A stretch of DNA of 64,000 nt, from NCBI GenBank assembly GCA_965637545.1, contig OZ281497.1, positions 6,634,001 through 6,698,000 on the forward strand. The letters run 5' to 3'. Positions 1 to 64,000 of the stretch are shown piece after piece. Within the stretch, counting starts at the first letter, position 1. Every line of letters begins with the position of its first letter. This DNA is from Phallusia mammillata. Lineage: Eukaryota. The notes below the pieces were generated by a model. The model worked only from the letters and a program-made list of their open reading frames with translations. It ran no database searches and had not been told where the DNA came from. The position numbers and the translations under genes were made by a program.

Positions 1-465
1 GTTGGCCGATCTTTATTTGCACGCACCTACGCCAAGCATGCCTGAACTTTCTGCGTTGAACTAAAGCGGCACTGGAGCAAAACAAACAAACCGCCAAATA
101 TAATGCGACGTCATGTGGGACATCCCCGAAATAGAAATCGTACAAAACTTTGCTAAACATAATAATTTGTTTCATATAAATTGTCTGAAAATGGTGGTCA
201 TGTGTAACAGGATATCTTTCGGACATGTTTTCATTTGCTGTAAAGCACTTCCTTCTTATAACTATCCACAGTTTTTATCAAGATTGCTACATTTTTAGCC
301 TCGGCTACAAACTATGGTTTCTGGCTTAAACTGCTATACTTGCTACCGAAACAAGATTGCACAAAAAAATTAACTGAAATATTTGTTGAACATACACTAT
401 TCAATAATTAAAACGAAAAACATTTGTGCAAATATGATAACCAATTCAACAACAAAAAGGCACTT

Positions 466-471
466 TTTATT
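466..471 (-). terminator. Putative polyadenylation signal of the sugar transporter
   Basis: AATAAA on the minus strand about 260 nt after the TAA at 730-732. Confidence 0.4.
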
Positions 472-729
472 TTAACAAACGTTGTAATTATCTTCAGGAA
501 ACGCGGCAAAACTTGCTTACAAAACAAAATTACTGTTAAAAAGTAACAGTCTTCGTTTCAAATACGAGGCGAGCTTAATAACATTAATCATTCCATAGAA
601 AAAAGATTCAAATTTGTCAAAACGTCTTCAAATGCTGGTATTAAACTCTTTGAACTTTGTCTATAATACTCTTGTGTAAGCGTAAAAGGCACTTAAAAAA
701 AACTAATTTGTTACATCATAATGTTAGAG

Positions 730-3700
730 TTATTTTCCTTTCCGAAAATACATCTCTATCTCTTCCAATGTCTTTCCTTTGGTCTCAGGCATAAGGAAAA
801 TTGTGAAGAGGACTGACAATGCACAGTTTCCCGCAAATATCCAAAAGGTCCCTTGAGGTGTAAAAGCAACCTAAACAAAAATTATTGGGTATACATACAT
901 ATATATATCCAATACAGGTTATATAAGCACACACACATGCTTAAAGCACAGAAATAAGCTATTTTGCAGTAGAAATGTAAACTATATGACGATTTGAGCT
1001 TTGCGCCTGAGATGCAATGAACCAGTTGTGTTATGAGCCAAAAGACGTGTATACCATTCCTTGCTAAGCTTAAGACTTATTTTTAATATTTTTTTGCCTA
1101 GTTAATTAGCACAAAAATTGGGTAGGCTGAATTGTCTAAAAAAATCGCACAACATAGCATTGGCGACTATTTTAATTTCTAGAAAACACTTTCTTACCAG
1201 CATATTGCTGAATTCTAAGGTAAGAATGAATACAAGGAAATAGTTGAATCCAGTGGAAAGACCAGCAGCTCTCTCTTTGGCTCGGGCTGGGATGATTTCA
1301 CCAACAAGTAACCAAGCAATTGGTCCGATCCCAATGGAATATGCAGCAATGAAAACCACCATGCTTACAAGGGCCATCCAAGAAAGACTGGGATCTTTAA
1401 GATGAAATATTTTATTTACACGTGAAAGAGAAGATGACAATCATAGAAATCAGACATTTAAACTTACTTCCACTTGAGGCAGCATGTACCGCGGTCATGT
1501 TACTGTGGGTCACGTGAGCTGCCATGGATTGTTTCAGTTGGAAGTAGATGCCGAAAGTTGTAAGACTGAGTGTCATGATTACAGCTCCCGTTATGAGAAG
1601 AACTTTTCTTCCTGTACAAGCGATTCAGATCAAGGTTAGGACAGCATAAGAGACTACATGTAACTAATTTAAAGATATTTCAGTAATCAAACGGAACGAA
1701 AGGGGACTGATTTTTCTGCTTATCGCAGAAGTATCCACAACAAACCACAAATTGGCAACATGGAATATTTTTCTTTCTGCAACTTTGATACAACTCACGC
1801 GTGTAGTTTTTGAATGTTTTCGAAATAGTTTGTATTTTTTAAAAGTTGACTTAAAAACAGTTTATCTTACCAGTTTTGTCTATGATCAGGCAGGCGACGA
1901 TAGTAAAGAAAACTTGAGCCGAAGCGATTGCCAGCAAAGCGATGGTGATCTGGGTGTGATTGGTAAATCCAGCGCTCTATAAGTATAAAAAACATATTAA
2001 AACTAAACATAAGTGTATTTTTCCAAATAACCTAACAGTAAAAGAGATGGCAAGAAACGGAAAATACATCTGTTCATTAAGAGTTAAGCTCAATTATAAT
2101 TTTCCTATACCAGAACAATCCATAATTGTCAATGTTAAGCAGTCTTTTGAAAAGGGGATTACGTTGCGGAAATTAAAAATAACGATGGAAAACAGAACAA
2201 TGGAAACAAAAAAGTGACAAACGTTTGCAAGGACTTTTAAAATTCACTTTAAAATGGGTCCCACCATGAAGCTAAGTGATGTTACATGTTTGCTATTAAT
2301 AAACTCAGTCGGTCTAGTTTTTTATACTTGCCATGAAAATACTTTTTGCGTAGAACATTACGCAATTGATTCCACTGATTTGCTGGAAATACATTGCTCC
2401 GAGTGAAAGAAGTACAGGAGTCCTCAGTGAACTGTCTTTGACGATTTCCAGCCAGGAAGCTTGGCTCTCCTGCTTTGACAAACTTTCTTCTAGTTGAGTG
2501 AACTCCGCATCGACATCCGACTAAAACAGAAAATCGTGTCGTGAAAAAGAACTTTGCGTTTCTTGCTACTATGATTTCTTACAATATCTTAAGTGGAAAG
2601 TCATCGACTGGAGTCTGTTAAGGTCAGATATTTTAATTGAATCAAATCTAGAAAGACTATTCGAGCAATTATTGGAAAAAAATACTGGAATTAGCTGAGA
2701 ATAAAAACAATAAACTCGACGATGCAGGGAGTAAAACCACAGTTTTAACAGAAACTGGAGGATTTTGGTATTTATTACTATTAATGTCTTGGACTTAACT
2801 CAAGTCTAGTAATAACTGAAAAGTCTTGACTCGTCTATAAGTGCCGTTCACGGTCCTTTGGATTCGGACTTGAACACGTCAATAAACTATTTTACTAAGT
2901 TGTAACCCCGGGTTACTCATTCACAATATTTTTGGTAGTCTACACAAAAAAAGTGCAACTTTGACAAAAAAACTAAAAAATAGTGATCGGTGTTTTGCAA
3001 AGTTTGTCGAAAGGGCGATAACTTACATCGCAACTTCTCAATTTCACCAGGGACTGCTTTGCGGCTTCTGGTCGATTCTTCATCAACAAATAAGTTGGAG
3101 TTTCAGGGATAAAGATTGAAAGCAAACTGAGAAGTCCTGGAGGAGTAATGGCCGCAAAGGCAAGTGCTCTCCAGTTTAAAACTGATCCTGGAAACACAAA
3201 CAAATGAATATTGAACAAGTAATATTATAGACCACGCAAGAAACAACGAAAAAGTCAGTTAAACGTGTGTGCTTTTAGAAAAAGACGTTTTACGCAACGA
3301 AGCGTTGTATCTCGTACAAGAATAAAAACAAACATGTTCGAAAACTGTAAACAACCCATATGAAAATAGCGGCTTTCCAATTTGATTTCTACCAGTTATA
3401 ATGATCGCAATAAAAAGAACAAATCGTTTTTAATGAGTAATTTATTCTTGAGAAATACTACAATGAAATGCCAAAACAATAACTACTTTTTTGTTTATTG
3501 GTGGGTGTTTAACTATGATTGTTGTCGACTTTACAAAGCTTGCTATAAAATCATGAAGATAAAATTACTCTTAGCTAAAAAAGCTTTTAACGCACCCAGT
3601 CCGTAAATCAGCAGAATTCCTGACACAATGCACAACTGATTGGCAGATCCCAGCATGCCTCGAAGTTTTACTGTTGATACTTCACCGATGTATGTCTGAA

Positions 3701-6700
3701 ATAATAATGAATGGTTGTTTTTAAATTCTTTGCCACGGAACAGTGTGTAAAGGTTCTTAACTTGTTGTGACCATTGAGCGTAATGCGTTAAACAATACGT
3801 TGAGCGCAAATAACACAAAGGGGCCTTACTAAAGGTCACATACCACCAACGCAATGTTATGCAGTATTCCTTTTAGGGGGCTGTCCTTCTGTGGTGTTCA
3901 TTTTACTTGACCCGTATCTTTATGCTGAGAATATTTAGAAACGTGAATTGTGTACCTAAATGCGAATTTTACTTAACTGCCACAGAAAGTCAGAACAACG
4001 ATGTGCATAAACTCAAACCAGTGTTTATCAACAAATGAGTTTCGAACCTAAGGAAATCAAATGTTAAACGTTTCTTACAAAGAACGATCAATCAAAAACT
4101 CTTGCAAACACACCCACGGTTGTGAAATATTCAGCACGTTTTCGTGAAGAATGCTCGCAAAAGGAAAATTACTTCATATAATCTTACTCAACTCCCTTGA
4201 CACGTGAACATGTACGTGACACAAGCATTTGCATGTTTTTCTCACACGACAGATAGTTGTCAAATTATTTCCAAGTATTGAGCCATTGGTTAGCATGCAT
4301 ATAAACTGTGTCAATGTTTCGGTATTTATATCAAATTTAAATTTCTGGTTAAAGTCAAAATAAATATAGTGTTGTTGTCAGACAAAAAAATTGTGTTTGT
4401 GTGTTTTTATCCTGTTTAGTGCTGTAATAACGATTGTGTTGGATATTGTACAACTACCCTGATAAAGATGCCCCAAATGAGACGTCGAAAGAGTTACCTC
4501 AATTGCCAATTAAGAAGAGTTGTAAGCAGGCCTGAAATTGGGGACCGAACCCAAAAGTACAAGACCAAAAACTTGTCCGAACCAGTTTTATTTAATTATT
4601 ATGGGCAATGAGTTGAGAATTAAACTTACTGGTACTATAAGAGAAATCATGCCCACTCCAAGACCGGTAACGACCCTGCCCACAAATAACATCCACATCT
4701 GACTTGCGAAACCAATAACCTGCAAAACAAACAATTAAAGTCAAAAACAAATCAACAAAACCAAACCTAAATGCCTCTGTGTCGAATGCAAGAGGGGATG
4801 AAATAAACATGCATACATTCATAACTGGGATCAGCCCTGAAGCTTTCATACAGACCAGCGATCACGGCACACTCAAAAGTAAAGCAATATAGACCAGGCC
4901 TAATGAAGGCGGAATTCCTAACCAGCCCGTCACCAAGCATTCCCAAAGGGCAAGACACAGGCTAAAGAATACAGCCTGTGGGATTCGAACGCACGACAGG
5001 AGCTTTTCCGGGAAGCACCGTTGCCTGCCTCGTACGCTGCACATGTCAGCTTGATACTGGCTGATCGCCAGGTTGACCATCGATCAGTAACAGGAGTTGT
5101 TTGCAATTTAGTTTTGGCTTAACAATGATAGTTTTAAGATACACAGCAAGGGAATTCACCTCACATAGTTCAAATGTCAACTACTACATTTCAAAGTCAT
5201 TAGCTGTATTGGACAACAGAGGGAAGTTACGCAATAAAACCACAACAGAGCGTTTAATGGATGATTACCAATAATCCAACCGCGAAGGGTATCCCGCAAA
5301 TGATCGATGTAAACTTCCTTCCGATAGCTTGCATGATGAACCCGGCAATGTACGCTCCGGCCACAGCTCCCACAGTCACTGACGCCTTAAACAACAAAGC
5401 GTAAAATTAGTAAAAAAGTATTTGCTCTTCCAAATTTTTTTGAAGTTGAACATGAAATTAACACAGCTCAAAATGTTTGCGTTGCTGACATAAAAAGCTT
5501 CGTAAAAATGCCAAACACATTTTTTTACAATCTAATGGCATGCTGGTGATTTTAACAATGCCGTTCCAAGCATAGGGTGCCTAAACCTACTCGTAGTTTA
5601 TTACTTGTTGCGTAATTAGACGTTATAAGTTATCATCAATGAGTACTGCACTGTTTTAAATCCAGCGCGTTATACTATACTAGCTTGACTTGAGTCATCG
5701 TGTATAAATTCTTGTGTAGAGCTCGAATCAAATCCATTTGAGCATAACAAATGTAATTTAACTGTTTGCTTTTTTACAGGTAGGCAACAGTACTATATTT
5801 TCATACTTGTACTCTGCAAACTTTAAAACCAAGAAAAAAGCAACACAAATTTCGATTTTAGGTTTATACGCATACATCGCCGGAAATGACATCACATAGG
5901 TCATTTCAATACCTTCCGTGCCCAGCTATGTCGTGTATTTGTATACAAGGCATAAATTGTAACGACAAATGGTCGTTTGTCATATAGTGTTGTGCAACCT
6001 CTGACAGTTAAGGGCAAGTAGGGTGTAGCTTCTGTATTCGGAGATTTTAACACAACATCGTGCGATACACACGACTCGTATATCACAACATAATTTGCAA
6101 TATACAATTATATGACAAGCTTTTCACATTGACTACAAATATGTAAAGTTATTTTGTGACATGATTTTCAACATGCCTAAATTACGCCAAAACCTACTCA
6201 TATGAGTAATTTAGTGCACACAAATAAAGTAAAATCGAAATGTTTAGCTAACAACGAAAAAGGATTTTCAAAAAATCTTACCTAAAACTGTTGTTTTTTT
6301 ATTGGTTAAATCCACTTATTTTTGTTTAGTTTATAAAGTTTTACAATTTAATTTAAACAGCAATATGGGCCAGATATATAGCTGCCATATTATTTGACAA
6401 ATATACTTCTGTCTTTCCGGTTTGCTTTGTCAGCTTTGTTTACGTCAGTTTCGAATCCGGTCACGCAAGCAGGCGTTCGTATTCAATTTTCGCAAACAAG
6501 TTTGACAAACAATACCCTTTCTACATTATTTTTACGCTAAGTTTTAAATCCAACCACTCAAGCGTACAAAATAGTGTTTCACAGTCTTGAAATAAAGACA
6601 AACTTCAAGTGATATTTATATATCCAGTACTGTATATGTGTGTGTATAAATAAACAATAGCAGTCTCCGTTACAAAACAATAGCTATGACTGAGTTTCTT

Positions 6701-7475
6701 GTTGGTAGCCTACATTTCAAGGAGAAACTTTCCCCTAATTTTTCGCATACCTAAATGGAAACATTTGCCTACATTCACCATTTGATAGTAAATTTATTTC
6801 TGGTTGCAAAGCTTTGAATTATAGAAGTCTAGTAAACTTACCCCAAACCATGAGGCCTGCATTGTATTCAGATATAACGGGTTTCCAGAACCCATCGCTT
6901 GTATTCCAGGGATCATAGGTGATGTAAGCCCAAGCATGGTTCCTACAGATATGGCTCCAAGCAGGACAATAGTAACTGATAGATAGAGAGCAACGCTGCC
7001 TTGTTCTACTCTGTAACAATAAAACCGGTTTAGTTTGTTTCTTTTTAACCGCCAAATCAAATGCCGTTGGTTTGTAATATTATTTTTTCATTCTTGTTTG
7101 AAAATGTTTGGATGTATGACTCAACTTTAAACATTTCCACTTAAAAAACAACAAGCATGTGAATTAGGTCGTTAATACATTTTGCGTTTAAGAGCCTGTG
7201 ATGTAAAAAAAAGACCTAATCCGAGTCAAAAAAGAAAAAGGCTGGGTCATACACGCGTATAAACTCTGACAAAATAAATATAAGACGGCCTGAGTCACAT
7301 CGGAAATTGAAATTTGACAGTTTGAAATTGATTATAATTGATATAAAGCAGAAATCTTATGCACAACATCCGTTTCCAAGTATTCACGAAATGATCTTGC
7401 GTTTACTTACGTTGGTTTGCCAGCTGATTTGATCAAAGGCCTTGTTTCAATATCATTAGGAGCATTGGGAGCCAT
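730..7475 (-). CDS. SLC2A8: Class III facilitative sugar transporter (GLUT8/GLUT6/Tret1-like), about 492 aa, 11 coding exons
   Basis: Exons (minus): 7411-7475, 6842-7010, 5269-5385, 4630-4719, 3596-3695, 3027-3187, 2332-2520, 1871-1976, 1468-1611, 1198-1394, 730-870; total 1479 nt, all phases compatible. MFS sugar-porter motifs: [60 protein letters not shown]. The N-terminal ETRPLI dileucine signal is typical of GLUT8. SLC2A8 versus SLC2A6 cannot be resolved by eye. Confidence 0.9.
4800..5090 (-). mobile_element. tRNA-containing repeat family, copy A (A-box region deleted), in transporter intron
   Basis: Shares blocks with 12485-12635, 14725-15000 and 25870-26250 (gctgacatgtgcagc, gaggcaggcaacggtgc, B-box gttcgaatcc, gaatgcttggtgac, cagggctgatcccagttatga); ends in atgaatgtatgcatgtttatt. 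Confidence 0.8.
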
Positions 7476-9406
7476 TACTCAAGCTTTTTGTTAAAATTGT
7501 CCTATAAATCACTTAATGTAAATATAAACGCACCACTTTAGTTGTCTCTTTTAGCAACCTGTACAAACTACTGTACTTAAGCAATAGAAGTGTACATGTC
7601 ATGTGTTTTAAACATGCATGTTAATTGTGTTCCTAGAAATGAAATTAATTAAAAGTGCAAAATATAAAACTGCGCTTTTACAGAAATCCTCTTGAACCAA
7701 CGTGCCTCAACACAAACGATTCCAGTTGCGGATAATCGTACTAAACTGAAACTTTCAGTACAACTTAATAGATCAGTCGTTTTTCGTTATGCAATATACA
7801 TTAAAACCGATTTCGCCGATATAATGGCACATTTAGTTTAAAAAGCCTCGGTTTAGTACAATTAAATATGCGTTCTTGCAACATCTTACCTAAAACTAAA
7901 ACATGATCACAAACAACACTGGATTAAAGTAACGACTTAAAAATACTTTTTGTCTATGGCAGAGCTAAATTTAAGTCCAAGCTATTAGCCCACTTACTGT
8001 TGCATATAACCAACCACATAACAACAATTACGACCTCTAAACCTACACAAGACAGGAAGCTTGTCTATTAGGAATAAGGAAAATCAATTTATCAAAACCA
8101 ACTAATGACAAGCCACAAAGTTGTTCCGTTGTTGCAACGTTTTCGCCATGGCGTTTTGCACATGCCTCAGGGGCTGATAGACCCCATGAATGAAAAAAAC
8201 GTGATGGCGTTTGGACTACTGGTTTTGAGGCAACAATTGCTTGTTGGTTGTTATGGGTAGCTTTTGCAAAGTTTGTAAATGCTGGTAAATTGCAATGCAG
8301 AATTTGAACTAATTTTAGAATAATCACACTTGTGTTTTAAATCATAAACACATCAAAGGTAGTTTAAAATCCCAATTCTGAAAATGTTACGTTTTTTTAA
8401 TGATAACGCTGAAAAATAACTTAAGAGCATGTATGTCATACCAAACTTTACAAAACGTCTCAACAACTCACTGTCATATTTTTAGCAAAAGAACGGTGTA
8501 GCTACAGCGCGTTTACTAACTTATTTCTCAACTTTGGGCAGCTATTTCCGGCTTGGCACATATATTTTAGCGCAATTGTGTCGCTTCGATTTGTTTCACC
8601 CGGAGAATTGATTAAAAAACTCAGCTCAACCGAGCACACTGCTAAACGACGAGATGTTCATTAGCAAAACCTCTCAGTACATTGAATGACTGATAACGTC
8701 TTTAGCATGTTACGATTGAAGCTGATTCCAGTTAATACGCAGAAAACACAAAAATTATTTACAGTTGTAGTTTTAAGGCATTTGGTTCATCATTGATCGG
8801 ATGGTAATATAATGCTATTGTTCTTTGAAAAACAAAGTTTCCTTGAATTCATTAGAAGGTTTTCAATCCAAATTATCGTCTCATGTACTTCAACAAACAG
8901 TAATAATCTCTCTTTGGCTCTGGCAATCATTAAGCGCTGATCGTCATCGCCAAAGTTTGTGGATGAAATGTGAAAAACGTTTCGCACAAGAAATGTTGAC
9001 GCTTTTCGCTTAATAATTTTTTTAAGCCGAACACGTGTTACAGCATCGTGAACTTAACTTTGTGTTTTATCACCATGTTCGAAGCCCGAAAGCTATACAT
9101 CGCAAAAACACATCTCTCCTATTTGTTATTGAAACGTGTTTTAACTGAAGCATCACGAATTTATAACTTTTGACAACCAAGCTTATATAGTCCTGAAAAT
9201 CGTCTAGATAAGTGTTTCTTAGAATCCCAAATTTGAATAAAGAACATTTTCTGAGAAATGTTCGTGACAGGTTATGTCTGCGACCTCTTCAGGACATAGC
9301 AATGTTTATTTTTAACATGCAAACCAACAAAATATTTAGGTTTTATTGACCAAAATTTTGTTTGGTTTTATTGATTCAAACAATGCAAATAATTATATAA
9401 TACAGC

Positions 9407-9605
9407 CAGTGCCGGATTAACCATTAGGCAAAGTAGGCACGTGCCTACAGGCCAGTCAAAAATCCAGGCCACTTTAAAATCAGTAGACTTTGTGACAATG
9501 ATTTGGCAACACTGATAATTGTAATTTTTTAGCTGGCAACCCTGATTTTCGGGCAACTTATAAAATGTGCCTACAGGCCAGCAGACCCTAATTAATCCAG
9601 CACTA
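9407..9605. mobile_element. hAT-type MITE
   Basis: TIR CAGTGCCGGATTAA / TTAATCCAGCACTA; perfect 8-bp TSD AATACAGC at 9399-9406 and 9606-9613. Confidence 0.85.
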
Positions 9606-9843
9606 AATACAGCGGCCTGTCGAAGAGTCAGTTTGGACGAACTAAACTATTTTTCATATTGTCACTAAAAACGCATTTTTACATATCATATAAAAGATGA
9701 CAAACACCTAAGTCGAGCCACCAGACGTTTAGCATACCAAACTAAGTAAAAATTGTAATATTACATACGCGGATAAAGATTTCCTTTGTCAGAGGAAGCG
9801 ATATATTCTTTATTTATTGGTTATCCGTTGTCCCGTAGCGTCC

Positions 9844-9971
9844 CTTTGTTCATGAATGAAAAAGTGATCAATCCAAAACTGGTGACTTCCTAATCCAACT
9901 GAAGGAACTGTACATTTAATAGGATTATGTTCAACGTTGAAAAAAGGAACTGGCCCTCCAACTGTATAAAA
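9844..9971 (+). promoter_or_regulatory. Putative Tyrp proximal promoter
   Basis: TATAAAA at 9965-9971, about 90 nt before the ATG; K50-homeodomain (Otx-type) sites TAATCC 9891-9896 and GGATTA 9922-9927; TCF/Sox-type CTTTGTT 9844-9850. Motif-only evidence. Confidence 0.5.
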
Positions 9972-10060
9972 GACAAAACACCAACTGTAAATAACATATG
10001 CATCTGCATTGCTTTACAAATATTTCTTCATTAGAATATATTGTGAAAACTTTGGAAACC

Positions 10061-13000
10061 ATGGCAACGACACGCTTAAACGCATTGTTACGCTTCGTTG
10101 GGCATTGCATTCTATTGTCAGTACTTGGTTTGCCTTATGCTGTAAAGGCACAATTTCCAAGAGCGTGTACTAGTTTGGAAGTAGTTTTAAGTAAAGAATG
10201 CTGCCCGCCGATAAACGGAACCGGATCCCAATGTGGCGTGACGGAGGGCAGAGGTCAATGTGATGACATCACCATTGATGACGCACCATACGGTGACCAG
10301 TACGTCTTGTTGGGAATCGATGATAGAGAAAGATGGCCTGAACGTTTTTTCAACAGGTAAGGGCTTTTTTTGTTGATTTCTGGATGTAAAACTGAATATT
10401 GAAATATTTTGGAGTTGCCAGCACGTTTTTCAGGCCATTTTCTGTGTACAAATACACACAGGTTAAAAAAGTAAAATATCCTTTATTTTTAGGTCCTGTG
10501 TCTGCAACGGCAATTTTGCTGGCTTTGACTGCTCAAGATGTCGACCTGGGTGGCAAGGCGATGATTGTCAGGAAAGACGACCTGCAAATGTTAGACAAAA
10601 TATCATGGAAATGACCGAGGAGCAAAGAACCAACTTTCTTGATGTGCTTGATCGTTCCAAAACAACACCTCATCCCGATTATGTGGTTGCCAGCGAGCAT
10701 TACAGGTGTTTTACGGCCTCAAGTATAAAATACAGCTTTATAATTTTAAACAGCGTTGTTGGGCCGGGCATTTTATGTGGTGTTCGGGCGCTAGTTTTAG
10801 GCCCGCTTACAATATTTGGTTACAAATACTCATAGAAACTGCGATGCTGCCACTATTGTGGGCACAGTCAATGGTTTTCCTAATAGGCTATGCATTTTTA
10901 ACTGGTCAAGCTTTACAACATTTACAAGTTTGGGAGGTATCACAGGTTTTTGGCAATATTAGGCAAGTGTTTACGTTTGAAAACAGCTTTTATCTCATGT
11001 TTGACTTATGTACTGTATTAAAAATCCAACAATTTTAATTTTAAAATAAAGATGTCACTTACCTATAAAATCAGTTGTTTTGTATTAATACAAAAGTTTT
11101 GCTACGCAGAAATCTACTAGGAGCCAACGGCACTGATCCTCAGTTTGTAAACATCACAATTTACGATCTGTTTACGTGGAACCACTACTATTCGGTACGA
11201 GACACTCTCCTTGGACCAGGACAAACTTACACAGCTATTGACTTCTCCCACGAAGGACCGGCTTTTCTTACCTGGCACCGAATGCATCTTCTGGCTTTGG
11301 AAGATGACCTCCAGCGCTTGTCTGGTGACCCCACCTTCGCTCTTCCTTACTGGAACTTTGCTATTGGAGGTAACTTGAGGTCAAAAGGGTACTTAAAGAG
11401 GTCAAAAATTCTTTGGGGCCGTCTTAATTGGCATTGAGTTACGTTTGGTCAATTTATCTGACTCAATTGCTTTTTAATAGTCTAAAAAAAAATTTAACGT
11501 ACAATTTGACCTCGAAAAGGTAAAAGATTTTCTACTGTTTATGATTTCTTAATTAATTCTTTTGAACTCTGTCATAGGCTCAGAGTGCGACATTTGTACG
11601 GATGAGTTACTCGGCAGTCAGGACCCGGCTGACCCGACTTTACTCGGTAACAACTCTCGTTTTGCCGACTGGGAAGTCGTATGCCTCAGCATGGATTGGT
11701 ACAATGACAATGTAAAGCTTTGTAATGGAACATTTGAAGGTAAAAGAAAACAAATTGCAATAGTGATTTGTTCAAATTCCGCAATAAGTGTTTGCCAAAA
11801 TAGCTCGTTTCGACTCGCTAGTTCAAAGATCTCGAGGAAGGCAAAATTTGTGGCAACTTAATTCAAAGCTCTCTCGTATGCAGTACAGTTTCCTATAGCT
11901 TTAGAAGATTGCGTTTATCTTTTAAAATTAAAAACGCAAATTTCATTAGTCCTATTTCAATTCTGTCTCGGTCACTTGTGTCCTGAGCAAGAACTTGAGC
12001 GACAATGCTCCAACCTAGAGTAAGTTGGAATCTGATAGGTTGAACTAAATTAAAGTCACCAACTCCCCAAGTCGAAAAAAACCAAGTAAACTTGCAGCTC
12101 GAAAGCAGACTCATTGTGAGCATAAGGCCTTTGGACATTGCCTGCCCATTGACGATAAAAATAAAGTATTTTAATTTTCCAGGACCAGTCCGTCGCAATC
12201 CCGGTGGCAATGTAGAACGTCCGGAAGTTCAAGTCCTCCCTCAGCCTGATGATGTAGAAAGTTGTGTACGTGTAGAAACATACGACAATTTTCCATTCTA
12301 TTCGGACTCCAATAGCAGCTTCAGAAATGCTCTAGAAGGTAAGCTGTTGTCTCCAACCCAGTCTTACTTGCAAATTTTCTTCGCTGGTTTTATAAAGTAA
12401 AATGAATCTTCGCTAAACTTAAAGTTACCTAGCACGGATGTCAAACCGCCAACCCTACGATTGCATCATACACTCATCCTTTTTGTCATAGTTCGCCAGG
12501 CCTATATTGAAGGCATAATACCGAATCATCCGGTCACCAAGCATTCCCAATATCGCAAGGCTTAGGCTAGAAAATTCATGAACATAAATTACTGGGATCA
12601 GCTCTAAAGCGTTCGTGCAGACCAGCGATCAAAGCACTTTTTGACTACAAATTTATTTTTAGGCTACTCGAAGGTTGATGGAGAATTCGAGGTCGGGGTT
12701 CGAACCCTGCATAACCTTGCTCATTTATTTCTCAATGGAACCGGGGGAATCACCCACGCGTCAGCTAATGACCCCATTTTTGTTCTGTTGCATTCGTTTA
12801 CCGACGCTATTTTCGAGGAATGGTTAATAAGGTAAAATTGCACCAAAGTTGCAAAGTTCTTGTTGCATTATTTTGCAAACGGATTTAAATCCCGTTTTCA
12901 TTTGCAATGGTAACTTTAATTTGATGTTTATGTGCGAAATAACAATAGTTTAAACCGATTGCTATGAAACATGGCACTTTAGAAGCGTTTTTTCCATTTA

Positions 13001-14149
13001 CCCCCGTCTCTTTGCTTTCATGCAACTACTAAAAAGGGCAGTGGGCTTTCTTTCACTGTTAATCTCAGGCTTAGCATTGAATGTCTTTGGTGTGGGAGTA
13101 GAAAGTTTCTACTAGAAACACCATATGTGTCAAGTTAATGCGTTTTTTGGCAATATCCATCCTGTGCCGTCTTCACGATAAGGACTTTGTTATTTACCCA
13201 ATTTACCAGAAGTGTCCATTTATCCCTTTTTAAAACCATGTTGTTATATAACCGATGTTTCATTTTTTGCTACAGAAACAACGCAACAGAGGGAGACTAC
13301 CCAGTTGAAGATGCACCAATTGGACACAACCTTAACTTCAACATGGTTCCATTTTTTCCACCAGTGAAGAACCGTGGCATGTTTGTGTCCAGCGAACAAT
13401 TGGGATACAGTTATTCAGTGCAGTTTGCAGGTAACTTAATGACACATTTGGGTCGTTACCTTATCGCTGCGTTTAAACATTGCCAATTGCGGCATAAAGC
13501 AAACTTGCATCGTACCTGAGTGCTTAGGGTAATTCCTAAATGCTTCCAGACTTAAACCTAATAATCTTCGTTTTTAAACGAGCGGCGTAGGTAACAAGCT
13601 CGCTTCCTGATCTGAGACCATTTTGACCCACTTGCGCTATCTAACGGAAGATAATTTTTCGGCATAAACAGGACACACTCTTTCCGACTTGTATAAAGTA
13701 AAAGCCTTATTATATCTCACATTTTAAATGGTGTCAAAAACAATTACCTTCGTTTTGACTAATTGTTCTATTACAGTTAATTTACAATTACAAAGCTCCA
13801 CGCTTATTACCACATTCAAAATGCGCCATAGAACCGATAGATAGAGCAGTTTTTCTGGCCATGATTACTTATTCTTGACGTACTTCATTTTAAAATGATC
13901 AAATTTAAGAGCAACATTTTAACAGTTTCTGTATTTGTTTTTTTAGCAGCGGAGCCCTCTGAGACATTGGCAACAACCGAATCATTCATTTGGGCATCTG
14001 TCGGAGTTCTGGCTTTCATTGTGCTGAATGTGTTAGTTGCTTTGTCTGTCGCTGCAGCTCGGAGATACAAAAGACGGCAAAAAGAAGAAGACCTTTACCA
14101 GAGTTTGATCTCAGACGACAACAACCCTGGAATTATGTACACTTCCTAA
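10061..14149 (+). CDS. TYRP1/2: Tyrosinase-related protein (Tyrp1/Dct pro-orthologue), about 537 aa, 8 exons, type I membrane protein
   Basis: Exons: 10061-10356, 10493-10705, 11110-11369, 11578-11739, 12183-12338, 12663-12831, 13276-13430, 13947(or 13950)-14149; phases compatible. Signal peptide then QFPRAC; Cys-rich EGF-like region; MeA site [20 protein letters not shown]; MeB site [22 protein letters not shown] (L-H, not the H-H of tyrosinase); TM helix and short cytosolic tail. Confidence 0.96.
11955..12165 (+). mobile_element. Decayed CORE-type SINE (5'-truncated) in Tyrp intron 4
   Basis: B-box remnant ttcaattc, CORE-like block tgtgtcctgagcaagaacttgagcgacaatgctcc (11977-12011), 3' end ataaaaataaa; homologous to 14281-14398. 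Confidence 0.55.
12485..12635 (-). mobile_element. tRNA-containing repeat family, copy B (tail blocks only, permuted order)
   Basis: Contains ccggtcaccaagcattccc and actgggatcagc...cagaccagcgatc blocks, in the opposite order to copy A. Confidence 0.7.
13005..13100 (-). pseudogene. 96-bp duplicated fragment of the BRCA2-like exon 3 lying in Tyrp intron 6
   Basis: 88/96 identical, ungapped, same orientation as 15587-15682; reads [33 protein letters not shown] versus [33 protein letters not shown]. Confidence 0.92.
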
Positions 14150-14280
14150 ATCATTTGTGTTTTTTGATCTTGTGCTTTGTGATATGTAATACAATATTTA
14201 TGTCTGAATATTATCGTTTCTAAGAGCAAACCAGAGACCTTGGGTGGTATAATTAATACAATTTGGTTTAACACTTTAGA

Positions 14281-14398
14281 GTCCACTAGGCGGGAGCAAT
14301 GCCACTCGAGTTCCTTGCTTAGGAAACATAAATGGTCGAGATAGGATTAGAACTCAAAAACATTGCGAACACAAGGCGGTTGCGCTAATCACTTGGCA
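14281..14398 (-). mobile_element. Decayed tRNA-headed CORE-type SINE
   Basis: Minus strand: A-box-like gccaagtgattagcgc, B-box-like gagttctaatcc, then gtttcctaagcaaggaactcgagtggcattgctcc (CORE-like); matches 11955-12020. Confidence 0.55.
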
Positions 14399-14724
14399 AA
14401 TTATAGCTTTTACCCATAATGCTAGTGTGGATCTTAATCGTTTCATAACTAGGCCTAAGTGAATAGTAGATTGATGGTTTTAATCATGCGTTACACCTAA
14501 AGAGCAATATCAACTGTGCTCGCAAATTTACGGGTAATCATATCTGGAGATCTCCTGTAGGGATGACTATAGGATCATGGGCATTGGGTTGTTTGTCCCA
14601 CCGAGGATAATGATTTTCAAAAAAATTACCCGCATCAATTTACGCAAAAACGCTCAAATGGTTGCTAAAATTGACGCGAAAGGTTGGAGGGCCCAATCAT
14701 GTCTCGGTCGTGGGTGTTTCGCCC

Positions 14725-15000
14725 CCTATGCTGCACATGTCAGCTTCGTAGTAGGGGATCGCCAAATTGACAAGTATCGGGCAGCATACGAGGCAGGCAA
14801 CGGTATTGTGATTCAACTTTCGACGGGTTTACCACTGAGCCTGTGTAGCTCAGTTGGTCGAGCGCGAGTCCCGGGAAGACTCCTGTCGTGGTTCCAAATC
14901 CCATCGCAGGCTAGATTTTTCAAGTCTACGCCTTGCCATATGGGCATGCTTGGTGACCGGCCGAATCGGTATTAGCATTCAATGGGCCTGGCGTATTGTG
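14725..15000 (+). mobile_element. tRNA-containing repeat family, copy C (head inverted; intact cloverleaf at 14839-14911)
   Basis: GCCTGTG/CGCAGGC acceptor stem, GCTC/GAGC D-arm, GAGTC/GACTC arm with loop CCGGGAA, T-arm, then TTTTT; the upstream head block is the reverse complement of the head in copies A and D. Confidence 0.8.
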
Positions 15001-15351
15001 ATTCTTTCATTCCCAATTTTAATTTATGCAACGCAGCATCTCATTCTCGGTGATTCCGACTTCACAAACCTGCATTCTTTAGAGTTAGTGTGTAATGACT
15101 AACAACAATATCCCCAAAATAACTTTAACTTTGTATAGAATTGAAGAATTCTTAAAATGTGAAAAAACACACAAGACCAATAACATTGTAAATCGTTAAA
15201 AATAGAAAAGCAGTGAGCATGCACAAAGTGTTGAAATGCTTGTGAAATGGAAAAGGCAAAGGGAAGGTGAAACAAGGTGCTCATCAAAAAGCAACTTAGA
15301 CACAAATAAATTTCAGTTGTCTGTGACCAACTGAAGCACAGGATACAAGAT

Positions 15352-17900
15352 TTAAACATTTTCAAATAGTTCCATCGCCATTAGTAAGCTTTCGTCAGAA
15401 ACATTAATTTGGTCTTCATAAGTTGGTTTCATTCCTAGTTTTCTTTTTGCAGAATGTGTGTTACTTTCAACATTTTGTTGCATATTTTCTTTATTATTTG
15501 CTCCACCATCTGCAAGAGAGTGTGGTTTTAAAGTGCTACTTTCAGTGGGACAAATCTTTCTCCGTGGTGGCTTGTAAGAGCTATTTCGTCTCTTTGCTTT
15601 TATGCAACTACTAAAGAGGGCAGTGGGCTTTCTTTCACTGCTAATCTCAGGCTTTGCATTCAATATCTTTGCTGTTGGAGTAAGAACAGCACATGTAGTA
15701 ATTTTATCTGCAACAGTCTTACTTCCAGCATTACCACTTTTGAAGTGGTTTAAATTGTTCTGGTTTTGTGCCTTGGCGGATGCACTACTGACCATTGCTG
15801 GTTTTGGTGTATCCGTTTGCAGTTTTGGTTCATCATGGAAAAGATGCTGTATTTTAGCCCATGATTGTTTCGATATAGACAGTGGCTTATTACCAGCTGT
15901 GCTGAACCCAGTAGAGTTTGTAAATCCAAATTTATCAGCATCATTAATGATACTTTGTGCTTTGGCCAATGCTTTAGATGAAACTGTCAAAGGCTTTTTG
16001 CTGGCAGAAATAAATCTTGTTGTTTGTGGACACTCAGAGTTTGGAACTCCAAAATTTCCCATGGATGTAGTATTAACCTCTTTCCTGGTTGAGTTATTTA
16101 ACTCAGAACTGGTTGCTGAAACAATACAAGATTTACTTGTGACTTCTAAACTTGTGTTTTCAACATTAGGTTTCTGACAATTAAAAGCAGTTTGGTCCGC
16201 TTTGCTACAATCCAAGCTTGGTTGCTTCTTTATAACTTTGCAAGCTCTATTCCATGCGTCTTTTGGTACAGTAACACCTTTCAGTGCAGTAGTAGGCTTG
16301 TGTGATTTACCAATATCAGATGAATCAACACTAGCAATGAAATTTGCTGCCTTCTCCCAAGATGTAGCTGAAACTTTTAAAGGCTTCATACTGGCTGTTT
16401 GAAAACCAACGCAAGGTAAGTTGTTGACAGCTCCTTGTTCAACATTTGGATCATTGGTGCGATATGTCTTACTTTCCAACACTTTTGGTAAAGTAGAACC
16501 TGATTTTGCTAAGTTCATACATGGAAAGGAAGTTGTGTCTTTAAGGTTACTGTTACTTTGACATATTTTATTACAACTGCTGTTACCAATTCCAGGGGCA
16601 TCGTATTGGGATTCATTTTTGTTTCCACTGGTATCCACTTTTGTAATGTCATCTTTGTTCAGTGCAAGACTACTGCTGTCAGTAATTTTTGACACACAAT
16701 TAGATTCAACATTACCATTGTTACCGTCGTATACGACAGTTGATTTTACAGAACAAGATTGTCTTTGTTTATCACAGGAAATAGCAACTATTTCAACAGG
16801 TTTTACAGTAGAAATAACAGGTGAGCTTTTGGTGACATTTCTGACAGAACAGCCTTTTTGCTTAACACTGTTTGGAGTTACAGAACTGGCACCAGAAACC
16901 TTGTTAAAAGATCCACTTAAAGTTCTTGCAACCGGTTTGAGATTGGGTTTCTTTTTCCAGGGGTTGAATTCATCTGCTTGTGGTGTAAATGGCCTTTTCT
17001 GTGCTGTACTTTTATCATGAATGACACTTTTTGGTGTTACCTGGTTCCCTGTGCATGGTGCAGTACTTTTTACATCACACTTTGGTGTTGATTGGGATGA
17101 TTCACTGGTTAAAAGGCACTTTGCTCTTTTTCGTTTGGATTTTCGTGACTTTCTAAGAACTGGAGATGTACTCCCATCTACCAACATTGCTCCACAGCTT
17201 GAAGTAGGTTCAGATACTGCAAAGCTTGTAGTATATTTTGTTTGTTTTGCACTCTTTGGAGTATTTAAAAGTTTTGAAATGTCTTTTTGCATACTTTCTT
17301 CAGATCCATTGATACATGTTCTGGAAGAATCCTTCACTTCATTAGATTTTTCCAGCAAATTGGTTTGGTTTTTTGAAATATGGGAACGTGTTTTCAAAAG
17401 CGTTTTTGAAGGACATGAAACATCAGTAGCTTCAGGTTTTATTTGACATGGATAAAGAAACTTTGGTTTTGTTTCCTCTTCATTTTTCAAAGCTTGTGTA
17501 ATTGAAAAACTTGATGGACTTTCACCAGCATCTTTTGTTGTACTTGTGACACTAAATTTGAAAAAAAAGGTTATGTTGAAGAATAAAATACTGCATATTT
17601 AAAAGACAAATACCTTGTTGTAGCAGAAAGTGATTGTGGTACTGCAGGTGTCGCTTTGGTAGATTCATCCTCCACCAAGTCCTGTTTAACTTGTTCATTC
17701 AAATCATCAAACCAATTTGGATTTAAAGGCCCCAAAGCTTAAATTACAAAGTTTGTGTGACAATGACTAAAAGATTTAATGCAATTTAACCAAATTAATG
17801 ACAAACCACACAGCATACCTTTCATAAGTTCTTCATTTTTGGAAATTTCATTGAACAGTTTTTCGTCAATGTCATCAAAAAAGTCGTCACCACAAGCCAT
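15352..17900 (-). CDS. BRCA2: Short BRCA2-like protein (about 801 aa): PALB2-binding motif plus 3 clear and 1 degenerate BRC repeats, no helical/OB/tower DNA-binding domain
   Basis: Exons 17819-17900, 17614-17737, 15352-17551 (2406 nt, phases 1 and 2 compatible). LGPLNPNWFDDL (17700-17735) matches human LGPISLNWFEEL, with a phase-1 intron just before LGP as in human exon 2/3. BRC repeats: GFQTASMKPLKVSATSWEKAANFI (about 16336-16407), RFISASKKPLTVSSKALAKAQSII (about 15946-16017), GFSTAGNKPLSISKQSWAKIQHLFHDE (about 15829-15909); degenerate LKGVTVPKDAWNRACKVI (about 16233-16286). Confidence 0.85.
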
Positions 17901-18399
17901 TGGAAATCAATTGACATTGGCACTAACTAAACTAATGTAATGCAGATTTTCATAACTGTTGGTGTTTCCACGCAGTAAACATACCAATTTGCCCGAATTC
18001 CAAGTTTCCAACCACAGCAAGCATGTAAAATTGTAACAAATAATTAAATCCTGCAAAAAAGTTGTATTTGCCGCCAGACAATCGTCGTATATATAAGCAA
18101 TGTTTTTTTTTCCATTTTAAATGTACGGACAAACACAACTCAAATTAAGAGTGTGGATAATTGGGGCTGCAAATTAATAGTTTTCACTGCTGAACAAAGA
18201 CAATAATTATTAAAGTTATATCAGTTGGAAACACGTTTAATTTCAAACATTGAACTTGCAGTTTTATCAAAAGTTTGTACATGTGAAGTGTAACCTGGTT
18301 GTTGGAAAGGGATATTGGTGAAAATTTTGATCTTAAATACTGAGTTTAGCTTACAATTTCGTTGTAGTTGTTAAACAACGATGTCAGTAAAACTTGAAA

Positions 18400-18930
18400 A
18401 GAATAGATAAAGTGTCACTCCGCGGCGGATGAATACGTGTAACGCCCGACTGGCCTTTATGACGTGAATGTGCGCAGCAGGGATGTGTGGGAGGGAAGTG
18501 ATTGTGTGAGCGAGACAGATGCGAAAATTTGTCGTTTTTCCACTAATTTTGGACTTTTGGATGCGCGAGATCGGGAGCTGATTGACTCTGGCGCATCTTC
18601 TGACGCTTCCCAGGTGTCGACAGGTATGTTTTGTGCGTAGTGTACTCAGAATTGTCGATTTTTCGGAGCACAAGGCGCGGGTGTGCTGGCAGCGGGCTCG
18701 ATGCATGCGTTAGTCAATACAAGATGGACGCTCACACGGTCGTCGGGTAGAGATGGCCGAACGCGCCGTGTGTGTGTAGCGCAGAGTCTGCCGAATTCGC
18801 TTGGCGTCGGCACGCAGTTTCTAACGCCTTTTTCATCAAAACACAATCACTACTACACACACACTCACGTTTGCTGTACTTGTACATCTTCTGCCTGTCA
18901 TTCTGTCATTATTGTTGTGAACGGCGTAAG
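18400..18930. promoter_or_regulatory. CpG-rich bidirectional promoter between BRCA2-like (-) and zinc-finger (+) genes
   Basis: Abrupt GC/CpG-rich segment between the two ATGs (17900 and 19351); plus-strand donors CAG|GTATGT near 18623 and GGC|GTAAGT near 18925 suggest non-coding first exon(s); a minus-strand donor lies at 17984. Confidence 0.65.
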
Positions 18931-19350
18931 TGAAATTTTTAAGTACAACAGAGACTGTGGGAATGGACAGCCACGGCAGCCACCTCATTGGAAATGTCTG
19001 TTGGTTCAATAAGTGCGTTGCAATCGGGCTGCGACTTTTTACATCCCTTATCGAAGCTTGCATTAGCAAACATATTGTCAAATTTAGGCTTGTATTTGCA
19101 AAATAGTAATGACGTTTTTTTTGTTTGATAGAAGTATAGAGCCCTTGCACAATACAGTTGAAATGTGCATTGTCCATAACGTTTATTTCGTAATGTGTTA
19201 GCAAATGTTGTACTTGTGTTTGTTTTTAAAATATAATGTAGTATGAATTAGCTTCTTATTCTCGATTACTATACTAAATAAGCTGTCACTAGGTTTTGAA
19301 AATAAATGTCTTCAATTATGCCATTTTTACAGTGAAGCAAGAAAAGAAAA

Positions 19351-22300
19351 ATGGATACAAATGCTTATTGGTTGCCCTCTTCGAGTGGAGTGGACAGTTC
19401 AATGCAGGGGAATGGAGTACAACACCAAAATGATAAAGTCAAAGAAACAGACCTTTCGATGGTCAACCCTCCAGCAATGCTTAACTTTACAAGCATATTT
19501 GCTGGTGCAACTGCTGCAGTGGCTAGCAGTGCTGCCGTTGCTAATGCTGATGTCTTGGTAAATTTTCAGGTTTTTATTCTGTTTATATTAGTTTTTTTCA
19601 GCCTCATAATGACTGCGTACCACCTAAACCCTGTTTAAGGGTAAACCAAGAGCTAGGCCTAATCTTCTCATAAACTAGGCTAGCACATTTCTGAAACCAG
19701 CAAGGTTAGCAATTTTGAAGGAATGTCAAATACAAAAGTTTTACTCCAAAGCAGGGCTAATCAGTAGAATTGCCCTTCTTGATCTGATTTGAATAAAGTA
19801 TAACAGAAACCGCTAGTGGTATGCATACAATAGGTTAAGAACCACTGGTTTATGTAATCTACATGAGCAACATAGTTAAGAGTAATACCCTTATAAGCAA
19901 GTCTGCAGAGTATGGCAGCTGCATGCGCAATTTGTTTTGAAAAAAAAAATTGCACGCCAATTTTTCGGGGTTGCAAGCGACAATTTTGCACCAAAGGCAT
20001 TTGATTGTCCTGCCTTGACCTCTCTTACTTGCTTTGCGCCTGCTGAAATTGGTCGTGCACGCGAACTTACTGGTCGTGCATGCGCGTATGCGGGACATGT
20101 CAGTCCTGCACGAGCGAGATCTCGTCGGAAACTGCCATCTTCTGCAGACTGGCTTATAAGTCAAACAATTTGAAATTTGTATCAACCAAAATTTGTTGGT
20201 GTTTCAGAATGGCGGCAAAAACTTTATGGTTGGTGGGCATAGTGGTATGCCATCTCTCAATCAAATTGCAATACCTTCGGCAAACCAACTTTCAAAACGA
20301 AGTGGTGTTTTCCCTATTTCTGGAACTCTCCCTGGAATGGCCACCATCAGTAATATCGGGATGCAAAACGCGAATGTGATAATTTCTGCAAATGCTGCAC
20401 CTATAAACAGTAAGTCAAAAGGATTTTCATTTTATAGCATTGCATGTACTTAGAATCAGTACTCTGCTGCAAAGTAAAATTTGGTACTGGTTGAAATTAT
20501 GTTCGCCTTTTGTTTTGGTGAAACAGATATATAAAAGTCAATGTTGTTTTGGTCTGTGTGCATGGTCAACCTGTATGTTCTGTTACTACATGTGTCGAAT
20601 TAGAACAATGTGTCACTCATAATGATTTACATTCAAGACAATACTATGTACACTATAGGTGTTTTAATGATCCAACAAACCTATTGACATTTTAGACAGT
20701 TGATTTATTAATTTGTCTGGTACTATTGTTTAGTTTCTATTATAATGTGGCTGGTAACACAATTAATCCTATGTATGTTTTTTTGTAGTTGCTGGAGATC
20801 TACAGCAAGTTGCAGTTACACAACTGCCTTTTACCTCCTCTGCACAAATCCCTACATCAATCACGAAAAACTTTATCCAGCAGGCCGCAGCAGAGAGTGG
20901 TGTTGCCATGGTTGCGAATGCTGATTCAACCGCCACTCTGATGCAAAGTAATATTTTCCCAATACAACAACAACAGCAACAACAAGGTAAATGTAACCCT
21001 TTTGTTTTTGTAAATATTGTGTCAATTGGGTGGTGTGTATATTTGTAAGCACTGAATTGAATTGTTTCTAGTTCCAACACCAATTCCACAATCACCTGAC
21101 ACAACAGAAGAACAGCCACTGAAATGTAGTAAGTTTAATATGTTTTCTAAATGCAACTTTTGGTAAACCAAATTCTGTGTATACCTTATTTGCGTTTTTT
21201 AATGGTTTACTGTATATCATCTGGTGTAAACGTTTTAATATGTCTCTCATTGTGTTGTAGAACTGGACTTACATTATATAAATAATAAATACAGTTCTTG
21301 AATATATTGTTACCTATGTTTGTAATTGGACTCGAAAAGTTTCACATGTAGTAAACCAGTCTTTTTATGAAATTTAACAACCCAATTTTTTGCTAGCTCA
21401 ATGCAACAAAACCTTCAAACAGGCGGGACAGCTGAGTTACCATGCATTTGTAGCTCATGCTGAACTTCAAGCCCGACCTCACAAGTGCCTTGCATGTCCA
21501 GAAAGCTTCTTAGCAGCACATCATCTGCAGGTAATGTACACTAATCTCCTCATTTCAACAGTCCCAAATCTATATCATGAAAATTTACCATTGAAAATTC
21601 CCTATTATATGCTGAACAATATGATGTGAGTGATTTAAGTTATGCTTTTGTGTAGGATCATATGAAAGCGGTGCATATGAACAATGATGGACACCAAAAC
21701 AATGTGACATACACATGCAGTGAATGTAATGCCAGTTTCACTAATGGCGGCCAACTGAATTACCACATTTACATGGCACATACTGTTCAAGGACCTCCAA
21801 TTGTACAACACATGTAAGTGCACAGTGTGTAATGTTTTGCTCATTTAACCATCAAGCAATCTCAGACACAGAACTTAAGCCTTAAAGACTGCATCTATGC
21901 CAATGTTGTTATGTGACACTGATTGGAAAAAGGAGCAAAGGCATTCTTTGTGTAAATTTTAAGTGTTGTCCTGGGTCTAAGATTTTCGTTTAATTAGCCC
22001 AGTGGTTCTTACCCTGTGGTATGTCTATAACTAGTGGTGCATGAGTACCTTTCTGTGATACTCACTTTCAGTCAGATCCAAAATTAGGACAGATCTGACC
22101 CAACTGATCAGCCATGGTTTAGGGTAAAACAAATGTTTTGGACATTCCATTGAAATCGCTAACCTGGCTTGATTTAGAAATATGCTAGTCTGTTCAAGAA
22201 AAATAGGCCTGTCTTTTAGGGTACCCATTCATACATGGTTTAGGTCAGGGGTGGGGAGCCTGTGGCCTAAAGGCTGCATGCGGCCTTTTAGGGCACTAAG

Positions 22301-25300
22301 TGCAAGCCAAGTGGTTGCGTACTGGTACACAAAGCGATTTCCGTAGGTCTGCCAAGAGACCCAGGTTCTACAATCTTACTTGTGTTGCAAAAGAACAATT
22401 GTTTGTGCATAATCGAATGTCTTAAACTCGTCTGTGATGTCACAAGCTGCTCTTAGATTAATATTGGTAAACAAGCGAGTTTCTACATTAATAAAATCCT
22501 GAATGTTGTAGTGAGGGTGGAAATGTAGTGAGAAATTTTATTTAGCTTGGACCGTAAGTTTAATAGCACATCGACCAGATTGTAAGTCAACAAATTTGAA
22601 CATCACTGTCCTTGGCCTGGCAAATAGTCTGTGCGGCCTAAACGAGTGTTGATAAACCGTTTGGCGGCCTTCACAAACAAAAAGGTTCCCCACCCCTGGT
22701 TTAGGTGGTATGCCGCTATACAGAAAGTTGAGAACCATTGAATTATCCCATCACTGGGTAAACAATTTAACTTCTATTTATCAGGTGTACACACTGTGGC
22801 AAAAACTTCATGAAAGCTAGTCTTTTGGCTTCACACATCAGAAATGTCCATGGAACTGTTGGAACAAACACTCTAGTGAACAGTAACACCAATATAACCA
22901 CTGTTAATAACACTAATGCCACCACAACTACCAACAATCAAGTTGACATGGCCAACGGCAATACAGAGAAGCCCCTACAATGCAAAGACTGTGAAAAGAC
23001 ATTCAAAAACACTGGATACCTAAAACAACACCTTATGTCTGTTCATGTAAGTGGTAGTGGTAATAGTGATTTTGATGCAATATATATTTTTATAAGTAAT
23101 ATTATTTCAATTTTTATATTCTATTCTCATTTTTTTGAGTGAAAATTTGAATGGGGTATTGTTACATTTTCGTTTGTTCAACTTGGAAATAGGCTTCTTA
23201 AGATGATACTTCATTTACAGAACAAGCCTCACAAATGTGAGGAATGTGGAAAAGGTTTTGGCCGACGGAGTGATTTGAATCGACATATGCGAGGAGTGCA
23301 CATGCGCGAACGACCACATCACTGTAGTAAATGTGGATGGACATTTGCTGAAGCTGGAAACCTTAAACACCACATGCAGGTTGGTCGAAGTTGATTATCT
23401 TATCATCTTCCAACCATTTTCATTAACAGTGGTTAGAAATTAATTAGGCTTCATAGACATTTTTTGTCAGTGGTTCTATCACAAAAGTAGTATTTTTCAG
23501 CCAGTTCTGTTACAAAAAGTTCATTGACAGAAACCAGTAATGCTAACTGCTTCGCTGATGTCATAAAATTTTTTAATACGGTTCTATAGAACTATCCAAA
23601 CCTGAATCCCACCACTGCCTATACCCCATCTAAACTAAAAAAGAAAAGTGTTAAGGTATATATAAAGTCCCATCTAAACTACCTTCTACAGTAGGATTTG
23701 CCTTCAAAGAATTTTTAGAATCATAAAATAATAAAATTAATGTAGTAAAGAGAGAAACCAGCCTGCAATTTTGTTATTTTTGTGTATTGTTTTGCATCAA
23801 CAAAAAATATTTTTAGGCCGTGCATTCAAAGGAGAAAAATTATCACTGCCAGATATGCTCAAAAAGCTTTTCAATTGTTTCCTACCTGAAAACCCACATG
23901 ATTAGAGTTCACAACATCAATGAAAATGTTAAAAACACAGGTAAATATTCACATATTATTGTATAGTTTGTTATGTGTACTTTTTAAGCCACTTTTGTGC
24001 TTGACCAAATGATATAACCAGGAACATCTAATAACGAGAGATAATCACAACACTTTGTAAACTAACATTGGGTGATGCAAAGATCGCAAACAAATGTTTT
24101 GCAAGCTTATGGTTAGGGCTATTTGTGTTGGAGTAAAGTTTTGTAATAAAGATAACTTTGAATTGGACTTAAAAACTTACAGCTCTAGCATCAAACCAAT
24201 GCCGGGTTTCAAATCTGCTGGTTACTGTGAAAAAAGTAAAAGTTAAACCATATTTTTTTAATTTTCGTTGTCTTTCCATTGATACAGTGTTGAAAACAAT
24301 ATCAGGAGCTAATCCACTGATACATCATATATGTATGTGTGAAGACAAAATGGTTATAGCATACATGACCCATTGACCCGATATCAATTTACTGTGTGGT
24401 TTAAGTGCCCAACAGAATTAAAGCATCTTTATCTTGTCCATCATTCAACTGCATTCTTTTTGTTAACAGCCACCACAATGGTAACCACGGATGCAATGGT
24501 GACCAATCAGCAAGTTTTTCCAGTGCAAGAAACCCAACAAACAGAAATTGCTACAATTCAGTTACCAACACCACAATCTCATATGAACAGATGTTATGAA
24601 TGTGGCCAGGTCTTTTCCAGTGTGGCCATGTTGCAGGTATTTATCTTGTGAGGTGTATGTGGTTTTTCCAAGTCTTTAGGCCAGTAATTGAGAGTAACAA
24701 CAATTTAATTAAAAAAGTGAATTGAATTCATATTTTGAGTAATGCTGACAGGGATTTTATGCAGATTTCACTTTTTAGCATTGACTGATCACTTGACTTT
24801 TCCATTACACTAATTCAACTATTTTTGCTTTACAGAACCATGTCATGTCAACTCACCCACAACCATTCTGGTGCACTGTTTGTGGAGAAGGTTTTTCACA
24901 AGCATTTCAACTCCAGGTAGGATGAGAGCATAGCTACCATGGGACTGACAAAGTTTTTAGGAGCTATTATTTTGTGCCCTTAAGTCAAGTTTACCGTATA
25001 AACAACTGTTGCATTGTGTGGAATTGGTTTGACTAATGTACTTGCTTATAACACAGTTGTTAGAAGGGGTAAGAATTCAGCAATCATCACCCCACTACTT
25101 TGTACAGGGCCTGGCATTGTTTTATGTTTATTGCTCAGATAAAATATGATGTATAATGCTTGAAAACGCTTTTTCTGTTTTGCGCTAACCCTTATAGCTT
25201 CTATCCAGGATGTTAAGAAAAATGTTAAACAACACAATTTAACAGATAGGTGTGTTTACAGTATCACTTGCAAGCTCGTCATTCGAACAACGCCTCCGCC

Positions 25301-28300
25301 CCGCCCCCATTACTCAACCAATCAAACAACCAGGAGGTTGCGAGGTCGACGCCGATGACTACTAACATGATTGACCAATCAGCGGACGAGATTTCCAATC
25401 TCGTGAACAATAATAACAAGTGCAGTGCATGTGGTGAATTCAAGTCCTCGGACAGAGATCATGTCTGCCCCAGCTTAAAGGCAAGTAAAGTAAGAAATTG
25501 TGCTTTTGAGGGGTTCGCGAGGTCAACCATTGATCAGCTAAGATGAACATTCATTATGGGTCCCCTTCCCTGACATATTGTTTTTGTCTATATTTTTTTT
25601 TCTTTTTTTCCGTCTAACGCGGATTTGTTCCCACGTTTTGGTCAAGAAAGAATGGTTCAAACTTTTTCAAATTTACACACATTATAGATATTGGTTTGAT
25701 CCCTCGGTTCACCCACAGCCCCCCAAAACGTGAAATTTTTAAAACGGCTATACTTGCTAAAGCAGATGATTCTAAAGTTTCATATTTTGTTGATTGGTAC
25801 ATTGCAGCGTATTTTAAAGTATTTTGTAACTTGAAGTGGTAAATATCCATTTTCACCCCTTTACCCCCAAGGATCAGCCCTGAAGCGACCACCGATCACG
25901 ACACACTGTACATAGTTCATAGTACGCCAGGTTCTGTTTGGACGCTTCAGGGCTGATCCCAGTTATGACTGGGTGTTCATCTCAGCTGATCAATAGCCGA
26001 CCGGGCGATCCCCTACTACGAAGCTGACATGTGCAGCATACCGAGGCAAGCAACGGTGCTTTCGACTTTTGGCGGGTTCACCGCTGAACCTGTGTAACTT
26101 AGTTGGTACAGCACGAGTCCAGGAAAGACTCCTGTCGTGGGTTCGAATCTCGCCGCAAGCTAGATTTTTCTATGCCTTGCCATATAGGAATGCTTGGTGA
26201 CCGGCTGATATTTAAGCCTTCAATGGGCCTGGCGTACTATGATTTGTAACATAGCCGCAACACATTTAGTGGTATTCGAGGCTCTTGTTTTTACCAACTA
26301 GAAATTATATTTTCCAGCAGGCTGCACTAACTGCTGCTGCGGCTATGGCAATGGCAGGGGAGCGCCCTCATCTCTGCACCAAGTGTGGAAAGGGCTTTAA
26401 GACGGCCACCCATCTCAAACAGCACGTCAGATGCGTCCACACCAACGATCGACCTCATAAGTGCTTTCAGTGCGGGAAAACCTTTGCCAGAATGAGCGAT
26501 CTAAACCGGTGTGTATTTAGACTGTTACTTCTGCTTTGTAATATACCAGGGGTCGGCAACCTTTCAGTCGACGCGTGTCAATTTACTTGTTATTTCGTTT
26601 TAATGACCTCGCGTGCCAACGTTTTTCTAAATAATAGTGGTTCGTGCCAGAAGATATCAATAATAAAGAGAAAGCAGAGTGTTTTGTGCACGTAAGGCTG
26701 AATTTCATAACAATGGCATGATAAAACAAGCAGAGCAACAGGTAAAATTGTTACTTCAATATAAACACGCAAATCGGTTGGCGTGCCATGAAACCCACCT
26801 CGCGTGCCAGGGGTAGCCGAACCCTGTAATATATTTTTCATGTATGCATCAAAAGGTTATGTGACAATCTTCAGTCAACCGTTCATATCTAAATTCTCTG
26901 AGAATAATTTTAAAACTGGACGTGGTAGGCTTAGCAAATTTAACCAAGTTTTGGAAAATAAAGTGCAAATAATCGTTTTTAAAGTCCACTACAGATAATT
27001 GCACGAAGCTCGCTTATGAACTAGCTTTGTCTCATCGTGCATGCACAATATCTCACTTATGACTCTCAAGTTTGTTCTAAAAAAATCAAAAACTTGTTTG
27101 CCATTTTATATCAACAACATAAACATGTGGTAACAATTACATCGTCGTTGCAGGCACGTTAAAGGAGTTCACCAGCGCCAGAAGGTTCCCTCAAAGTCGC
27201 TTCGCTTGCTCAGTTTGAAGTGCAGTGAATGCGGGAGCGGCTTCTCCGAGACTACCCAACTCAAACGTCACATTCTGACAGTTCATTTACATCAAAGACC
27301 GTGCTTTAAATGCGCAGACTGCCAGGCAGGGAATATTGCATTGTTTAACGCAGCGTTTCAAGAGATTAAATTTACACAGAGTTAATATCGATGACTTGAT
27401 TTAACTTAGTCCTATTTGAGGTTTTTCAAACTTATTTACCCCAGAGCACACTTAAAATTACATCATTGACAGTAAAATGGAAAATTAGTCATCAACTTTA
27501 AGGTTGATATCATATAAGTAACTTTTTCGTTATTTTTTGCGCGCCGTTTGAGAACCACTGGCCTAATGTGGTTTCTAGGCAATTGACGGCTTTATAAGGG
27601 TTGGTACCAAATTCTAGACCAGGACCAACCATTTTGCTGTACGTCCTATATTCCCTCTTACCCAGAAGCAAAGATTTTGACCCCTATTCCAGGCCTTAGC
27701 CAATATGAACATTATTTGGTATTCATTGACATACCAAGCAAAGTGTAAACTGTTTTTTTTTGCAGGAGGGTTTTGCTGATGAGATGGCATTTAAAAGCCA
27801 CATATGTCATGAGGAGGAGCGCCCTCACGTGTGCAGTGTGTGCTCTAAGAGATTTTCGGAGGCCACACAATTGAGAAGACATCTAAGATCGGCTCACACT
27901 AACCAAGGAGCCCAGCCACAGGTACAGTAGTCTAAATGGACTATGTTGTTTTCATATTGTAACGTTTTTTTTCCTTTTATAGCATCATTGTCATCAATGT
28001 GGACGCAGTTTTACTCGACCTGTGGATTTGGCTCGACATATACACGCTGTTCATTTAAAGGTAATATTCAAACTTAGTCTTGTGCCGTTATTTTCATCAT
28101 CAAACTTACTCAAATTTTTCATCATCAAACTTACTCAATAAACTTACTCAAAAATCTTAACGAAAATTAGCGTTATAATGTTATGGGGCGTTTAGGCTAA
28201 AAATAAACTGCAGACCTTCCTTTAATCAGCTGCAACAATTCATGGACACATGTAATAATGGAACAGTCGAAATTGGAAAAAAATGTTCGGCTGAATGTGT

Positions 28301-29419
28301 TCAAAATCCAAAACATGGTTTTACATAAAATTGCTTTGTATTTCTTTTGTCGAGTTCTTGTTTTCCCAAAAGAATAAGCGACACTATATGCTTTTTTCAA
28401 GAATTGTAACACTTCGTTTTTTTGTTGTTGCCTAGGAACGTCCACACAAATGCGACCTGTGCGGCAAGTCGTTCGGTCTCCATGGTAACCTGAATAAGCA
28501 CGTGCGTGCCGTACACATGCTTGAGAAACCTCATCAATGTGTGGAGTGTGGAAAATGCTTTGCCCATATTGGAGTGCTTAAACGCCATCTAAGGTAAAAC
28601 CCAACTCTTATTGATTATAGCTTATATGTTGGGAATGGCTAAGGCTGTTGCAATTAACTATAGAGCTAGCTGTTTGGCCCAGAATGCCCAGGCTGTTATG
28701 ACGTCACATATATTTACGTGACGTCACAACCGTATTAGAATAGTCGCAATTTATGCCAATATAAAATAGAATCTTTGTGGTTTGTAAAAGATTGTTTGTA
28801 ACAAGAAGTTGTGTGAGGTAAAGTTGTTTAATGGTTTTCAGTAATTCACATCGTAGATTTTGAACTTCTACTTACTGTATTGGGACATTTTGTAGGACAT
28901 CTTTAGTTTTATGAATGTGTATTTCTTTGATTGGCGCCTTGCCGCTGCCAATCCCATTTTTACCAACTTTAGATAGATAATCACAAGGCCCGGGCATATT
29001 TCTACACGTTTTGCTATTTGTATTGAAACAAAATATACTGTTAATCCTACAGGGACATTCACTTCTACGACAAGCGTCCTGGCAAGTTCAACAAGAGTTC
29101 ATCCCACGACTCATCACTCGACACGCCATCTAGCGACCAACAACAGCAGCAACAACAACACACGCAACAACAACAGCAAGACGACCAACAACCACAGCAC
29201 ATTAGTCACTTGTCGGTGCTGCAAGCCATCGAGGCGATACAACAAGAACAACAACAAATGCTACAGTCGACACACAACAATAACAGTAACAATCACCAAC
29301 AGCAGCAACAACATTCGGCTACTTCCAACATGCATACACAACATGTAGTTCCAGCTAGTCCACAGCTGATGTCCGAATCGGTCGGACCCGCCCCTGCAAC
29401 GCCCCAAACCGCTCGATGA
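19351..29419 (+). CDS. Multi-C2H2 zinc-finger protein, about 1031 aa, about 18 fingers, Gln-rich tracts, 18 coding exons
   Basis: Exons: 19351-19557, 20208-20409, 20789-20986, 21072-21128, 21397-21530, 21656-21813, 22785-23046, 23221-23379, 23817-23940, 24470-24636, 24836-24916, 25262-25489 (or 25480), 26321(or 26318)-26508, 27154-27325, 27766-27921, 27983-28060, 28436-28593, 29053-29419; phases compatible; fingers are completed across junctions (e.g. KC|TQC, LQ|DHMKAVH, CADCQ|EGF). No orthologue recognised. Confidence 0.9.
19589..19847. mobile_element. Non-autonomous hAT (Charlie/Buster-like), family 1
   Basis: Right end GGTTAAGAACCACTG, degenerate left end; TSD GTTTATAT/GTTTATGT (7/8); internal gcgtaccacctaaacc shared with 22001-22740 and 29963-30200. 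Confidence 0.7.
19890..20160. mobile_element. MITE with 29-bp terminal inverted repeats
   Basis: cttataagcaagtctgcagagtatggcag ... ctgccatcttctgcagactggcttataag (26/29 inverted match). Confidence 0.8.
22001..22740. mobile_element. hAT family-1 element carrying a nested younger hAT
   Basis: CAGTGGTTCT ... GTTGAGAACCATTG; TSD AATTAGCC/AATTATCC (7/8). Confidence 0.75.
22246..22698. mobile_element. Nested non-autonomous hAT
   Basis: TIR CAGGGGTGGGGAGCCT / AGGTTCCCCACCCCTG; perfect TSD GTTTAGGT. Confidence 0.9.
23427..23617. mobile_element. Decayed hAT-like MITE
   Basis: CAGTGGT...AATCCCACCACTG ends with subterminal ggttctatagaac; no TSD recoverable. Confidence 0.4.
25870..26250 (+). mobile_element. 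tRNA-containing repeat family, copy D (rearranged)
   Basis: Order: inverted tail piece, tail end, head, tRNA-like core (about 26088-26160, B-box gggttcgaatc, then TTTTT), proximal tail; internal 17-bp (ggatcagccctgaagcg) and 15-bp (tcatagtacgccagg) inverted repeats. Confidence 0.8.
26547..26826. mobile_element. Non-autonomous hAT
   Basis: CAGGGGTCGGCAACC / GGTAGCCGAACCCTG (13/15); TSD TAATATAC/TAATATAT. Confidence 0.8.
28090..28150. repeat. Short tandem duplication in zinc-finger gene intron
   Basis: ttttcatcatcaaacttactcaa twice, plus a partial third aaacttactcaa. Confidence 0.8.
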
Positions 29420-29442
29420 CGTCATCGATTCTAATTTCAAAG

Positions 29443-29687
29443 GTAAGGCAAAATGTCGCTTTATAATATAGGTTTGTTGCGGGGACAAAATGTCGTATAC
29501 TGATAAACCAAAATATTGCGTATTTTGTACGCTTTTTGTGGCGCCCCGTACAGAATAAAAAAAACATTTAAAACATAAAAACGTAAAAAAGCTTAAAATC
29601 GAACCATTAAAACATAAATTTTACAACAATAATTAAACAGAAACTGTTTTTCTAGGTTTATTTCTAACAACACTTCTATCTTTGCAG
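29443..29687 (+). other. Putative 3'-UTR intron of the zinc-finger gene
   Basis: Strong donor AAG|GTAAGG 23 nt after the TGA; acceptor cttctatctttgcAG at 29687. Confidence 0.55.
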
Positions 29688-29962
29688 TGACGTCATACGT
29701 TGATGCGATCTGCCTTATTCTTCAATGCCACGTTTGAGTTTCCGATGTCCGTTAAAGTTGTGAATTCCAAGATAATTATGAAATTTGACTAGCGTTGTTT
29801 TAATTTATTCGTCAAAATCGTTGTAAGACTTCAACAACGTGTAATGCTAGTATATTGACACAGCACTATAATATGTGTTAATAACTCCGCGTTTTTCCCA
29901 TATAAATGGATTTTGTCACCAATGTAATTGGCCTGTTTTGACTATGTTTTCCCCATTTAAGC

Positions 29963-30200
29963 CAGTGGTCCTCAACCCTGTACCAACCGCGAACCACCTA
30001 ATGACTTTTTTTTATCGCTGCATACCACCTAAACCTGTTGAAATGGGTAGACCAGGAGTTAGACATATTCTTTTTGACTAGGCTGGGATATTTTGAAACC
30101 AGCAAGGTTGGCACATTCAAAAAAATGTCCAAGACACAAATTTCGCCCAAAACACGGTTGATAGTACTAGTGGTTCGCGTACCCCTGTTGAGAACCACTG
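29963..30200. mobile_element. Non-autonomous hAT, family 1
   Basis: CAGTGGTCCTCAAC / GTTGAGAACCACTG; perfect TSD ATTTAAGC. Confidence 0.9.
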
Positions 30201-30693
30201 ATTTAAGCCCTTACAGCCCAAAATCGTTCCTTTCCAAAATATCCAATTATGTCGATCTCGAAAGCCGAGCAGTCCAAGGCTCTCTATGCCTTCATTAATC
30301 ACTGTGACGAACCCAGCCAGCTCAAACACGTCTTCAAGCTCCCTTACCTTAGCTACAGAAATCATCGTAGCAATGTGCCTACCCAAAAAAGGTGGTGCTT
30401 CTTAGTTTTTTCCAATCGTGCTTTTGTGCGCTTTAGTTTCGTAGTACTATCGTGCCTCTTCTTTCTATGTTTGTTTAAGCGGCTAAGTCGCAACGATGTG
30501 TCTCCTCGTGCAGTCCTTAATGTGTTCAATTGTGTGCCATGGTACTATGAATAAAAATCGTCAACGAGAAAAAAAATCGTCAAAGTCATGTGGAATTTTG
30601 CTGGTGTGGTACAATATTTTTCGGTAAAATTTGTTTGCCTTAATACTTCACTACTTTGCTTTTCGACAGGTTGGGCGTATGTTCGGTTTAAAC

Positions 30694-31807
30694 CAGGGGT
30701 GGGCAAACTTTTCAGCGCAAGGGCCGCATTCAAAAGTTCTTAATCTTATGGGGCCGCATTGTATTTCACCAACGGCCCCCCAATTGCTTGCTTGTTTTTT
30801 TTATAACTGGTGTAAAGAATTAGGTTTATATCATGTATATACCATTCAAAGTTGCTTAAAATGCTCATATTAATAATTTCTGACTTGGTGCATAAGTTTA
30901 ACTGAACGGAGATAACTGTTTATGACGTCATAATCGGTATTGTGACGATTGCGGTGCCTGTTTATTCGCATTGTTTGCAGACAATAAGCGGATAAAAAGC
31001 CTGGCGCATGTGGTTCTTAGGATGGTAATCTTTTTTTCAGTCTCACGAAATCTGTTTTTAGCAGTTTGAAAATCAAAATATTTGGCAAAATAGTTTTAGT
31101 TACGTCACGGCAGCCAGTACATGTATTTTAACATACATGGTCACGGCCGCACAAACTCGTCTCCGCGGCCGCATGTGGCTGTACGGCCGCAGGTTGTGTA
31201 CCCCTGATTTAGCTCAAAATATTAACATAGTATATTTTCAGCTATGTGCAAATACGTTTGTTGTTTCTTTGTTTGCACAAACATTGGTTGAAACGCTACA
31301 ATTAAATAAAAAAATAAAGCATTTGTTGTAAACATAGCATTTGTTGCAACATAGGCTGCACCACGTTTTTTTGTTAATAAATTCCTTGCGCCAACATTAA
31401 ACAAAGCGAGTCGCTTTTAGTATCCATCTTAAGTGTCGTGGTCTGTGTTAATGATTCTAAACCCGTGTTTAATGTCCGTTTGCAATGTACTGCAACGACC
31501 TAAACTTGATCCAAAGTGACCAAAGTTTTGGCGTCAACAGTACAAAGTATTTGTAAACGTGAATGGCTTTTACTTTTATCGAACGAAGAAATTGTTTCAA
31601 GTGAATATTTGCATGATAACGTTGCAGAAACAGCAGACCAATTCACGTAAACACCCCCGGTATTTTTCAAAACTACGCCTGTGGTTATAATACTACTCAG
31701 CGTTGCTCGGAAACTTTCTCTTCAAAAATTTCCCAACATTTGGCGGGCCGCATGAACTCCTTTGCCGGGCCGCATGTGGCCCGCGGGCCGTAGTTTGCCC
31801 ACCCCTG
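30694..31807. mobile_element. 1.1-kb non-autonomous hAT containing the right end of a second hAT (ends about 31206)
   Basis: Perfect 16-bp TIR CAGGGGTGGGCAAACT / AGTTTGCCCACCCCTG; perfect TSD GTTTAAAC; subterminal GGGCCGCA repeats; no intact transposase ORF seen. Confidence 0.92.
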
Positions 31808-31974
31808 GTTTAAACCAATCGAGTTTGGAGCAGGAAATTGTGCTAGAAGTTTAGAAGCCACCATCGAGACTTTCAGGTAGAAGAAAAGAACAGAGTGTTA
31901 AAATACGTGCTCCAATTAACAGTATTACTCACACACTACACAACACGACTACCGTAGTACTTAATCAGAGACAA

Positions 31975-32065
31975 AGCCCGACGTCTTTCACAGGATTCGA
32001 ACCCGAAATAGTTAAGTATTCCGAGCATAGTTTTTGTGGGAGGCTACGCTCTCGCCAGTTAAACG
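31975..32065 (-). mobile_element. tRNA-derived SINE-like fragment
   Basis: Minus-strand B-box GGTTCGAATCC with a degenerate upstream A-box; no full cloverleaf. Confidence 0.35.
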
Positions 32066-32312
32066 CAACTTATTAGCAAGATACAATAACAGTACATGTG
32101 CGCCATACGCTAGTAGGGATGGAAACCATTACAGATAACTCCGTTTAATTGCATAGGGATCATAAACCCCAACCGTACCGATCTGTCAGGAAATCGTCCG
32201 GTTATTTGCATGAAAAAGCTTCGCAAATTGGTTGTGCGATTAACCGAATTGGTTTGTGTAGCAAATCAACAAAAAGCAATTGAGAAACATATAACGTATA
32301 ACAAGCATATAA

Positions 32313-32318
32313 TTTATT
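32313..32318 (-). terminator. Putative polyadenylation signal of the CaaX gene
   Basis: AATAAA about 90 nt after the stop at 32409-32411. Confidence 0.5.
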
Positions 32319-32408
32319 GGTGCAAAAAACGTTACCTAAATTTCACTGACGTACGAAGCCAAAATAGAGAGAAAAAATAGCAAAACTCTTTGGGCATAAT
32401 AAAACTCT

Positions 32409-35400
32409 TTACATCACCACGCAACAACTGCATAGACCCGATTTGTCACTAGTGGTGATTGGAAAACTCTTTTTTCGTCGTTTTTTCCCGCTGGAAGTCG
32501 GTTCGTTGTGTACCACGTGATCTTTTGTTTCATCAATTTCGTCAGTGGTATTTGCCTAAAAAATATCATTAATAGTAATGAAGGCACTATTGTAGGCGAA
32601 AAAAATACAATGTTTCTTTGGTTATCCCATCTAATTGGGATATTTTTAATTCGACTGGATAAGCAAAAAAATACTCGTAATTACATTTGTACATAAAAAC
32701 ATCTCAAGTTGCTATTATTAGAGTAATCTTTTGTGTTTAAAGTTGCCTTTAAAATAAACCCCACAGATATAACTTGTGTTTAAAGTTGCCTTTAAAATAA
32801 ACCCCACAGATAAATTGTAAGGTATAGAATCGTTTTTACCTAGGAGGTGAAGTTTGAAGCTAAAACATATATAGCAGGGCATCGCAAATCGCTTGTGTCA
32901 TTATATTGCCATTAACAAATTTACCAATTGTTTCAGCGTTGCCCTTTTACCAATGCATAGAAATTTAAAACATAAAAAAATCGCAGTTAGTTTTTAACCG
33001 GACCTCATATAACAGTTAATAACAATAAGGCAATCGGATAATCGAAAGTCAGATGACCGAGAAAGTCCACTTTTCAGAATCATAATACACGAATCATTCC
33101 ACTCACTGTTGTACAAGATTCGATCCTGGATTCTTGTACAACTTCCTCTATAGTAACGGTCTTTCCTGGTTGTCCGACCCTGTCGTCACCAGTTATCAAC
33201 ATCTCCTCCACCTCATCCAGTGCTGCGTCATCGTCTGTGACGTCATTATCGGATGTGGGGTTCTCTGAACAAGATAAGTACAGAGTTTGGCAAAAGTAAG
33301 TTAAAGACGTTATTTTTTTGCGATCCAATTTTTGCCTTTGTTACGCCTCTGTAATATTTTTACAGCTGCTGACCTATAGTGAGTACGGCAAGAACGTAAA
33401 TTTTATTAAGTGGTTCACAGCATGATGTATGCTTAGTGCAGAGAGGGAGGAATTGAATCCTTGCACAAATCTTAAACTGTTTCTTGTACGTTTTGTTTTC
33501 ATTCATTGAATTTGGAGTTACAAGCTTTTTTAGCTGAACGGAATTCAGCTGATTTTTTGCAATTTAAGTGCCGGAGCGTGAAGAAAAAGCTAGGTGTACT
33601 CTAAACATCACATCACGAAGATAACGAGCGCATATTTAAAACTTAAAGTTAACCAAAAATCGCCTTAAAACTCGTCTTTATGCAATATTTCTTAAGGATT
33701 TACAAAGCGACCCACGCTACGAACTATGATATAGAATTTTGAACCAACCTACGATCTTGCTAAATTCAAATGCATTTGTTTACCTTTCTCTGGGGTTGCT
33801 TGGCAACGACCTTCCTTAGCATCAACAAAGAAATCTTCTTCTCGTAAATCCATATTAAGTTCGCCAAGGTTCTCAGCGAAAGCGTTTGATTTATTTTTCA
33901 TTCCAATCAGGGCGTCTTCTTCTCCTGGGAGCGTCTCCTCCTCAAGTACGACCTCTAGTGTACGTGAGCGGTAAACCTCCCTAGATGAGGACGTTTGCAA
34001 AGGTTCGGAGACACAGGAATCAGGCGAAGTTGAAAGATGTGAATCTTGATGCTTAAGATCGCTAGTTTCTGTGTCTTGAAAACATGATTCGAGGGAAGAA
34101 TCACTATTGTCTACATTAACTTGGTTCTTCTGTGGAGTATTTGATAACATCAGCCCTTTGGCTTTATCTTGGGAATCTGGTTTTTCAGTTTGGTTTGCTA
34201 CATCGGTGTTAGGGTCAACTTGAAATACTTGATCTTGAGCGGTAGTTAAGTTTTCCGCAGAAGGTGATATTGTTTTCGGTAATGTCTCTGCCGTTTGGGC
34301 AACATCTGTATCACTGGTGTTTATTTGTTTATCAATTACATTTATTTTTCCTTCAGGATTAGATGCTTCTTTTGTAGTTTTATTAACCGCATCTTTAGCA
34401 ACTTCGACATGATCCAAATTTCCACCCAAAATATTGTTTACGTCACAAGTTTTAGGTAAAGGATTTTCTTTAGGAATTTCAGCTTCTAAGGATTCAGTTT
34501 CAACTGACATGTCTTGAACCGAATAAAGCTCAACTTCTGTATTGGAAAGGTCGTTCGGGCTTTCGATATGGTCCATAGAGCACGGGGTCACGTCAGGCTG
34601 TTGGTTGGGGTAACTTGAGTTCACCATGGAGCGCAGGATTTCTGACTCATCAAGCGACGGCGGCTTGATATCGCTAGGAGTCGAACTTACAACCTTTGCA
34701 TCTTCGCCAAAGTTGGACATCTGTGAAATATTGCATTAAAAACGTAAAATAATTATTTGAGATTTGTTTAACATTGACAAAATTATAGGTTTGCTTGTGA
34801 AAAGCTATTTTGGGTGGATTAAAACCTGGGGTTCGATTCCAAAAACTCCAAGACTCTCTTCCGCTTCGTCGCGTACTCGCTCAAGCACAGCGGAATCGCC
34901 TTTTGCCCATGCTTCTCTCGTTAAACTTGTTTCTTTATCTCCGGCGCTCTCTCTCATTTCGAGAGAATTTGAAACGAGCTCCGTCACTCCGCCTTTGTCC
35001 ATTTCAGAGGTTGTATCAGTAACGGAGCTGTTTTCCATTGTAGGTGATGGTTCCGCTTGAATAATTGTTAAGAGTTCGTTCAACCCTCCTCCGATAACGC
35101 CTTGGTGAATTCCAAATCTGAAAGAATGATCCGTGAATCAAACAAATACATTGATTTCTGAAGTTTTTCTGAAGTATCAGGATTCAAATGACTTATAAAC
35201 TGAAAAATTTTGCATTGCCTTTTATTTAGATTTGCAATCACCTGCCACATTTTTTTACAAAAAAAGCTAGAAAAGAAATCTTCTGATATCGGAAAGTCTT
35301 ACCAGCTGTACAGAAAGACACCTTTACCAATTGATTCACAAAATTTTAAGCATGCAGCACACAACAACATAATTTTGTCGAATCATTTTCAGTGCTTAAT

Positions 35401-38400
35401 TTGAGAAACAATTTGAGGGCTGAAAGAAACAGTCAAGCAACAAGTGATAAATGGGACTGCTTAAAAAATATTGAAATTTGTGGCTGTCGCACGCATTAAG
35501 TGCATAACTATAAGCCCTAAACCAGCGGTTCTCAACCACTGAGCCATGGAAGCATTTTGATTGGGCCACAGACCAATCAAATTTGTTAGTTGCAAATTTG
35601 AAACAACTAGTTGTTTTCTTTCTTTCATAAAAATCTACTGGGCCGCAGAATTTTTGTGCAATAAAAGTGGGTCACGAAAGAAAAAAGGTTGAGAACCATT
35701 GCCCTAAACAGTTGATAAAAATTTCACTGCAAAAATTAGTATTTTGTTATTTCAAGCGCCAAATCCTGGGAACAGAGACTTACGCTTTAGGATTGGTCTT
35801 AGACTTTTCCACAATATTCACACGATGAGCAACCGGTTTTTCTTTAATCGCTTCGTGGTTGCTTCCGAAAGACCCGGTCATCAACCAATCATGTGTGTCC
35901 TTATGGTCACCTGACTTCTGGTACGGTTGTTCTACAACGTCATCATCTGATGACGTATCGAGTGACGAAGAAGAGTAATAAGCTTCGACTGGTGATTGGG
36001 CGATCGTCGACAACTCGTTGTATACGTCACAGTCAAGGGCACGGTCGAATGGGTCGTGACGTTGGTTTTCGGAATCGATCGAAGAAGAACTTTCTAGATT
36101 TCCTAAACACAAGTATATTCTTAAATACACTATCCACGATTTTGAATAATTTGAGCAGAAAGATCAGAGACAGTATACCTGATGATGACAATAGCACTTG
36201 TCGAAACGTCGTTATATTTTACACAAATATACTGGCTCCGATTTTTCTGCACAAATGTATTCATTTCAGTAATAGTAATGGTAAAGAGTCACACGTTTCG
36301 CAGCATCGGGATAGCCAAGTCTCTTTCGATGCAAGTACTGAATCACACTATGGCAAATCAAAGTTAATTGAGTCTATGAATGTTTGTCTATTTGCATTGA
36401 CTTGTGACATATCAGTTCAACAATAGCAGTGCTTGATACAAAACCAACAAAACAACGTTAACAACGTTGATTACGAAAATTGTTTAAAAAACGAAATGAT
36501 TTTGTGACCCAAAATAGGTTATATTCTTGTTAATGCAGGAGTTTATGGAGTTTATATATATATATAAAAACATGTTAAAAGGCTTCCAATGACTTTTCCG
36601 AAAATTCTTAGCGCACAAAACTGTAAGTCACATCGGTCCGAAAAATTAACCTATATACTCGTTTTTAAAACTGACGTTATTTTTAAAAACCATTTCGCAT
36701 AATCAGCTCATAAATTCAATCTCTCACAAATAAAACAAATATTCTCTCATAAAAAAGTCATAAAATCGTTTTCAAGGCATAACCAAACTTCTAATCCACA
36801 TGTATAAAACACGACCATTCGGAAAACCATAACCTAAGTCTTAGGACCTACACAAAACCTCACATTCTGCATTGAGCCACAATAAACTACGACCACCCAA
36901 CGTGCCAAAAACCAACTGTATCTAACTTGAGAGGCAAAACATAAGTGGTCGATACAATAATAAGTCTTCTTTTAAAAAGCTAGCAAGTGCACATAAGGCT
37001 CCATGGGCATTATATCGGATTGCTCACAACCCACCGGGGAGTTGTATTTTTTACAAACTCTCAAAAGAAATCAATGATGGCTTACTTTTGACTTGGAGCG
37101 ATGGGACGATCTGGGCCCAATGCAATTAAGCGACACCAATCAAGCGTGAACATATGAATGCGGACACGTGACAAATGTTGCGCCAATGATTTAGATGTAA
37201 TTGTAATTGGGGCATAAAAAAGCGTTTCTATTGTATTTCAATTCATGAAAACATTTTGTAATACATAAAACACTAATTTATTCACAATTGCTACGATAAA
37301 TATAGCTTACAAAACCTAAAATAACGCAACATATTTATCACGTAAAACAGGCAACCAATTTATCAGAGATGTAAAAGCAACAAAAAACTTCTTAAATGCT
37401 TTGATAAATGTACAAGGCCACATGCCTTGCAATGCCTAAAATTGGGCAACTTATTTATCACGCAAAACGGGCAACACATTTCTAAGGGTGTACAAACAAT
37501 AAAAAGCTTGTTTTCTACTTTAGACCATAAGGGGTATCAAACTCATGGGGCTTCGAGGGCCACATTGCAGTTGGTAATTATGCCAAGGGCCGCATGTGAT
37601 TTTTAATCTAGTTTTATAAACTTTAACCCGGGGAGCACAACCTTTTTGCTACGACGGCCACAATGCAGATTCTTATATCACCAACAGCCGCCAATTACCT
37701 GCTGGTTTTTGTCTTAAAATTACAGATGTAAGGAAATAGATTTATATTATATGTATAACTGACGCCCCAAAAGCCCAGATTAATTTCCAACTTGATGTAC
37801 AGATTGAGCTGCCCAGTGTGAAGATCAGTCTTAAGTTCTGTAAATGTTTGTTTTATGAATAGCTTCAACTTTAAAAAGTTAAAAATTATTATATTTGGAT
37901 AAAAATCTATAAAATACTAAAATACTACAATTGCTGTTAATTGTTTGAGGGCCGCATTGGAGGGCTTAGTGGGCCGCATGCGGCCCGCGGGCCGCACGTT
38001 TGACACCCCTGCTTTAGACAGTATTTAAAATAGGTCAAATTGAACAATATAACAAAAGCAGTCACACAAGCCAACAATTGGTCGTAACTTACGATTTCGA
38101 AACTGTTCGTTAACCCCGTTTACTCCTCTTATGTCTGAAGCCGACGTAACTGGAGTCCTGAAAGTTACAATGTGATATTGTTAAACTTTCTCAAATAGGC
38201 AGAAAACAATTTTTTGTGTGTGTTGAACAAAAGGAAAGATTTCACCTGAAAGAGTTGTATAACTGAAACTGATAACAGCAACAGTCTATTACAAAAGCAT
38301 TAGTTAATACAATTTGATCGATTTCAAACAAAACGGGTTGTGTGCAAAATGTTAAATATGTGAAATAAGTATGTCACCACAACGCTAGAAACGGGTTCTT

Positions 38401-40006
38401 CTGTAGGAAATGACAACAATCAATGACGTTTCTAGCCTCGATTATAAGGCGTTTTGTTGAAAGCAAACATAAACGTTGTGTGCAAAAAATAATGCATTTT
38501 TTTGTAACAACTGAAAACCATATGATTGTAACTTGATGCTTTGGCATTGTATTTTAGCCATGAGCAGTAGTTAAATGATGCCGGTATTCAACTATAAACA
38601 TCGAACACTTTTTTATTATCTACAGCAGTGATTCTCAAACTGTGTGCCGCGAGAGATTTCCAAGTGTGCCGCGAAATATTTCCTATTTTGAAGTGCAAAC
38701 ATTCCCTCGTATTTTAGGATTCCATGACGAAATACTGGTGTACATAACAACGTTTCCAAGCTCATATGTTTGTTATTGGTAATGAAAAACATCCATAGCC
38801 ACCAGAATAAAGTTGAAAAATAACATTCTTTGAACGTTTTTTTATGTTTACCTGCGAAGTGTGCCGCAAAAGAAAATTGAAGTTTTTTAATGTGTCGCAT
38901 GCTTAAAAAGTTTGAGAACCACTGATCTACAGCCAAAAAACTGCTATACAGTATTCACAAAATAGTTTACCGCATTGGTTCTTAACCTTTCAGTCTTTTG
39001 CCATTTTTCAGGGTGCGATTATTTTTATCGTTTTTTTGTTACGTCACTCTTCTGCTACGTCATACTTGATATTTTTTTTAAATGAAAAAAGGTTAAATTA
39101 AATTATTCCGGTCGTTTTTTGGGTAACGGTAATACAATGTTATAAAAACCACCGGCTTAGACCAATTTTCATTTCCTCCATTTTTACTTGTTTTGTTCAC
39201 TTATTACGCACACCTTCGTAACCCAAACGTGAATGGGTCAATGTTGGGGCGATTCACATTAAAATGTATATTTTCCGTCGAAGCGTCGCCAAAGAGACTC
39301 TGAGCTCTTTCCATCGGAGGACGCGTCCTTCTGTTCCTCCTATTTCTGTTCTTCCTCCAACTCCGGGTGCTCGCCGTGCTCCTGATCGATCCCGCATCCG
39401 AACTCGCGTCATCCAGATCCTCTTCCATACTGTCACGTGACCCTCCGACTGACATCCGAAGGTAACCGGAACATGTGCGATTCATGAATGCACGGCGCCG
39501 ACTAAAACAAAAAACATAAATTGCTTTTAAAATCGTTTTATTGCATAGTTCCAGAACTATTTTAAGGGTCTTACTTTTTTCCCAGCACAACTATTCGCGC
39601 ACTCGATGCCAGTGCAAAGTAACCAAAATAAGATGAAACGTGCTTTAACGAGCCATTGATGGCACCAGCACACAGTATAATCTTTACACTTAACGTGTTT
39701 GGAGTTAAATTGCCTGTTTTTAACACCAATCACGGGACATTTTTTTTACTTATTTCTCCATCTAGCAGACACAAGTATACGACTTATAGACGTCGAATTG
39801 TGCTAAACTAAATTGTAAGTTGGTTGCAAATATATTTGTTGTGACATTTTTAGTTGAAACTGCAAGCGCAAAACACGTCCAAAACTGTCTCAAATTGAGA
39901 TGTTGCGCTAGAAACATAACCATAATTTCATCAAAAACATATGTATGTTTGGGAAAGTATGGAATAAAACTGAAATTCACCTGTAAACTGAATCACGGTT
40001 CATCAT
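32409..40006 (-). CDS. Uncharacterised acidic, low-complexity protein (about 743 aa) with C-terminal polybasic + palmitoyl/CaaX anchor and an FFAT-like motif
   Basis: Exons: 39981-40006 (frame open up to the acceptor at 40032), 39214-39501, 38093-38157, 35784-36102, 34826-35117, 33784-34720, 33107-33264, 32409-32555; all GT-AG and phase-compatible (2232 nt). Ends ...GKKRRKKSFPITTSDKSGLCSCCVVM*. The true N-terminus is uncertain. Confidence 0.8.
32731..32812. repeat. Direct tandem duplication, period 43 bp
   Basis: ttgtgtttaaagttgcctttaaaataaaccccacagata exactly twice (32731, 32774). Confidence 0.9.
35523..35701. mobile_element. hAT MITE
   Basis: CAGCGGTTCTCAACC / GGTTGAGAACCATTG; perfect TSD CCCTAAAC. 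Confidence 0.88.
37526..38011. mobile_element. Non-autonomous hAT
   Basis: Left CA(taa)GGGGTATCAAAC, right GTTTGACACCCCTG with GGGCCGCATGCGGCCCGCGGGCCGCA; perfect TSD CTTTAGAC. Confidence 0.85.
38626..38924. mobile_element. hAT MITE
   Basis: CAGTGATTCTCAAAC / TTTGAGAACCACTG; perfect TSD ATCTACAG; internal GTGTGCCGCG repeats. Confidence 0.9.
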
Positions 40007-42194
40007 CTTCCCAGGATTGTACGATTTTGCAGCTAAAGCGTCAAAATGTTCAGTCGGTCGAACATTACATGCAAGTCAGTCGATAAACAATAAAATTAGG
40101 GCGGAAAAAAACACTATATACGCTACAGGAAAATAACCTGTAACGACAAAAGACTTAAAATAATCCAGAGAAGATTTAGCAGGATGTGAAAAATAATAGG
40201 ATATTAAGTAGCACTGTAGGTTGTGTTGGGTCTTTAGCATACGGTTAATTTTTTCAACGCGTTTTGTTATTAATGGGTAAAACTTATGAGTGTCTTTTTA
40301 ATGACATACATATTATGTAAACTATTGCACATTTTATTATGACATAAGTTTAACGACATAAGGGCTTAAATGGACGTAAAATCGACTTGCTTTATTATTC
40401 AAACGTTTCGGCAATTTTTCATACCATTATCAATGATTTGAGGGCTAAATTAGTTACACTCGTTTATGATAACATACATATCTATAAGAAAACTACTACT
40501 TTTCGTTGCCAAACTTCTGAAATTTAAAGACATATAGATTTTTCTTTCTAATGAAAGACCTTCAATTTCCTCTACGATCAATCTTTCGCTATTTCAATAT
40601 CCCTCATGGGAAAACATTCATAAGCCCTTCCGATAGGATCCTGTGTTATATTAAACAGCAGTCATATAACATTCAATCTCATGGCCCTTTGCGCTAGCTA
40701 AAGACTTTGGGCATAAAAAAGCAAACGAATCTAACTGAAACATAAAATAAAAGTGTGTTATCCAATTCTGCATAGTGAAACTTCTTTCGTCTTCAATGCA
40801 CTATCGACAAGTAAACACAATATCAGCAGTTCAAATCTTGTATGAATGCGTCGACTATATGTCATATGCGTTATCTTTTAGAAGCCTACGAAAATAGCAA
40901 AAATGTCTGTATGGATGGATGGCCAAGCAAGTCTAACATTGAGTTGACGGGTAATAATCAATGACTCTGGAGAAAAGAAAATTTGTCGACTGTCAGTGTG
41001 GCCGCCATGATCGATGCTGCTCTATACTCTGCCCTTGTTATGCAACCCTGAAAAATCGAACGCGCATGTCTTCAATCTGTTGTTGCTTTATAAACTTGCA
41101 ACGTTCTGACTTGTGACACCAAAGGGAAAAATGTTCAACACGCCATTTGTTAGCTGTTGTAGTGTTATTGTGTTGGTGTCGTACTGACTCCCGCGCTATA
41201 TCTTAAATTAGGCTAAACAGGCTAAAACATGCTTTCCATCAGAATTTAGCCCACTACATTTTCGCCATTTAAGAACAGTCTTCAGTCTATCAAGTTTATA
41301 GAGCTCTTCTTGCAATTGCAGTTTTATTTAGTCTATGCTTACAGTTTATTTTTCTGACTACTGAACGAGTCTAACTACAATACAGCCGTACACAAAACAT
41401 CATGGCACTACGAATTGTGAATACAGCGACAAATTTCGCAACAACTTCCGCAAGCCCTGTTAAACAAGCACAGGCAGTAATTTTAAGCAACATTTTCTCT
41501 AAGCACTTAAGGCCAGTTGCGAATAAATGTCATGGGGCCCTTGGCTGAAACTTAAAAACATGCTGTTTCTATAAATATGTATGTGTGCGTGATGTTCTGC
41601 ATAAAGATGTATGTTTACATGTATATCATCGCCATTTCAGGCTACATAACGCCCCTGCCCGCTAAAACAAAACTCTATCAGTCATTTGTGTAGTGCGTGG
41701 CTGCAGTCATGTAATGTCATGCAATGACATAACCCTGCAATGTTAACAGATAGCTACCAACCAACCCATGCTTCAAGTACAAGTTTAACTACTACTAAAA
41801 CGCTTATATGCCTGAATGCCTTTTGTGATTTCAGGTTTTATTGATTACTTTGGTGCAGTTAACAGAAGGCCACAAAAATGTCAAGAGCTTACAAAGCTTC
41901 TCTTAGTTAAACACTATAAAGTCGTCCAACAATTACCTCCTTAACCGTCCCGAACAATACATCTACAGCTACGTGACACAAATCACATTTTCACCTGGCT
42001 GCAGGTTTAAGTTCATTTCAAAGAAGCTTCTCTATCAGTATCACTGTTCAGAAGTGTGTCTTAGCAACTGATTACAAATTATATTCACAGCAGTGTATAA
42101 CTTATCTGACAACGTGTCTTTACTTTGGACAGTATTGCAGTTAGTACAAACTTCTCTCTTGATTCTCTGAACACCCAGTAGGCACATTTGCTTA

Positions 42195-42440
42195 CTGCAG
42201 ACACAGATGTTTGCTAAATAACTGCACGCCTTCGTGTGTCAAACCTGCACTTTTGGTCATGCCTCTCTAGTGGCATTGTGACGTCACTGATAAGGGGAAA
42301 CGCGCCGAACGAACAAAAAGCGCGCGAGTTTTTAGTGCTGCAGGAAGAGTGGCTGTCGTAGTTTTTGTTTTGACGCTGACTTGCGTTGTTTTGGTTGTTG
42401 ATGGCTTGCTTACGGTTGCCTAACGTCTGGAATTGCTCAG
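42195..42440. promoter_or_regulatory. Candidate divergent promoter with palindromic CRE
   Basis: GTGACGTCAC at 42278-42287 in a CpG-rich patch, flanked by a minus-strand donor (GCA|GTAAGC near 42194) and a plus-strand donor (CAG|GTATGT after 42440). Confidence 0.45.
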
Positions 42441-42645
42441 GTATGTCAGAAATTAAGCACTTTGTTTCGTAGTTCTCAATATGGGCGAAATTGTAGGGTG
42501 AGTGAAACGAAACGAACCACACTGTCGCTTAGTTTCTTCCTTATTTCAATTCATTTTTGATTTTTTAACTGTTAATGGGAATGCGTGTTTGTTTGATGCA
42601 CAAGATGCAAATACAATTATTCACTTCTTCAGCATAACTTTAATG

Positions 42646-43031
42646 TAGGCCTACCATATTTCCATCTCCAAAAAGGAGGACACATTGTTGAAAAGAACAT
42701 GAAAACTACTTTAAGGCCCCCCAAAAAACAAAAGCTTCAGAAATTAGACGGTATACAATAGTTTGGATAAAGTTTGACGTTTATCACAACACTAAAATAA
42801 GCTCGTATTTTCAGAAAATGTACAACCTGTATTTTTTTAAAAACAAGCTGAAGATGAATTTTTGGCAGTTTTCAGAGGCATAATTGTCACATATGTAGTT
42901 GGTAAATCAAAAATTCTTTGAAAAGGAGGACATTTGGGCATTTTTTCTTGTCTTTAGAGAACAACTTGGTTTTTGTTAAAAATGAGGTCATATACATATG
43001 TCCTCCGAAAAGAGGACGTATGGTAGGCCTA
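42646..43031. mobile_element. hAT (Tip100-like) MITE
   Basis: TIR TAGGCCTACCATA / TATGGTAGGCCTA; perfect TSD CTTTAATG; subterminal GAGGAC/GTCCTC motifs. Confidence 0.88.
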
Positions 43032-46000
43032 CTTTAATGGTAGTTACGGTGATTTTCGATAATGGTGGAGAGGGTTTTAACAAACTAACAAAGTCCTGTT
43101 AAAGACATTTAAATCCTTGAAAATTTGTGCATTTTTTCTCCAAAACGTTTTTGTTGTTTTTTTGAAACCAGGCATTTAGACAGACAAGATGTAAGGACAA
43201 ACTTTGAAGGTATTAAATAACGAGTATTTAGTTTCACATAAGCTTTGAATTTAGACTGTTTGTCCTGCTCAGATGTTGCATTGTGAGGCCATCGAAAGGT
43301 CATAGAAAGATAAATCGCATAGGCGAGTTTGTTAATTTTTGCAACTATCTTATATCATTTATTATAGTACGTGCATACTATATTTCGTAGTTATATACGC
43401 CTACCTTAAGTTTATGCAGGGAAAGCAGTCAGATAGTCACATTAATTACCTGAATTTGCATAGAAAGCTTATGTAGCTTAGACGCAAACTTGACTGTTTT
43501 TAATTCAGACAAAAAAACTCGTTGTTTAATGATATTGAACGTCCGTTGTCCTAATCGTTTGCAATACGCATTTGCAAGGCTCTCTACTTTCACTGTGCGG
43601 TTATTTTCAGCAATTCGTGATGCCGTTAGGTAGCAGCACAGTGTTCGTCGTTAAAAACGTCACTGACATGCGCAACGATAGATTTAGTCAAATGATTCAG
43701 CTAATATAAACATATCTGCGAGTATTTAATAAAAACGGTGTTTGTTGTGTTAAATACTTTAAATTAAAGATAACCATTTATGATCGAGGTTAGTGCAATT
43801 TCTAAAAAAATAGTTTTATTGTTTCTTTGCTTTTTACATTTGAATGTTAACATTAACGAATCATGTGCTTATAGCAGGCTGTAAACTTCGAAGTAATCCA
43901 CCGTATATTTTAAGAATTTTTTGTTTTAAATCAATACCTAAGATGCTTATTGTCTATGTCAAACATATGCTTTATGCTATTTATCGAATAGACAGTGGAT
44001 GACTTCGAGTTTGCGATCCTTGATAATACATATATGCTGTCTTCATCGCCTAAACATAGTTTTTAGTGGTTACCGGTTACGCAATTTACTACGCATAGTT
44101 CATATCACGTGTTTGACATTCAAATTTCGCCGTTATGCGACATTCTATTTTCAACTGAAAATGACATTGCAAAATTACGTGGAGACAGTGTAGCTATAAC
44201 AGTAGCGATTTCAATGAATTTACAACGCGTCTTTTTATTAAAACCAACATGACTTTCAAAAAATTCAGGACGCCAGGTGTTTGATGCAATTGTAAACGCC
44301 TTGACGTTGTAACACTAAGAGTCGTTGATGTACCATAATATTTGCGAAACCATTGTAACTTCGTGGTCCTGAGGTCAGATGTTCCACTTAGTCATTGTAA
44401 TACTATCGTTTTTAACGGCGTGCGTTGGTTTTATACGTTTTATAGCGTAGCATCGGTTATGACCTTAACCGTAATAGCTGGTATTAAAATGGATTTCGTA
44501 TTGTCGTCTGGAGATATTCAGTTTGATGTTAAACGAAAACCTCACGTCATCCACTTTAATTAAACGTGACATCTATTGCGTTATTTTGAGATGGTTTTAT
44601 AGCATTGGAATTTCTAGGTGAGGGTTTTTGAAGATAGTAATAATATGCCGGTGTCAATTTTGGAGGTCTTTGGTTCAGCGCTCACAAAATCAAAATGAAA
44701 AATCAATCTAGACGTGCATGCGATACCGCAGTAAAATGTTACCACTTCAAATTCCTTTTCGTTTAGCTTGGCTGATAAAAATTGTCATAAGACTTGGTAA
44801 ACTCATGATAAATAATACGTCAGGAAATGAAATCACCCGCCAAATTTGATATTTTTCACAACATGATATTAGGACAAATATATGCATACGTAAAAATATA
44901 TTTTTGAGTCAACATTAAAGCGTTTCCCTGTATTTTTGCATGCAAAACATAGGGGGCTATAATAAGTTTGGTTTAGATCTAACGTGTAAGAGCTTTGACT
45001 TTGCAAGGAAACGTTTGTGGTATTTATGAATGCCATGTTTCGAAAACGTGTGCAGGTCTACCAGGCATGGTGAATCAAGTTGTGTTTTATGTTAGATCCC
45101 GTGTAATGCGTTTTTAACCTACACTTAAAATGAACCCATCATGCAACATTGGATCACAGGCATTCCATACAGGTTTTATTTCTTATTATACACACGTTTA
45201 CGACGATGTTATTTTAAATGAAGGTTAAATTAGTTTCTAGCTGCTTTATTATTTCAAGTCAGTCAAAGGTTGTATAGGCGTTTATTGGTAAAAAAGCAAT
45301 GACGTGAAACTTTTATCAAGATTGGTCCAGTTTATATGACGTCATCAACATCGTAGGTATTCGGTTTTCTGCGCCCGTTGTTTGTATCTACTCCTCTTCA
45401 CTTCTTATGTTGCTCTTAATCCAACCTTCCACCACTCATCACGCCCGGAACCTCGATAGCCATTAAACGTTCCCTACTTGAAGTGGTTATGCATTGCACC
45501 TGCGCTTCTTATCACTTCGCCTCATATCTGCTTTCCACACTTGAGCCCAGGCGTAAACATCGGGGTCAGGGGTCAAATGAATCTCAGCGCACCGAAGACA
45601 CCTGATCGCCTTCTGTTGTTTTTGCGGTACCCTTTTATCCCCCAAACATCTCTATCTTCATGGTGCCGTACGTGATTTATGCTTGGTTAGGGGTTCGGGG
45701 GTGTTGTGTTGGCCCCACTTGGTTTTGTGGGTGTTACTTGACACAACACATGTCATGTTCTCTATGGAAATATATTGGGCACAATTTTGAATGATGTGTG
45801 CTTAAAACTGTAACGTAACTGCTATATGCCAGTTCGCGCTGACACATTTTAAGATGTTACCCCTGTTTACATAAAGCACTACACAAGGTGGATCGTGAAC
45901 AAACGTTCCTTACTATTGTTTAAGTTTTAACCACTATGATTCGTTTTAGTTTCAAATTTTCGAATGAGAACAGGGTATATGTAAGGCATTGTTTTCGAAT

Positions 46001-49000
46001 TCGGGGTCTCTGTCGTCAACAACACTGCGTTTCCAAGTCGTCCGTCCCTTAACAAAGTCTGTATTTGAAGATACAAAATATTCGTACCAACTATTTTTGG
46101 CGGCTCCTTTCGGCCAAATGTTTTCAAAACATCGGTATTTTTACACCATTGTACAAGCTTACGTCGAAATATGGCGTGGTGATTATTCATTCATAAATAC
46201 CCAAAAAAAATTATAAAAGCAAACTCGTTTATTTGCTTAAATTAAACAGAATTTTTATGGAAAATACACATCCCTATAAATGGAAAACCGCATTTTTAAT
46301 CCCAGTTTGACGAAACCGCAAATTCCAACCACGATTCAAACAGAAAGTCACATACGAGGATCAGTGACTATAAAGATTTTTTTGTTGAATCTCAAAATCC
46401 TTTGCCCTATGGAAGCTATCAAATCATCCATCTAAGCCAACCTCAAACTTTGCTAACACGATCGGAGCTACGAAACGCCTTTGAAACACCGAGAAAACGC
46501 CAAGAAAAATTCCGCATAAATTGCACCGATTTTTCACGTCGTTTTGTGCAGATTGAGAGCTGATATTCTCGCTAGCAGAACAAATATTAACACGAATTCC
46601 CGCCGCCAATTATTCTTTCACTCAATGGCAAAACAAACCGTTTTCTTGTCGCAGGATCAACCGCAAATGCGACAGATCAAATCGTGGCGGTTGGCCTTTT
46701 CAGGTTTGCTTTGAATCGCTGTTCTTAAGGCGTGCCGTGGCCTGTTTTGCGTCTTTGCCTAAATACTATTGACTTTGTCCTTGCTCCCAAATTTGTCATG
46801 TACTTCCAGATTCGGAATCGGCTTAACAATAGACCGTTTTCTGTTTTGAGCTTTCGAAAGTAACGACCAAACATCATGCTTCGTTTTTGGCACATTTTTT
46901 CCAAAACGCTTTGCGGTATTGCTTTCACCAGTTTTTTTCTTGGAAATCCCGTTACGTTTATATGTTACGTTTAGATGATACAATGGACTGTATGGTATCA
47001 TTGTCTTTGATATTGCTTGTGGTATTTCGGAAATATTAGGGTATGTTTCAGTTTTATTTTAGATTTTGGAAAAATCTATTATCATAGCTTTTGTCAAGAC
47101 CAAACAATTACCATTTTTTGTGCGGTATACCACCCAACGAACCCCTCAAATCGTCCGAACGTCAAGATCACTGTTTAAACATAAGTTTCCTGATGTGCAA
47201 ACCACAATTGCCATCCGCAAATAGGCAATAACATTGTGCTACACAAGGGCTTAATTCATAGCAAAGTCAAATACTCAGTTATTAAAGACCTCTCTTTGTG
47301 TTGCGCTTTGGTTGAAATACAAAATGGCTTTGTACATAAAGCGTCTGCTGTCTAACGTAAAATGTTTTTTGTTGGCATAACTGACGGGCTTTTGGCATGA
47401 CATGAGCTTAAAGCGCCATATTTAATGTCAACATATATAAAGTAACTATGAATAAAGTGTAACAATACATTATGAACTGAATAGGCTGCAAAGTGAACAA
47501 GGTATTTGTTTCAGATACAAGTTGGATCTAAAACCCTTTAACTTTGCAACTGAAAAGATTGTTTTTCTGTGGGCTCAATACCAAATTTAAATCTTATATT
47601 TTTGGTTCTACGGTTATAATCTCATTCGCATCGAAAAAATGTAAATATGGAATATTGTTGGTTGTATGAACTGACATTTTTTACTCCTTTGCCTAAAGCA
47701 ATTTTTAACGCACGCATTTGGGTGCAAATAAAGAAATTGAAAATCGCCCATTTCCTATAATCACGGCGTCCAATCTCAAATTCACATTTACATTCCCGGT
47801 AACAATGCTTGGAAAGTTAACAGTGCGTTAGACGGTGCTGAAAGATTGGTGGCTTTCTAACATTTGCTGATGCCCAGACAAACCATTCATCACGTCTGGG
47901 GAAATATTATGTCAGCCCGGCCAACGGTTTGTCAACAAACGACTGATGGCAAGCTGATTTGAAACTCCCTGCATTGTAGCACAGTGTGAATCGAAACCTT
48001 GTTTTATTAACTAAGAATGTACATGCAAAGGCGTGCTTTAGTTAAAGTATAAGCGCTTTTACTCAATTTCCTCCGTCTAATGCTTGATATCGAAAAGTTA
48101 CAACATTTCCCCCCCAAAGCTCTCCATTTTCACGCACACAGTATAGGCTGTTCTACAATGGATTAGTCGCCTTCGGCGAATATTATACGTTAAAACCTCT
48201 TCCCAGGTTAATTATTTTTCAAATCGAATTGTAAATAGAAATAGACCAAGTTTTTTTGTGGGGACTGAAAAACATACCCACTTTTGGGTATCGCTGGTTT
48301 GAGTAATGGTAAATTTTACAACACAACTGTTTTACTCTTACGTCTGAATTAATTGGGAAATTTATTTTAACAAATATATAAGTTTTTTGGACCCAATAAT
48401 GCTTAAAAATGTATGGTCAACTTTTTAGGGGTGCGCCATTTTGCTGCTTAATCTATGTCTGTAAGTCAAATCGACGCGTTGGTCATTTGTCCAGCACGTC
48501 AAAAACGCGCTTATTGGTCAGTTTAGCGGTCACTTGAACGCCAGCGAATCGTAACGGACACAAATATCCGTCTGTCCACAAGCGGACTGGCCATTAGCTC
48601 CGTGAGAGTGGACGCCAGGTTCAGGTGATGTGTCAAGGCCCATTCGCTGATAGAAATCTTATCATTGGGCGGCTAGATTTCTAAACAGCTGCAATTAAGC
48701 ACTTCCACTCACCGGAATGTCAAAGCTTTGAACTGGGCTAACGTCAATCAAACTATGCACGATTGTTGTGAGTTGGTTTAATTTCATCCAAGAACACCAA
48801 AAGTCCTAATTTTCACTCATAAAGATACAATGGCAGAATGGACATATTTAGTAAGAATTGGCGTATGTATTTTGAAATGAAGAATTATGACAATATCTTA
48901 TTGTTTTTTAACCGGACCAAATTTAACCTTGGACATTGAGGGTAACATTTGAAGGGCTTATGTTTTTGCTTGACCGAAGGTTGCATAGCTGAACACGTTG

Positions 49001-52000
49001 TTCGCAACAAGTTTTACGTGGTCAAATGTGGTCTGTTTACTTTTTTCTCCTATTGTTACCGGCATACTTTGCCTTGATTGAATTGTGGCAAGATTACCAA
49101 CGAAGTTGTTTCCCTCTTTCGGAATTACGCTAGTAGGTCTGAAAACGCAGAATTTCTGACATTAAGGGGTTATTTTCCTGGCCCTTCTCTGGGAGGCATT
49201 CGGTGCTAATTTGGTTTGAAACGAAAACATCGAAGTTCTTTCTTTGTAGACTCAAATTTGAGTCCATTGAAAAAGTTTCACGTTTCTACAACACAACGTA
49301 AGCCAACAACGACTTAAATGTGTATTGCACCATGCCACTAAGATTGGACCACCATGGCCCCTTAAGCAATCTCAAACCATACCAGAATCACAGCAATGCG
49401 GCCTAAGGGTCGTCCGGAAACTCGAGACAGCGTAAACATTTACCCAAAGCCTTGTCGGGCTTAAAAATCTACCAAAACGCAGGTGCTTAACGGTGCACAC
49501 CTGTTATAGGCTGGAGTTTTTTTCTCGGACCAGATCTGGGATTTGAGTTTGTGTGAGAATTACTGCTGCCATAAGCACGTGTTTGTTTGGACAGATGTTG
49601 TTGTGGTATTACGGGTCTGAACAGCGATGTGTGGCCATGTTTTTAGATCGCCATGTTTCTTGACATTGTTCGCCTATAGCCCTATATTTTTTTAGGCAGC
49701 AAAGTCTATTTCACCTATGAATGATTTTAAATATGCTGCGCATGTCTACATTCATAAGTGCATTTAGAAACTCAATCTTTGAAGAACAAGTTAGAAAGGA
49801 TCTTCTGTTCCAAAAAATTTCCCAATTTTATTGACTCGATTGCGTCAGGCATTTAAACAACCTGAAATGATTTGGCATCATCACTGCGTTGGTAGAACAC
49901 CTGAAAACGGGACGACATTAGGCTGTTAAAACGTTTTTTCAGTCTGTCATCAATCTTTTGTTGAGGTGCATGGTGCTTTGTAACTGGGGCAGACAAACAA
50001 GGTTTTCTTAAAATTTACGGTAATGTGTGTTGGGCAATTGCCCCATAAACAAAATGTGATATTTTTGTATAATTTCAAGTTTGGATGGTTCAGACTTGAT
50101 TCAACCAATGGTGTTTTTTGAGGCAAAGTTGCTTTGAAACTGAACAAAACATCAAAAAATATACCGGTTTGATTCGTTAGTTGACTGTATTTTGGAATTA
50201 AGACATGTTAGCAATCATGGCAATTTATTAAACTAAAAAGTGATAGGAATAACGTGGCGTAGTACCAAGCAATACTGACAATTAACTTCGATTTAAGAGA
50301 TGTTTCCTGATTATGCCTCTCAAAACATAGGGTCACCGTGAGTTCACACAACTGAAAAGTGCACGCTAATGCGATAGGCAAATCTTTACTACAAGGCAAC
50401 GAGCCGACGCATGTGTTTTAGCTTCCCAAACCCACTTGGCTGGAGTTTGTATTGCGGAATAACAAGAAAACAAAACCCTTCTCTCTCCTTCCCACCTGTT
50501 TGATGTCACCTCCCGCCTTTCCTGCCTTGATCGTGTCACGTGAATCACGTCAGCCAATAAGAGAACAAATAAACTTCGTAACCGCGAGTCTGTCGATTTC
50601 AAAGGCCGATTTGACGGATTATGTCAAACTTAAGCGTGTTGTAGATCAAGTTTGTCCGTAATAAATCAATAGCTATTGCTCAACGTGCAGTCGGTTTTGC
50701 TGGTCTTAAATCTGATCCGCTTTGTACGAACCCCTTATCTAAACCTTCTTAGAGTTATTGTCTTTAACGCCATACCTAACTTTGTTTTGACCGCATATGT
50801 GTAATACAAAATACGCTATTGGTGTATTATTCTGTGTTTTAGACAAACGAATATGCTTTAAATTTCGGTATGTATAGGGAATGAGATATAAACTATGTCG
50901 ATTAGGATGTAGTTAAAACGCATCTCACCCGTGTGCATTATCTCACACAATAACAAAACACCGCAATCATACTGCCTTCTCCCTTTGGTGCGGAACAGTT
51001 ACAATGTAAATCGCAATCCCGTAGCCGTTGCAAAGTCATTAAAAATGTAGAACGCCGCCCGTCGCGTTAATTTACTGCTCTCGAGGCGATACAAAATGCG
51101 AGCGACGCAACGCGCAATCACGTCATGTTATGATGTCATGTTCCCACTGAGCGTGCAGAGCTACATTAGCTGGAAAAGCACGTGTGAATATTTGGTCGTT
51201 TTGGGGTCATTTAAAGGTCAGTTTTTAAATTCACGATTCTCCATGAATTTGCGTGTGTTCGTATAAGAAAAAAAGGGGAATTATACTGTAAAAATTTGTC
51301 ATGCAGGTGTGAAGTTTTTTGGTATTTTTTATTGTCGCTTTTACGCTATTGTAAGTCTTGTGACTTTTTCCTCCAAAACGCAGTAATTCTACTTATGTGG
51401 CAAAGTTTTTAATGTATTTGTATTGTACATGCCTACGGATCACGTCTGAGTTGTTAAATCTCACATAAACCTTTCCTAAATGCAAACTAGGAATGGGAAA
51501 TTTCACTGTTTAATATCATCGTCACCAGTTCCTTTTGTTAGCCAAAAATTACTTCAGCAAGAAACTTTAAAAGTGCGCCTGAGATCAAAGATGGACTGAG
51601 ATTCTAAAAAATGTTCTATTGTCCGTTGTTTCATTATGTCATTATCTTGGAAATAGTGGCATTTCTTCCAAACCGGTAATATCGTCGCTAGGGGGTATAC
51701 GAGAGCATACGAAAGATCAACTATCTAGTGATGGAGTGTTTATTGCCACAGAGTTAATACAGGTCAGAAGAAAGACGTAGTTGTTTCGTTTCAATTTACA
51801 AACGGCAGCACACACCTGCAAAATATCACAACCTTTTAAAATCCTTGTCTAACTCAACAGCAATGCCGGATACTTGTTTTAATTTCTGTTAAACAAGTTT
51901 CTTGCGGGCCGAACAAAACTTATTACATTCCTGAAAAATCTCGAAACGATTGGAAGTTACATTAAACATTGCCATTCTATCACGACGGTATGTTGCCACA

Positions 52001-52611
52001 GACAATATAGTATTGCTTATGCGCAAGTCACATACCACACCCGACCCTAGGATCACCTTCGATACCAACCACAAAAGGGCATCAGTTAACGATACACGAT
52101 GAAAGACTGTGTAACCGCTCCTAACATTTAACGTTGCGACATTACCGTAGTTAACTGACTGAAACCTAATGTGTACTTATGCCTCAAGTAACGATTTGTA
52201 CGATTACTCATTTAACTGTACTGGCATTATCACAATTTGCCAAGCTTTACAAATGTTACCTTTTTGTACAGGCGTTTTTTTGTTTGTTTTAAAGATATTG
52301 TCATCGTCTACTCTGTTAATAACATAATCTAATGATTAACTGCGACTAATATGGCGTTTATAATTTTCATATTAAAAAAGTTTTCTAATGTTTGATTGGA
52401 ATGTTCTCATTTTCAGAAACTCGATCTAAAACCCCGACTTAATTCTGAATTTGTTTCGTTCATATCGGTTTATTGCAGAGTAAATCTCTTTACCCTAAAA
52501 TGTTGAAGTATCATGTTGTCTGTTGTAAAACAATAAAGCTAACCTGTTGTAAATACAGTACTTTACTTTCATAACTGCATAAACCCCAAACTAAAAAATT
52601 CGTAATTAAGG

Positions 52612-52617
52612 TTTATT
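52612..52617 (-). terminator. Putative FoxD polyadenylation signal
   Basis: AATAAA on the minus strand about 530 nt after the FoxD stop. Confidence 0.5.
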
Positions 52618-53148
52618 GTTTGATTGCAACCAATGAGAGACAAATAAAGCGTACACGACAAAAAAAAACACAAGAACAATTTCGATTCAAGATCGACACG
52701 CATGGAATAGATAATACAGCGGAACAATCAATACAGGCATAAAGCAATGGCAAATAGTCTTGTCTGCGCTTAGAGGACAACACAAAGTAAAGCAAAAAAG
52801 CAAACGTTGTGTCAGCCTTGGCCGGTTTGTGTATCTGAGCAATTTCTCCTTCGCAGCAAAAAAACTTTTTTGTTTCTTAGGGGCTTTAAGCTCAAAATGG
52901 CGTCCTGCGTATTGCCACATGGGAAATTCTACCACACTTTTTACTGCATATGCGCACACACAATTATAGCTTAATCTCCAAAAAATAAGCGCCAATGGCA
53001 TTTACGGGAGGCAGTGGAAAGGTTGAACACACCGGATACATCGATATGACGCCGTTGTGACATGTACGACTCTGATTGGCCCTGAGCTGGCTGTGAACCA
53101 CACATGGCTCTTGGCAATTGGGTTTGAAGTTACCATGGCTTTATTTCC

Positions 53149-55780
53149 TTACGTTGTGCGTCCAAAACAAGGCCACCCAGCCAGGGGAGGGAGATACCCG
53201 GCGCCCCCAAGAGGGTTAGGGACTTGCGCTGAGGCGGGGAACCCTGTGAATGGCAAAGTGGGGTTTGTTGCGGCGCCGAAAAATCCTCTTGATGCAAGTG
53301 GGTTTTGGTAAAACTTTGCCACCATGTCATAGTTGGCTAGGAGATGATTTTGACTGCTGGGTATCATGGATGTTGGTATTCTGGGTGGTGGCAGTGGAGA
53401 AGAGATTACTGAATCTGGAGAGGCACCTCTATGGCTAGAAGATTCAGGAGGACAATGGCTGACCTCCTTGTCAACTCTTCTGTCTTCCAGCTGGGGATGG
53501 TACGAAGTCGCTGAAGAAGATGAGGAAAATTTGGGCGTTGAAGTGATGATTGGTTTCATCATGTGACTGTGTCCTGGCATCCGCATTCTGGAGGAGGACT
53601 CGCAAGACGGAGAGGATACTGGGCTCTTGGCGCGTGGCGATGAAGATGGTGACAAAGAAAATTCAGATCCTTTAGAAATCCTCCTTTCTTCTTCCCGAAT
53701 TGATGGTGGGACATCTTCGGTACTTTTCTTGCCGATGAGGGACTCGATTGAGAATGGCGAATGTCGTTTTGTTTTCTTTTGTACCTCTTCATTGTCACTA
53801 GGTTGAGTGGATGAAGACTTTGCTGCGATGGCCAAGTTTGCGGCAAAGAGCCTTGCTTCGGGGCTCTCTCGTTGCATGGCAGGGTTAAATGGAAAATGTC
53901 CAGAGTTGAGAGAGTTCAAAATTGGGTTTCCACAAGGAAATTGAGATAATGCGTTTGAACCCAAGTTCAGAAGAGCTGCTTGGCGACTTGCCAATTCTTG
54001 TGGGGTCATCAGGGGTACTGCTGGGGGCAGAGGGTTCATGTAAGCGTACGAGTTGAGGGCGGCGGCCATAGCAGCTGCTTGGGGGTTCCCAGGCATTCCG
54101 TAACCCCGTCCGTAGGGGTTCGAAGCCCCACCCATAGCAAACATATGGTCACGGAACGGGTCACGCTGTTGTCGCTTGAATCGCTTGCGTCGGCGAAGGA
54201 AGGAACCGTTGTCGAACATGTCTTCTGCATCAGGGTCCATGGTCCAATAGTTTCCCTTTCCAGGGTTGCCAGGTTCCCGTGGAATTTTCACAAAGCAGTC
54301 GTTTAAGGAAAGATTGTGACGGATTGAATTTTGCCAGGCGGGAAACTTCTCTCTGTAGTATGGAAATCTGTTCATGATGAACTCGCAGATTCCGCTAAGA
54401 GTAAGTTTCTTATCCGGGGACTGGAGAATGGACATTGTAATAAGAGCGATGTAGGAATATGGCGGCTTGACATGTTTCTTCTTGCCATCGCCGCTGTCGT
54501 CTTTGTCGCCCGACACTTCGCCGCAATCGCTTTCCGACTGTTCTTCGGGTAAGGTTTGTCCAGAAGGGCCTTCGTTGCTAGAAAGCGAAGGTGACCTGAC
54601 GCCGCCATCTTGTTTTTCGGTCAGCGCTTGAGGCAGGAGAGTCGCCGGGTTTTGGGGCTCTAAATCCGGCGAAGAGTTGTCAACTTCACGTTCTTCGTCC
54701 GCAGCGTTGTAGCGAATTTGTCGTCGATCGAAAAACTGTGGGGCTGGGGAGGAGACTGAGGTCACATCGACTTCGGTTTCTGCTGAACCAAAAAAAGAAG
54801 TTTTAAATGCGAAATCAACGCAAAATGCATTCAGCAAGCAAACACAAGTATCGCAAGGCTTAGAACCGGGCCAAAGTATTGATGGATTGTTTGCAAACTT
54901 TTGCCAGCGCGGCCCATTAATTGTTGCCACGCGTGAAGGCGATGACGGCAAATCAGATCCCCATAGCAAGGCGGCCTTTGATCTAGCGGTTTGCCGCTGA
55001 CAACGTACTGCCTTCGCCTTGATCCAAGATAAACTAGTGCTTGGACTACGCGTTAACAGCCTCGCGCTCGCTTAGGAGATTATTTAATCCATCGCAGTCT
55101 GTGTTTGATTTAACAAATCGGGTCGCATTTGAATCAACAGACTTAACTGCGTCATGAAATTTGCGATCGTCCCAACGCGTGAACTAATGTCTTCTGAATT
55201 TATCAACATCGAATATTTCAAAACATACTGATTACAACTTTCGGTACTAAAAGTCAAGCAACTACAAACGTTGGGCTTCTTTGGAATTATACCAAAAAAT
55301 AAAAGTACAAACAGATTTCCTGCATAAACTATGAAGCTTAAAATTACCTGTAGTCTCTCCGTTTGGGATATAGCGATCTAAAATAGCCGTGGATGACATC
55401 GGTGCTACTGAAGACTTCAGCTGGTCTTGGAGTTGTTTCACAGCAGCATTCATAAACTGCAGAGCCGAGATGTCCCGAAAATTGTCCGGCGATGTACTAG
55501 ACCTCGATGAAGACTGGCCAATCTCTGTAGGCGATGCTCTATGATGACTTGGTCGCCTGTAAGGGTGGCTGTAACCTGGAGTGTTGCTGCGTTGTTCAGA
55601 GGCATCATTTCGTCGCATAACTCCTCCCCCAACACGTTGACTGATCTCTCGCTGTTGCAGGTACTGATGTCCTGGGTAATTCATTGCCAGGTCTAAGTTG
55701 GGCGTCGGTCGCGCTTGATATGGAAAACGGGCTGATTGGACTTCTGCTTGGGTCATGTGTCCGTAGGTCTGAACTGTCAT
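53149..55780 (-). CDS. FoxD: Forkhead box D transcription factor, about 688 aa, 2 exons
   Basis: Exon 1 55348-55780 (MTVQTYGH...ETT, donor G|GTAATT), exon 2 53149-54782 (acceptor TTCAG|CA), phase 1. FoxD-type forkhead [75 protein letters not shown]...[12 protein letters not shown]; acidic EVDV segment; eh1 motif FSIESLI. Confidence 0.95.
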
Positions 55781-56029
55781 TCTCTTGCTACTGATTGTTA
55801 CAAGCTTCTATCACAACTACGCGCGCCTTAGCTTGTTTCCAGGCAATGGAGTCGCGGTAGAGCGGTTGGAATCAAGCTAGCTTGGAAGCGTTATACAATC
55901 ACAGTTGGTTGTGTAGCAGCAGCTTCGTTGTCTCGTTGTTCAGCAAGTTGATGGTAATTAGAAAAATTCACTTGTGTCGTATTTTAAAGGTTCTGCACAG
56001 AAAGAAAAAAGGGCGGTTAGTAAGGCTTG

Positions 56030-56601
56030 ATCAAAGGTAACTTTTTAAACAATGTTTAAATTCCGAACATAGGCACATTTTTCCGGCGCCAAGTCTTCTG
56101 ACCCTCACATATATTATATCTGTATACTTTTAATTTCTGACTAACTGTGTAGTAATATACATACGACTCATGTTAAGCGACTGACTAGCTTCAAGTTAAC
56201 ACTGTACTTAAGTAGCTTGCTGAGCATTGGCTACTTCGAGGTCTGACTTCACAATGCACAAAGCGCAAATGTATATCTCAATCAACAACCGACCGCGAAT
56301 ATATGTCCATTTTTTCGCTGCGTCTCTAAGGCAGAGAAAAAAGTCACGCGTGTCTGATGCGTGCGGCCCCTAACAAATATTCCACAATCAAAGCCAAGTC
56401 CAACGTTGGGGGATTAGAGCGCCGACTTAAGATAAGTTCGGAACTCCAAACGCCCAATGTGTTTGAATTACGCATCAAAACTGATTAGCTTCTGAAAGGC
56501 GCCGTGGCGTTTGTTATTTCCAATCTACAAACTGATTATAGATATTGTGCTTGCAAAGTTACTCTTTGATATCGATAATTAATTGGGGCACGAGGACAAA
56601 G
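56030..56601 (-). promoter_or_regulatory. TCF/LEF motif cluster upstream of FoxD
   Basis: ATCAAAG 56030-56036 and 56387-56393, CTTTGAT 56564-56570, additional ACAAAG near 56257 and 56596, AGATAA near 56430; 250-820 nt upstream of the ATG. Confidence 0.6.
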
Positions 56602-57877
56602 CTCTCTCTATAAAAAGCAATATTAAATGCATTGTAAAGTTTTTCTTGTACTTTTTTCTTGAACTTTATCCCGGTATGACCAGTTTAAACAATTTTCGAA
56701 ATAACGTCAACAACCTAATATTATAAGCTTAAGACAATAAAGTTACGCTCATGCACGAATAAACTTTTATTTACCAACGTTTTTAGATTGCAAAGTTATT
56801 CATAGTAATTTAAACAGAATAAGAATGAAGTGATATTGTCGCGAAAGATATGGGCACCGACTAGTTGGTATTTTTGACCAATTTTAATAATATAGTTATG
56901 TAAAGAAAGGCCTCTTTTAATCGGCGATAATTATGTCCAAATTTCAAATCGTATTTTAAGAATGCCCGACTCAAAAAGTTTAATACGTTTACCAAAACCT
57001 TTCACTATTCAAGTTTTGTGAGCTAAACCACTTCTAAAATGTATCGCAAATCTTCACACACGCCATAGCGCTCTACTCAAGTCGAATTCAAACCGCACTA
57101 CAATCTAAACCTGGTCCTAATGTCACGCAATCTAAATCAAGCGCGAAAACTACTAACTGATATCGACAGCTCTGAAGTTACGCCGAGACTTCCTACCAAC
57201 GCGAGATGCCTTGTTTACAAAACACAGCGATCAGTTTCAAAATGGCCGCTCACTCTATCGTTTTGTTCGACAAGCGTAAAATAGAAACAAATTCGCCTCT
57301 TAGGGTTAATCCTTGAATTGTGTTAAATATTTCAAATCTGTTTGTTTACTGCCACAAGTTTTAAGCTAACCATATGCGTTTGCCGTTTAACATCATTGAG
57401 TACAATACCAAACAAATTTAATGAACTGAGACATTTTGTTTTCGCTCTCAGTCTAGTCTTGTGCCAATTGTAACCTAATTTATCTTCTCAAATAATACAG
57501 TACGCGTAATTCTTTCCAAACCGTTTCGCTTAAAATTGGAAACCTTGTAACTCAGCTCCATCGGAGGGCTGCAAGTAATAGTTACAAAGTATCCTAAATA
57601 ATTCTTTACATCGCCACATTATTGCCTGTCTCTAACCAAATGAATTATTTTCTTTTACACTTATAACCTTCAGTTGCTATTAGGTTTTACACCCACTTTA
57701 TTGTACTTGCTGGTGTTCAACCATTGTTGAAATTCAACTGATGGAGAAATGTTACTGGCTCGCACTATTTAACTAGTCCGAGCTATTTTTTTGCCGCGGA
57801 CTTCCAAAGCCCAGATTCCAGCCTTACAGCGGCAGAACAAACGACATAGGCCTGTGTACGACTTTGGTAGGCGCGCC

Positions 57878-58086
57878 ACAAAGTTATCATTACAAGGGAT
57901 CGAATGCAAATAGTGATAAGCGACAAATGAAAGTGCGTTGCGCCTATCACTAACCTAACTTGCTTAATTGGTCCGACTTCAGTTGACTGCTAAGGTGATA
58001 ATGGCCTGTTTGAGATCTAACTGTCGCATGCCTTGTAGACTTGTCTGATCAGTCAGTACATCTGACGCTTTCCTTTCGTCTTATCA
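57878..58086. promoter_or_regulatory. GATA motif cluster about 2.2 kb upstream of FoxD
   Basis: TTATCA 57884, TGATAA 57914, CTATCA 57944, TGATAA 57996, TTATCA 58081; ACAAAG 57878 abutting the first. Confidence 0.45.
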
Positions 58087-59159
58087 AGGACTTGAATACG
58101 GTGATGTCCAAAATGTAACAAGGGCCAATATGGATTATTTCAAGAGTATAAATATGCGCAATTGTATGACCCTTTAAGGTTTCAATTTTAACGTCTATTT
58201 AGTAAGTCTTCTAATGATACAAACCAAAAATGATATTGAGACTTTGCAACTAAATATGTTTAGAAAAAAACGTATACTTTAACGCCTCAAAACGTCCACA
58301 GTTTAGCCTGGCGCGACGCGGCCATCTTACTTTGAAAAACCCGACTCGCGGAGCCGTCTAACGCTAATGTCGGGTTTGCTTTTCGGAGCTTCGACTTCGG
58401 GCTTTTGCGGAGAGAGTTTGCGAGAAAGGGAATGACAATTTATGGCTGATTTGACGCTCAACGCTTCGACTGGCGTTGTTTGCCATGAAACATCGTTACA
58501 CAGCGCTAATATGCGAAACAACTGTTCAATGGCTTGTAACGGCAACTTATTACCCATACGGCGCGCTTGGAATTGAACATTGGACATTGTGTTTTAAGCC
58601 TTTTCCCACTGCTTTTGGTGTCCTAGTTTCTCAATAAAATTGAGAGTTTTTGATTGGTATAGTAAACTGTTACCATATTTTCCAATCATTTTGTTTCGGA
58701 ATATTTTTTGTTCCAACTGTTGTTTTGTCGCTTTAAAATGATGCAGAAATAACCATATGGTATTCTTGTGTATATTCAAGTCAACATTTGGTAAAGCTTT
58801 TGCAAAATTTAAGACATGGTAAAAAAACTTTAACTTGATGTCTTGGTCATTGTTGAAAAAACATCCGTCAAATAGACTTTTTTAAGTTGTTGTTTTGTGA
58901 AATTTATTTGCCGGGCCCTTGCTGGCAATTACACTTGTGATTCAAATATCTTTCATTTTTGTACTCTCGGGATAATGAAATTGTCCTAAATGGTACTAAT
59001 TATAATTGCCCAAATCACCAAATTTATCTCGGTATTTTAACTGTAAATAGACCTCACTCGCATTTACAGTAGCAAAAGACTCCTGCACGACACACAAGGT
59101 TAGAGTGTCACTGTGGACTATACTTTTCGCAGAATAATCTACTTGGTTTTTTTCTGATT

Positions 59160-59245
59160 ATTTGGTCGGCATGGGATTCGAACCCTTACCCTCAACCTTA
59201 AAAATCCAACTCGTACATTTACCGCATCCTCTTGTTGCGCTATCA
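59160..59245 (-). mobile_element. tRNA-derived SINE-like fragment
   Basis: Minus strand ...agggttcgaatcccatgccgacca (B-box/T-arm), degenerate D-arm. Confidence 0.35.
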
Positions 59246-59615
59246 GACTTACAGGTGTGCAAATTTCCCGGTCGTGTCGTATGCTTCCTAACGTCGTTCA
59301 AGGTGCTGCCGCGAACACCGATTTGCTTGTATCTTAATAGTCTCTAAAAAGCACGCTCCGTTGTAAGCCACCTGAATACATTAGCGTGAATTTGAATCCA
59401 GTAGCGAAGGCGTGTATTGAATTTAAAATAAAACTCTTATGCATTGGAGGATTCGTAACTAGGCAGTTTATTGTTGGATGAATGTGAGGGTGTTTTTAGA
59501 TATAGATTTAAAAGTTTGATGTGTATGCTGATTAGAAATGGTGGAAACGGCTTTATGTACTAAAATGTCTTTACTGTGGGGGTAACTTTGTTTGTGTCTT
59601 TGTAGTTTTCAGTCA

Positions 59616-59705
59616 TTAGGTCGATTAAATACATTGTTTCGAAAATGTTTTCATCTGTGTCTTAGTTGTGTTCAGTTATTAGGTCGAGTAAATACATTGT
59701 TTCGA
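59616..59705. repeat. Imperfect direct repeat
   Basis: ttaggtcga(t/g)taaatacattgtttcga twice, about 63 bp apart. Confidence 0.7.
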
Positions 59706-60079
59706 TTTTTCTTGGGGTATTGGTTCTATGTTCTTTGTAACAATTAAAGAACGCAAAGTCATTTCCAGACCCATTCTGTTGGCACTTTGTTACCATTTTT
59801 GCGATAAAAACCTTTGTTCCTAAGTTGATCAAAAAAGTTGGGCATCAAACTTACCCGAGGAACTTTCTAATCGCAAATCAAGCCCCAGTGATATCTCTCT
59901 TGCTACTTGAACGCCTTGTATCAACCCTTAAACAGGAGATGACGATTGGTTTACCAGTGCCACGACAACTTGTCAATAGATTAGGGATCAAAGCAACCGG
60001 CACAAGGTAACGATAATATTGCGGCATAGATTAGTGAAGTACGCTCGACGCTTGTCAACGTTCGTTCAAAGCGCGGCTT

Positions 60080-60300
60080 CCAGATCACGTGTCAACATGT
60101 GTGTTTAATGCGCTTAGCAGAAAGGCGCGCTAGTTGCTTCATCTTTGCTGCGTGATTGGTTAGATCTGAGCCCATCAACGAGCTTACGCCTTGGCGGTGT
60201 GGTTGTATAAGGGATGACATAATTTCACGCACGGGTCAAGCTTATGACAATGTAAGCGTTGTTTTGTTGTCTACCAATGTTCAGAATGATGACGTCACAA
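60080..60300 (+). promoter_or_regulatory. Promoter-like CpG-rich patch
   Basis: CACGTG near 60087, inverted CCAAT (GATTGG) near 60155, TATAAG near 60206, donor AAT|GTAAGC near 60251, CRE TGACGTCA 60290-60297. Confidence 0.35.
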
Positions 60301-60639
60301 ATTAATGGAAATTTTTCGTGTATCCTAAAATTTTATTTGTGGAAATTTATGTTGTAACGGCTATTATTTTCCAATTTCGATATAAGGCTCTATACTCAGG
60401 CGGCTTTAGGGCTTCGTTTATTCTCAACGGTAATACAAATAAATGGAACGAATCAACCTTCAGTTTCACACAGTGAAGTTAAAACCTAATCATGAAACTG
60501 ATTTAAACTATTTTTCTTTATCATTTTATCAAGTCGTGTTATAAAATCTTTGTAAACAAACATTTTTGTAACAAAGAAAAGGTCTAGGACCAAAAATCAC
60601 CCCAAAAATTATTCGCATAAAATTAGCGGTGAAAAAATA

Positions 60640-61140
60640 AAATGTCCGCCTTAACTCGTTCCAACATTTTGAAAAGTGTGTAACAAACTTTTGCAAGGTT
60701 GCAGATCAACTTTGCGCAATCATGAGCAAATATTGGGCAATTCCAGTTACTCAGTGTGAAAACTAATGTTTCCGTGTTGTGACAATTTGTTTTCCACCCA
60801 GGAGGCTTAGTGGTTGCGACAAAACAGCTTCGAAATGCTTGTGAAATCACTTCAAATGTGTTTGCGATGTTGTCAACACGATTACGCAGTGAGGCTATAT
60901 CTATGTATTTCGGGAACACAAGAGGTTCTGTACCACAGGAATTGCAACGAATGATGTTTATAAATTACGGTGATGAATAGTTGAAAAATACATGACGTTA
61001 TATCAAGACTTCGGACCATATTCGGACAAACAGAACATTAGAGCTGTTCTACGACCAAGAAATTTCTGTACAAATACATTAGGGTGATTTTGCGTTGTTT
61101 GTTGAGAAAGGTCGTTTGCGTAATATCCTTTGGCAATGAT
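60640..61140 (+). pseudogene. Possible decayed coding sequence of unknown family
   Basis: Protein-like segments in successive frames separated by stops and frameshifts (GGLVVATKQLRNACEITSNVFAMLSTRLRSEAISMYFGNTRGSVPQELQRMMFINYGDE* / MTLYQDFGPYSDK / LELFYDQEISVQIH*GDFALFVEKGRLRNILWQ). Confidence 0.3.
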
Positions 61141-62207
61141 CAAAAAGTGCCCATTTTTTTATTTGGATACGCATCATAAATAATTTGTATTGCGGTTTAA
61201 TACAGCGATTCGCACATAAGGCGGGTATGTGGCATCATATTCTAATAAAGTTGATATACTTTGCCAATAAACTCTTTTTGAACTTAATTTAAACACTGTC
61301 TAAACTGTTCTCTAAATCAATCAAAGAAGGACAAAAATCCATATTTGTTCGAAAATACAACTTTCCTGGGTTAAAATAAAGTGTACACGTTTACCAAGCC
61401 CTGTCTAACTTTTCAACTACTATTATGCGTTTCACCGTTCGACCAACAAAACATTTCCGTTTTACTCAACATTCGCCATTAAATCTGGAAATAACATCGG
61501 CGTAACCGCGGCCCCGGTCTGGTGCCAACGCAGGATTCGGACGCCGGGCACGCCCAGCGGAACCGTCGGCGCCAGGGAACGCTCTTGGGCCCAACGTCGG
61601 CGCACGCGAGGCTGGATTCTTAATAGTTGGTCATGCGAGTTTTATAACCCATGATCCGGTCGGAGGCTAAAAACAAACATGGGTGAAACATGGGCATAAA
61701 CCATGACTGGGGGTTGACTTGGAGCAGTGACGTTTGCGTGTCGTCAACATGGAGATGATTTTTGTAGTTGGCGCATGGCTTCAAATGCGTCTGGAGTTGC
61801 TATTTTGGATGGAGTCGATTTTTGATTGATGTGAGCGGGTTTCGAGGGATTTCGATATTCTGGGAGACTTAATTTAAGGATATGGCCGGAAAAGGATGAT
61901 TAGGTTTTGTAACAAAGTAATGGCCTTAAATTATTTTCCATTTAAAAATTGTAATCTCTATATATGATTTTTGCATGATTTTTTTGTGTTAGATTTTATT
62001 TGCCAAAGCATATATCGTTGTAGTGTTTGAAGTGTAAGGCATAAGGCTTGGTGATTAAAATTGCAAGGATTTTGCAGGGCGACATTTCTTATCTTTAGAC
62101 TGTTGTCATTAATCTTAACTACATTAAATACAAAAAGTGTACACTTAAAAGTTATTGCATCAAAATTAACTTTTTTCTAAATTATTTTTTTTGTGTGTTT
62201 GTTACAG

Positions 62208-62387
62208 ATTTTTTTTGGAAACACAGAAATCCACTTTGAGAGAAAAGCCAAAGACAAGAAAAGCAAAATCTCAAGCTGTTATGAGCTCAGCGATGGCGTC
62301 ATGCCATTCTTGTATGGACAACAGAGAGGGCTTGCTGTTTTTGATAACTTTGAAGGAGCCCGTGAATTTACACACGGCAAGCCAAAG
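62208..62387 (+). CDS. Isolated phase-0/0 coding-like exon (60 codons), gene unidentified
   Basis: Strong acceptor ttttttttgtgtgtttgttacAG, donor AAG|GTGACG, open in-frame IFFGNTEIHFERKAKDKKSKISSCYELSDGVMPFLYGQQRGLAVFDNFEGAREFTHGKPK; partner exons not established. Confidence 0.45.
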
Positions 62388-64000
62388 GTGACGTTATTGT
62401 GTTTTGGAAGCAAAGGCTTAAATTAAACCAGCCGAAATTCCCTAAAACCACTTTGGTTGTGACAACATACTCACTCAGTGCGTCCCAGGTGAAAATCTTA
62501 CGTCTGTTTTGATATTAAGGCTCACTGTCTCTATTTATATCGTTCCAAAGGTTGGCAAGCGTCCCGGTATACTTAGAACTTCGGTTTGGTGTGACTATAA
62601 AGGACTGTCTTTCCGTTTTATTGTTTACTGAAAACGTAAAATCAAAATTAGGCCCCACAAACAAAGTTGTTTTGATAGATTAAATAAAGTCCTTGTTGCC
62701 AAATTGTACACCTCTGTAGTAATTTTTTTTTACTTATTTGAAACATTGTGCGATAGCTAATGGTAAGTTGTTACACCCATTAATGTTCACGCAAAAGTGT
62801 ACATGCTTACACCTGATTTACAAAACTAGGACTAAATCCGCAAATATTGGCATATTTGGTGTAGTGCCGTGAATACAAAAAGTTGAAAAACTGAATAGGT
62901 TTGAAAGCTACATAACTGATACTCGTTGTGTTTAGAGGCCTAAGTATTACCTAAAAAACAAAATCTTAACAAAAATAGTGGCAAAAGGTTGTAGTGTCAC
63001 AAAGATTCATAAATAAAAACTGATGTTGGAAACTAAGTGTTAGGCTTAAGGACAAGAACATTGTTGGTTTAAAACCAAATGTAGTTGTGTGCTGAATACT
63101 GTGCCGTAATAATGTTTTACGTTACTACCAAGGTAATATCAACCAATGCGTCGACTTCCCGCAAGGTTTTAGCTGTTTCTACTGTAAACGAATTATCTTG
63201 TCTAGCAATGACAGACTGTTAAATCGGAATAGGATAAATGTAACCACCACTCCGAATGTCTGAAGTGGTTCATTTGGCTACGATGGGTCGACAGCTGGTC
63301 CCAAGTAATAAAGCACTCCCCTACTCCCTTTGTAATAAACATTTATCTCCTGAGAGTGCCCCCTTCCTGTAAAGCACCCACCTGTGCCTCTCAAAATGCC
63401 GCCATCTTGGTAGACACACAAAACATTCGGTCAATGCATCACGAGTACAAAATGTCGACCAAATGATGGGCGTACGTTCAAGCTCTGAACATGGCGAAGG
63501 TTTACGAGCGGTATGAGAAAGCCAAGGTATTTGCACCTGGGCTTAGTGAGCCGTTTCCCTATCAGTCCGCTGTCTAAATATTGCCTCTCATTATTGTTGT
63601 TGGTGTTGTTTTGGCCATAACAACTGGTTGGTGTGAATTTTGGCTGTTGTTTGCGCTGCGTCACCGGAGCGCAAAGCGTTGAGATGCCGAAGTAACTGAG
63701 GTAAACGTACTGTTACTAGATTCGACGTATGATTAAAGTTAAAACAGCTCAAAGTAGCGAAAAGAGCTAGGCTTACGGATTTTTACAATAAAACATTCAA
63801 ACTGACTGTTCATGTTCGAAATTTAATGACCAGCATTCCCTTTGTAGACCAAACCAAAAATATATACTGATTTGCACTAAAGCACAGACAACGATGGAAC
63901 ATAGCTCAAAAGTTGAAACAAAATCGATACTGCACTTGTGGTTTTGCAATAGAAAATTCATTCACATAACGAAAATTGAGATTAAAAATTGCTTGGAGAA

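What the first reader, a model, noticed from the sequence alone, without database searches (positions are those of the whole stretch)
15352..17900. A BRCA2 stripped of its DNA-binding domain in a chordate
Seen: a 3-exon, about 801-aa ORF with LGPLNPNWFDDL directly after a phase-1 intron, three FxxA-type BRC repeats plus one degenerate one, then a TAA. Only about 1.2 kb of repeat-filled DNA separates this stop from the convergent Tyrp stop, and no OB-fold-like exons appear there or in the short Tyrp introns. Known: the human PALB2-binding motif is LGPISLNWFEEL with the exon 2/3 intron at the same place and phase; vertebrate BRCA2 has 8 BRC repeats plus a helical/OB1-3/tower DBD that binds DSS1; DBD-less BRCA2 is familiar from Drosophila. 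Inference: either this lineage independently evolved a minimal PALB2-tethered RAD51 loader, or BRCA2 is split or duplicated with the DBD encoded elsewhere.
Basis: partly seen in the sequence, partly recalled or inferred. Interest (0 to 1): 0.85.

Follow-up and report, generated by a model that had tools for sequence, protein, structure and literature searches.

The report
Sea-squirt BRCA2 without DNA-binding domain
Sea squirts, the closest invertebrate relatives of vertebrates, make a short BRCA2 repair protein that keeps the parts that hold RAD51 and (probably) PALB2 but ends just where the DNA-binding domain should begin, so they offer a natural test of whether that domain is needed.

Summary
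On the minus strand lies a 3-exon, 801-aa gene (17900-15352). Spliced RNA contigs from four studies confirm both introns, carry the ascidian spliced leader at the 5' end, and run 104-177 nt past the TAA with no further splice.

Pfam finds BRCA2 repeats: three FxxA repeats plus a C-terminal half-repeat. The N-terminal LGPLNPNWFDDL matches the vertebrate BRCA2 PALB2-binding segment (hhalign 94%, E 1e-7).

No helical, OB or tower sequence is found in the protein, the 64-kb window, or five related loci. The same queries hit canonical BRCA2 loci at 1e-91.

The closest public protein is Phallusia mammillata 'uncharacterized protein LOC100185089' (801 aa, 97%). The Ciona orthologue is also unnamed. 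Ten lineages less than 50% identical to each other all stop at the same residue, after a conserved RRNSxYKPPR motif and the half-repeat. The truncation is therefore old and under selection.

Not settled: whether a DNA-binding domain is encoded elsewhere in these genomes. Profile searches of public proteins gave no tunicate-named hit, but the assembly itself could not be searched. PALB2 presence was also not tested.

The best reading is a third, chordate lineage of noncanonical BRCA2. No paper describing it turned up. The scan noted only this stretch and a 96-bp copy nearby.

The parts
18050..18052 (-). Spliced-leader trans-splice acceptor (AG at 18052-18051; mRNA body starts at 18050)
   Evidence: The X3 contig carries 21 non-genomic letters at its 5' end. 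They read GTACGGG+ATTCTATTTGAATA and are followed by genomic AG. ATTCTATTTGAATAAG is the Ciona spliced leader (PMC1488885).
17901..18050 (-). 5' UTR, 150 nt, with an in-frame TGA 9 nt before the ATG and no upstream in-frame ATG
   Evidence: covered by RNA contigs
17819..17900 (-). Exon 1 coding part (aa 1-27 plus the first base of codon 28)
   Evidence: joint 17737/17819 seen in four runs
17738..17818 (-). Intron 1, 81 nt, phase 1, GT..AG. It sits directly before (L/I)GP, at the same place in L001, L002 and L087.
17614..17737 (-). Exon 2 (aa 28-69)
17700..17735 (-). LGPLNPNWFDDL, the counterpart of the vertebrate BRCA2 N-terminal PALB2-binding motif (LGP[IL]..[NH]WFEEL)
   Evidence: Vertebrate BRCA2 N-termini fetched here carry the motif at aa 14-40. 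hhalign of the tunicate profile against the vertebrate profile gives probability 94.2%, E 1.2e-7. AlphaFold predicts a helix over aa 36-49.
17552..17613 (-). Intron 2, 62 nt, GT..AG
15352..17551 (-). Exon 3 (aa 70-801 plus TAA), the equivalent of the large BRC-repeat exon
16768..17157 (-). Strongly basic, low-complexity stretch (aa 201-330; pI 10.4; 27 K/R against 7 D/E). It holds RKSRKSKRKRAK and the conserved EFNPW motif. It is a candidate nuclear-localisation or DNA-contact region; that role is inferred.
16327..16410 (-). BRC repeat 1 (FQTA)
   Evidence: Pfam PF00634 E 6.4e-4 on this piece; hairpin plus helix in the model, pLDDT 66-70
15937..16020 (-). BRC repeat 2 (FISA)
   Evidence: Pfam E 6.3e-3 on this piece; hairpin plus helix
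15829..15912 (-). BRC repeat 3 (FSTA ... HLFHDE), the best-scoring repeat
   Evidence: Pfam E 3.1e-5, 23.7 bits, above the 20.3-bit cut-off
15556..15600 (-). KAKRRNSSYKPPRRK, an invariant N-S-x-Y-x-P-P-R motif of the family; FxPP ('PhePP')-like
   Evidence: Invariant columns in ten lineages. The FxPP motif is defined in PMC11436757. Canonical BRCA2s carry FxPP between the repeats and the DBD. A profile comparison gave no support.
15355..15441 (-). Terminal module KLGMKPTYEDQINVSDESLLMAMELFENV, a half BRC repeat. It lacks FxxA but keeps the helix and an LFxE-type end, and it is the protein's conserved C-terminus.
   Evidence: It matches Pfam BRC profile positions 12-29 in 7 of 10 family members (E 1.2e-5 to 0.04) and in the window (E 0.022). 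Helix 788-800 has pLDDT about 70-78. All ten lineages end here.
15352..15354 (-). TAA stop. Other species have TAG after GTA, ATG or GTG, so there is no shared splice donor.
15175..15351 (-). 3' UTR as far as the contigs reach (ends at 15248, 15248, 15212 and 15175). The true poly(A) site was not determined, and there is no AATAAA within 320 nt.

Best explanation
This is the tunicate orthologue of BRCA2, and its product is a naturally DBD-less ('noncanonical') BRCA2.

Shown:
- The gene makes a spliced-leader-capped mRNA of about 2.7 kb encoding 801 residues.
- The protein is almost entirely disordered.
- Its conserved islands are an N-terminal helix with the BRCA2-type LGPxxxNWF(D/E)(D/E)L motif, three BRC repeats, an invariant NSxYxPPR motif, and a terminal half BRC repeat followed by a stop kept at the same residue in at least ten divergent lineages.

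Inferred mechanism:
- The N-terminal motif docks the protein on PALB2 (or whatever occupies that role in tunicates), which brings it to damaged chromatin.
- The FxxA repeats capture RAD51 monomers by mimicking the RAD51 oligomerisation interface.
- The C-terminal YxPP motif plus the FxxA-less half-repeat bind RAD51 without blocking polymerisation, and so stabilise the filament, as the exon-14 and exon-27 PhePP sites do in human BRCA2.
- Contact with ssDNA, normally made by the helical/OB/tower domain with DSS1, is supplied by the partner or by the basic disordered stretch (aa 201-330), as reported for moss BRCA2.
For: Gene and transcript:
- Model.
- Both introns and the transcript extent seen in four runs of four studies, with no joint beyond exon 3.
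- Spliced leader at the 5' end.

BRCA2 identity:
- Pfam BRC repeats, E 1.1e-13: and piece by piece.
- The N-terminal motif aligned to vertebrate BRCA2 N-termini with hhalign probability 94.2%, E 1.2e-7.
- A phase-1 intron directly before (L/I)GP in four tunicate loci.

No DBD:
- Pfam finds none.
- A DBD HMM gives negative scores on all family members.
- tblastn with DBDs gives E 0.66 or worse on the window and on five related loci (about 3 to 10 kb downstream of the gene), against 1e-91 and 7e-89 on the canonical loci L003 and L004.
- AlphaFold finds no globular domain (mean pLDDT 43.7).

Age and selection:
- Ten clusters less than 50% identical to each other end at the same residue behind a conserved module.
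- The flanking genes of these loci are not shared.
- The stop contexts differ, so no hidden donor is shared.

Elsewhere in tunicates:
- No tunicate-named protein in three DBD profile searches, although Ciona and Phallusia proteins are in that database.

Plausibility:
- DBD-less BRCA2 works in Drosophila and moss, and moss BRCA2 binds ssDNA through a disordered region (PMC12412785).
Against: - The genome outside this 64-kb window could not be searched, so a separate DBD gene is not excluded.
- The search of longer proteins (915-2912 aa) showed only the best 120 of 489 hits.
- Word-seeded searches can miss fast-evolving tunicate sequences.
- PALB2 was not looked for. As I recall, a published survey of Ciona Fanconi genes (Stanley et al. 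2016) found no convincing PALB2 or BRCA2; that paper is not held here.
- The Ciona N-terminal motif is much weaker (LGSTSADWLNIL).
- The YxPP resemblance is a four-residue motif with Tyr in place of Phe, and it has no profile support.
- Contigs drop rare isoforms and do not define the poly(A) site.
- No binding or function was tested.
Confidence: 0.65

Rival explanations
1. BRCA2 is split. This gene encodes the PALB2/RAD51-binding half, and a separate gene elsewhere in the genome encodes the helical/OB/tower domain. The two products act together or apart.
For: The protein ends about 70 residues after an FxPP-type motif. In canonical BRCA2 that motif lies shortly before the DBD, so the break falls at a natural domain boundary. 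The assembly outside the window was not searched. One search showed only 120 of 489 hits.
Against: No tunicate-named DBD protein appeared in the 420-1380 aa range, which was listed in full or nearly so (all 51 hits, 120 of 122). That search reached plants, oomycetes and chytrids. Nothing turned up in the window or next to the gene in five other loci. The first-stage notes of this genome mention no OB, tower or BRCA2 gene elsewhere, which is a weak test. No split BRCA2 is known to me in any organism.
Confidence: 0.2
2. This is a side copy or an unrelated BRC-repeat protein, and a canonical full-length BRCA2 exists elsewhere in tunicate genomes.
For: BRC repeats alone do not prove orthology. The best non-family hits by repeat similarity are insects and protists, not deuterostomes.
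Against: The BRCA2-specific N-terminal motif and its phase-1 intron are kept. An exhaustive HMMER pass over 1.84 billion representatives with the repeat exon found no second tunicate-like BRCA2. The gene is expressed, trans-spliced and conserved.
Confidence: 0.1
3. Artefact or decaying gene: the open reading frame is cut short by a misassembly, a nonsense mutation or a missed splice site.
For: A 96-bp copy of part of exon 3 lies 2.5 kb away in a Tyrp intron, which shows some local rearrangement. No AATAAA follows the stop.
Against: RNA contigs of four studies read through the stop unchanged. A public 801-aa protein has the same end. Ten lineages share the end and a conserved terminal module. 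The 96-bp copy has zero RNA depth.
Confidence: 0.03

Closest known systems
Vertebrate BRCA2 (human: 3418 aa, 8 BRC repeats, helical/OB1-3/tower DBD bound by DSS1, exon-14 and exon-27 PhePP sites)
   Same: An N-terminal LGPxxxNWF(E/D)(E/D)L motif at about residue 30, behind a phase-1 intron. BRC repeats in one large exon. An aromatic-x-P-P motif after the repeats.
   Different: Only three full repeats. Everything from the helical domain onward is missing: no OB folds, no tower, hence no DSS1 site and no exon-27 region. The protein ends in a half BRC repeat that vertebrate BRCA2, as far as compared here, does not have at that place.
Drosophila melanogaster Brca2 (noncanonical, DBD-less; described as such in PMC12412785)
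   Same: A short protein with BRC repeats and no canonical DBD. It shows that such a protein can support mitotic and meiotic recombination.
   Different: The tunicate protein keeps the vertebrate-type PALB2-binding motif, whereas flies, to my knowledge, have neither PALB2 nor that motif. The tunicate C-terminal YxPP plus half-repeat module was not compared with the fly protein here.
Physcomitrium patens BRCA2 (PMC12412785)
   Same: BRC repeats without a DBD, a largely disordered protein, and DNA binding proposed or shown to reside in a disordered region.
   Different: A plant lineage and an independent loss. In moss the ssDNA binding was measured. Here the basic stretch is only a candidate.
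Engineered BRCA2 lacking the DBD (PMC3240595, title and abstract only)
   Same: The same logic of a PALB2-binding end plus RAD51-binding repeats working without the DBD.
   Different: Those are laboratory constructs in mammalian cells. This is a natural gene kept across a subphylum-level clade.

Membership tests
BRCA2 (orthologue group) | BRC repeats (Pfam PF00634) with the FxxA RAD51-mimic motif | tested here: met
   E 1.1e-13 with 4 stretches. Three FxxA repeats score individually. Hairpin plus helix predicted for each.
BRCA2 (orthologue group) | N-terminal PALB2-binding segment (human residues about 21-39, W31/F32/L35) | tested here: met
   At sequence level only. The motif is shared with lizard, bird, frog and fish BRCA2; hhalign gives 94.2%, E 1.2e-7. 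Binding itself was not tested.
BRCA2 (orthologue group) | Helical domain, OB1, OB2, OB3 and tower (PF09169, PF09103, PF21318, PF09104, PF09121) | tested here: not met
   Absent from the protein, from the window and from five related loci. The positive controls L003 and L004 hit at 1e-91 and 7e-89.
BRCA2 (orthologue group) | Conserved gene structure: a phase-1 intron directly before the LGP motif | tested here: met
   Seen in the window, L001, L002 and L087. The human phase (exon 3 starts at c.68) comes from my own knowledge and was not checked with a tool.
BRCA2 (orthologue group) | PhePP (FxPP) recombinase-filament binding site | tested here: inconclusive
   An invariant Y-x-P-P-R in ten lineages and FxPP at a comparable place in canonical proteins. 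However, the residue is Tyr not Phe, and the profile comparison gave probability 0.7%.
Noncanonical (DBD-less) BRCA2 class, as in Drosophila and mosses | BRC repeats present and canonical DBD absent from the gene product | tested here: met
Noncanonical (DBD-less) BRCA2 class, as in Drosophila and mosses | No other DBD-bearing BRCA2 in the same genome | tested here: inconclusive
   No tunicate-named hit. The assembly itself could not be searched, and one search listed only 120 of 489 hits.
Noncanonical (DBD-less) BRCA2 class, as in Drosophila and mosses | Required for RAD51 loading and homologous recombination | not testable with these tools
   Needs genetics or biochemistry.

The most novel reading that the evidence does not exclude
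The BRCA2 DNA-binding domain, and with it the DSS1-dependent mode of ssDNA engagement, was lost outright in the ancestor of a large tunicate clade (at least Phallusia and Ciona). It was replaced by a new C-terminal RAD51 module: an NSxYxPPR motif plus an FxxA-less half BRC repeat. Recombination in the sister group of vertebrates would then run on a PALB2-tethered, DBD-free BRCA2.
Probability: 0.5. Interest if true: 0.75.

Novelty: new member of a known kind. Interest (0 to 1): 0.62.

Why it matters
The DBD carries most of the pathogenic missense variants of human BRCA2, and how far it is needed is still argued. Only flies and mosses are cited as natural DBD-less cases (PMC12412785).

A DBD-less BRCA2 in tunicates would put such a case inside the chordates. 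These are laboratory animals (Ciona, Phallusia) with transgenesis and CRISPR, and their protein still has the vertebrate-type PALB2 motif. That makes three questions directly testable:
- whether PALB2 tethering compensates for the DBD;
- what the terminal YxPP and half-repeat module does to RAD51 filaments;
- whether DSS1 still matters.

It would also give a name to 'uncharacterized protein LOC100185089'. As I recall, the published Ciona Fanconi-gene survey (Stanley et al. 2016, not held here) reported no convincing BRCA2, so it may fill that gap as well.

Tried and rejected
- **Continuation past the stop.** I tested whether exon 3 splices on beyond the stop, for instance with Tyrp nested in an intron. 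It does not: four RNA contigs show no joint, the 96-bp exon-3 copy at 13004-13099 has zero depth, and the stop contexts of four species share no donor or phase.
- **PDB sequence search.** A search with the N-terminal 40 residues gave no hit, probably because the PALB2-bound peptide chain is under 20 residues.
- **Exon-14 comparison.** hhalign of the C-terminal module against the vertebrate exon-14 region showed no similarity.
- **The internal 'degenerate repeat'.** aa 491-511 gets no Pfam hit and is predicted disordered.
- **Metagenome scan with a DBD profile.** Of 128 loci, the 80 kept and listed include none from the JGI sample that holds a family member. The scan rests on two peptide patterns, so this is a weak test.
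- **Unnamed DBD hits.** Two unnamed ENA DBD hits (P0312, P0315) were checked in case they were tunicate. They are canonical BRCA2 genes of other samples, with the BRC exon directly upstream, and I used them as positive controls.
- **Ciona genomic context.** Not on record.
- **Synteny around the gene in other loci.** None found.
- **Literature.** Six searches found no description of tunicate BRCA2. Stanley et al. 2016 is not held.
- **Earlier notes of the scan.** Nothing on PALB2, OB folds or a second BRCA2.
- **tRNA origin of the repeat at 14580-15000.** ARAGORN found nothing.
Full report
**What is there**

The minus strand between 18050 and about 15175 carries one gene. From the sequence I rebuilt three coding exons (17900-17819, 17737-17614, 17551-15352). 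They join in frame to 2406 nt and 801 codons and end in TAA at 15354-15352. The ATG at 17900 is preceded by an in-frame TGA 9 nt upstream, with no other in-frame ATG in the leader. The window contains no N.

**Transcript evidence**

One search for public runs returned 20 holders. Most hold 0.92 of the sampled words, about what is expected if the two small introns are missing. I laid four runs from four different studies on 12200-18150.
- All four give a contig that skips exactly 17552-17613 and 17738-17818, with GT..AG on the minus strand. These contigs therefore come from spliced RNA, although the runs' type is only 'guessed'.
- The contigs start at 18014-18052 and stop at 15175, 15212, 15248 and 15248. 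That is 104-177 nt past the stop codon.
- No joint leaves exon 3 in any run.
- One contig (X3) has 21 extra letters at its 5' end. Reverse-complemented they read GTACGGG-ATTCTATTTGAATA and are followed by the genomic AG at 18052-18051, behind a TTTTTTGCAG acceptor.
- ATTCTATTTGAATAAG is the spliced leader of Ciona mRNAs (PMC1488885, found).

The mRNA is therefore trans-spliced at 18051/18050 and its 5' end is complete, so no coding exon lies upstream.

The 3' end is less well defined. There is no AATAAA within 320 nt of the stop. A repeat at about 14580-15000 attracts many 90-95% contigs from elsewhere, and contigs cannot show a poly(A) site.

**Is it BRCA2?**

Pfam finds only PF00634 (BRCA2 repeat) in exon 3, at E 1.1e-13 with four stretches. 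Scanned piece by piece, the stretches are:
- the FQTA repeat (aa 450-477, E 6e-4);
- the FISA repeat (aa 580-607, E 6e-3);
- the FSTA repeat (aa 616-643, E 3e-5, above Pfam's cut-off on its own);
- the last 16 residues, which match profile positions 12-27 (E 0.022).

The internal candidate at aa 491-511 has no hit.

Lizard, tinamou, frog and four fish sequences carry LGP[IL]..[NH]WFEEL or close variants at residues 14-40. The window has ALGPLNPNWFDDL at 28-40. Three other loci of the family have LGPLNENWFDDL, IGPLNTNWFEDL and LGPLNKNWFNEL. Ciona has a weaker LGSTSADWLNIL.

A profile-profile comparison of the tunicate and vertebrate N-termini gives probability 94.2%, E 1.2e-7 over 21 columns.

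In all four tunicate loci where I could read the DNA, the exon starts with two bases that complete a codon, directly before (L/I)GP. That is a phase-1 intron at one fixed place. Human exon 3 starts at c.68, which puts a phase-1 intron directly before L24-G25-P26. This last point is my own knowledge of the gene and was not checked with a tool.

Together, the repeats, the N-terminal motif and the intron make orthology with BRCA2 the best reading.

**No DNA-binding domain in the product or nearby**

- Pfam reports no helical, OB or tower family.
- An HMM built from twelve DBDs gives negative bit scores on every family member.
- AlphaFold2 on a ten-sequence family alignment gives mean pLDDT 43.7, with 634 of 801 residues under 50. 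The only confident elements are N-terminal helices (7-49), three hairpin-plus-helix units at the three BRC repeats, and a C-terminal helix (788-800). No globular domain appears. The alignment is shallow, so this is supporting evidence only.
- tblastn of all BRCA2 proteins collected (about 70, then about 260) against the window finds nothing outside the gene except the 96-bp copy described below.
- As a control I ran twelve DBDs from sea cucumber, lamprey, mammal, fish, shark, oyster, coral, snail, priapulid, hydroid, horseshoe crab and moth against several loci.

| Target | Best E-value |
|---|---|
| Canonical loci L003 and L004 | 1e-91 and 7e-89 |
| The window | 0.66 |
| Family loci L001, L002, L005, L006, L087 (about 3 to 10 kb downstream of the gene) | no better than 0.82 |

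**The truncated form is old and conserved**

An exhaustive HMMER pass over 1.84 billion representatives with exon 3 found 62 proteins.
- The top hit (97%, 801 aa, no indels, 22 substitutions) is Phallusia mammillata CAB3262912.1, 'uncharacterized protein LOC100185089'.
- The Ciona intestinalis counterparts XP_002129592.1 and XP_018668532.1 carry the same non-name. Public annotation does not recognise either as BRCA2.
- The window is therefore from P. mammillata or a very close relative.

Ten representatives, each less than 50% identical to the others, align to the C-terminus of the query and all end at the same residue. The last 100 residues hold a module with 16 invariant columns: KAKRRNSxY(K/R)PPR(K/R)(K/R), a variable linker, then K(K/R)xLGxKxxQExQIxVSDESLLxAxxLFExV followed by the stop.

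The eight unnamed members come from large ENA, Logan and JGI contigs with ORF-style gene calls, so their lengths are exon lengths, but their stops are real. The stop contexts are GTT TAA, GTA TAG, ATG TAG and GTG TAG, which share no donor and no phase.

Outside the gene these loci share nothing with the window. The common end is therefore not a by-product of one local rearrangement.

I take the family to be tunicate because its two named members are. The taxa of the other eight are not known.

**What the conserved C-terminus looks like**

- The last 17 residues match the second half of the Pfam BRC profile (positions 12/13-27/29) in 7 of 10 members. E-values range from 1.2e-5 to 0.04, and two members exceed the curated cut-off. 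The FxxA half is replaced by LGxKxDQ. It is thus a half BRC repeat that keeps the helix and an LFxE-type end.
- The invariant Y-x-P-P-R resembles the FxPP ('PhePP') motifs of human exons 14 and 27. These bind DMC1 and RAD51 and protect filaments from BRC-mediated disruption (PMC11436757).
- In canonical BRCA2s collected here, an FxPP motif lies after the repeats, 21 to about 200 residues before the DBD. The tunicate protein therefore ends roughly where the linker to the DBD would run.
- This remains a motif-level resemblance. Profile comparison with the vertebrate exon-14 region gave probability 0.7%, and the aromatic residue is Tyr.

**Is a DBD encoded elsewhere?**

I could not settle this point. 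Three profile or region searches of 5.8 billion proteins were run with DBDs.

| Search | Length range | Hits | Tunicate-named hits |
|---|---|---|---|
| Insect/protist alignment | about 430-1380 aa | 51, all listed | none |
| Deuterostome-rich alignment | about 420-1330 aa | 122, of which 120 listed | none |
| Sponge BRCA2 DBD region | 915-2912 aa | 489, of which only 120 listed | none among those listed |

The second search reached plants, oomycetes, a chytrid and Bigelowiella. No hit in any search is named as Ciona, Phallusia or any other tunicate, although those proteomes are in the database.

Two unnamed ENA hits that might have been tunicate turned out to be canonical BRCA2 genes from other samples. 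A metagenome scan gave nothing from the JGI sample that holds a family member, but it rests on two peptide patterns. The scan's earlier notes on this genome mention no second BRCA2, PALB2 or OB-fold gene. Such notes record oddities only, so this is weak.

I put the chance of a separate DBD gene at about 0.2 and of a canonical paralogue at about 0.1.

**Mechanism**

Shown: the anatomy, the expression and the conservation described above.

Inferred:
- The N-terminal helix binds the PALB2 WD40 pocket, as in human BRCA2, and so localises the protein.
- The three FxxA repeats hold RAD51 monomers.
- The YxPP motif and the FxxA-less half-repeat contact RAD51 in a way compatible with the filament.
- DNA contact comes from PALB2 or from the basic stretch aa 201-330 (pI 10.4). 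The parallel is moss BRCA2, which binds ssDNA through a disordered region (PMC12412785).

PALB2 itself was not sought. One comparative study places its origin shortly before vertebrates (PMC3969565). My recollection of the Ciona Fanconi survey is that neither PALB2 nor BRCA2 was convincingly found. The strong conservation of the motif in Phallusia-like species argues that some partner exists.

**Comparison with what is known**

The 2025 moss paper states that Drosophila was the only known exception to the canonical DBD, and it adds mosses. Six literature searches found no description of tunicate BRCA2.

I therefore file this as a new member of the known noncanonical class. It has two features of its own: it retains the vertebrate-type PALB2 motif, and it has the terminal YxPP plus half-repeat module.

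The scan has not reported this finding on other DNA.

**Limits**

- Nothing in this work touched toxins or viruses.

Noticed in passing
window 13004-13099 (minus-strand sense), inside a Tyrp intron: A 96-bp copy, 92% identical, of exon-3 bases 15587-15682 (aa 693-724, just before the YKPPR motif). It ends in ...KAKRRG followed by a stop. It has zero RNA depth in all four runs, so it is a silent fragment and not an exon.
   Followed up: yes
window 18050-18052: The BRCA2-like mRNA is spliced-leader trans-spliced. One contig carries ATTCTATTTGAATA before the genomic AG. Whether the gene is the downstream member of an operon was not examined.
   Followed up: partly
window about 14580-15000: A G+C-richer repeat (0.49 against 0.38) between the two convergent genes. 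It attracts many RNA contigs at 90-95% identity, with rearranged joints and loose ends, so it is a dispersed and expressed element. ARAGORN finds no tRNA in it.
   Followed up: partly
window 16948-16971 (aa 263-270); also Ciona P0073 and P0027/L005/L006: A short motif EFNPW(K/V)K is shared by Phallusia, Ciona and the most divergent family member. It lies in otherwise unalignable disordered sequence. Its function is unknown.
   Followed up: no
window 1100-3850, minus strand: ORFs with Pfam Sugar_tr (MFS transporter) matches. This is the next minus-strand gene beyond Tyrp, and it is unrelated to BRCA2.
   Followed up: no
L003 6331-13046 and L004 4059-12550: Two intron-poor canonical BRCA2 genes from unnamed ENA assemblies. 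A long BRC-repeat ORF is followed directly by the helical/OB1 ORF (plus tower and a separate OB3 ORF in L003). They were useful as positive controls. The organisms are unknown.
   Followed up: partly
P0050/P0134 (Daphnia BRCA2): In Daphnia an SSFKAPRR motif is followed by one more full BRC repeat before the DBD. This is the same order (basic stretch, aromatic-x-x-P-R-R, then a BRC unit) as the tunicate C-terminal module. It may hint that the module is ancestral rather than new.
   Followed up: no

Follow-up and report, generated by a model that had tools for sequence, protein, structure and literature searches.

A disordered, acidic ascidian protein with a predicted dual-cysteine CaaX anchor and a sub-threshold FFAT-like motif

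The 64,000-nt stretch of the Phallusia mammillata genome analysed here (the window) carries, on its minus strand, a real, expressed sea-squirt gene whose protein product is almost wholly disordered and ends in a CaaX box. In our preferred reading, to which we give a probability of roughly 0.6, the locus is the P. mammillata orthologue of Ciona LOC100186872 and encodes an ascidian-restricted, disordered acidic scaffold that would be anchored by farnesyl and palmitoyl groups and would work in a paralemmin-like manner, a likeness of function that does not imply membership of that family. Lipidation, localisation and the recruitment of partners we infer from the sequence.

Gene structure and expression

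The locus comprises eight exons on the minus strand, running from an ATG at 40006, with an in-frame stop 23 codons 5' of it, to a TAA stop at 32409-32411, and specifies a product of 743 residues. Four studies (X1, X3, X6 and X8) yielded transcript contigs, 1.9-2.5 kb long, that confirm the splicing and join the exons at GT-AG junctions (36102/38093, 35784/35117, 34826/34720, 33784/33264 and 33107/32555), and the model built from the window differs at 6 residues from a deposited P. mammillata "uncharacterized protein LOC100186872" (P0001, 743 aa). The coding part of exon 1 (39981-40006, MMNRDSVY..) and the start codon are probable assignments, placed by agreement with the start of P0001 and by a GT donor after 39981; the 5' UTR of this exon would span at least about 130-180 nt, as contigs continue for 132-181 nt past exon 2.

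The conserved N-terminal motifs begin in exon 2 (39214-39501), which has AG/GT boundaries and into which the contigs run with their loose end at 38159. Conserved in the alignment, the motifs of this exon are RRAFMNRxCxGYL (39459-39497), an acidic Ser cluster, the basic block WRKNRNRRNRR (39327-39359), RAQSLF (39291-39308, within RAQSLFGDA) and DPFTF (39225-39239). Exon 3 (38093-38157, 65 nt) is joined to exon 4 (35784-36102) in all four runs, as are the other joints of exon 4, which contributes the most conserved block of the protein, YNELSTIAQSPVEAYYSSSSL (35960-36022), and HKDTHDWLM (35879-35905), both with invariant columns in alignment A3. Exon 5 (34826-35117), delimited by contig joints, opens with the conserved GGLNELL and continues into a Phallusia-only insertion at which the orthologues are gapped. 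Exon 6 (33784-34720, 937 nt), likewise bounded by contig joints, encodes an acidic, disordered, fast-evolving spacer with a single conserved piece, SSTPS, near the exon start, and is followed by the acidic exon 7 (33107-33264, 158 nt; joints in 4/4 runs). The last 48 codons, the stop and the 3' UTR make up exon 8 (32303-32555), with contigs extending to 32300-32342; the exon, with 147 coding nucleotides when the stop is included, is conserved in Ciona and Clavelina, and its translation ends in SSGKKRRKKSFPITTSDKSGLCSCCVVM. An earlier note on this DNA had named transcripts that lack this exon as a refutation: all four contigs carry it, and in the contigs of the four studies it is spliced together with the exon of the FFAT-like motif. 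A tRNA scan of the introns gave no match.

The sequence elements that the earlier note had listed (KKRRKK, CSCCVVM before the stop, REEDFFVDAKE, WRKNRNRRNRR, RAQSLF and acidic, S/T-rich disorder) are all present on the minus strand. The 743-residue protein has a net charge of -61 and an S+T content of 19.7%, and neither a signal peptide nor a transmembrane stretch is evident in its sequence. AlphaFold2, run on a shallow alignment of four sequences, predicts helices only at residues 57-67, 194-201 and 293-321 (mean pLDDT 39), so that the first 290 residues hold only the first two, with pLDDT mostly below 50; the third, within the exon 5 insertion, is predicted to be amphipathic and reaches a pLDDT of 75. 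We considered an AKAP-type RII-binding pattern for this last helix, but inspection showed no fit. At a pLDDT of 0.35 for the ESM Atlas model, structure matches with TM of at most 0.33 are meaningless, and feature searches of the Atlas gave no usable match. Pfam scans of single exons, whole proteins and fragments placed the protein in no family, the matches to DUF5550, New_glue and CEP192 being sub-threshold noise, and a PDB profile search found no relative.

Conservation among ascidians

The relatives found all come from Ciona intestinalis, C. savignyi and Clavelina: a profile search with the four-sequence alignment, word-seeded and with 8000 candidates scored, returned ascidian proteins only. 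When the non-conserved exon 6 was run by full HMMER search against 1.84 billion representatives, only the protein itself and P0002 were recovered; the latter is a tandem-repeat protein for which many weak 29-residue matches were summed, and we rejected it as a relative. Searches for paralogues of exons 2 and 5 in the Phallusia genome, and of the literature under the protein's names, gave no match. The family may thus be restricted to ascidians, with distant relatives of the N-terminal module possibly missed. The exons of the Ciona gene are laid out in the same way, and there too a C2H2 zinc-finger gene is the convergent neighbour, in line with orthology to LOC100186872. Conservation is concentrated in the N-terminal block of short motifs and in the C-x-C-C-a-a-M tail; the middle shows 0-24% identity to the orthologues in 25-residue windows, with many gaps, and the roughly 400 residues before the tail can barely be aligned.

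The putative lipid-anchor tail

The protein ends C737-S-C739-C740-V-V-M743 (32412-32432), that is, in a CaaX box, CVVM, followed by TAA and preceded by two further cysteines. The corresponding tails are CNCCAVM in Ciona intestinalis and CCCCSTM in Clavelina, in each case with K/R residues upstream, and a tail kept in three genera is not due to chance; the Ciona protein has only four cysteines in total, Cys21 and the three of the tail. The Clavelina box, CSTM, has a polar a2 residue, a poorer farnesyltransferase context. N-Ras shares the Phallusia CaaX box, CVVM, and human PALM1 ends in the identically spaced CKCCSIM. The polybasic run KKRRKK (residues 719-724; 32469-32486), in contrast, is weakly conserved: RNRK in Ciona and RPK in Clavelina occupy its aligned place, and the strong run is specific to Phallusia. 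Because it lies 12 residues upstream of C737 and 15 from the prenyl cysteine C740, it is not adjacent to the box as in K-Ras4B.

H-Ras and N-Ras combine farnesyl with palmitoyl, whereas K-Ras4B combines farnesyl with a polybasic segment. The Phallusia tail resembles the hypervariable regions of the H-Ras/N-Ras type in its CaaX box ending in Met and in the palmitoylatable cysteines immediately upstream, but a GTPase domain is absent and the basic run is distant and unconserved. The conserved feature is, as judged from the sequence, a dual-cysteine anchor of the H-Ras/paralemmin type, not K-Ras-type electrostatics; the lipid-anchored tail of the earlier note is borne out to this extent, while its K-Ras-type polybasic component is not. 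Prenylation and palmitoylation of paralemmin have been shown by experiment, and the tail of paralemmin-1, so modified, targets the plasma membrane (PMC2148134). Two upstream cysteines, a basic cluster and a CaaX box also liken the ascidian protein, by its description in the same paper, to Xlcaax-1 (xlgv7), an otherwise unrelated, membrane-associated and maternal 110-kDa Xenopus CaaX protein that is farnesylated and palmitoylated (cited in PMC2148134).

Two clusters of basic residues, KKRRKK and WRKNRNRRNRR (the latter conserved in its basic character), could instead be nuclear localisation signals, and we count this against the plasma-membrane anchor. A CaaX box with a nuclear localisation signal is the arrangement of lamin B, and a farnesylated nuclear-envelope or endomembrane protein, imported by these clusters and anchored by its CaaX box at the inner nuclear membrane or at the ER/Golgi, would share that layout. 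This alternative is unlikely, however: all three genera keep the two extra cysteines beside the CaaX cysteine, a mark of palmitoylation and plasma-membrane delivery in Ras proteins and paralemmin (PMC2148134), and conservation does not extend to the C-terminal basic run.

Relation to paralemmins

Paralemmins (PALM1, PALM2, PALM3 and palmdelphin; PF03285) are the closest parallel to the protein as we read it. Both are acidic, largely disordered, phosphoprotein-like chains with conserved cassettes between poorly conserved linkers, a Trp-Leu motif in a short helix, and a basic stretch before the terminal C-x-C-C-a-a-M. It is conceivable that the gene is a divergent tunicate paralemmin, an invertebrate-chordate orthologue of the vertebrate PALM genes in which the lipid anchor persists and the paralemmin motif survives in degenerate form at a conserved Trp. 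The identical spacing of the tail, a three-cysteine cluster with X = Met after basic residues in three genera, is in line with such an origin, as are the acidity of the protein and its few conserved cysteines. The stretch HK[DE]T[RH]DWL[IM], with its short predicted helix, resembles the paralemmin motif K-X-[KR]-X-X-R-[ED]-X-W-L-[ML] (PMC3405040) with one residue missing, and a relaxed form of the pattern, which was picked once the data had been seen, turns up in 1 of 20000 shuffles. No other candidate was found in the Phallusia genome, and none has been reported for Ciona (PMC3405040).

The comparison fails beyond the tail, as the earlier note had cautioned in regarding homology as unsupported there. 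The relaxed pattern fits Ciona intestinalis and Clavelina only, failing in Phallusia and C. savignyi, and the exact motif is found in none of six ascidian sequences searched by regular expression (P0001 and P0003-P0007). The Trp motif lies near residue 200, behind unrelated conserved motifs, whereas in paralemmins it sits at the centre of an N-terminal antiparallel coiled coil of about 120 residues (PMC11887803); no such coiled coil is predicted, either by AlphaFold2 from the shallow alignment or in the ESM Atlas model at pLDDT 0.35. Four full-length proteins, and fragments at the Trp motif and the tail, gave no match to PF03285 at E values up to 10, and a six-frame genome scan with PF03285 gave none either, a search in which control genomes were likewise unmatched. 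Alignment A3 contains no MIF-like conserved stretch and no beta-sheet domain corresponding to the core domain is predicted; core domain and MIF motif are both missing from PALM3 as well. REAW and VFG in exon 5 were considered as paralemmin-like or MIF-like elements and discarded, since their segment is a Phallusia-only insertion.

Gene architecture differs too. Paralemmin genes have small 5' exons and a large last exon G that ends in the CaaX box, often with an AKAP2-like gene downstream, whereas in both Phallusia and Ciona the large exon 6 and the small exon 7 precede a separate small terminal exon that bears the box. What lies downstream is a C2H2 zinc-finger gene, not an AKAP2-like one, and AKAP2_C has no match in the genome, control genomes being also unmatched in the same search. 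The N-terminal motifs of the ascidian proteins have no counterpart in paralemmins, as compared by published descriptions, and paralemmins are currently described as vertebrate-only (PMC3405040, PMC11887803). Paralemmin descent is thus very unlikely. A broader version, in which the LOC100186872 family is the tunicate counterpart of paralemmins and Phallusia additionally gained a weak VAP site, strikes us as just as doubtful; if it were true, the membrane-skeleton organiser would be older than the vertebrates, and a simple chordate would offer its ancestral form for study.

The FFAT-like motif

REEDFFVDAKE lies at 33812-33844 on the minus strand; the earlier note had recognised the sequence correctly but ended it one codon short, at 33841, and had placed it 130-140 residues from the tail, whereas the prenyl cysteine follows the end of its core at a distance of 107 residues. 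Taken as an FFAT motif (33812-33850), it consists of the flank DLREED and the core F1-F2-V3-D4-A5-K6-E7 (33812-33832). We scored it by Table S2A of Mikitova and Levine 2012, in which at most 2 suboptimal elements is the cut-off for detectable VAP targeting, and obtained 2.5: 0.5 for the flank, 1 for Phe at position 1 and 1 for Val at position 3. Composition-preserving shuffles of the protein score equally well or better in 2.4% of cases, which is mildly unusual where a single protein is concerned but nothing remarkable when a whole genome is scanned.

The earlier note had proposed that the protein tethers ER to plasma membrane, the tail being inserted in the plasma membrane while the FFAT-like motif binds the MSP domain of an ER VAP. 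Several features resemble those of FFAT-bearing VAP ligands (OSBP/ORPs, CERT, Nir2, AKAP220 and protrudin): an F-x-D-A-x-E core after an acidic tract in a disordered region, on a protein expected on a non-ER membrane. F2, D4, A5 and E7 are optimal, the upstream flank contributes four acidic residues, and the motif, invariant across the contigs of the four studies, falls in an accessible segment (residues 601-644, coil with pLDDT below 50 in the AlphaFold2 model). MSP-domain (VAP-like) exons exist in the Phallusia genome, the domain being interrupted by introns, and by our own estimate the 107-residue disordered linker together with the VAP stalk could cross the gap of a contact site. Yet the score exceeds the cut-off. 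Position 1 has Phe in place of an acid, Val stands at position 3, and the acidic tract is interrupted by an Arg. Motifs falling short by 2.5-3 or more elements gave no ER targeting in the tests of Mikitova and Levine 2012, whose Table S2B lists about 200 human proteins that score 2.5 or better. Unlike established VAP ligands, moreover, the protein has no lipid-transfer or other functional domain.

Genuine FFAT motifs are usually conserved, and the earlier note had itself made its tether depend on conservation of FFVDAKE among ascidians; the core has no counterpart in Ciona intestinalis, C. savignyi or Clavelina, where the best FFAT scores anywhere in the protein, 4.5-5, fall at unrelated positions, and the entire segment around it, an insertion confined to Phallusia, aligns to gaps in the orthologues. 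We consider the tether highly improbable, and VAP tethering would be at most a weak, lineage-specific extra.

A model for the ascidian scaffold

We posit that the protein is instead a scaffold whose two conserved ends would serve different purposes. Most likely, the CaaX cysteine would be farnesylated (X = Met) and the two cysteines just upstream palmitoylated, and these lipids would hold the C-terminus on the cytoplasmic face of the plasma membrane, reached via the Golgi palmitoylation route. The working end would lie at the N-terminus, where 250 conserved residues form a series of short linear motifs (RRAFMNRxCxGYL, the acidic Ser cluster, the basic helix, SLFGDA, DPFTF, NELSTIxQSPVEPYYSSSSL, HKDTRDWLI and GGLNEL) that would bring partners to the membrane. 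Between them, the acidic, S/T-rich middle of 400 residues would act as a fast-evolving spacer in which segments are gained and lost; REEDFFVDAKE would have arisen within one such Phallusia-specific segment and is at best a weak, non-ancestral candidate VAP-binding site.

Implications

In practical terms the outcome is negative: the motif on which the CaaX-plus-FFAT tether depends is below threshold and peculiar to one species. The tethering idea is cheap to test, since Phallusia eggs and embryos are transparent and a standard for imaging the cortex and the cortical ER. With a real anchor, the locus would also offer a compact case of short motifs, such as the FFAT-like one, appearing in disordered linkers before acquiring function. 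If the anchor is real, ascidians own a family of prenyl-palmitoyl-anchored disordered scaffolds that pairs well-conserved N-terminal linear motifs with a spacer gaining and losing segments.

Gene structure and expression

The gene is real and expressed. It lies on the minus strand of an animal genome with 38% GC, and the DNA reading combined with transcript contigs from four independent studies (aligned to window 32300-38299, a stretch beyond which exon 1 falls) gives a spliced gene with GT-AG at all joints once ambiguous bases are assigned. Its exons, all on the minus strand, are exon 1 (coding part 39981-40006, supported by the deposited protein), exon 2 (39214-39501), exon 3 (38093-38157), exon 4 (35784-36102), exon 5 (34826-35117), exon 6 (33784-34720), exon 7 (33107-33264) and exon 8 (32303-32555). 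Joined, the eight exons form a single 743-codon open frame that starts with MMNRDSVYS and finishes with CSCCVVM; a stop lies 5' of the ATG. The exon bearing the FFAT-like motif, the next exon and the CaaX exon share one contig in all four studies, and in three of them that contig extends upstream through exons 4 and 5. The proposal in the earlier note depended on transcripts that carry the last exon; because contigs from every study include it, the idea that transcripts lack it finds no support, with the proviso that contigs show presence only and a minor isoform without the exon could exist.

At exon 4, transcript run X8 has a single short contig (105 nt, depth 5.7, three mismatches) with an alternative acceptor 9 nt inside the exon (joint 36093/38093; window 36093-36102 / 38093), which would remove three codons in frame and may represent a minor isoform or an allele. 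Two intronic stretches (35543-35662 and 37571-37622) are matched by pieces of unrelated contigs that continue into unlike sequence; they look like dispersed-repeat fragments expressed elsewhere, and no tRNA-like gene was found in them. In the last intron a stretch of about 45 bp occurs twice in direct tandem (window about 32725-32810; ATCTGTGGGGTTTATTTTAAAGGCAACTTTAAACACAA x2), as spotted by eye.

Relatives and genomic neighborhood

The gene had been deposited previously as encoding an uncharacterized protein. A full HMMER search with the 312 residues of exon 6 against 1.84 billion representative proteins returned, at 99% identity, the 743-aa P. mammillata protein P0001, "uncharacterized protein LOC100186872" (CAB3263033.1, A0A6F9DJA3); a second match, to a tandem-repeat protein, was spurious. 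The window translation differs from P0001 at six residues, none within the motifs described below. P0001 and a four-sequence profile, used as queries, recovered no relatives outside ascidians. The matches comprise a 582-aa protein of Ciona intestinalis, a truncated model from Ciona savignyi, several Clavelina lepadiformis isoforms and older, partial models from Ciona, among them COS46.2. No paralog was found in the Phallusia genome, and the gene names retrieved nothing from the literature.

The Ciona gene has the same exon series as that of Phallusia apart from the absence of an intron after codon 8, and both genes have a convergent C2H2 zinc-finger neighbor; the two are therefore orthologs. 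In Phallusia this neighbor is a multi-exon gene on the plus strand (window about 19300-27000; L003:14763-23844), and its presence beside the C. intestinalis ortholog as well indicates conserved microsynteny. Next upstream in Phallusia is a forkhead transcription factor gene, a single 606-aa open frame (53152-54969, minus strand; Forkhead domain, E 1e-37), where Ciona instead has a WD40-repeat gene. A 712-aa open frame elsewhere in the window (15355-17490, minus strand) contains a BRCA2 repeat (Pfam E 1e-13).

Conserved ends of a disordered protein

Alignments with the orthologs (A1 and A3) reveal two conserved parts, the N-terminal 250 residues and the last exon. The former is a series of short motifs, comprising SVYxRRRAFMNRxCxGYL, an acidic Ser cluster, SLFGDA preceded by a basic block, DPFTF, NELSTIxQSPVEPYYSSSSL (almost invariant), HK[DE]T[RH]DWL[IM] and GGLNE, with SSTPS slightly beyond the others. 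The intervening middle shows 0-24% identity, with large segments aligned to gaps. The protein matches no Pfam family or PDB sequence searched; its AlphaFold2 model averages pLDDT 39 and contains no helices beyond three short ones (residues 57-67, 194-201 and 293-321), and its ESM Atlas model has a pLDDT of 0.35. Residues 293-321 of P0001 (window about 34853-34939), an amphipathic helix pair in the model with pLDDT reaching 75, are the sole part that AlphaFold2 models with some confidence and lie in a Phallusia-only insertion.

The last exon ends in C-x-C-C-a-a-M: CSCCVVM in Phallusia, CNCCAVM in Ciona and CCCCSTM in Clavelina. In Phallusia, CVVM directly precedes the stop, with further cysteines at -1 and -3. 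At a chain end CVVM is a standard farnesylation box whose Met at position X directs farnesyltransferase; N-Ras likewise ends in CVVM. The paralemmin-1 tail, CKCCSIM, shares its -1/-3 cysteine spacing with that of Phallusia. The cysteine cluster of this tail has been described, and paralemmin-1 was shown to undergo prenylation and hydroxylamine-sensitive palmitoylation and to be cytoplasmic if CaaX-less (PMC2148134). The earlier note invoked a K-Ras-type anchor, prenyl plus polybasic. KKRRKK, however, stands 12 residues away from the first cysteine of the tail, and its counterparts in Ciona and Clavelina are weak. The conserved anchor mechanism is therefore predicted to be prenyl plus palmitoyl rather than K-Ras-like.

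The C. intestinalis protein has only four cysteines, three in the tail and one in the N-terminal motif. The latter, Cys19 of P0001 (window 39471-39473) and Cys21 of the ascidian sequences P0003 and P0004, is invariant in all full-length orthologs, lies inside the basic-hydrophobic motif RRAFMNRxCxGYLK and could be a second acylation site, pinning the N terminus to the membrane.

The FFAT-like motif

A bridge between ER VAP and the plasma membrane, as first envisaged, has a potential partner, since the Phallusia genome encodes MSP-domain (VAP-like) exons, those of the VAP gene lying near 31.49 Mb of G000:C1, but the motif on which it would depend is species-specific and scores below threshold. 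Scored with the published penalties of Mikitova and Levine (2012, Table S2A), the best register, with flank DLREED and core F-F-V-D-A-K-E, has 2.5 suboptimal elements (0.5 for flank charge +3, 1 for Phe at position 1 and 1 for Val at position 3) against a cut-off of 2; in that work, motifs with 2.5-3 or more elements missing failed to target the ER, and about 200 human proteins score 2.5 or better (Mikitova and Levine 2012). A score of 2.5 or better also arises in 2.4% of 5000 shuffles of the same protein. The motif is not conserved in the orthologs: it falls within a segment (about residues 576-650) present only in Phallusia, and an alignment-free scan of the orthologs found nothing better than 4.5. 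As judged from sequence, the motif is non-ancestral and sub-threshold, conservation being the decisive point; an ER-plasma membrane tether is unlikely, and VAP tethering by the Phallusia protein highly improbable.

Relation to paralemmins

Is the protein instead a divergent paralemmin? Among the defining features of that family (PMC3405040, PMC11887803), the ascidian protein matches the tail only. The core domain and MIF motif are absent, the ascidian sequences contain no exact match to the published motif, and AlphaFold2 predicts no 120-residue coiled coil. Pfam PF03285 matched neither proteins, fragments nor genome, the genome scan being equally blank in control genomes. The CaaX box has a small exon of its own, whereas in paralemmins it ends a large last exon, and no AKAP2-like gene was found downstream. 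In favor of homology, the conserved HK[DE]T[RH]DWL[IM] resembles the paralemmin motif minus one residue, and a relaxed pattern, picked after the data were seen, occurred in 1 in 20000 shuffles; yet this pattern does not fit Phallusia itself. We consider common descent very doubtful. The earlier note described the sequence features accurately, and its caution that paralemmin homology is unsupported beyond the tail was well placed.

The best-supported reading is that of an ascidian-restricted, disordered, acidic scaffold. We posit that its conserved farnesyl and palmitoyl anchor would hold it on a membrane, while the conserved N-terminal motif module would serve as its working end. The protein is best viewed as probably paralemmin-like in action, and its membership in that family as very doubtful.
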